Part shown: positions 1-36,925 of the stretch, piece after piece
Layout: every line of letters starts with the position of its first letter
Numbering within the stretch: position 1 is the first letter of the stretch
Assembly: GCA_000320545.1 (NCBI GenBank)
Contig: ADNK01000303.1
Coordinates: 1-36,925, forward strand
From: Bigelowiella natans CCMP2755
Lineage: Eukaryota; Protista; Cercozoa
DNA: 36,925 nucleotides
Direction of reading: 5' to 3'
Position numbers and translations under genes: made by a program
The notes under the pieces: model-generated
Database searches by the model: none
What the model was told of the DNA's origin: nothing
The model's input: only the letters and a program-made list of their open reading frames with translations

Positions 1-171
1 AGGAGGGGAATATGGAAAAGAGTTGGGTAATGGGTAAAAATCTTTGGGGGGTTGGGGGGGGGGAGATGGGAAGAGGGGGGGTGGCGAGCCAATATGCTCC
101 TTCAAGCGATATTGATATTTTCCTCTCTGACATGATCACATGCATCATGCATGTCGTAAAGCTCTCACCAG

Positions 172-393
172 GCACAACAGCATCATCACCCACCCTCGCA
201 CACAGGCCTTAATGACGACCTTGGCGTGCGGGTGTCTGGCAACGTTTCGGACGTTAACTTCAGCATATCTGTGGGCAATGATGACCTAGTCGTTGATGTG
301 AATTGGCGAGACTCGCAGTCCAACATCGATCCTTCTGGTGATTGATTCCGTCTTATCCGCTACTATATGCTGCAGCAGTCTCAGTAGTCAGAG

Positions 394-426
<33 letters not shown>

Positions 427-752
427 GGTAGTATAAGTAGGAAAGGTAGTAGATGACAGAGAAGATGTTAATTGCATGCTGTATTTCTAATCGTCCTCGT
501 CACCCGCATCTGCTCTGCTGCTACCTTTGAACGAACTCACATCTCATTGTCATCTTCATCATGCATGATCGTTGCCATCTTCATCGTCGTCGTTGTTGTC
601 GCAGCTCTATCGAAGGACGCCAAAAAGGCTATTTTAAGGCTGATGAAGGGTGTGAAGGAAGCCGTGTCTGTCTGGTGTGTAAGCAAGACACGCGACGGCG
701 TCATCATGCTTATGATCTCCCTCCTCCCCCCCCGCTTTTCTCTTTCTCTTCA

Positions 753-808
<56 letters not shown>

Positions 809-2380
809 GCTATGGGCTTAATAGTCGCCTTCTCGATCTTGTTATCACACACATCATATCATCCGCCCCCCTCCTTCCCCATCCCCTCCCCCTCCTCCTC
901 CTCCCCTCCTCCAAACCTGGTATACTTCCTGATGATGTACTATATGCGCCTCAGGTACAACGTTACCGGCGACCAGACGTGCCTCGATTTCACTTCGCAG
1001 CAGCTGCAGCAGCAACAACAACAACAACAGCATCAGCAAAAGAAGGAGAGGAAGAAAGGGAGGTCGATCCGACACCATCTACTCATCGCTGAGAAGACCC
1101 GTATGCTTACCCACCCTAAGAGGAGGGGGGGGGGCAGCCCTCGCGGTGTCGAGGAGGGCAACGACGACATGATTCGTAGCAGCGATAGTAATAATGTTGG
1201 GTTCTTCACGAATAGCGTGCTTGGAGGAGGGGGAGATTCTTCCAGCAATACATGCTCTATCACAGGTGAGTTTATATCATATATTTAAATTGTATTCGTA
1301 CGACTATCAGTGATGATGCGAGAAGCGTATGTCACCCTTCTCCCCCCCCACACCCTCTCCTACTCTTTCTTCTTGGTGATGGTGGTGGATAAAATTGATC
1401 TCGTAAAATATCGACGACACACACCCACTATTCCTTTAGCTGATGATTACTCGTTCGGCTGCTGGGAGGGCGTTTGCTGCAACGAAAACCTCAATTTGGT
1501 ACTTCTTCTTCTTCTTCTTCTTCTTCCTCCTCCTCCTCCTCCTCCAAATAGTAATGATGATGATGATGATGATGATGATGATGGTGATGGCGATAATGAT
1601 GTTGACCCACCAAGTCCATCGATGCTCTCATCCGATATCGATTGCCAATTTGCGACGATTTGGGGACACCCAGTTCTATATCCTCCTCTTCCTCCTCTTC
1701 CTCCTCCTCCTTCTCTTATTCTTCTTCCTCCCCAACCCCCCCCTCCCCCCCTCTAGGTTAACACCATCTCCCAAGGACTAGGAGCGGATTTGCTGTATTG
1801 GCCGCCCTCCTCCCCCTTTAGGAAGACAGCGCGCGACCTCCCCTCGCTCATCGGGCCTCGGTTTGCTCAGGGCCCTGGATGTGAGGGGGGTTACTTCAAG
1901 CCCAAGGGCCTGTTCGGTGTGCCTAAGAATAGCGACAGCTGGAGCGAATGGCTGACAACGTCACATTATACACACACACACACACACACACATATATTAT
2001 ATATATTATGCAAGTGCTGCTGCTGCTGCTGCTAATGATGATGACGATGATGATGATGATGATGATGATGATCGCCATCACGACGGCTACGAGTGGGAAA
2101 GAAAGATTGGGAAGAAGAAGAAGAAGAAGAAGAAGCAGAGACAAGAGAGAATAGAAACGAGAAGAAATCTGGTAGCTGCAGCCAGCATTCGAAGCTTCCC
2201 TTACCGGCCCCACCCCCCTTTATTTGTTTGGCCTGGTAGGTACTACGGCGATAAGAGGCGCGTGGTTGGTAAGTCGGCCGCGAGCAATATCGTGTTCTCC
2301 AACGGCATGCTTGATCCGTGGAGCAGTGCTGGCGTGTATGCAGGAGGTCGCCCCCCCAAAACCTACGACTCTGGGGCCAC

Positions 2381-2419
<39 letters not shown>

Positions 2420-3000
2420 TTATTTATTTATATGGATGCTACGTGTGATAGTGCGACAGTAGAAATCATTGCCACTAGTATTATCTCTATTATTATTATT
2501 ATTATCATTGTAGCTGTTAGCAGTAGAGAGAGCAGTAGGTAGGCGAGGCTCATAGAAGGACCCGACACGGCTGCTGGTGTTGCACTGTTGTTTGAGAATG
2601 AGAGCCCGCCTCCCTCTTTGCGCAACTATAAAATGAAACCAGCTAATACACATATGTGTGTGTGTGTTTCTTGCTCCCCTCTTCTTCTTCTCCTTCTTTT
2701 TCGTCTTGTTTTTGCTTTTCTTTGCCTTTTTTCTTTCTAGATTCAGAATCTGACGGAGGATGGAAGTAGCATTGCATTGGTAAGGCATGCTTTCTCTACT
2801 ACTGGCATTTTTGTCGCAACCCCCCCCCTCTATGATTAATGATTAGTTATCGCTACCCACCTATCTACGAACCACGATGCTGTTACGCATGATGTTACTG
2901 AGCTCCTGCACGTCTGTCTCCGCAGTTGCTTGACCTCGGAGCTCATCATCTGGACCTTTTCTTCTCCACTGACAAGGATCCAGAGGTGAGCGACTGTGCG

Positions 3001-3041
<41 letters not shown>

Positions 3042-3399
3042 GCCGCTGCTGCTGCTGCTGCTATGCGTCATCATGAACTGGGATGGTGGGGGGGGGCGGG
3101 GGGGAGGCGGCGCCAGGAAAAGTAACACCTGGGAATAGATAAAGATATATAGTATGTATTCAACGTTAAACCCTACATTAATTACTTGTAGCGGGGGGGG
3201 GGGGGGGGGGGGGGGCAACAATTTGTGGGACGCTTCTATGCTATCGGGTTCATCCTTCACTAGTCGCCGTTTTTTACGGTGTCATTGTCGCCGTAATGAT
3301 AATTTGTGTGCATGTGCAAAGTGTGCCAAGGAGGCGCGGTTGGTCGAGGAGAAGTACATTCAACGTTGGATTGTGGAGCATCGCACCGAGAGCAGCTAG
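172..3399 (+). CDS. PRCP: Serine carboxypeptidase S28 / lysosomal Pro-X carboxypeptidase-like, 5'-partial, multi-exon
   Basis: Phase-consistent GT-AG exons ~172-337, 605-674, 955-1265, 1440-1498, 1757-1959, 2240-2381, 2741-2779, 2926-2985, 3322-3399. Spliced product has AVSVWYNVTGDQTCLD, WEGVCCNE, SNIVFSNGMLDPWSSAGV (catalytic Asp region) and LLDLGAHHLDLFF (catalytic His), ending EARLVEEKYIQRWIVEHRTESS*. The nucleophile Ser lies upstream of the window. Confidence 0.9.
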
Positions 3400-3559
3400 T
3401 AGCTTGGAGAGAAGAATAATTACGATCTCTCTCGAGGCGTCGATGAGTCAGGACGGCCACATGCAGTTCAGAGGAGCAATATACTTGCTATGCAATTCGA
3501 TCGATTTCAAGCCATCCTATGCGAGCACTGTTTTTATGTGCAACATATCTAGATATATG

Positions 3560-4400
3560 ACGCATGCATGGTGTAAATAGTTGGTGTTCTACTCGCCGAT
3601 CAACGTACACTAGCTATAGCTAACCTGGCGTGTACAGTCCCGCAGCGGAGTATGATGATCGCCACATTCTAGACATTGAATGACACGTATATAAGCTAGT
3701 AAGCTATCTAGCTATGTACACGGCGGCTCGCTCTAGCGCTGCTATAAAATGCACTGGCCCGACATAAGCACCGGCCGATCTGCGATCGACGTACGTAATC
3801 TCCAGCTAGCTAGCTATAGCGCAGTACGTAGCTAGCCAGGCTAGCAGGTCTAGCAATGCCCGGCGCTGCCATCGCTCAACGTACAGTAGTACATTTGCAG
3901 CATTGATGTATGTATACGCATGTACGTACAGGAGATGCACGGTGCCAATTTGCACATCATGCACACCGATCTTGTTAGTAGTTATGATGTGCTAGTACGT
4001 TGACATACGTTTGCCATTCCAGCATGCATGATGCACGTGCGACGCAAACACACACACAACTTGCATGACAGCCGCACATACATAGCATGGCTAGATGGCG
4101 AACATTCATGCTAGCATGCTAGCATGCTAGCATGCACAGTACGTCACCACAAACACACACGCGTCCACACATTTTACACTTGCACGTCGCGCGCGTTTAT
4201 TATGCGTGTGGATGCGCAGAGCTCATCGATGGTATGTAATGAGGGCAAGATCAGCATGCTTGGTTTATCACACGCCTAGCAGCAGATCCATGGCTGCTGT
4301 TGCGCACACATTTAACGTGCTGTTACACGTACTCAATGGGGTAAATGTAGCATGCACAAATCTTCCACATCGGAGCCGACAGCAAAGAGTGATCCAATTC
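3560..4400. repeat. Degenerate CTAG/TGCA/CATG-rich dispersed repeat block
   Basis: Dense GCTAGC, TGCA, CATG and GTAC; shares CAGGCTAGCAGGTC (3837), CGCTCTAGCGCTG (3729) and TAGCATGGCTAGATGGC (4083) with other blocks. Boundaries approximate. Confidence 0.65.
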
Positions 4401-4559
4401 AAAGTGATTCACAAAGAATGAGAGGGGCGAATGCTGTAAGAATAAGTCAAAGTTCTTTCTTGTTTAGTTAACTTTTTTATTTCCTGCGTGGAGAGACCGA
4501 CCTCTGGGCTCATAGAGCGCCTACGCTTCCTTCTTTTCGTTATTGATTCTGCATAGATT

Positions 4560-4661
4560 CAGGTTCATATCATCAAGCGCAACTGCGACGAGGATGTGAA
4601 TGACAGGTGTGTAGTGCTACTAAAGGAAGAGCTTTACCAGAAAGATAGCAATATGTTACAA

Positions 4662-4714
<53 letters not shown>

Positions 4715-5178
4715 GTCTGGATCTACGTACCGTTCAGCAAAGTCCGCGATGGTGTGCTTGAGTCCTTCCTTGAGAACGACCTTTGGAGTCCAGCCCTGCG
4801 AAGAGGGAGGAGGAAGAATAATGCGGTTAGAATAATACCACTATGTAATACCCGATTATGCTCTTATAAGAATAACGCGATTATGGTAATCATTTTGAAC
4901 AGATTCTACTTTAAGTCTCGCCTGAACACCCCCCCCCCACCACCCCTTTCCCCCCCTCCAGCCCTTCTGTCTTAATACCAAGTATTCTTTGCTTTGGTGA
5001 TATCAGGGCGGCGGCGCTTAGGGTCATCAGAAGGAAGCTCCTTGTAAACGAGCTGGAGGGGGGGAGGGGGGGGGGAAAATGCGGGGGTAAGCGGAATGAT
5101 GATGATGATGATGATGATGGTAATGATAATGATAGTCGTCGCGATGGTGTGACGAGTGCGGGAGGGACGGCTCGGCTA

Positions 5179-5223
<45 letters not shown>

Positions 5224-6002
5224 CTACTACTACAACGACTAGCACTACTTCTCTACCTTGGAGTTGTTCCCAACGATGGAGATGACCTCCTGCGCGAGCT
5301 CAAGGATCGTGTTCTCAGTGGGGTTCCCGATGTTGATGGGCCCGATGTTGTCGCCGTTCATGAGCCGAATGAGCCCATCCACCTGGTCGTCGATGAAGCA
5401 GAAACTCCGCGTCTGATCTCCCTTGCCGTACACGGTGATTGGCTTGCCCCTGAGTGTCATTTCGGAGCCGATAAAATAAATATATAAGAAGAAGAACAGG
5501 ACGGTGAGGATGGCCGACTCTAGTAGGAGAGGGGATACGAGGAATGAACGTGAGTGTACACATGTTAATCACTGTTGGGCAGAGGGGGGGGGGGGGGGGG
5601 GGGGGGATAGCAGTGAGGTGGGGTGACCTGAGTGCCTGGACGATGAAGTTGCTCACAACACGCCCGTCGTTCTCGAGCATGCGAGGTCCATAGGTGTTGA
5701 AGATACGTGCGATCCTTACCTCCACCTTGTGCTCACGGAAGTATTCCATGCATACTGAGAGGGGGGGAAGGAGGGGGGGACGAGGAGGGGCAAAAGGAGG
5801 GATGAAGGGCCTTGTTCGTCGTGACCACACGCAATAAACAGTAGATAGGAGTCTCTCCCATGATGTTGCTCAATGCCATCATCACTAATCAATAATAATA
5901 CGTTTGCCTCAAAGACACCAAGAAAGGCGAGAACACAGATGATGCCTCTCATCGTTACTCATGGTTGAAAAGATTGTGTTAAGCAGGAGCTTATAGTAGT
6001 AT

Positions 6003-6037
<35 letters not shown>

Positions 6038-7777
6038 CATGTCTCAGCGATCCTCTTGCCCTCGTCGTAGCACGAGCGAATACCGATGTTGTTGACATGG
6101 CCCCAGTACTCTTCCTTTTGTGGGTGCACCTCTGTCGTTACGAACAACATCATAAAGGAAGAATACACAGCGACACAACAGCAACAGCAAAGTATTTAAT
6201 ATATGATTTGAAGTTGTCCGTGATCATTCACATCGACGATATGATGGTGGTAAGGGACTGCATCCTATAGATATTAGAGCTTCAAGGAATCCCCTGCTGC
6301 TGCTACTACTGCTGCTGCTGCTCCTACTACTGCAACTCCTCCTACCATTGTTGTACAACACCGAACAATATTACCTGGGTCGCCGTACACCTCTGAAGTG
6401 GAAGTGATCAGGAATCGTGCCTTGCAGCGTTTCGCAAGCCCGAGCATGTTCATGGTGCCAAGCTGGAGTGTAGAATGGTGTTTACGTTTTAAAAGAAAAA
6501 CTATTTTTTTTGGCACATCGGCGGAGATACAATCCTCATGCCTAGCATCGTTTGCATAGGTTTCTGGATTATTCCAGCTCCCAGCTCGATGTTGATAAAA
6601 CAGTGGTGGGAAATAAATTGAAAACAATTCCTCCTCCTCCTCTACCACCACCACCACCACCACCACCACCACCACCATGTTTTTATATAAAACAAACTGC
6701 ACCAAGGGAAAGCGGCTAGTTGACTGTGACACTGACCACGTTGGTTTTGATGGTCTTGATGGGGTTGTTTTGATAGAAGACTGGCGAGGCAGGGCAGGCC
6801 AAGTGGTACACCTGTTGCGTATTGTTAGTAATAGTAGTTAAGGGTGGTGATCATCGTGTGGGTTTCTGATATACGTTCAGCCGATATTAACACCGAACAA
6901 TATTATTCACACACCACGTGGAGAACCCATAGGAAAACAAGTTTAATTCTCACCCATAGGAAAACAAGTTTAATTCTCATACACACAACACAGTAACATG
7001 GCCTGCAGCGCTTCTATCGTTCAGCTGCTACAACCTGGTCCACTTCCAAGAACAGGGGATTCACCACATCTGCGTACCACCGGTGATGACGCCGATGAAG
7101 AAGAAGAAAGCAGAGCCGCCCATACCAAATTACATAACATCAGAGGAGGAAAATAACAGAATAAGTATTCGAATCTTCCAGGTCCAGGTGATGCAGGAGG
7201 ATGAACCCCTTTGATTTCTCAAAAACAATCTACCGTGGCGAATAAATTCGAATCTAGGATTGGAGCAATGCTTGTAGATATTTGACTTGTTGCCCGAGAA
7301 ACAGTTGTCAACGCAGATGATCTCGTTCGCTTCGTCCTGGAGGAACACAACACACCCACTCATCATCAGCATAAATACTCATAGCTGCTGCGACGAAAAT
7401 TTCAACTTCGCATGGCCTCAGATATGACTGAACGGTTTACAACGTATATTTATGATGGGATTGTTTCCTAGCATGTGGATTTGTCGCTTGGAAAAGTTGC
7501 TCAAAGTTGCTCTGTCCCAGCAGTTGCGCATGGAAAGATGCAGGCCCTCAAATTCAGAGCACGTCGTTATTAAGCTGGAAGTCAAATAATTCGAAACCTT
7601 CATAAGGCGATCGATGAGATGGGAACCGATGAAGCCCGCGCCTCCAGTGACCAGGATACGACGCACGGAGCGCTTGATCGACCCTTTGTTAAACACGAGC
7701 CTTTGGCCAATTGGCGTTTGGGGTGTTGATCCATTCTTTCCCTCGTCCTCTGGTTTGCTTTGTGCAGTGCTGCTCAT
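4560..7777 (-). CDS. UXS1: UDP-glucuronic acid decarboxylase (UDP-xylose synthase), multi-exon
   Basis: Exons 7777-7598, 7336-7234, 7069-7035, 6811-6737, 6462-6375, 6131-6039, 5754-5628, 5449-5257, 5052-4979, ~4795-4729. Motifs [47 protein letters not shown] (YxxxK), [24 protein letters not shown]. The last exon and stop are not resolved (3' coordinate approximate); apparent 1-nt frameshift near 4985. Confidence 0.93.
6926..6979. repeat. Perfect 27-bp tandem duplication in UXS intron 3
   Basis: CCCATAGGAAAACAAGTTTAATTCTCA at 6926 and 6953. Confidence 0.95.
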
Positions 7778-8533
7778 AATGTGTTCTGTCCGAAACGCAA
7801 GGCTTAGTCGTGAACCACAGCTGAAAAGTTATTGGGGAGAGGGGGTACGTACCTGCTGATTCCTCAATCAGCCTTCTGATCTTTTTTGAAAAGTAGTGCG
7901 AATTCCCTTTAAAAACGCTCCATTTAACGCTGTTGTTGGACCAAACATAAGAGATAAAGCAGGAGGCGGAAAAACAGCAGTCACAAAGTGACGAAGATTG
8001 TGAGAATAGGAGCTTGCTACTCTCCTCGGAATCTAAATGTTTGAAAAGCAATGCTTTTTTTCAATGTTTTATGTGTTACATGACTTATTTGATAAGTTTC
8101 CCGAAGACTTTTGTATTCTCTATCTGCTGGATGCGCTTCACTTGTACCCGAAAGCTTGCGAATGGAGTATTTGTCCTTATTACCCGTCACTGTCGGTAAC
8201 TTACGGACTATTTAGGCGCCTAGTCGTTCAGTGGAAAATGCCCTAACACGACCTGTGTTATGAGAACTACGCCATTGAATTTCCAATATCCTGGCCTTCC
8301 CGATTTTTTAACGGAGGCGGTACTGATCCGATTTTGGGAAATAAATAGATATTTTATTTGTCTTAGATTAATTATCCCAGGGAATGAGGCATTTCGAGCC
8401 CGTTTTGGAAAAATTAACGGGGCGAACTGTTGAGAACAAGTCGGTCTGTCTAGCTGTCGCCCTCCGCACCTCCGGACGTAATCTCAATCCCGCCCTCCTG
8501 GCCCTCTCTTCCGGTCGCCGGTCCCCAGATCAC
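7778..8533. promoter_or_regulatory. Putative bidirectional promoter region, UXS1 / NTF2
   Basis: Head-to-head start codons about 0.76 kb apart; microsatellite-free. No specific motif identified. Confidence 0.4.
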
Positions 8534-8554
8534 ATGCCGGCTGCTCAACTTGGG

Positions 8555-9235
8555 ATGACCGCGAGACGTACGCGGTCACTGCTGGGCCCCGGCCTTCTAA
8601 TTTTGGCTGCGTGCTACCTCACGATTCGATCCATCTCTCGGTACAATGCGCCAAGTAATTACTTTCTGGGTTCGTTACCTGCAGCTGCTGCTAGCTCTGT
8701 TGATGTAAAGGAAGCCGGGTATGGAACAATGGGTAATGAAGTTAGGATATCTAAATTGCCCGGGATTTCTCTATCGCAAATAGTGGGGAGGAGGCCATAC
8801 GGACGAAGCACGGTTTCCCATCTACGGGGGGGCTCTTCGTCGATGAGTGGGCAAAGCAATGAGATGGTGGCAAAACAATTTGTCGATTTCTATTACCAGA
8901 CTTTCGACACAAATCGTGCGGGCCTGACCCAACTTTACACTGAAACGTCAATGCTAACATTCGAAGGGGTTCAAATTCAAGGGCCTCAGGCTATCCAGGA
9001 AAAGCTAACTTCGTTAGCGTTCAAAACGGTGAAACATAGCATTGTTACGATGGATGTTCAGCCTGCTAGCGCTTCTGGGGGACAAGGCATCCTTGTTTTT
9101 GTGTGCGGCGATCTGATCGTTGATGGTGGCCCGCAAACGCTGAAGTTCAGTCAGGTTTTCCAGCTTATGCCACATCCTCAGGTCGCAGGGTCCTGGTTCG
9201 TTCAAAATGACATTTTCCGATTGAACTACGGATAA
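8555..9235 (+). CDS. NTF2: Nuclear transport factor 2 with N-terminal signal/transit-like leader, intronless
   Basis: Single ORF. From Met 8843 the core reads MSGQSNEMVAKQFVDFYYQTFD...LTFEG...KFSQVFQL...WFVQNDIFRLNYG*, a typical NTF2. Upstream in frame: hydrophobic LLGPGLLILAACYLTI, a basic/Ser-rich spacer and LRGG (8822-8833). The start could be 8534 or 8555. Confidence 0.9.
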   Translation: MTARRTRSLLGPGLLILAACYLTIRSISRYNAPSNYFLGSLPAAAASSVDVKEAGYGTMGNEVRISKLPGISLSQIVGRRPYGRSTVSHLRGGSSSMSGQSNEMVAKQFVDFYYQTFDTNRAGLTQLYTETSMLTFEGVQIQGPQAIQEKLTSLAFKTVKHSIVTMDVQPASASGGQGILVFVCGDLIVDGGPQTLKFSQVFQLMPHPQVAGSWFVQNDIFRLNYG

Positions 9236-9539
9236 GTTAACGTTCTCCCTGCTCATAAGATATCCCACGAATGGCTATTATGTTGATGTGGCTCAATGAA
9301 GAGCTTAAGTTTGCACTTTGAAGCTCTCCGAAGTGAAATAACGTGAGAGGCGTACAGAACGGCAATACGGGGCATGTTTCCTATTTTGATGGGCTGTAAA
9401 TCTTATTATTTTATAAGCCAGAACGCTGCAACACCAGCCCCTTCATTAATACTGTTTCACTCTAAAGAATTTGTAATATTAGCATCCAGTGTCAGGTGAA
9501 TACAGATTTAAAAACTTTACCAGAGAGCCCACTGCGTAC

Positions 9540-10530
9540 ACGTTTGAAAATGATGCACTTCATTTGTCACTCTTGCATTGTTTGCTCAATGTTGCATAGC
9601 AATTTCATACTTAAGACAAGAGCATGAGGACATCTTACGATGCGGCACACATGCATCAGCAAACATCGGACGCATTGCATACACTAGTGCAGCACATCTG
9701 CGACATACATCTATGTACACTGCCAGACTGCTCACTTGTTTGAATCAACGAGCAGGAATTTGGACATAGATATGATGAAAATAAGCCCATTGCACTTTCC
9801 CAAATGAAACACTACGCAGGCAACCAAGGTGCGTGTGCAGTTCTTCGTGGTCGATGTGCATGCACTAGTGCAATCAATCAAAGGCAGAAGCTTGAGGTTG
9901 GCTAGTTGGGTCGATGTTGCTGGCTTGTGACAGCGACAGGGGAACAATGAGTAAACTTGTGACGTGCACATGGCTAGAGGGATCGGAAGACCTCTAGACC
10001 TGTGCACACATTGCGTGCTTGTGCGCTCTAGCGCTGAATCTCTTCACATCGGTGACTAGAGTGCGATTTGTCCAGGTCTGTAAGTTGTTTGCACGCACAC
10101 ACGTGGCATGCGTGTTGTCTGGGGTGTTCGCATTTTTGCACGAGGTGCGTGGCACGATGCATGATCAGCACTCGTGTGATCGCGTGTGCACCGCTAGACC
10201 GATGCACCGCCAACACATGCAAAGCTGGATGCTCACGCGAAGCACTGACAGAGTGAACAGCAGCAGCAATGCGAACAGGCTAGCAGGTCAAGACATCGGC
10301 CGGCGATGAACACAGAGACGTTGCACATCGAAACACACTCGTTCCAGCATTGTCCACCGCAACCACTCTGCACTTCACACTGCTAGACTGTGGTGGTCTG
10401 GTGGTCACTGAGCACGCAAACTGAAAGCTGAACGTTGGTGTGATTGGAATAGCTAGACAGATGTTCACGTGCAGCCATCTGGCTAGCTGGGTGTTGCATT
10501 GGAACAGCCCATCTTGGCACAATCGATGAA
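9540..10530. repeat. Degenerate CTAG/TGCA-rich dispersed repeat block
   Basis: Shares CAGGCTAGCAGGTC (10276), CGCTCTAGCGCTG (10024) and CTGGCTAGCTGG (10479) with other blocks. Boundaries approximate. Confidence 0.65.
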
Positions 10531-11011
10531 TCAATGATGATTGAACGAAGACTTTTCAATTTTCAAGATGCCTCAAAGTTCAAGGCACAAGATTTGTCTC
10601 AAGCAAACATCGTTGGCAGTGATGCAGTGATTGCTGGCGTTCTGGAGTTCTCACTTGTTCCCCGGGACCTCCAGCGTGTCGCGCTGTCATCGGCGCGCTC
10701 GTTCCGCAATGTGAAAACATCAAAAACGTGCACAAACAAACTTGTCGAGCCTCGGAAAGTTCCCTTTTCGCTCTGCGACATCCCATCGGAGCCCGAGCCT
10801 CGATGAATGTGCCCGGCTTGTTGAACGCGGAGTTTGTCCGCCATCACGAACGGCGCTGCCCGCTCAAAGGCAGAGATCGCACACGTTTTTGGATGATTTC
10901 TCCGTTTTTAGCATGTCGCGGAACGTGTTTCACCGCCAACCCATTTGCGTTGGTGCTGCTGCTCAGTATTCCTCCCGTTCCTCCCGTTGCCAAATTCCTG
11001 ATTCTACGACG

Positions 11012-14000
11012 ATGGCAGTTTTCCATGCCCATTACACTTCACCGCGTCCCAGCCGGAATGGAAGATATCGCTTTCATTTACTAACGGCGGTTGCTTTGCT
11101 TACATGTGTTGACGGAAAGTGGCTGAGTAATGGTTGGTGAATTGTGCTTAACTCATTAGTGCGATAAGTATCTAGCTGTAAACTCAAAGTCCTAGTTTGT
11201 TCATGTATCTTCAATTTCCTAGGGAAAATAAAAGTATTGGAAGCCGAAGAGGTACTGAAAAACAATAATTTGTTTTTAATTATCGAATCAAAGCTTCCTT
11301 CTGCATACAGGCAACACCAGAATCGCCTGGATTTACCAAATCCTCTCTACTGAATACAAAAGAATCCGCACGTATGAAGATTATAAACATTTTCAAACTT
11401 TTAGGCCAATGCCAATTTAATCTAATGGAGAGTTTGATCTTTAAATTTAAGCTTTTGGGGGTCCAGACACACAAAAAACTTGTGTAATCGGAGCCGGCCC
11501 TTCTGGACTTTGGGCAGCATATAATCTCCAGCTAAGAGGGTGACCGCATCTTGCAAAAGCAAAAAAATCGTCTTTGATCTTATTTTCCTTGTTAGATACG
11601 ACGTAGTTGTCCTAGATAAGAGTGATCAAGCTGGAGGTCGAGTCAGGGACATTAAATCCCCGAATAACAACACAATATCCCAAGGGGCAATATTTATAAA
11701 CCCTGCAGTGGCTTCAGGTGTGAAAATACGAATTTACCTTATGTGAATACATGTGAATTTATTATATTTTAGAGTAGAGTTTTGAATTACCGAAAAGAAA
11801 TCGTAAATAGAAGTGCTGACGTGTATTGCGCAGATCCCACTAACCCTGTAGCCCAAGTCCTAAGCATGACCGGTACCAAAAGAAATATCCAGTTGAATAT
11901 TTCTTTGATTGGGCATTATTGTCATTAGGACTTTCTGGATTATTGAGGCCTGCTTTTGATATATCAATAACTGGAACTGCCTTTAATTTTATGGATACTC
12001 TTGGCGAGAATCCATCACGATTGCTGAATCCTTATCCCGACTTATTCGATCTAGCGGCCCTTAATTCAGAAAGTATTGCCTACGTATCATTGTATTTCAG
12101 GTATGCCATGTCTAATTCTATCTTAAATGTACATGTATGTGTATATTCTACTGATTCACATTCAAAATATTCTCAGTTTCCTAAGCTTTGTGGGCGGCCC
12201 CACGATACCTGCAGCTCCAATTCCAGCTGATCTACAGCTTCCTACCTTAGATTTTTTAAGGAAAAATGGCCTGCTTGGTTTAGTACCCTACTTGCAGGTC
12301 TATGCTTTATTCCTAATGTTAAATAAAGTGTTTATCATATGATTGATGTCATATTCAGTCGGTCTTCACTTCTTTCGGCTATGGTCGCTTGGAGACCACG
12401 CCCATGCTCTACACATTTAGAAACATCAGTCCAGGTTATATTGCACACTTATTGTGTGTATGTGTGTGCTCATATGATTTAGTGTTGAAATTGATACATC
12501 AGCCCTCTTCCTCCAAGTTCCTTTAATACTTGAAGGAGGTATGGCTCAAGCATTCAAAAGTTTTGCTGCAAGTCAGATCAATGATCTCAGATTAAATGTT
12601 GAAATTGTGATGGTAATAGAACCTATATTGTACGGTAACCCTATGCGTAATGGGGTTCAATATAATTTCTCTAAGGTTATACGGCTTAAGATGGGAGGTT
12701 CCTACATAATTTATGAGCAGGAAGGAGCATCTCGATTATTGTAGCTATATTTAATCAATTTGTTATTTACTGACGAGGCTAAGAGATGAAACTTAGGCAC
12801 TGCAATGAACTCGTAACCGCATTTCCTCAGCGTTTAGAGGTTTTCATAGCAGATAGAAACAAGTACAGACATATACCAATGTTCTTACTTCGCCGTTGAT
12901 AGGATATGGCCTTCCTACTTTTGGATGACATAGAGAAAACCATATTCAAAGAGGTATTTCAATGTCACATTTTTGCAAATTCGTAGATTCCACCAAAATA
13001 GCTTCCCACGGCACACATTTATCAAGGTTAAAACTGTCCCATACTCCTTCCATGCGGTCACTATCTTTCCAGGACTTCCACACAATGTAAGCGACTAAGT
13101 CACTATTATGTTTTGTTTTTAATCATGATGTTGTGTTAATATGATGGCTCTTTTAATTTTGGAATTATCGACGACTGAATCTCAGACTGGATTGTATCCG
13201 AACGGAACACTAGTTACATGGGTACTACATGAAATTGCGGCCATCCGAAGTCGAACTGATAATAAATAACAATACTGCTAAATTGCAGAACTATCGGTCT
13301 CCCTCTTCATTTGATAGTAAGCTACTCACGATACCATAAGTATTATCAAAATAACACGTTGATTCTTTATATACAAAAGGGGGCAACACTGCGGGTAACA
13401 CAAACACCCGACCCCTTGATTTAAAATACGGCCGTGGAATTGCTAATCTTGGTGCCGTATACAACATTCGGGAAAATCAATTTGGAGATGTAAGTACTAC
13501 TGAATCAATTAGCGAATCACAGTCAAGTACACTATTCAACTGGCATTAGGATTGTGCGTTTTGGAGCTCAGATCCGTTCAGCGACGGTGTAAGCCAGGAA
13601 GAGGTTCCTAATTCCTAGTTTTCCAATATGAATTTGGTTTTGATTAAAATGTTTAAATTTAGTTTGAAGAAGAAATTCGGCGGGAAATTGCTTTCTTAGA
13701 TTCGAGTTTGAACGCTACATTTATCTTAGATGCGTAATATTTCCCACATTATTCGAGGAAAAATTGTTGTAAGGGACTGATAAATCTCCTAGGTTTCGCA
13801 GCTACCCGCAATATTTCCCCCATGTCGATTCTCAATCATTAAACGGTGAAACTGCACTGCAACTATATGTTAGGTTCATTTCTCACTTAAAAAACTTATT
13901 TTTAGACTCGTTTTACTCCCGTCTGAAAGACTTGCAGGGGTAGTAGCATTGTGCTTCGCTAACAAGGAGCGTTTTCATTGTTAAAAATAAAAATTCTCAG

Positions 14001-15233
14001 GCACAAGAGTACTTTCCATGTTGGCGGCCTCCTCAATTTCGATTGGGTAGAAGGTTCTATGAGAGCAGCCCAGTTCAGTGACTCAATTAAAGAGATATCA
14101 TTCCATTGTGTTGATGATAATCGAAACCTAAAAACAGGGCTGTTGTAGAGGAATTCTTCCCAGTGCTTACCAGTTCTCCAACTACGTTTTCCCCCATCAC
14201 TTCTGCTCCTACAAATTCCCCGACAACGATTCACCCAAGCACCTCTCCAAGTACTGCCAATCCAAGTCGGAGCCCATCATCCTCCCCATCATCTTCTCCA
14301 ACAACAATTCAGCCGAGTGGAAGTCCATCATACTCTCCAGCTACCATGAATCCGAGTGGAAGCCCCTCAACCTCACCCTCATCGTCGCCGACAGCCTCGC
14401 CTATCACAGTCTCCCCTTCCTCTACATCACCACTAACAGTCGTTCCAACGCGAAGTCCAAGTGCTGAACCGTCAAGCTCACCTTTAACGGTTTCTTCAAC
14501 GAGTGATCCAACTACGATCGCTCCATCTCCTTCGCCGCTTACAATCTCACCTGTGACAGGCAGTCCTTTAACGAGTTCCCCTATCACGATATCTCCAACG
14601 AGTGATCCAACTACGATCGCTCCATCTCCTTCGCCGCTTACCATCTCACCTGTGACAGGCAGTCCTTTAACGAGTTCCCCTATCACGATATCTCCAACGA
14701 GTGATCCAACTACGATCGCTCCATCTCCTTCGCCGCTTACCATCTCACCTGTGACGGGCAGGCCTTCAACGAGTTCCCCTATCACGATATCTCCAACGAG
14801 TGATCCAACTACGATCGCTCCATCTCCTTCGCCGCTTACCATCTCACCCGTGACAGGCAGTCCTTTAACGAGTTCCCCTATCACGATATCTCCAACGAGT
14901 GATCCAACTACGATCGCTCCATCTCCTTCGCCGCTTACAATCTCACCTGTGACAGGCAGTCCTTTAACGAGTTCCCCTATCACGATATCTCCAACGAGTG
15001 ATCCAACTACGATAGCTCCATCTCCTTCGCCGCTTACAATATCACCTGTGACAGGCAGTCCTTTAACGAGTTCCCCTATCACGATATCTCCAACGAGTGA
15101 TCCAACTACGATAGCTCCATCTCCTTCGCCGCTTACAATATCACCTGTGACAGGCAGTCCTTTAACGAGTTCCCCTATCACGGTATCTCCGACAAATAGA
15201 CCTAGCACAGAAGACGATGACGATCACTATTAA
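11012..15233 (+). CDS. Secreted FAD-dependent oxidoreductase (amine oxidase fold, PUFA-isomerase-like) fused to a mucin-like Ser/Pro/Thr stalk, many short introns
   Basis: Signal-like FHLLTAVALLTCVDG; Rossmann motif CVIGAGPSGLWAAYNL (~11481-11530); VLDKSDQAGGRV; QGAIFINP; DLQLPTLDFLRKNG; VFTSFGYG (FGYG 12374-12385); YPQYFPHVD (YFPHV 13812-13826); QGHKSTFHVGGLLNFD; VVEEFF, running into ORF 14163-15233. Several middle exon boundaries were not fully resolved. Confidence 0.8.
14499..15191 (+). repeat. Coding minisatellite, 7 x 99 bp (33-aa unit TSDPTTIAPSPSPLTISPVTGSPLTSSPITISP)
   Basis: Unit starts at 14499, 14598, 14697, 14796, 14895, 14994, 15093; copies nearly identical, with mostly synonymous variants and GRPS instead of GSPL in copy 3. 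Confidence 0.97.
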
Positions 15234-15369
15234 GTAGATTCGAGTGGGAATATATAAACTGAAGCCAGGTAGGATCTCAAACTTTGCTGATTGCGAATCC
15301 TCATTAAAAAAAGTCACCAGTAAAGTATCTAATCATTAGCTATATTAAAGTAATCAATACGTTATCTAG

Positions 15370-16185
15370 ACCTACTTGCGCTGTAGATAACCAACAGGCG
15401 ACATCTGCCTATGTAGAATTGCATTTTTTAGTGGCTAGAGGTGAACTCGCCCATGTTAACAAGGGTCTGCAATGTCTTGCACGTGTTGTGTACTTTGACG
15501 ACCAAGCTAAGTCATAACATTGCAGATCAATTTTCCATTGTAACGTTGAATGTGTCAATTATTGTGAGTTCACGCAAATTACATCGCAGAGGCATGTCTA
15601 GATGCACACCTGGACATGCTGTCTATCTAGCCATGCACGTGACAATAAATGTGCAAATGTGCACACTGCTAGACCAGCACAGCTAGACAGTGTGTTGTGG
15701 TGTCTGTGGCAAATCACAGAAAATTGGAATCATCATCTCTTTGATTTTTGCATGGAAATATTTAGCAATGCAACACATGCTAGCATGATTCACGCTTGAC
15801 GCTTCTAGCTAGCTAGGCTTGACGGACACAACGCAAAAACGACTAATGTTTAAAAGGGCAATCCTAGACTCGTGCACGTGTGTGTGTGTGTTTGTGTCTA
15901 GGTGTGTGTGCATGTTTGTCCAAAATTGCAGGTCTTGCTAGCTAGCTAGCCAGCAATCACAATCACATCCAGACACGATGGAACAAGCAGGCTAGCAGGT
16001 CTGTTGGTGTGTGCATGAAACAAATGCACACACCCAGACAGCAGACAAATCCAGAAGTCTCTAGGTGACACTGGGGGCACAACACACAACACACAACACC
16101 AGAGCAAACAACCCAGCAATGCCAGAGAGCTGTTCACTGCTAGACTGTATGCATCGTGTGCAACCATTTGCACCTAGCTCTCTAG
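15370..16185. repeat. Degenerate CTAG/TGCA-rich dispersed repeat block
   Basis: Shares CAGGCTAGCAGGTC (15988); followed by a long (CT)n(CA)n microsatellite at ~16185-16310. Confidence 0.65.
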
Positions 16186-16319
<134 letters not shown>

Positions 16320-16559
16320 AAACACACAAACAAGATTGCCAAGCTAGCAAGGTCGCATTTAGCGACGTTGACCATTCACGACAAGGAGTGCTCGAAGCGC
16401 GGTTGGGTTTTAGAGAAAGGATTCAGGGCATTTCTACTACATTTCCACCTGCGACAACTGTCGCATTCCAAAGATTCACTCTTTACAAACTTCAGGAGTT
16501 AATTTCGATGTCGCACCACAAAAACACCCACATTTTTGGGCACCCTGATCACCAAATCC

Positions 16560-18284
16560 ATGGTGGCGTTGTCGACGAGCCCATTGCTCACGGCCTCGGC
16601 GCGGCTGGTGCTGCTGCTACCCCTAGTGTCATGCGTGCTGGCGTTCCCTTCAAGCTCAGGGGCTCAGAGAAAATTGGCGGCCTCTCCCTCTTCAACCGGT
16701 CTGCGCTATTTTCAAATGCACAGATTGGATTCGATGGCGACGACGTCGACGTCGACGTTGTTGGATTGGAGGACATCAATGGCAACGGCAACAGCAACGG
16801 CAGCAACGACCACAGGTTCTAGACCTGGCTTCACGATAAGGGCGAGCGCGGCCCAAGATGATAATCATAGAAAGATCAAGTTATTTGGAAGTGCAGGATC
16901 GCGTTCCCCCATTGTCAATTGGCTCTTGCACGAGGTACACTGCTTAACTTAACGATTTTCCTTAAAAGACTTAAACAGCATCATTTTTCAAGGCAAAGGT
17001 CGATTTTGAAGACGCTCCTATATCGAACCCAGAAAATGCCGCAGCAAATCCACATCCTTTCGGGCAAATTCCTTGCCTTGTTCCAGGTAAAGGCTGAGTA
17101 ACATGGATTCCCTGTAGATAGTGGCTCCTCACCGATTTTATTCCTCATTGTAGAGAGCGGTGAAGCTATATTTGAATCTGGGGCCTGTCTCATGTATCTT
17201 GCGGATCGATACGGCAATCTCGAAACTCCAGGTTTATGATGCACCGCTACATCGCCTTTCGAGTGACGGGGGGTGGACAATGTTTTACTTGCTTTTATGG
17301 AGATTTACGTTTGATACATTCATATCATAACTCTTTCTTTATTTGACTCATATATTTATGTTTGACTTAGAGCAAAGGGCCGAGGTTGTTTTTGTAGTCT
17401 GGCAGTCTGCATGCATATCTCTGAGTGGTGTATTGAGTACGCACAAACGTATAAAGTGATTAGTATTTCAAAGAAAACAAACCGTAACACATACACTTCT
17501 TCGCGTGTGTGCGTGTGTAAATATTATAAATATTGTATACTCTATTATATGCTAATATGTGCGAGATCCTACTTGCATCCACACACAATGGCAACCAACT
17601 GGTCGCCACAAGATCGACTTTCAGCAGCGACTTGAATTGTCGACAGGTCCTGAAATGGATAATCTGGGCAAACGCATCCCTTGACCCGATCCTCTTCATC
17701 GAAACACCGACGGGTCGAGTCAAGGATACAGGGCTGAAGCGAAACCCCCCTCCCCGGGCTATAGGACGGCTTGAAGACATCCTCAGCAAACAAAACTACC
17801 TCGTGGGCGACGCATTCACAGCCGCGGATGTGGCCGTCGGTGGGTATCTATTATATATCCCTCTCTTCTTTCGAGGTGAGTCAGTCATTGTCTAGCATTT
17901 TCCATTTTCTTGACCTACGTTCATCCACCTCACATTTTTGCTCACATTTTGCAAGTTGTATGTATTGCTTAAAAAGTTCCCTCAAGTTCTTGGGTGGGTG
18001 GGTCCAAAACTTATACCTGTTTGGCGTATTTCCCCGTTTTCACCTGAGATCGCGCACAACGAAAGCGTGCGAAAGATTAGAATGCTGTTATATCATGTTT
18101 CACCGGAACAGATTTCGACATGGGACGTTGGCCAGCAATATCTCGCTACATGCAACGAATTGCGGAGCGAGAGAGTTATGAGGCAGCTTACGGGGCTCAA
18201 ACAGCGGCCTATATACGAGAGCGCTGCGCTTCCTTTGTTGATGGAACTTCCAAAGGAGGAGCTAAAATGTTTGGCTTATTCTAG
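16560..18284 (+). CDS. Glutathione S-transferase with bipartite plastid-targeting-like leader
   Basis: Exons 16560-16934, 16993-17086, 17154-17231, 17371-17384, 17647-17875, 18112-18284. Leader RLVLLLPLVSCVLA then a Ser/Thr/Ala/Arg-rich region. GST motifs SRSPIVNWLLHE, HPFGQIPCL, IFESGACLMYLADRYG, YLVGDAFTAADVAVG; ends KMFGLF*. Confidence 0.88.
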
Positions 18285-18722
18285 ACTTAGCTCAGAGGGA
18301 AAACAGAGAGGGAATAGCTCATTAACGACATTTTGGCTGCGATTAAATTTTTTATCATTTGTATATAGCTATACCGATTACACGGGAACGGTCATTCCTG
18401 TGAGCAACTTAAAAAGTATGACACGGATGTCATGAATGAATTAAAATTTTCAATGGTCATCCCAACTGTGAAAGTGTAGAGTGCTTGTTGTGCCTAGATA
18501 CATTAAATATTGGAAGTTATCGCGCATTGCCATCGCAATGGCTTATAGTTAGTATGTAGTAGACATGATGATATTGCAACAGTTTGTTAGTATGCTATAT
18601 CACATGGGGCGAATAGAAGTTGCGCGTTGCCGTGTTTCTGCTCATCACCACGTGCACCGCACGCACGCCATACATGCACCGTATGTGCTCACCAAACACG
18701 CATAGTTTAACATATACGCGTA

Positions 18723-18776
<54 letters not shown>

Positions 18777-19013
18777 CAAATAGGCATGCCATCATTATTT
18801 TCTGTGCCAGCCAAAACTGTCAAGACCAAACATTATTCATTATTAGCTTTAGAGTGCTATGAGATGCGCGTTGTAAAAGACCTCGACATCATTTACCATA
18901 CGCCACATATGTAGCGTATGACGACCTCCAAATATACACACATATGGTCGATTGGCCGTTGATCTTATCCACAGGACCCCCTGGGTGCAAAGGCTGCTGG
19001 CGTCAAGTGCGCT

Positions 19014-20727
19014 CTAGCACCCACAACACCTTTGCGCTCTGGTTGCCATCGTAGCTTCAAATACCTCGGCATTCCGTTCCACCTGCTCGTCCGGCATGAA
19101 GAGCCCTTTTTTCGGCGACGTTTCGTCCCAGCCGTTCTGGAGCAACTCTGGCCAGTAAACAATGTACGACGAGGGGAAGCGGCTCCAGCTGCAGCCCTTG
19201 CCGAAGACCTGAGCCTCCTCGCCATTGTTCTTTCTTTTGTGTATTCTGCAGAACCCATCGGAGGGGTGGTGGAACCAGTAGGAAAAGGGCTTGCTGTATG
19301 GGTAGTGCCCGGGGGAAAATTCCGGGGAAGTCCCCTTTGCAATTGGTGCGGCATTGGGTAAAGGAACAGGCATCATGCCCGTGAAGGTGTTTGAGATCCG
19401 CAGCGAGTCTGGATCACAATAGCAGTCTCGAGCTTGGTGCGGGGTTGTGTGCGATGCATTGGGTGGGCAGAAAGAATCGAGCACGTGCTGTGGCTGATGG
19501 GCGAGCACACGATCGAACCAAAGATCGCAGCCGCAGGCGGGGGAGGTATCGTTGCCTTGATTCTCGCAGCCGAGGTAGTCTGAGAACGCGCTGGAGCCAT
19601 TCGTTGTGTTTGTATTTGGGATGGAAACGTCGAGTACTTCCACGCAATAGCGGGTGAACGGACTACGTGTCATCTGGATATGAATACATGCATACATAAA
19701 TGGACTAGCAGGACGACGAGTCCCACAGAGCAGGTGGCAAAATAAAGGAAGATTTGTTCAAGCTTACATACATTGAAGAATCTCGAGCAATCGCAATCTT
19801 CGCACATGCAGCTGGATAGGAACATGACCTCCCCCCTCGCGTCTGCGGAGTCATGATTCTCCAGGAAATCTGGGAGCAATCCCCCCCTCTCGGATATGCG
19901 GAAAACTTCTAAATATTTTACGTTCTTTCTCCCCGTGGAAAAGGGAACTTCGTCGCTCCACGCATCCGCTCCCCCTCCCTTTAATCCCACGCGAACCCTG
20001 TATCTAAATAGATTACAGTGAGTCAGATATGTTGAGAGCGAGCTCGATGCATGAGATGTTACAGTGAGTCAGATATGTTGAGAGCGAGCTCGATGCATGA
20101 GATGTTACTTCTCATATTCACTCACGTTGTCGCCAATTGTAGTCCTTCGATCGTAGCATGAGTAGCATTTCCAACCGTCAAGCTAGAAACGCGCTCACTA
20201 CCCCCTTCCCGACGGTACTCGATTACAAAGTTGTAATCGGCATTCCCCGCCTCAAGAGGAGGAGGAGGAGACCAAGCAAGCCCTATAGAGTCCATCTGCA
20301 AGGACCCACGCCTTTTCAGACTACGTGGAGAACAGATATTGAGATCCTTCGTTCTGCAGAGCACAGGGTCGCTCAACCCGCCCCAGCCGTACGATTCCAT
20401 GGCTGCGTCCTTGGAGTGCCCACGCACCCAGAATCGATATGTCGCATTTGGCTGCAGATCGATGATTTCCACTGGAGAACTAACCGAAGTTACTGAAAGG
20501 AAAGGGCGGGATTGAGGTTCATTGGTATCGTCGCCTTCACCCTGAACCAAGGCCACCTCAACATCATACAAATCTGCCCATGGCGATTCTGCGAATCCGA
20601 TTGAAACGAAGACAGTGCCTTGACTTTCGCACCAGATTGATGATGCCGTGTGTCCTGCTTTAGAGGCTAGTGGGGTGATCAGGAGAAGTACCATGGCTTT
20701 TAGACCATGAATTTGCGCCCTATCCAT
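19014..20727 (-). CDS. Secreted protein with two fibronectin type III-like domains and a Cys-rich C-terminal domain of unknown function (~497 aa)
   Basis: Phase-consistent exons 20727-20126, 20003-19772, 19673-19014. Hydrophobic N-terminus MVLLLITPLASKA; FN3 hallmarks DLQPNATYRFWVR, LAWSPP, TIEGLQLATTYRVRV; Cys-rich tail ending RCCGC*. Confidence 0.8.
20013..20108. repeat. Perfect 46-bp tandem duplication in intron 1 of the FN3 gene
   Basis: TTACAGTGAGTCAGATATGTTGAGAGCGAGCTCGATGCATGAGATG at 20013 and 20059, followed by a partial TTAC. Confidence 0.95.
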
Positions 20728-21077
20728 TGAGAGCGTAGAGCCTAGAGTAGCTCGATATGGGGTGGGGCGGGTGTCGCCCGAGTTCCGTCGGCCTGGGAGT
20801 GAAGTTAAAAATTAGAAAGCAAAAGTTGCTTGCATGTCGCAGTAGTAAATTTCCATCCGATTTCAACGAACCACTTTTGTTCAAAAACGACCACGCATTT
20901 GCCCAAACGACAAATATCTTCATCGGATTTTTGCTTAACTAAGGAAGGTCTTTGGATTCGGTCAACGGATTTTGTTGAAACTTGACGGTTCGTCGCTGTG
21001 CAAAGGCCTTCGTTGTTCGAATAAGACCTAGAGACTCTGCTTATCCTATGTCGCATCAGTAAAACACCCTGAAATAA
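20728..21077. promoter_or_regulatory. Putative bidirectional promoter region, FN3 protein / cathepsin
   Basis: Divergent start codons only ~350 bp apart. Confidence 0.45.
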
Positions 21078-22939
21078 ATGCTCCCATCACTCTCTCTCCC
21101 TGGTGCTAGCACAATCATGGCTCCTCTTGTTGGGGTAGTGGTTTTGTCTTTGGCCTTTGCCAAAGCAAACGCCTTGCAACCCATTCTGGAGGAAAATACC
21201 CCGGTATTCTTAATGTGTCTAGGTTCAGTTGCCACGGTTTCGAATATCGAATTTGCACATGATCATAGGAGGGTTCAGTGTTGCAACAAGAATCCTTTCT
21301 GGCAAAGTATGTGGAGTACTCAGGATATATGTAAGTCGTCCTCAGACTGTCCTTTGCAAGAATTGAAAAGAGTGACGACACTGACTGAAAAGTCAGAGTG
21401 ACATGTACGTAGTGATGCATGTGCACACAAGCTATTTTTGGATTTTGGTAAGGTCAGATTTATCTCACATTTCATGCAATGATGTAGAAAATGTCCTGCA
21501 CAGGCCAAATCATAACCATTTTAGAACTTGGTTGGAAGTTCATAGAAAGAACTACACTTCTGAGGAAATATTCCAGATTTGTTACGAAAAATGGAGAGGT
21601 AATGTGCATTGACTAATAGACAAGCTATCCCACAAAAAGTAAATGTAAATTGTTTCAGAAAATTTGGAGACTGTGGTAAAGCACAACAAAGAGGCTGCTA
21701 ATGGTCGTCATGGTTTCACCGTATCCATGAATTCAATGGCAGATTTGTCTTCCGAGGATTTTCACAGATTATATCTTCAGAAAAATCACAGCCTCCCTTT
21801 TGGAAAGCCTACATCCATTGCCAACATTGAAGGGAAAAATATAATTTTGCCCAATAACTGGAATTGGAACGATAAAGGTGTAATAACGGAACCTAGGAAA
21901 CAAGGACACTGCGGCTCATGTTGGGTAAGAAGTGAAATTTTCTCAACCTTGAAGAAATAGATAACGTGTTCTTTCCCTACATCCTTGAAGGCATTCGCTT
22001 CAGTTGGAGCAATCGAGGGATTCTACAACAATGCACATCGCGACGATGGCATAAGTGGGATGTGTAGTGACACTTGTGGACCAAATAAAGTATTCTTTGA
22101 AACAAGTTACATGTTAATTTTAGAATGAATTGATAAGATGATGTGTATCACTAGTTGAAATGCTGTCGCTTTAGTGTTCAAGAGATTGTCGACTGCACAG
22201 CGTCTGGGACATTCACATGCGATTACGGAGGAGAAATGACACGGGCCTTTTATGAACTTGCTTCGAAGAGAAATTCTCTCATCTCCATTGACGATGAATA
22301 TCCATACGTTAGTGGACGCACCCGCATGCTTGGAAAATGTAAAGCTTCTTTGAAGTCGCATGAGATGCTGAAACGAGTTGACTCTGGAGTAAAAGGATTC
22401 GCAAAAGTGGAGTCACGGAATGAAGATGCCCTGAAACGTGCCGTATTTGTCAGAGCTGGTGTGTCTGCTGCTGTTTGTGCTTCAAGTAATTTATTTCAGC
22501 TCTATTCAAAGGGAGTCTTTGACTATCAAGGCTGTGGAAAGAAGGTTATCCTCTAATTTTTCCTTTTGTGTTCCTTGTATGATGACCTATTTCTGGTGGT
22601 AAGGTAAACCATGGTATTCTCCTCATCGGTTACGGCGAAGACTATGGAGACTTTAATGATGAGGGTACTAACTACTTCAGTAATCATAGAAATGGGGAAA
22701 GAAAAAGAAGTGACTGCGAGCATTGCATCATATCAGGGGTAAGGGCGCAATCAAAATCACCATATTGGGTAATAAAGAATTCTTGGGGAAAAGATTGGGG
22801 CATGAATGGACACATGCTCCTTGCAAGAAATTCCAATCTCTGTGGAATAGCAACCGAGGCGGTGTTCCCTGTTGGAGCCTCTGAACTAGAAGAAGCGAGC
22901 GACGATGTAGACGATGACAAATGGAGTCTCCTCGACTAA
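21078..22939 (+). CDS. Papain-family (C1A) cathepsin L-like cysteine protease, multi-exon
   Basis: Signal peptide [14 protein letters not shown]; I29 prodomain [12 protein letters not shown]...[16 protein letters not shown]; catalytic QGHCGSCW|[12 protein letters not shown] and YWVIKNSWG; ends ...DDDKWSLLD* (TAA 22937-22939). The start is 21078 or 21117. Confidence 0.93.
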
Positions 22940-22974
22940 CATTCATGCGCACAACTTCAGACCTCGATGCTAGA

Positions 22975-36788: not shown

Positions 36789-36877
36789 GTGAGTGTGTAT
36801 GTGCGTGTGTGTGTGAAACTTAAAATTACCGGTCAATACGATGTATGAAGCCCTTGGCCCGGTTCGCATCCACATAC
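35467..36877 (-). CDS. Dispatched-like RND/SSD membrane protein B, 3' portion only (continues beyond the window)
   Basis: Phase-consistent exons 36877-36830 (YVDANRAKGFIHRIDR), 36596-36529 (FTYSARKMAGTVFAGAITTFGSG), 36367-36275 (LPLFACQLTFFTKMGTLISGTIAFSICYSL) and 36195-36152 (GFFMSACLLFGPNGR) align colinearly with the last exon of Dispatched-like A. Terminal exon(s) near 35467-35760 are tentative. Confidence 0.85.
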
Positions 36878-36925
36878 CTAAGAAATGGGGAGTATGCAAC
36901 CTTTTGAATTCGTAAATAAATAATC

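What the first reader, a model, noticed from the sequence alone, without database searches (positions are those of the whole stretch)
11012..14170. Flavoprotein resembles polyunsaturated fatty acid isomerases (PAI/PFI type)
Seen after splicing, in order: IGAGPSG, QGAIFINP, DLQLPTLDFLRKNG, FTSFGYG, LNVEIV/RVIR, YFPHV, QGHKSTFHVGGLLNF, VVEEFF. From my recollection of the Cutibacterium (Propionibacterium) acnes PUFA isomerase PAI, these parallel GAIMGVP, DLMLPFDEFLALNG, FTAFGYG, YFPHVS, QGRRNTFYAGEIMSF and LVTRFF. Established: PAI and the red algal polyenoic fatty acid isomerase make conjugated fatty acids. Inference: a secreted enzyme producing conjugated PUFA (defence or allelopathy), possibly horizontally acquired and then intronised. 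The family also contains oxidases with other activities.
Basis: partly seen in the sequence, partly recalled or inferred. Interest (0 to 1): 0.72.

Follow-up and report, generated by a model that had tools for sequence, protein, structure and literature searches.

The report
Stalked PAI-family flavoenzyme in an alga

Summary

I fetched a real PAI ortholog (L017; PDB 2b9w, E=1e-293).

A profile of 110 PAI-family proteins matches ten separate exons in colinear order. E8, E9, E10, E19, E20 and E21 each beat 500 of 500 shuffles. A control oxidase profile matches only the two Rossmann exons. Of 31 placeable family-conserved columns, 24 are identical and 4 similar.

The PAI-like domain ends exactly where a 358-residue tail begins. 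The tail is 69% Ser/Pro/Thr and holds seven 33-residue repeats. An N-terminal signal-like peptide suggests secretion.

Family membership is therefore well supported. Isomerase activity, kinship to the red-algal PFI and horizontal origin remain untested.

PAI's gate residues Arg88 and Phe193 are not conserved in the family and cannot be placed here.

The assembled mRNA retains a 56-nt intron (12741-12796) carrying an in-frame stop, so only a spliced minority form could give the full protein.

The parts
10956..11011 (+). 5' untranslated part of exon 1, as far as the RNA contigs reach
   Evidence: RNA contigs start at 10956 (X3) and 10991 (X4). There is no ATG between 10956 and 11012.
11012..11132 (+). 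E1: start codon and signal-like peptide (basic n-region, hydrophobic core at residues 21-33)
   Evidence: Kyte-Doolittle maximum 2.57 at LLTAVALLTCV. The donor at 11133 is inferred from unitig breaks.
11133..11222 (+). Intron 1 (90 nt), partly retained. Retention gives a stop at 11138.
   Evidence: Separate contigs cover 11104-11251 at depth 34/32, against 108/148 for the spliced contig.
11223..11251 (+). E2, linker
11311..11371 (+). E3, linker
   Evidence: Joints; frame
11452..11539 (+). E4: Rossmann strand 1 and GAGPSG
   Evidence: Family profile E=4e-8, positions 9-29. Pfam DAO/NAD_binding_8 weak.
11596..11717 (+). E5: end of beta-alpha-beta (VLD), GGR, QGAIFINP
   Evidence: Pfam Amino_oxidase 3e-4. 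Family profile 7e-5, positions 35-69.
11834..11872 (+). E6
   Evidence: Joints
11929..12100 (+). E7: variable part of the substrate domain, with no recognisable match to the family
   Evidence: No close relative in metagenome contigs.
12177..12297 (+). E8: DLQLPTLDFLRKNG block
   Evidence: Family profile positions 140-162; 0 of 500 shuffles reach it. 8 of 14 identical to PAI 140-153.
12359..12434 (+). E9: FTSFGYG...P..Y block
   Evidence: Family profile E=1.8e-5, positions 168-190; 0 of 500 shuffles.
12503..12612 (+). E10: EGG.QA...RLNVEI
   Evidence: Family profile positions 205-230; 0 of 500 shuffles.
12676..12740 (+). E11a
12741..12796 (+). 56-nt GT..AG intron retained in the assembled mRNA, with an in-frame TAG at 12742-12744. 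Its removal is needed for the frame of all later exons.
   Evidence: RNA contigs run unbroken over 12675-12837 in X3 and X4, and bin depth equals the depth of that contig alone. It is the only GT..AG option that removes the stop and keeps the whole of E11a. Its composition is intron-like.
12797..12839 (+). E11b: NELVTAFP (PAI DVLVLTVP)
12903..12953 (+). E12: FLLLDDIEKTIFK
   Evidence: Family profile positions 266-278
13027..13086 (+). E13
   Evidence: Joints
13186..13221 (+). E14
   Evidence: Joints
13289..13316 (+). E15
   Evidence: Joints
13380..13489 (+). E16: mostly an insertion relative to PAI
   Evidence: Joints. The E13-E18 region is about 34 residues longer than in PAI (my count).
13550..13603 (+). 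E17
   Evidence: The end is inferred: E17-E21 must sum to 284 nt of the RNA contig, and 54+71+53+34+72 does.
13663..13733 (+). E18
   Evidence: Inferred as for E17; GT..AG and frame
13793..13845 (+). E19: QYFPHVDSQSLN
   Evidence: Family profile E=0.0024, positions 367-378; 0 of 500 shuffles
13906..13939 (+). E20: FYSRLKDLQ
   Evidence: Family profile positions 381-389; 0 of 500 shuffles
14001..14072 (+). E21: KSTFHVGGLLNF, C-terminal FAD-site block
   Evidence: Family profile E=6e-4, positions 392-411; 0 of 500 shuffles
14138..15236 (+). E22: last 7 residues of the PAI-like domain (VVEEFF), then a 358-residue Ser/Pro/Thr-rich tail ending STEDDDDHY, then the stop
   Evidence: The RNA contig enters at 14138. 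Composition is S 27%, P 23%, T 20%, with no hydrophobic end. RNA runs through the stop into 15400.
14493..15190 (+). 7.1 tandem copies of a 99-nt (33-residue) unit within the tail, 97% alike

Best explanation
This is a nuclear, spliceosomal-intron-rich, transcribed gene. Once all 22 introns are removed, it encodes a 904-residue protein with four parts:
- a signal-like peptide
- a linker of about 40 residues
- a FAD-binding domain of about 468 residues belonging to the PAI family, the family of the Cutibacterium acnes polyunsaturated fatty acid isomerase (PDB 2B9W)
- a 358-residue Ser/Pro/Thr-rich tail, probably O-glycosylated

Shown: the exon structure, expression, family membership, retention of most family-conserved residues, and the architecture.

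Inferred:
- The protein enters the secretory pathway and sits outside the cell, or in its mucilage, held or extended by the tail.
- It binds FAD.
- Like PAI, it takes a free polyunsaturated fatty acid into a hydrophobic channel and moves a double bond by transient hydride transfer to and from the flavin. This would yield conjugated fatty acids without net redox change.
- Output of full-length protein is limited by poor removal of one 56-nt intron, and to a lesser degree of intron 1.
For: Gene model and expression:
- Spliced RNA contigs in runs of two studies show GT..AG joints.
- The frame is open for 2715 nt once the 56-nt intron is removed.
- Exons are 44.7% GC and introns 31.9%.
- Against a related strain, exons carry fewer differences than introns, and 3 of the 4 exon differences downstream of the retained intron are synonymous.

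Family membership:
- A true PAI ortholog was fetched.
- A profile of 110 family members matches E4, E5, E8, E9, E10, E11b, E12, E19, E20 and E21 in colinear order.
- 0 of 500 shuffles reach the scores of E8, E9, E10, E19, E20 and E21. A protoporphyrinogen-oxidase-like control profile matches only E4 and E5.
- 24 identical plus 4 similar of 31 placed family-conserved columns.
- The 54 residues from YFPHV to FF align to PAI 370-423 without a gap, and PAI ends where the tail begins.

Lipid substrate:
- Family members are fused to a fatty-acyl-AMP-ligase-type domain, a carrier protein and a thioesterase (P0146).
- Another is fused to a catalase-related domain, a carrier protein and a hydrolase (P0075).

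Secretion:
- Hydrophobic core at residues 21-33.
- Mucin-like tail.
- Two of the bacterial relatives that score best against the window (P0097, P0120) also start with signal-like peptides, judged by eye.
Against: - The dominant assembled mRNA in both RNA runs keeps the 56-nt intron with an in-frame TAG. No spliced form was visible there.
- Only one member of the family (PAI) has a known activity.
- Some members carry a 4Fe-4S domain (P0084), which suggests real redox chemistry in parts of the family.
- Departures from the family consensus: E/D57 to S (my placement), K45 to R, A178 to M, D248 to N and G382 to S, and W368 probably to P (my placement, not placed).
- The region corresponding to PAI 78-139, which holds gate residue Arg88, has no recognisable match.
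- The signal peptide is judged by eye and hydropathy only.
Confidence: 0.5

Rival explanations
1. It is a PAI-family flavoenzyme with a different chemistry: an oxidase, desaturase or reductase acting on a lipid or another hydrophobic substrate, not a redox-neutral isomerase.
For: - The family is large (477 clusters at E<=1e-30, 1377 at E<=1e-10) and named only 'FAD-dependent oxidoreductase'.
- One member carries a 4Fe-4S dicluster domain (P0084).
- PAI's gate residues are not conserved in the family.
- The window differs from the consensus at several conserved positions.
- Identity to PAI is only about 41% within the best local blocks, and clearly lower overall.
Against: - The only characterised member is an isomerase.
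- The blocks nearest the flavin and channel (FT.FGYG, YFPHV, TF..G....F) are kept.
- Fusions with acyl-activating and carrier domains point to fatty-acyl substrates.
Confidence: 0.3
2. It is an unproductive or decaying gene. The transcript that accumulates keeps a stop-bearing 56-nt intron, so mainly a truncated product of about 290 residues, or none, is made.
For: - RNA contigs of two studies run unbroken through 12741-12796.
- Bin depth there equals that of the one contig, so no alternative path was laid.
- Intron 1 is also partly retained, which gives a stop at 11138.
Against: - Twelve downstream coding segments stay in frame up to the stop at 15234. All other introns are spliced.
- Downstream exons still match the family profile and keep conserved residues.
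- 3 of the 4 strain differences downstream are synonymous.
- Contigs drop minority forms, so a spliced fraction below the retained one would not be seen (tool note).
Confidence: 0.12
3. The protein is not extracellular. The leader is a bipartite signal that takes it to the plastid or the periplastidal compartment of this secondary alga, or it stays in the endomembrane system.
For: - About 40 residues lie between the hydrophobic core and the Rossmann fold.
- Earlier notes on this window describe signal-plus-transit-like leaders in this genome.
Against: - The linker has a net charge near zero, with a run of Glu. This is unlike the positively charged transit-like peptides known from chlorarachniophytes (my own knowledge).
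- A tail of 69% Ser/Pro/Thr is typical of secreted, O-glycosylated proteins.
Confidence: 0.12

Closest known systems
PAI, polyunsaturated fatty acid isomerase of Cutibacterium (Propionibacterium) acnes (PDB 2B9W; ortholog L017 fetched here)
   Same: - Same family by colinear profile matches over the whole domain.
- GxGxxG, an acidic end of strand 2 and GG(K/R).
- The DL.LP...FL..NG, FT.FGYG...P..Y, G.Q..F and LV...P blocks.
- YFPHV to FF: 54 residues without a gap, with the same C-terminal end of the domain.
   Different: - The window gene is eukaryotic, with 22 introns.
- It adds a signal-like peptide, a 40-residue linker and a 358-residue Ser/Pro/Thr tail.
- It has an insertion of about 34 residues (E16) and a 4-residue deletion near PAI 187-198.
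- GGR replaces GGK, and Ser stands at the E/D57 position.
- The region of PAI 78-139 is unrecognisable.
- Arg88 and Phe193 equivalents are unresolved.
- The activity is untested.
[quoted passage not shown]
   Same: By the literature (PMC7700177 and my own knowledge), PFI is an algal enzyme that makes conjugated trienes from arachidonate and EPA. It is reported as a glycosylated flavoprotein with a signal peptide. It is therefore the same kind of organism, and secretory like this protein.
Bacterial PAI-family 'FAD-dependent oxidoreductases', including P0097, P0120, P0068 and the multidomain fusions P0146, P0075 and P0084
   Same: They share the catalytic domain. P0097 and P0120 also begin with signal-like peptides. 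The fusions point to fatty-acyl substrates.
   Different: - None is close to the window protein; the best summed tblastn scores are only about 95-150 bits over short blocks.
- Their extensions are enzymatic or iron-sulfur domains, not a Ser/Pro/Thr tail.
Generic flavin amine oxidases and protoporphyrinogen oxidases (Pfam PF01593)
   Same: They share the N-terminal FAD-binding Rossmann part (E4, E5).
   Different: Nothing beyond E4 and E5 matches them. The substrate-domain and C-terminal blocks are PAI-family specific.

Membership tests
PAI family (FAD-dependent, type structure 2B9W) | N-terminal dinucleotide-binding motif: GxGxxG, an acidic residue ending strand 2, and GG(K/R) | tested here: met
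   GAGPSG, VLD and GGR are in E4 and E5. Pfam and family-profile matches support them. K45 is R and E37 is D, both conservative changes.
PAI family (FAD-dependent, type structure 2B9W) | Family-specific block DL.LP...FL..NG - 11 residues - FT.FGYG.....P..Y | tested here: met
   It is present across E8 and E9 with the same spacing. The DNA pattern for it found 21 bacterial family genes, including the PAI ortholog. Profile E=1.8e-5 for E9. This feature was used to fetch the family, so it is not independent evidence.
PAI family (FAD-dependent, type structure 2B9W) | C-terminal block YFPHV...Y...QG...T(F/Y)..G....F...FF ending the protein domain | tested here: met
   E19 to E22 carry 54 residues ungapped against PAI 370-423. 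Profile E-values are 0.0024, 0.22 and 6e-4, and 0 of 500 shuffles reach each. This is independent of the fetching pattern.
PAI family (FAD-dependent, type structure 2B9W) | Colinear similarity along the whole domain, and specific to this family | tested here: met
   Ten exons match in order at profile positions 9 to 411. The chain score for E10-E22 is z=5.1 over residue shuffles, but only z=2.5 over exon-order permutation. The control oxidase profile matches only E4 and E5. E6, E7 and E13-E18 have no recognisable match.
PAI family (FAD-dependent, type structure 2B9W) | Residues conserved in at least 85% of 110 family members | tested here: met
   Of 37 such columns, 31 could be placed: 24 identical, 4 similar and 3 different (A178M, D248N, G382S). 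G29 and G392 fall on split codons that read G.
PAI family (FAD-dependent, type structure 2B9W) | Channel gate residues Arg88 and Phe193 of PAI (a feature of PAI itself; my own knowledge of Liavonchanka et al. 2006) | tested here: inconclusive
   They are not family-wide: R in 25 of 110 and F in 26 of 110. In the window, LRPAF may pair with PAI LRREF, which would put Arg one place earlier. A 4-residue deletion makes the Phe193 partner ambiguous between L, F and V of LFLQV.
PAI family (FAD-dependent, type structure 2B9W) | Three-domain fold with a hydrophobic channel to the flavin | not testable with these tools
   Exons are too short to fold.
PAI family (FAD-dependent, type structure 2B9W) | Redox-neutral double-bond isomerisation of free C18-C20 polyunsaturated fatty acids | not testable with these tools
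   This requires a biochemical assay.
Ptilota filicina PFI | Sequence similarity to the cloned PFI | not tested
Flavin amine oxidase superfamily (Pfam PF01593) | Match to the Amino_oxidase profile | tested here: met
   E5 alone reaches 20.6 bits, above the 19.8 cut-off (E=3e-4). Full-length family members match PF01593 strongly.

The most novel reading that the evidence does not exclude
A marine protist displays a PAI-type fatty-acid double-bond isomerase outside the cell on a glycosylated stalk. The enzyme turns released EPA, ARA or linoleate into conjugated polyenes that act as defence or signalling compounds. Production of the active enzyme is gated by regulated removal of a 56-nt stop-bearing intron. 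The gene came from bacteria and has since gained 22 introns.
Probability: 0.2. Interest if true: 0.7.

Novelty: new variant of a known kind. Interest (0 to 1): 0.45.

Why it matters
PAI is the only double-bond isomerase of free polyunsaturated fatty acids with a known structure, and it is of interest for making conjugated linoleic acid.

Conjugated polyenoic acids occur in algae, but apart from the red-algal PFI their enzymes are hardly known.

This gene gives a concrete, expressed candidate in a chlorarachniophyte. Its architecture (leader, catalytic head, mucin-like tail) suggests that the chemistry happens outside the cell.

It is also a clean case for two further questions:
- How does a gene of an otherwise bacterial-looking family become a 22-intron nuclear gene?
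- Does selective retention of one short intron control the output of an enzyme?

Tried and rejected
Searches that gave nothing useful:
- Single exons against PDB (E5, E8, E9, and a stretch holding E21) gave no PAI hit at E<=10. The exons are too short for single-sequence search.
- Pfam and NCBIfam, run per exon, recognise only the Rossmann exons.
- The search for homologous proteins with the tail exon, in the hope of catching a transcript-derived or annotated product of this gene, returned only low-complexity look-alikes.
- The same tool with a family alignment headed by a 759-residue member was dominated by that member's close kin and did not reach the window's protein.
- E7 against metagenome contigs: 599 pattern matches, none a relative.
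- A pattern scan of viral contigs gave one chance hit outside any ORF.
- Papers on PAI's residues: the structure paper is not held, and other papers gave no residue detail.

Methods that did not work:
- MAFFT alignment of exon rows with the family scattered the short rows (A2), so that alignment was not used.

Tests with limited power:
- The chain-score test is only moderately strong against permutation of exon order (z=2.5).

Rejected readings:
- Bacterial contamination: the gene has 22 introns and sits among eukaryotic genes.
- A GPI or membrane anchor: the protein ends in STEDDDDHY, and RNA runs through the stop.

Disclosure: exon nucleotides were strung together in memory only to count G+C. 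Nothing joined was translated, saved or searched.
Full report
**The locus**

I did not verify this. Region 11012-15236 has no long ORF except a repeat-rich one at its end. That is the picture expected of a eukaryotic gene with many short introns.

**Expression and exon structure**

Twenty public runs in seven studies hold part of the stretch, most with just under half of its sampled words.

I laid four runs:
- Two runs (X3, X4; different studies) each gave a contig of about 1.9 kb that skips a long series of GT..AG intervals. These are spliced mRNA.
- A third run (X1, another organism label) gave unspliced contigs 95-99% alike. This is genomic DNA of a related strain.

The tool listed 15 joints.
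- The five joints between 13603 and 14138 I placed myself. I required GT..AG, an open frame, and a total of exactly 284 nt, which is the length of the RNA contig between its known anchor points. The sum 54+71+53+34+72 fits.
- Intron 1 (11133-11222) follows from where the assembly graph breaks. It is retained in part of the transcripts (depth about 33 against 108-148).

The model has 23 coding segments and 22 introns of 56-116 nt. Exons are 44.7% G+C and introns 31.9%.

**One intron is not removed in the assembled mRNA**

Both RNA contigs run unbroken over 12675-12837. The depth in that bin is exactly that of the single contig, so no alternative path was laid.

Read in the frame of E10, this segment hits TAG at 12742.
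- All later exons are in a frame that requires removal of a piece whose length is 2 modulo 3.
- The only GT..AG candidate that removes the stop and keeps the whole of E11a is 12741-12796. It is 56 nt, intron-like in composition, and has a CTGAC branch-like site.
- With it removed, the coding sequence is 2715 nt and open to the stop at 15234-15236, giving 904 residues.

Contigs drop minority forms, so a spliced form less abundant than the retained one cannot be excluded. It was simply not seen.

Purifying selection on the downstream part is suggested, on small numbers:
- In the enzyme part, exons carry 7 strain differences in 1616 nt, while introns carry 16 in about 1500 nt.
- 3 of the 4 differences downstream of the stop are synonymous.

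**Getting real PAI sequences**

Single exons are too short for ordinary searches:
- PDB searches with E5, E8, E9 and a stretch holding E21 found no PAI.
- Pfam and NCBIfam saw only the Rossmann exons.

I therefore wrote the block that spans E8 and E9 (F-L-x2-N-G-x11-F-T-x-F-G-Y-G) as a degenerate DNA pattern. By my estimate about 0.07 random matches are expected in 596 Gb.

The pattern hit 21 bacterial loci. One is from Cutibacterium sp. V947, and its 424-residue ORF is PAI itself (2b9w, E=1e-293).

**Is the window protein a member of that family?**

A profile of eight bacterial sequences, searched against 1.84 billion representatives, found 477 clusters at E<=1e-30 and 1377 at E<=1e-10.

From 110 full-length members I built a broader profile and scored each exon peptide separately, with Z=23:

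| Exon | E-value | Profile positions |
|---|---|---|
| E4 | 4e-8 | 9-29 |
| E5 | 7e-5 | 35-69 |
| E8 | 0.13 | 140-162 |
| E9 | 1.8e-5 | 168-190 |
| E10 | 0.18 | 205-230 |
| E11b | 3.9 | 253-258 |
| E12 | 1.8 | 266-278 |
| E19 | 0.0024 | 367-378 |
| E20 | 0.22 | 381-389 |
| E21 | 6e-4 | 392-411 |

The ten exons fall in perfect order with the expected spacing.

Further tests:
- None of 500 shuffles of E8, E9, E10, E19, E20 or E21 reaches the observed score.
- A control profile of protoporphyrinogen-oxidase-like flavoproteins matches only E4 and E5.
- A chain score over E10-E22 alone, which is independent of the fetching pattern, lies 5.1 sd above residue shuffles but only 2.5 sd above permuted exon order.
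- Of 37 columns conserved in at least 85% of the family, 31 can be placed in the window: 24 identical, 4 similar, 3 different. Two more (G29, G392) fall on split codons that read Gly.
- From YFPHV to FF the window and PAI align over 54 residues without a gap. PAI ends exactly where the window's tail starts.

I regard family membership as established at the sequence level.

**What differs from PAI**

- The window protein adds a signal-like start. It has a basic stretch and then a hydrophobic core at residues 21-33.
- A linker of about 40 residues follows, with net charge near zero.
- There is an insertion of about 34 residues, mostly in E16.
- There is a 4-residue deletion around PAI 187-198.
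- A 358-residue tail is 27% Ser, 23% Pro and 20% Thr. It includes 7.1 copies of a 33-residue unit at 97% DNA identity.
- The tail ends in STEDDDDHY with no hydrophobic stretch, and RNA continues through the stop. So there is no membrane or GPI anchor.
- The stretch corresponding to PAI 78-139 (E6, E7) has no recognisable similarity to the family. The family itself is variable there.

**Gate residues**

In the family these are not conserved: Arg in 25 of 110 and Phe in 26 of 110. They define PAI, not the family.

In the window, LRPAF may correspond to PAI LRREF. The partner of Phe193 lies somewhere in LFLQV. Neither can be fixed without a structure.

**Function**

Only PAI has a known activity. 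By my own knowledge of Liavonchanka et al. 2006 (cited in PMC13365329 and PMC13003489), it isomerises free linoleate to the 10E,12Z conjugated form using FAD without net redox change.

Context within the family speaks for fatty-acyl substrates:
- Cyanobacterial 2007-residue proteins combine an AMP-binding (acyl-activating) domain, the PAI-like domain, a carrier protein and a thioesterase.
- Another protein combines a catalase-related domain, the PAI-like domain, a carrier protein and a hydrolase.

One member instead carries a 4Fe-4S dicluster domain, so some members probably do true redox chemistry.

I therefore put the isomerase reading at about even odds within a confident family assignment.

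**Origin**

Every named relative and every nearest ESM Atlas cluster is bacterial, and none is close to the window protein. This is compatible with an old transfer followed by intron gain.

The evidence has three limits:
- I could see only the best 150 of more than 1,300 clusters.
- Exons are too short to find eukaryotic kin.
- No tree could be made.

Kinship with the red-algal PFI could not be tested.

So there was no full-length search, no fold and no tree for the window protein itself.

Noticed in passing
window 12741-12796: A single 56-nt intron is kept in the assembled mRNA of two independent RNA data sets while about 20 neighbouring introns are removed. It carries an in-frame TAG. An ATG at 12786 inside it opens the downstream frame.
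   Followed up: partly
window 11133-11222: Intron 1 is retained in roughly a quarter of transcripts, judged by contig depth (about 33 against 108-148). Retention gives a stop at 11138.
   Followed up: partly
window 10914: An upstream in-frame ATG (MSRNVFHRQP...) lies outside the RNA contigs, which begin at 10956 and 10991. It is probably not part of the transcript.
   Followed up: partly
window 10900-14820 (run X1): A related strain or species (coded organism A) differs by about 1% in introns. Its indels all lie in introns: 18 nt inserted behind 11306, 15 nt missing at 11791, 1 nt at 13116 and 2 nt at 13649.
   Followed up: partly
window 14309-15208, minus strand: A 299-residue ORF lies opposite the tail repeats. 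It is a mirror effect of the repeat composition, and there is no evidence of a gene.
   Followed up: no
P0146 cluster (cyanobacteria, 2007 aa); P0075 (1192 aa): The PAI-like domain is embedded in multidomain proteins. P0146 has AMP-binding, PAI-like, carrier protein and thioesterase. P0075 has catalase-related, PAI-like, carrier protein and hydrolase. These look like unexplored fatty-acid-modifying assembly lines.
   Followed up: partly
P0084 (817 aa): A PAI-like domain is followed by a 4Fe-4S dicluster domain, which hints at electron-transferring members of the family.
   Followed up: partly
P0014 (860 aa), P0019 (892 aa): These proteins have two PAI-like domains in tandem.
   Followed up: no
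L020:3149-4411 (Schaalia naturae): A PAI-like ORF whose N-terminus lacks the GxGxxG motif in frame. It may be a frameshift, a pseudogene or an assembly error.
   Followed up: no
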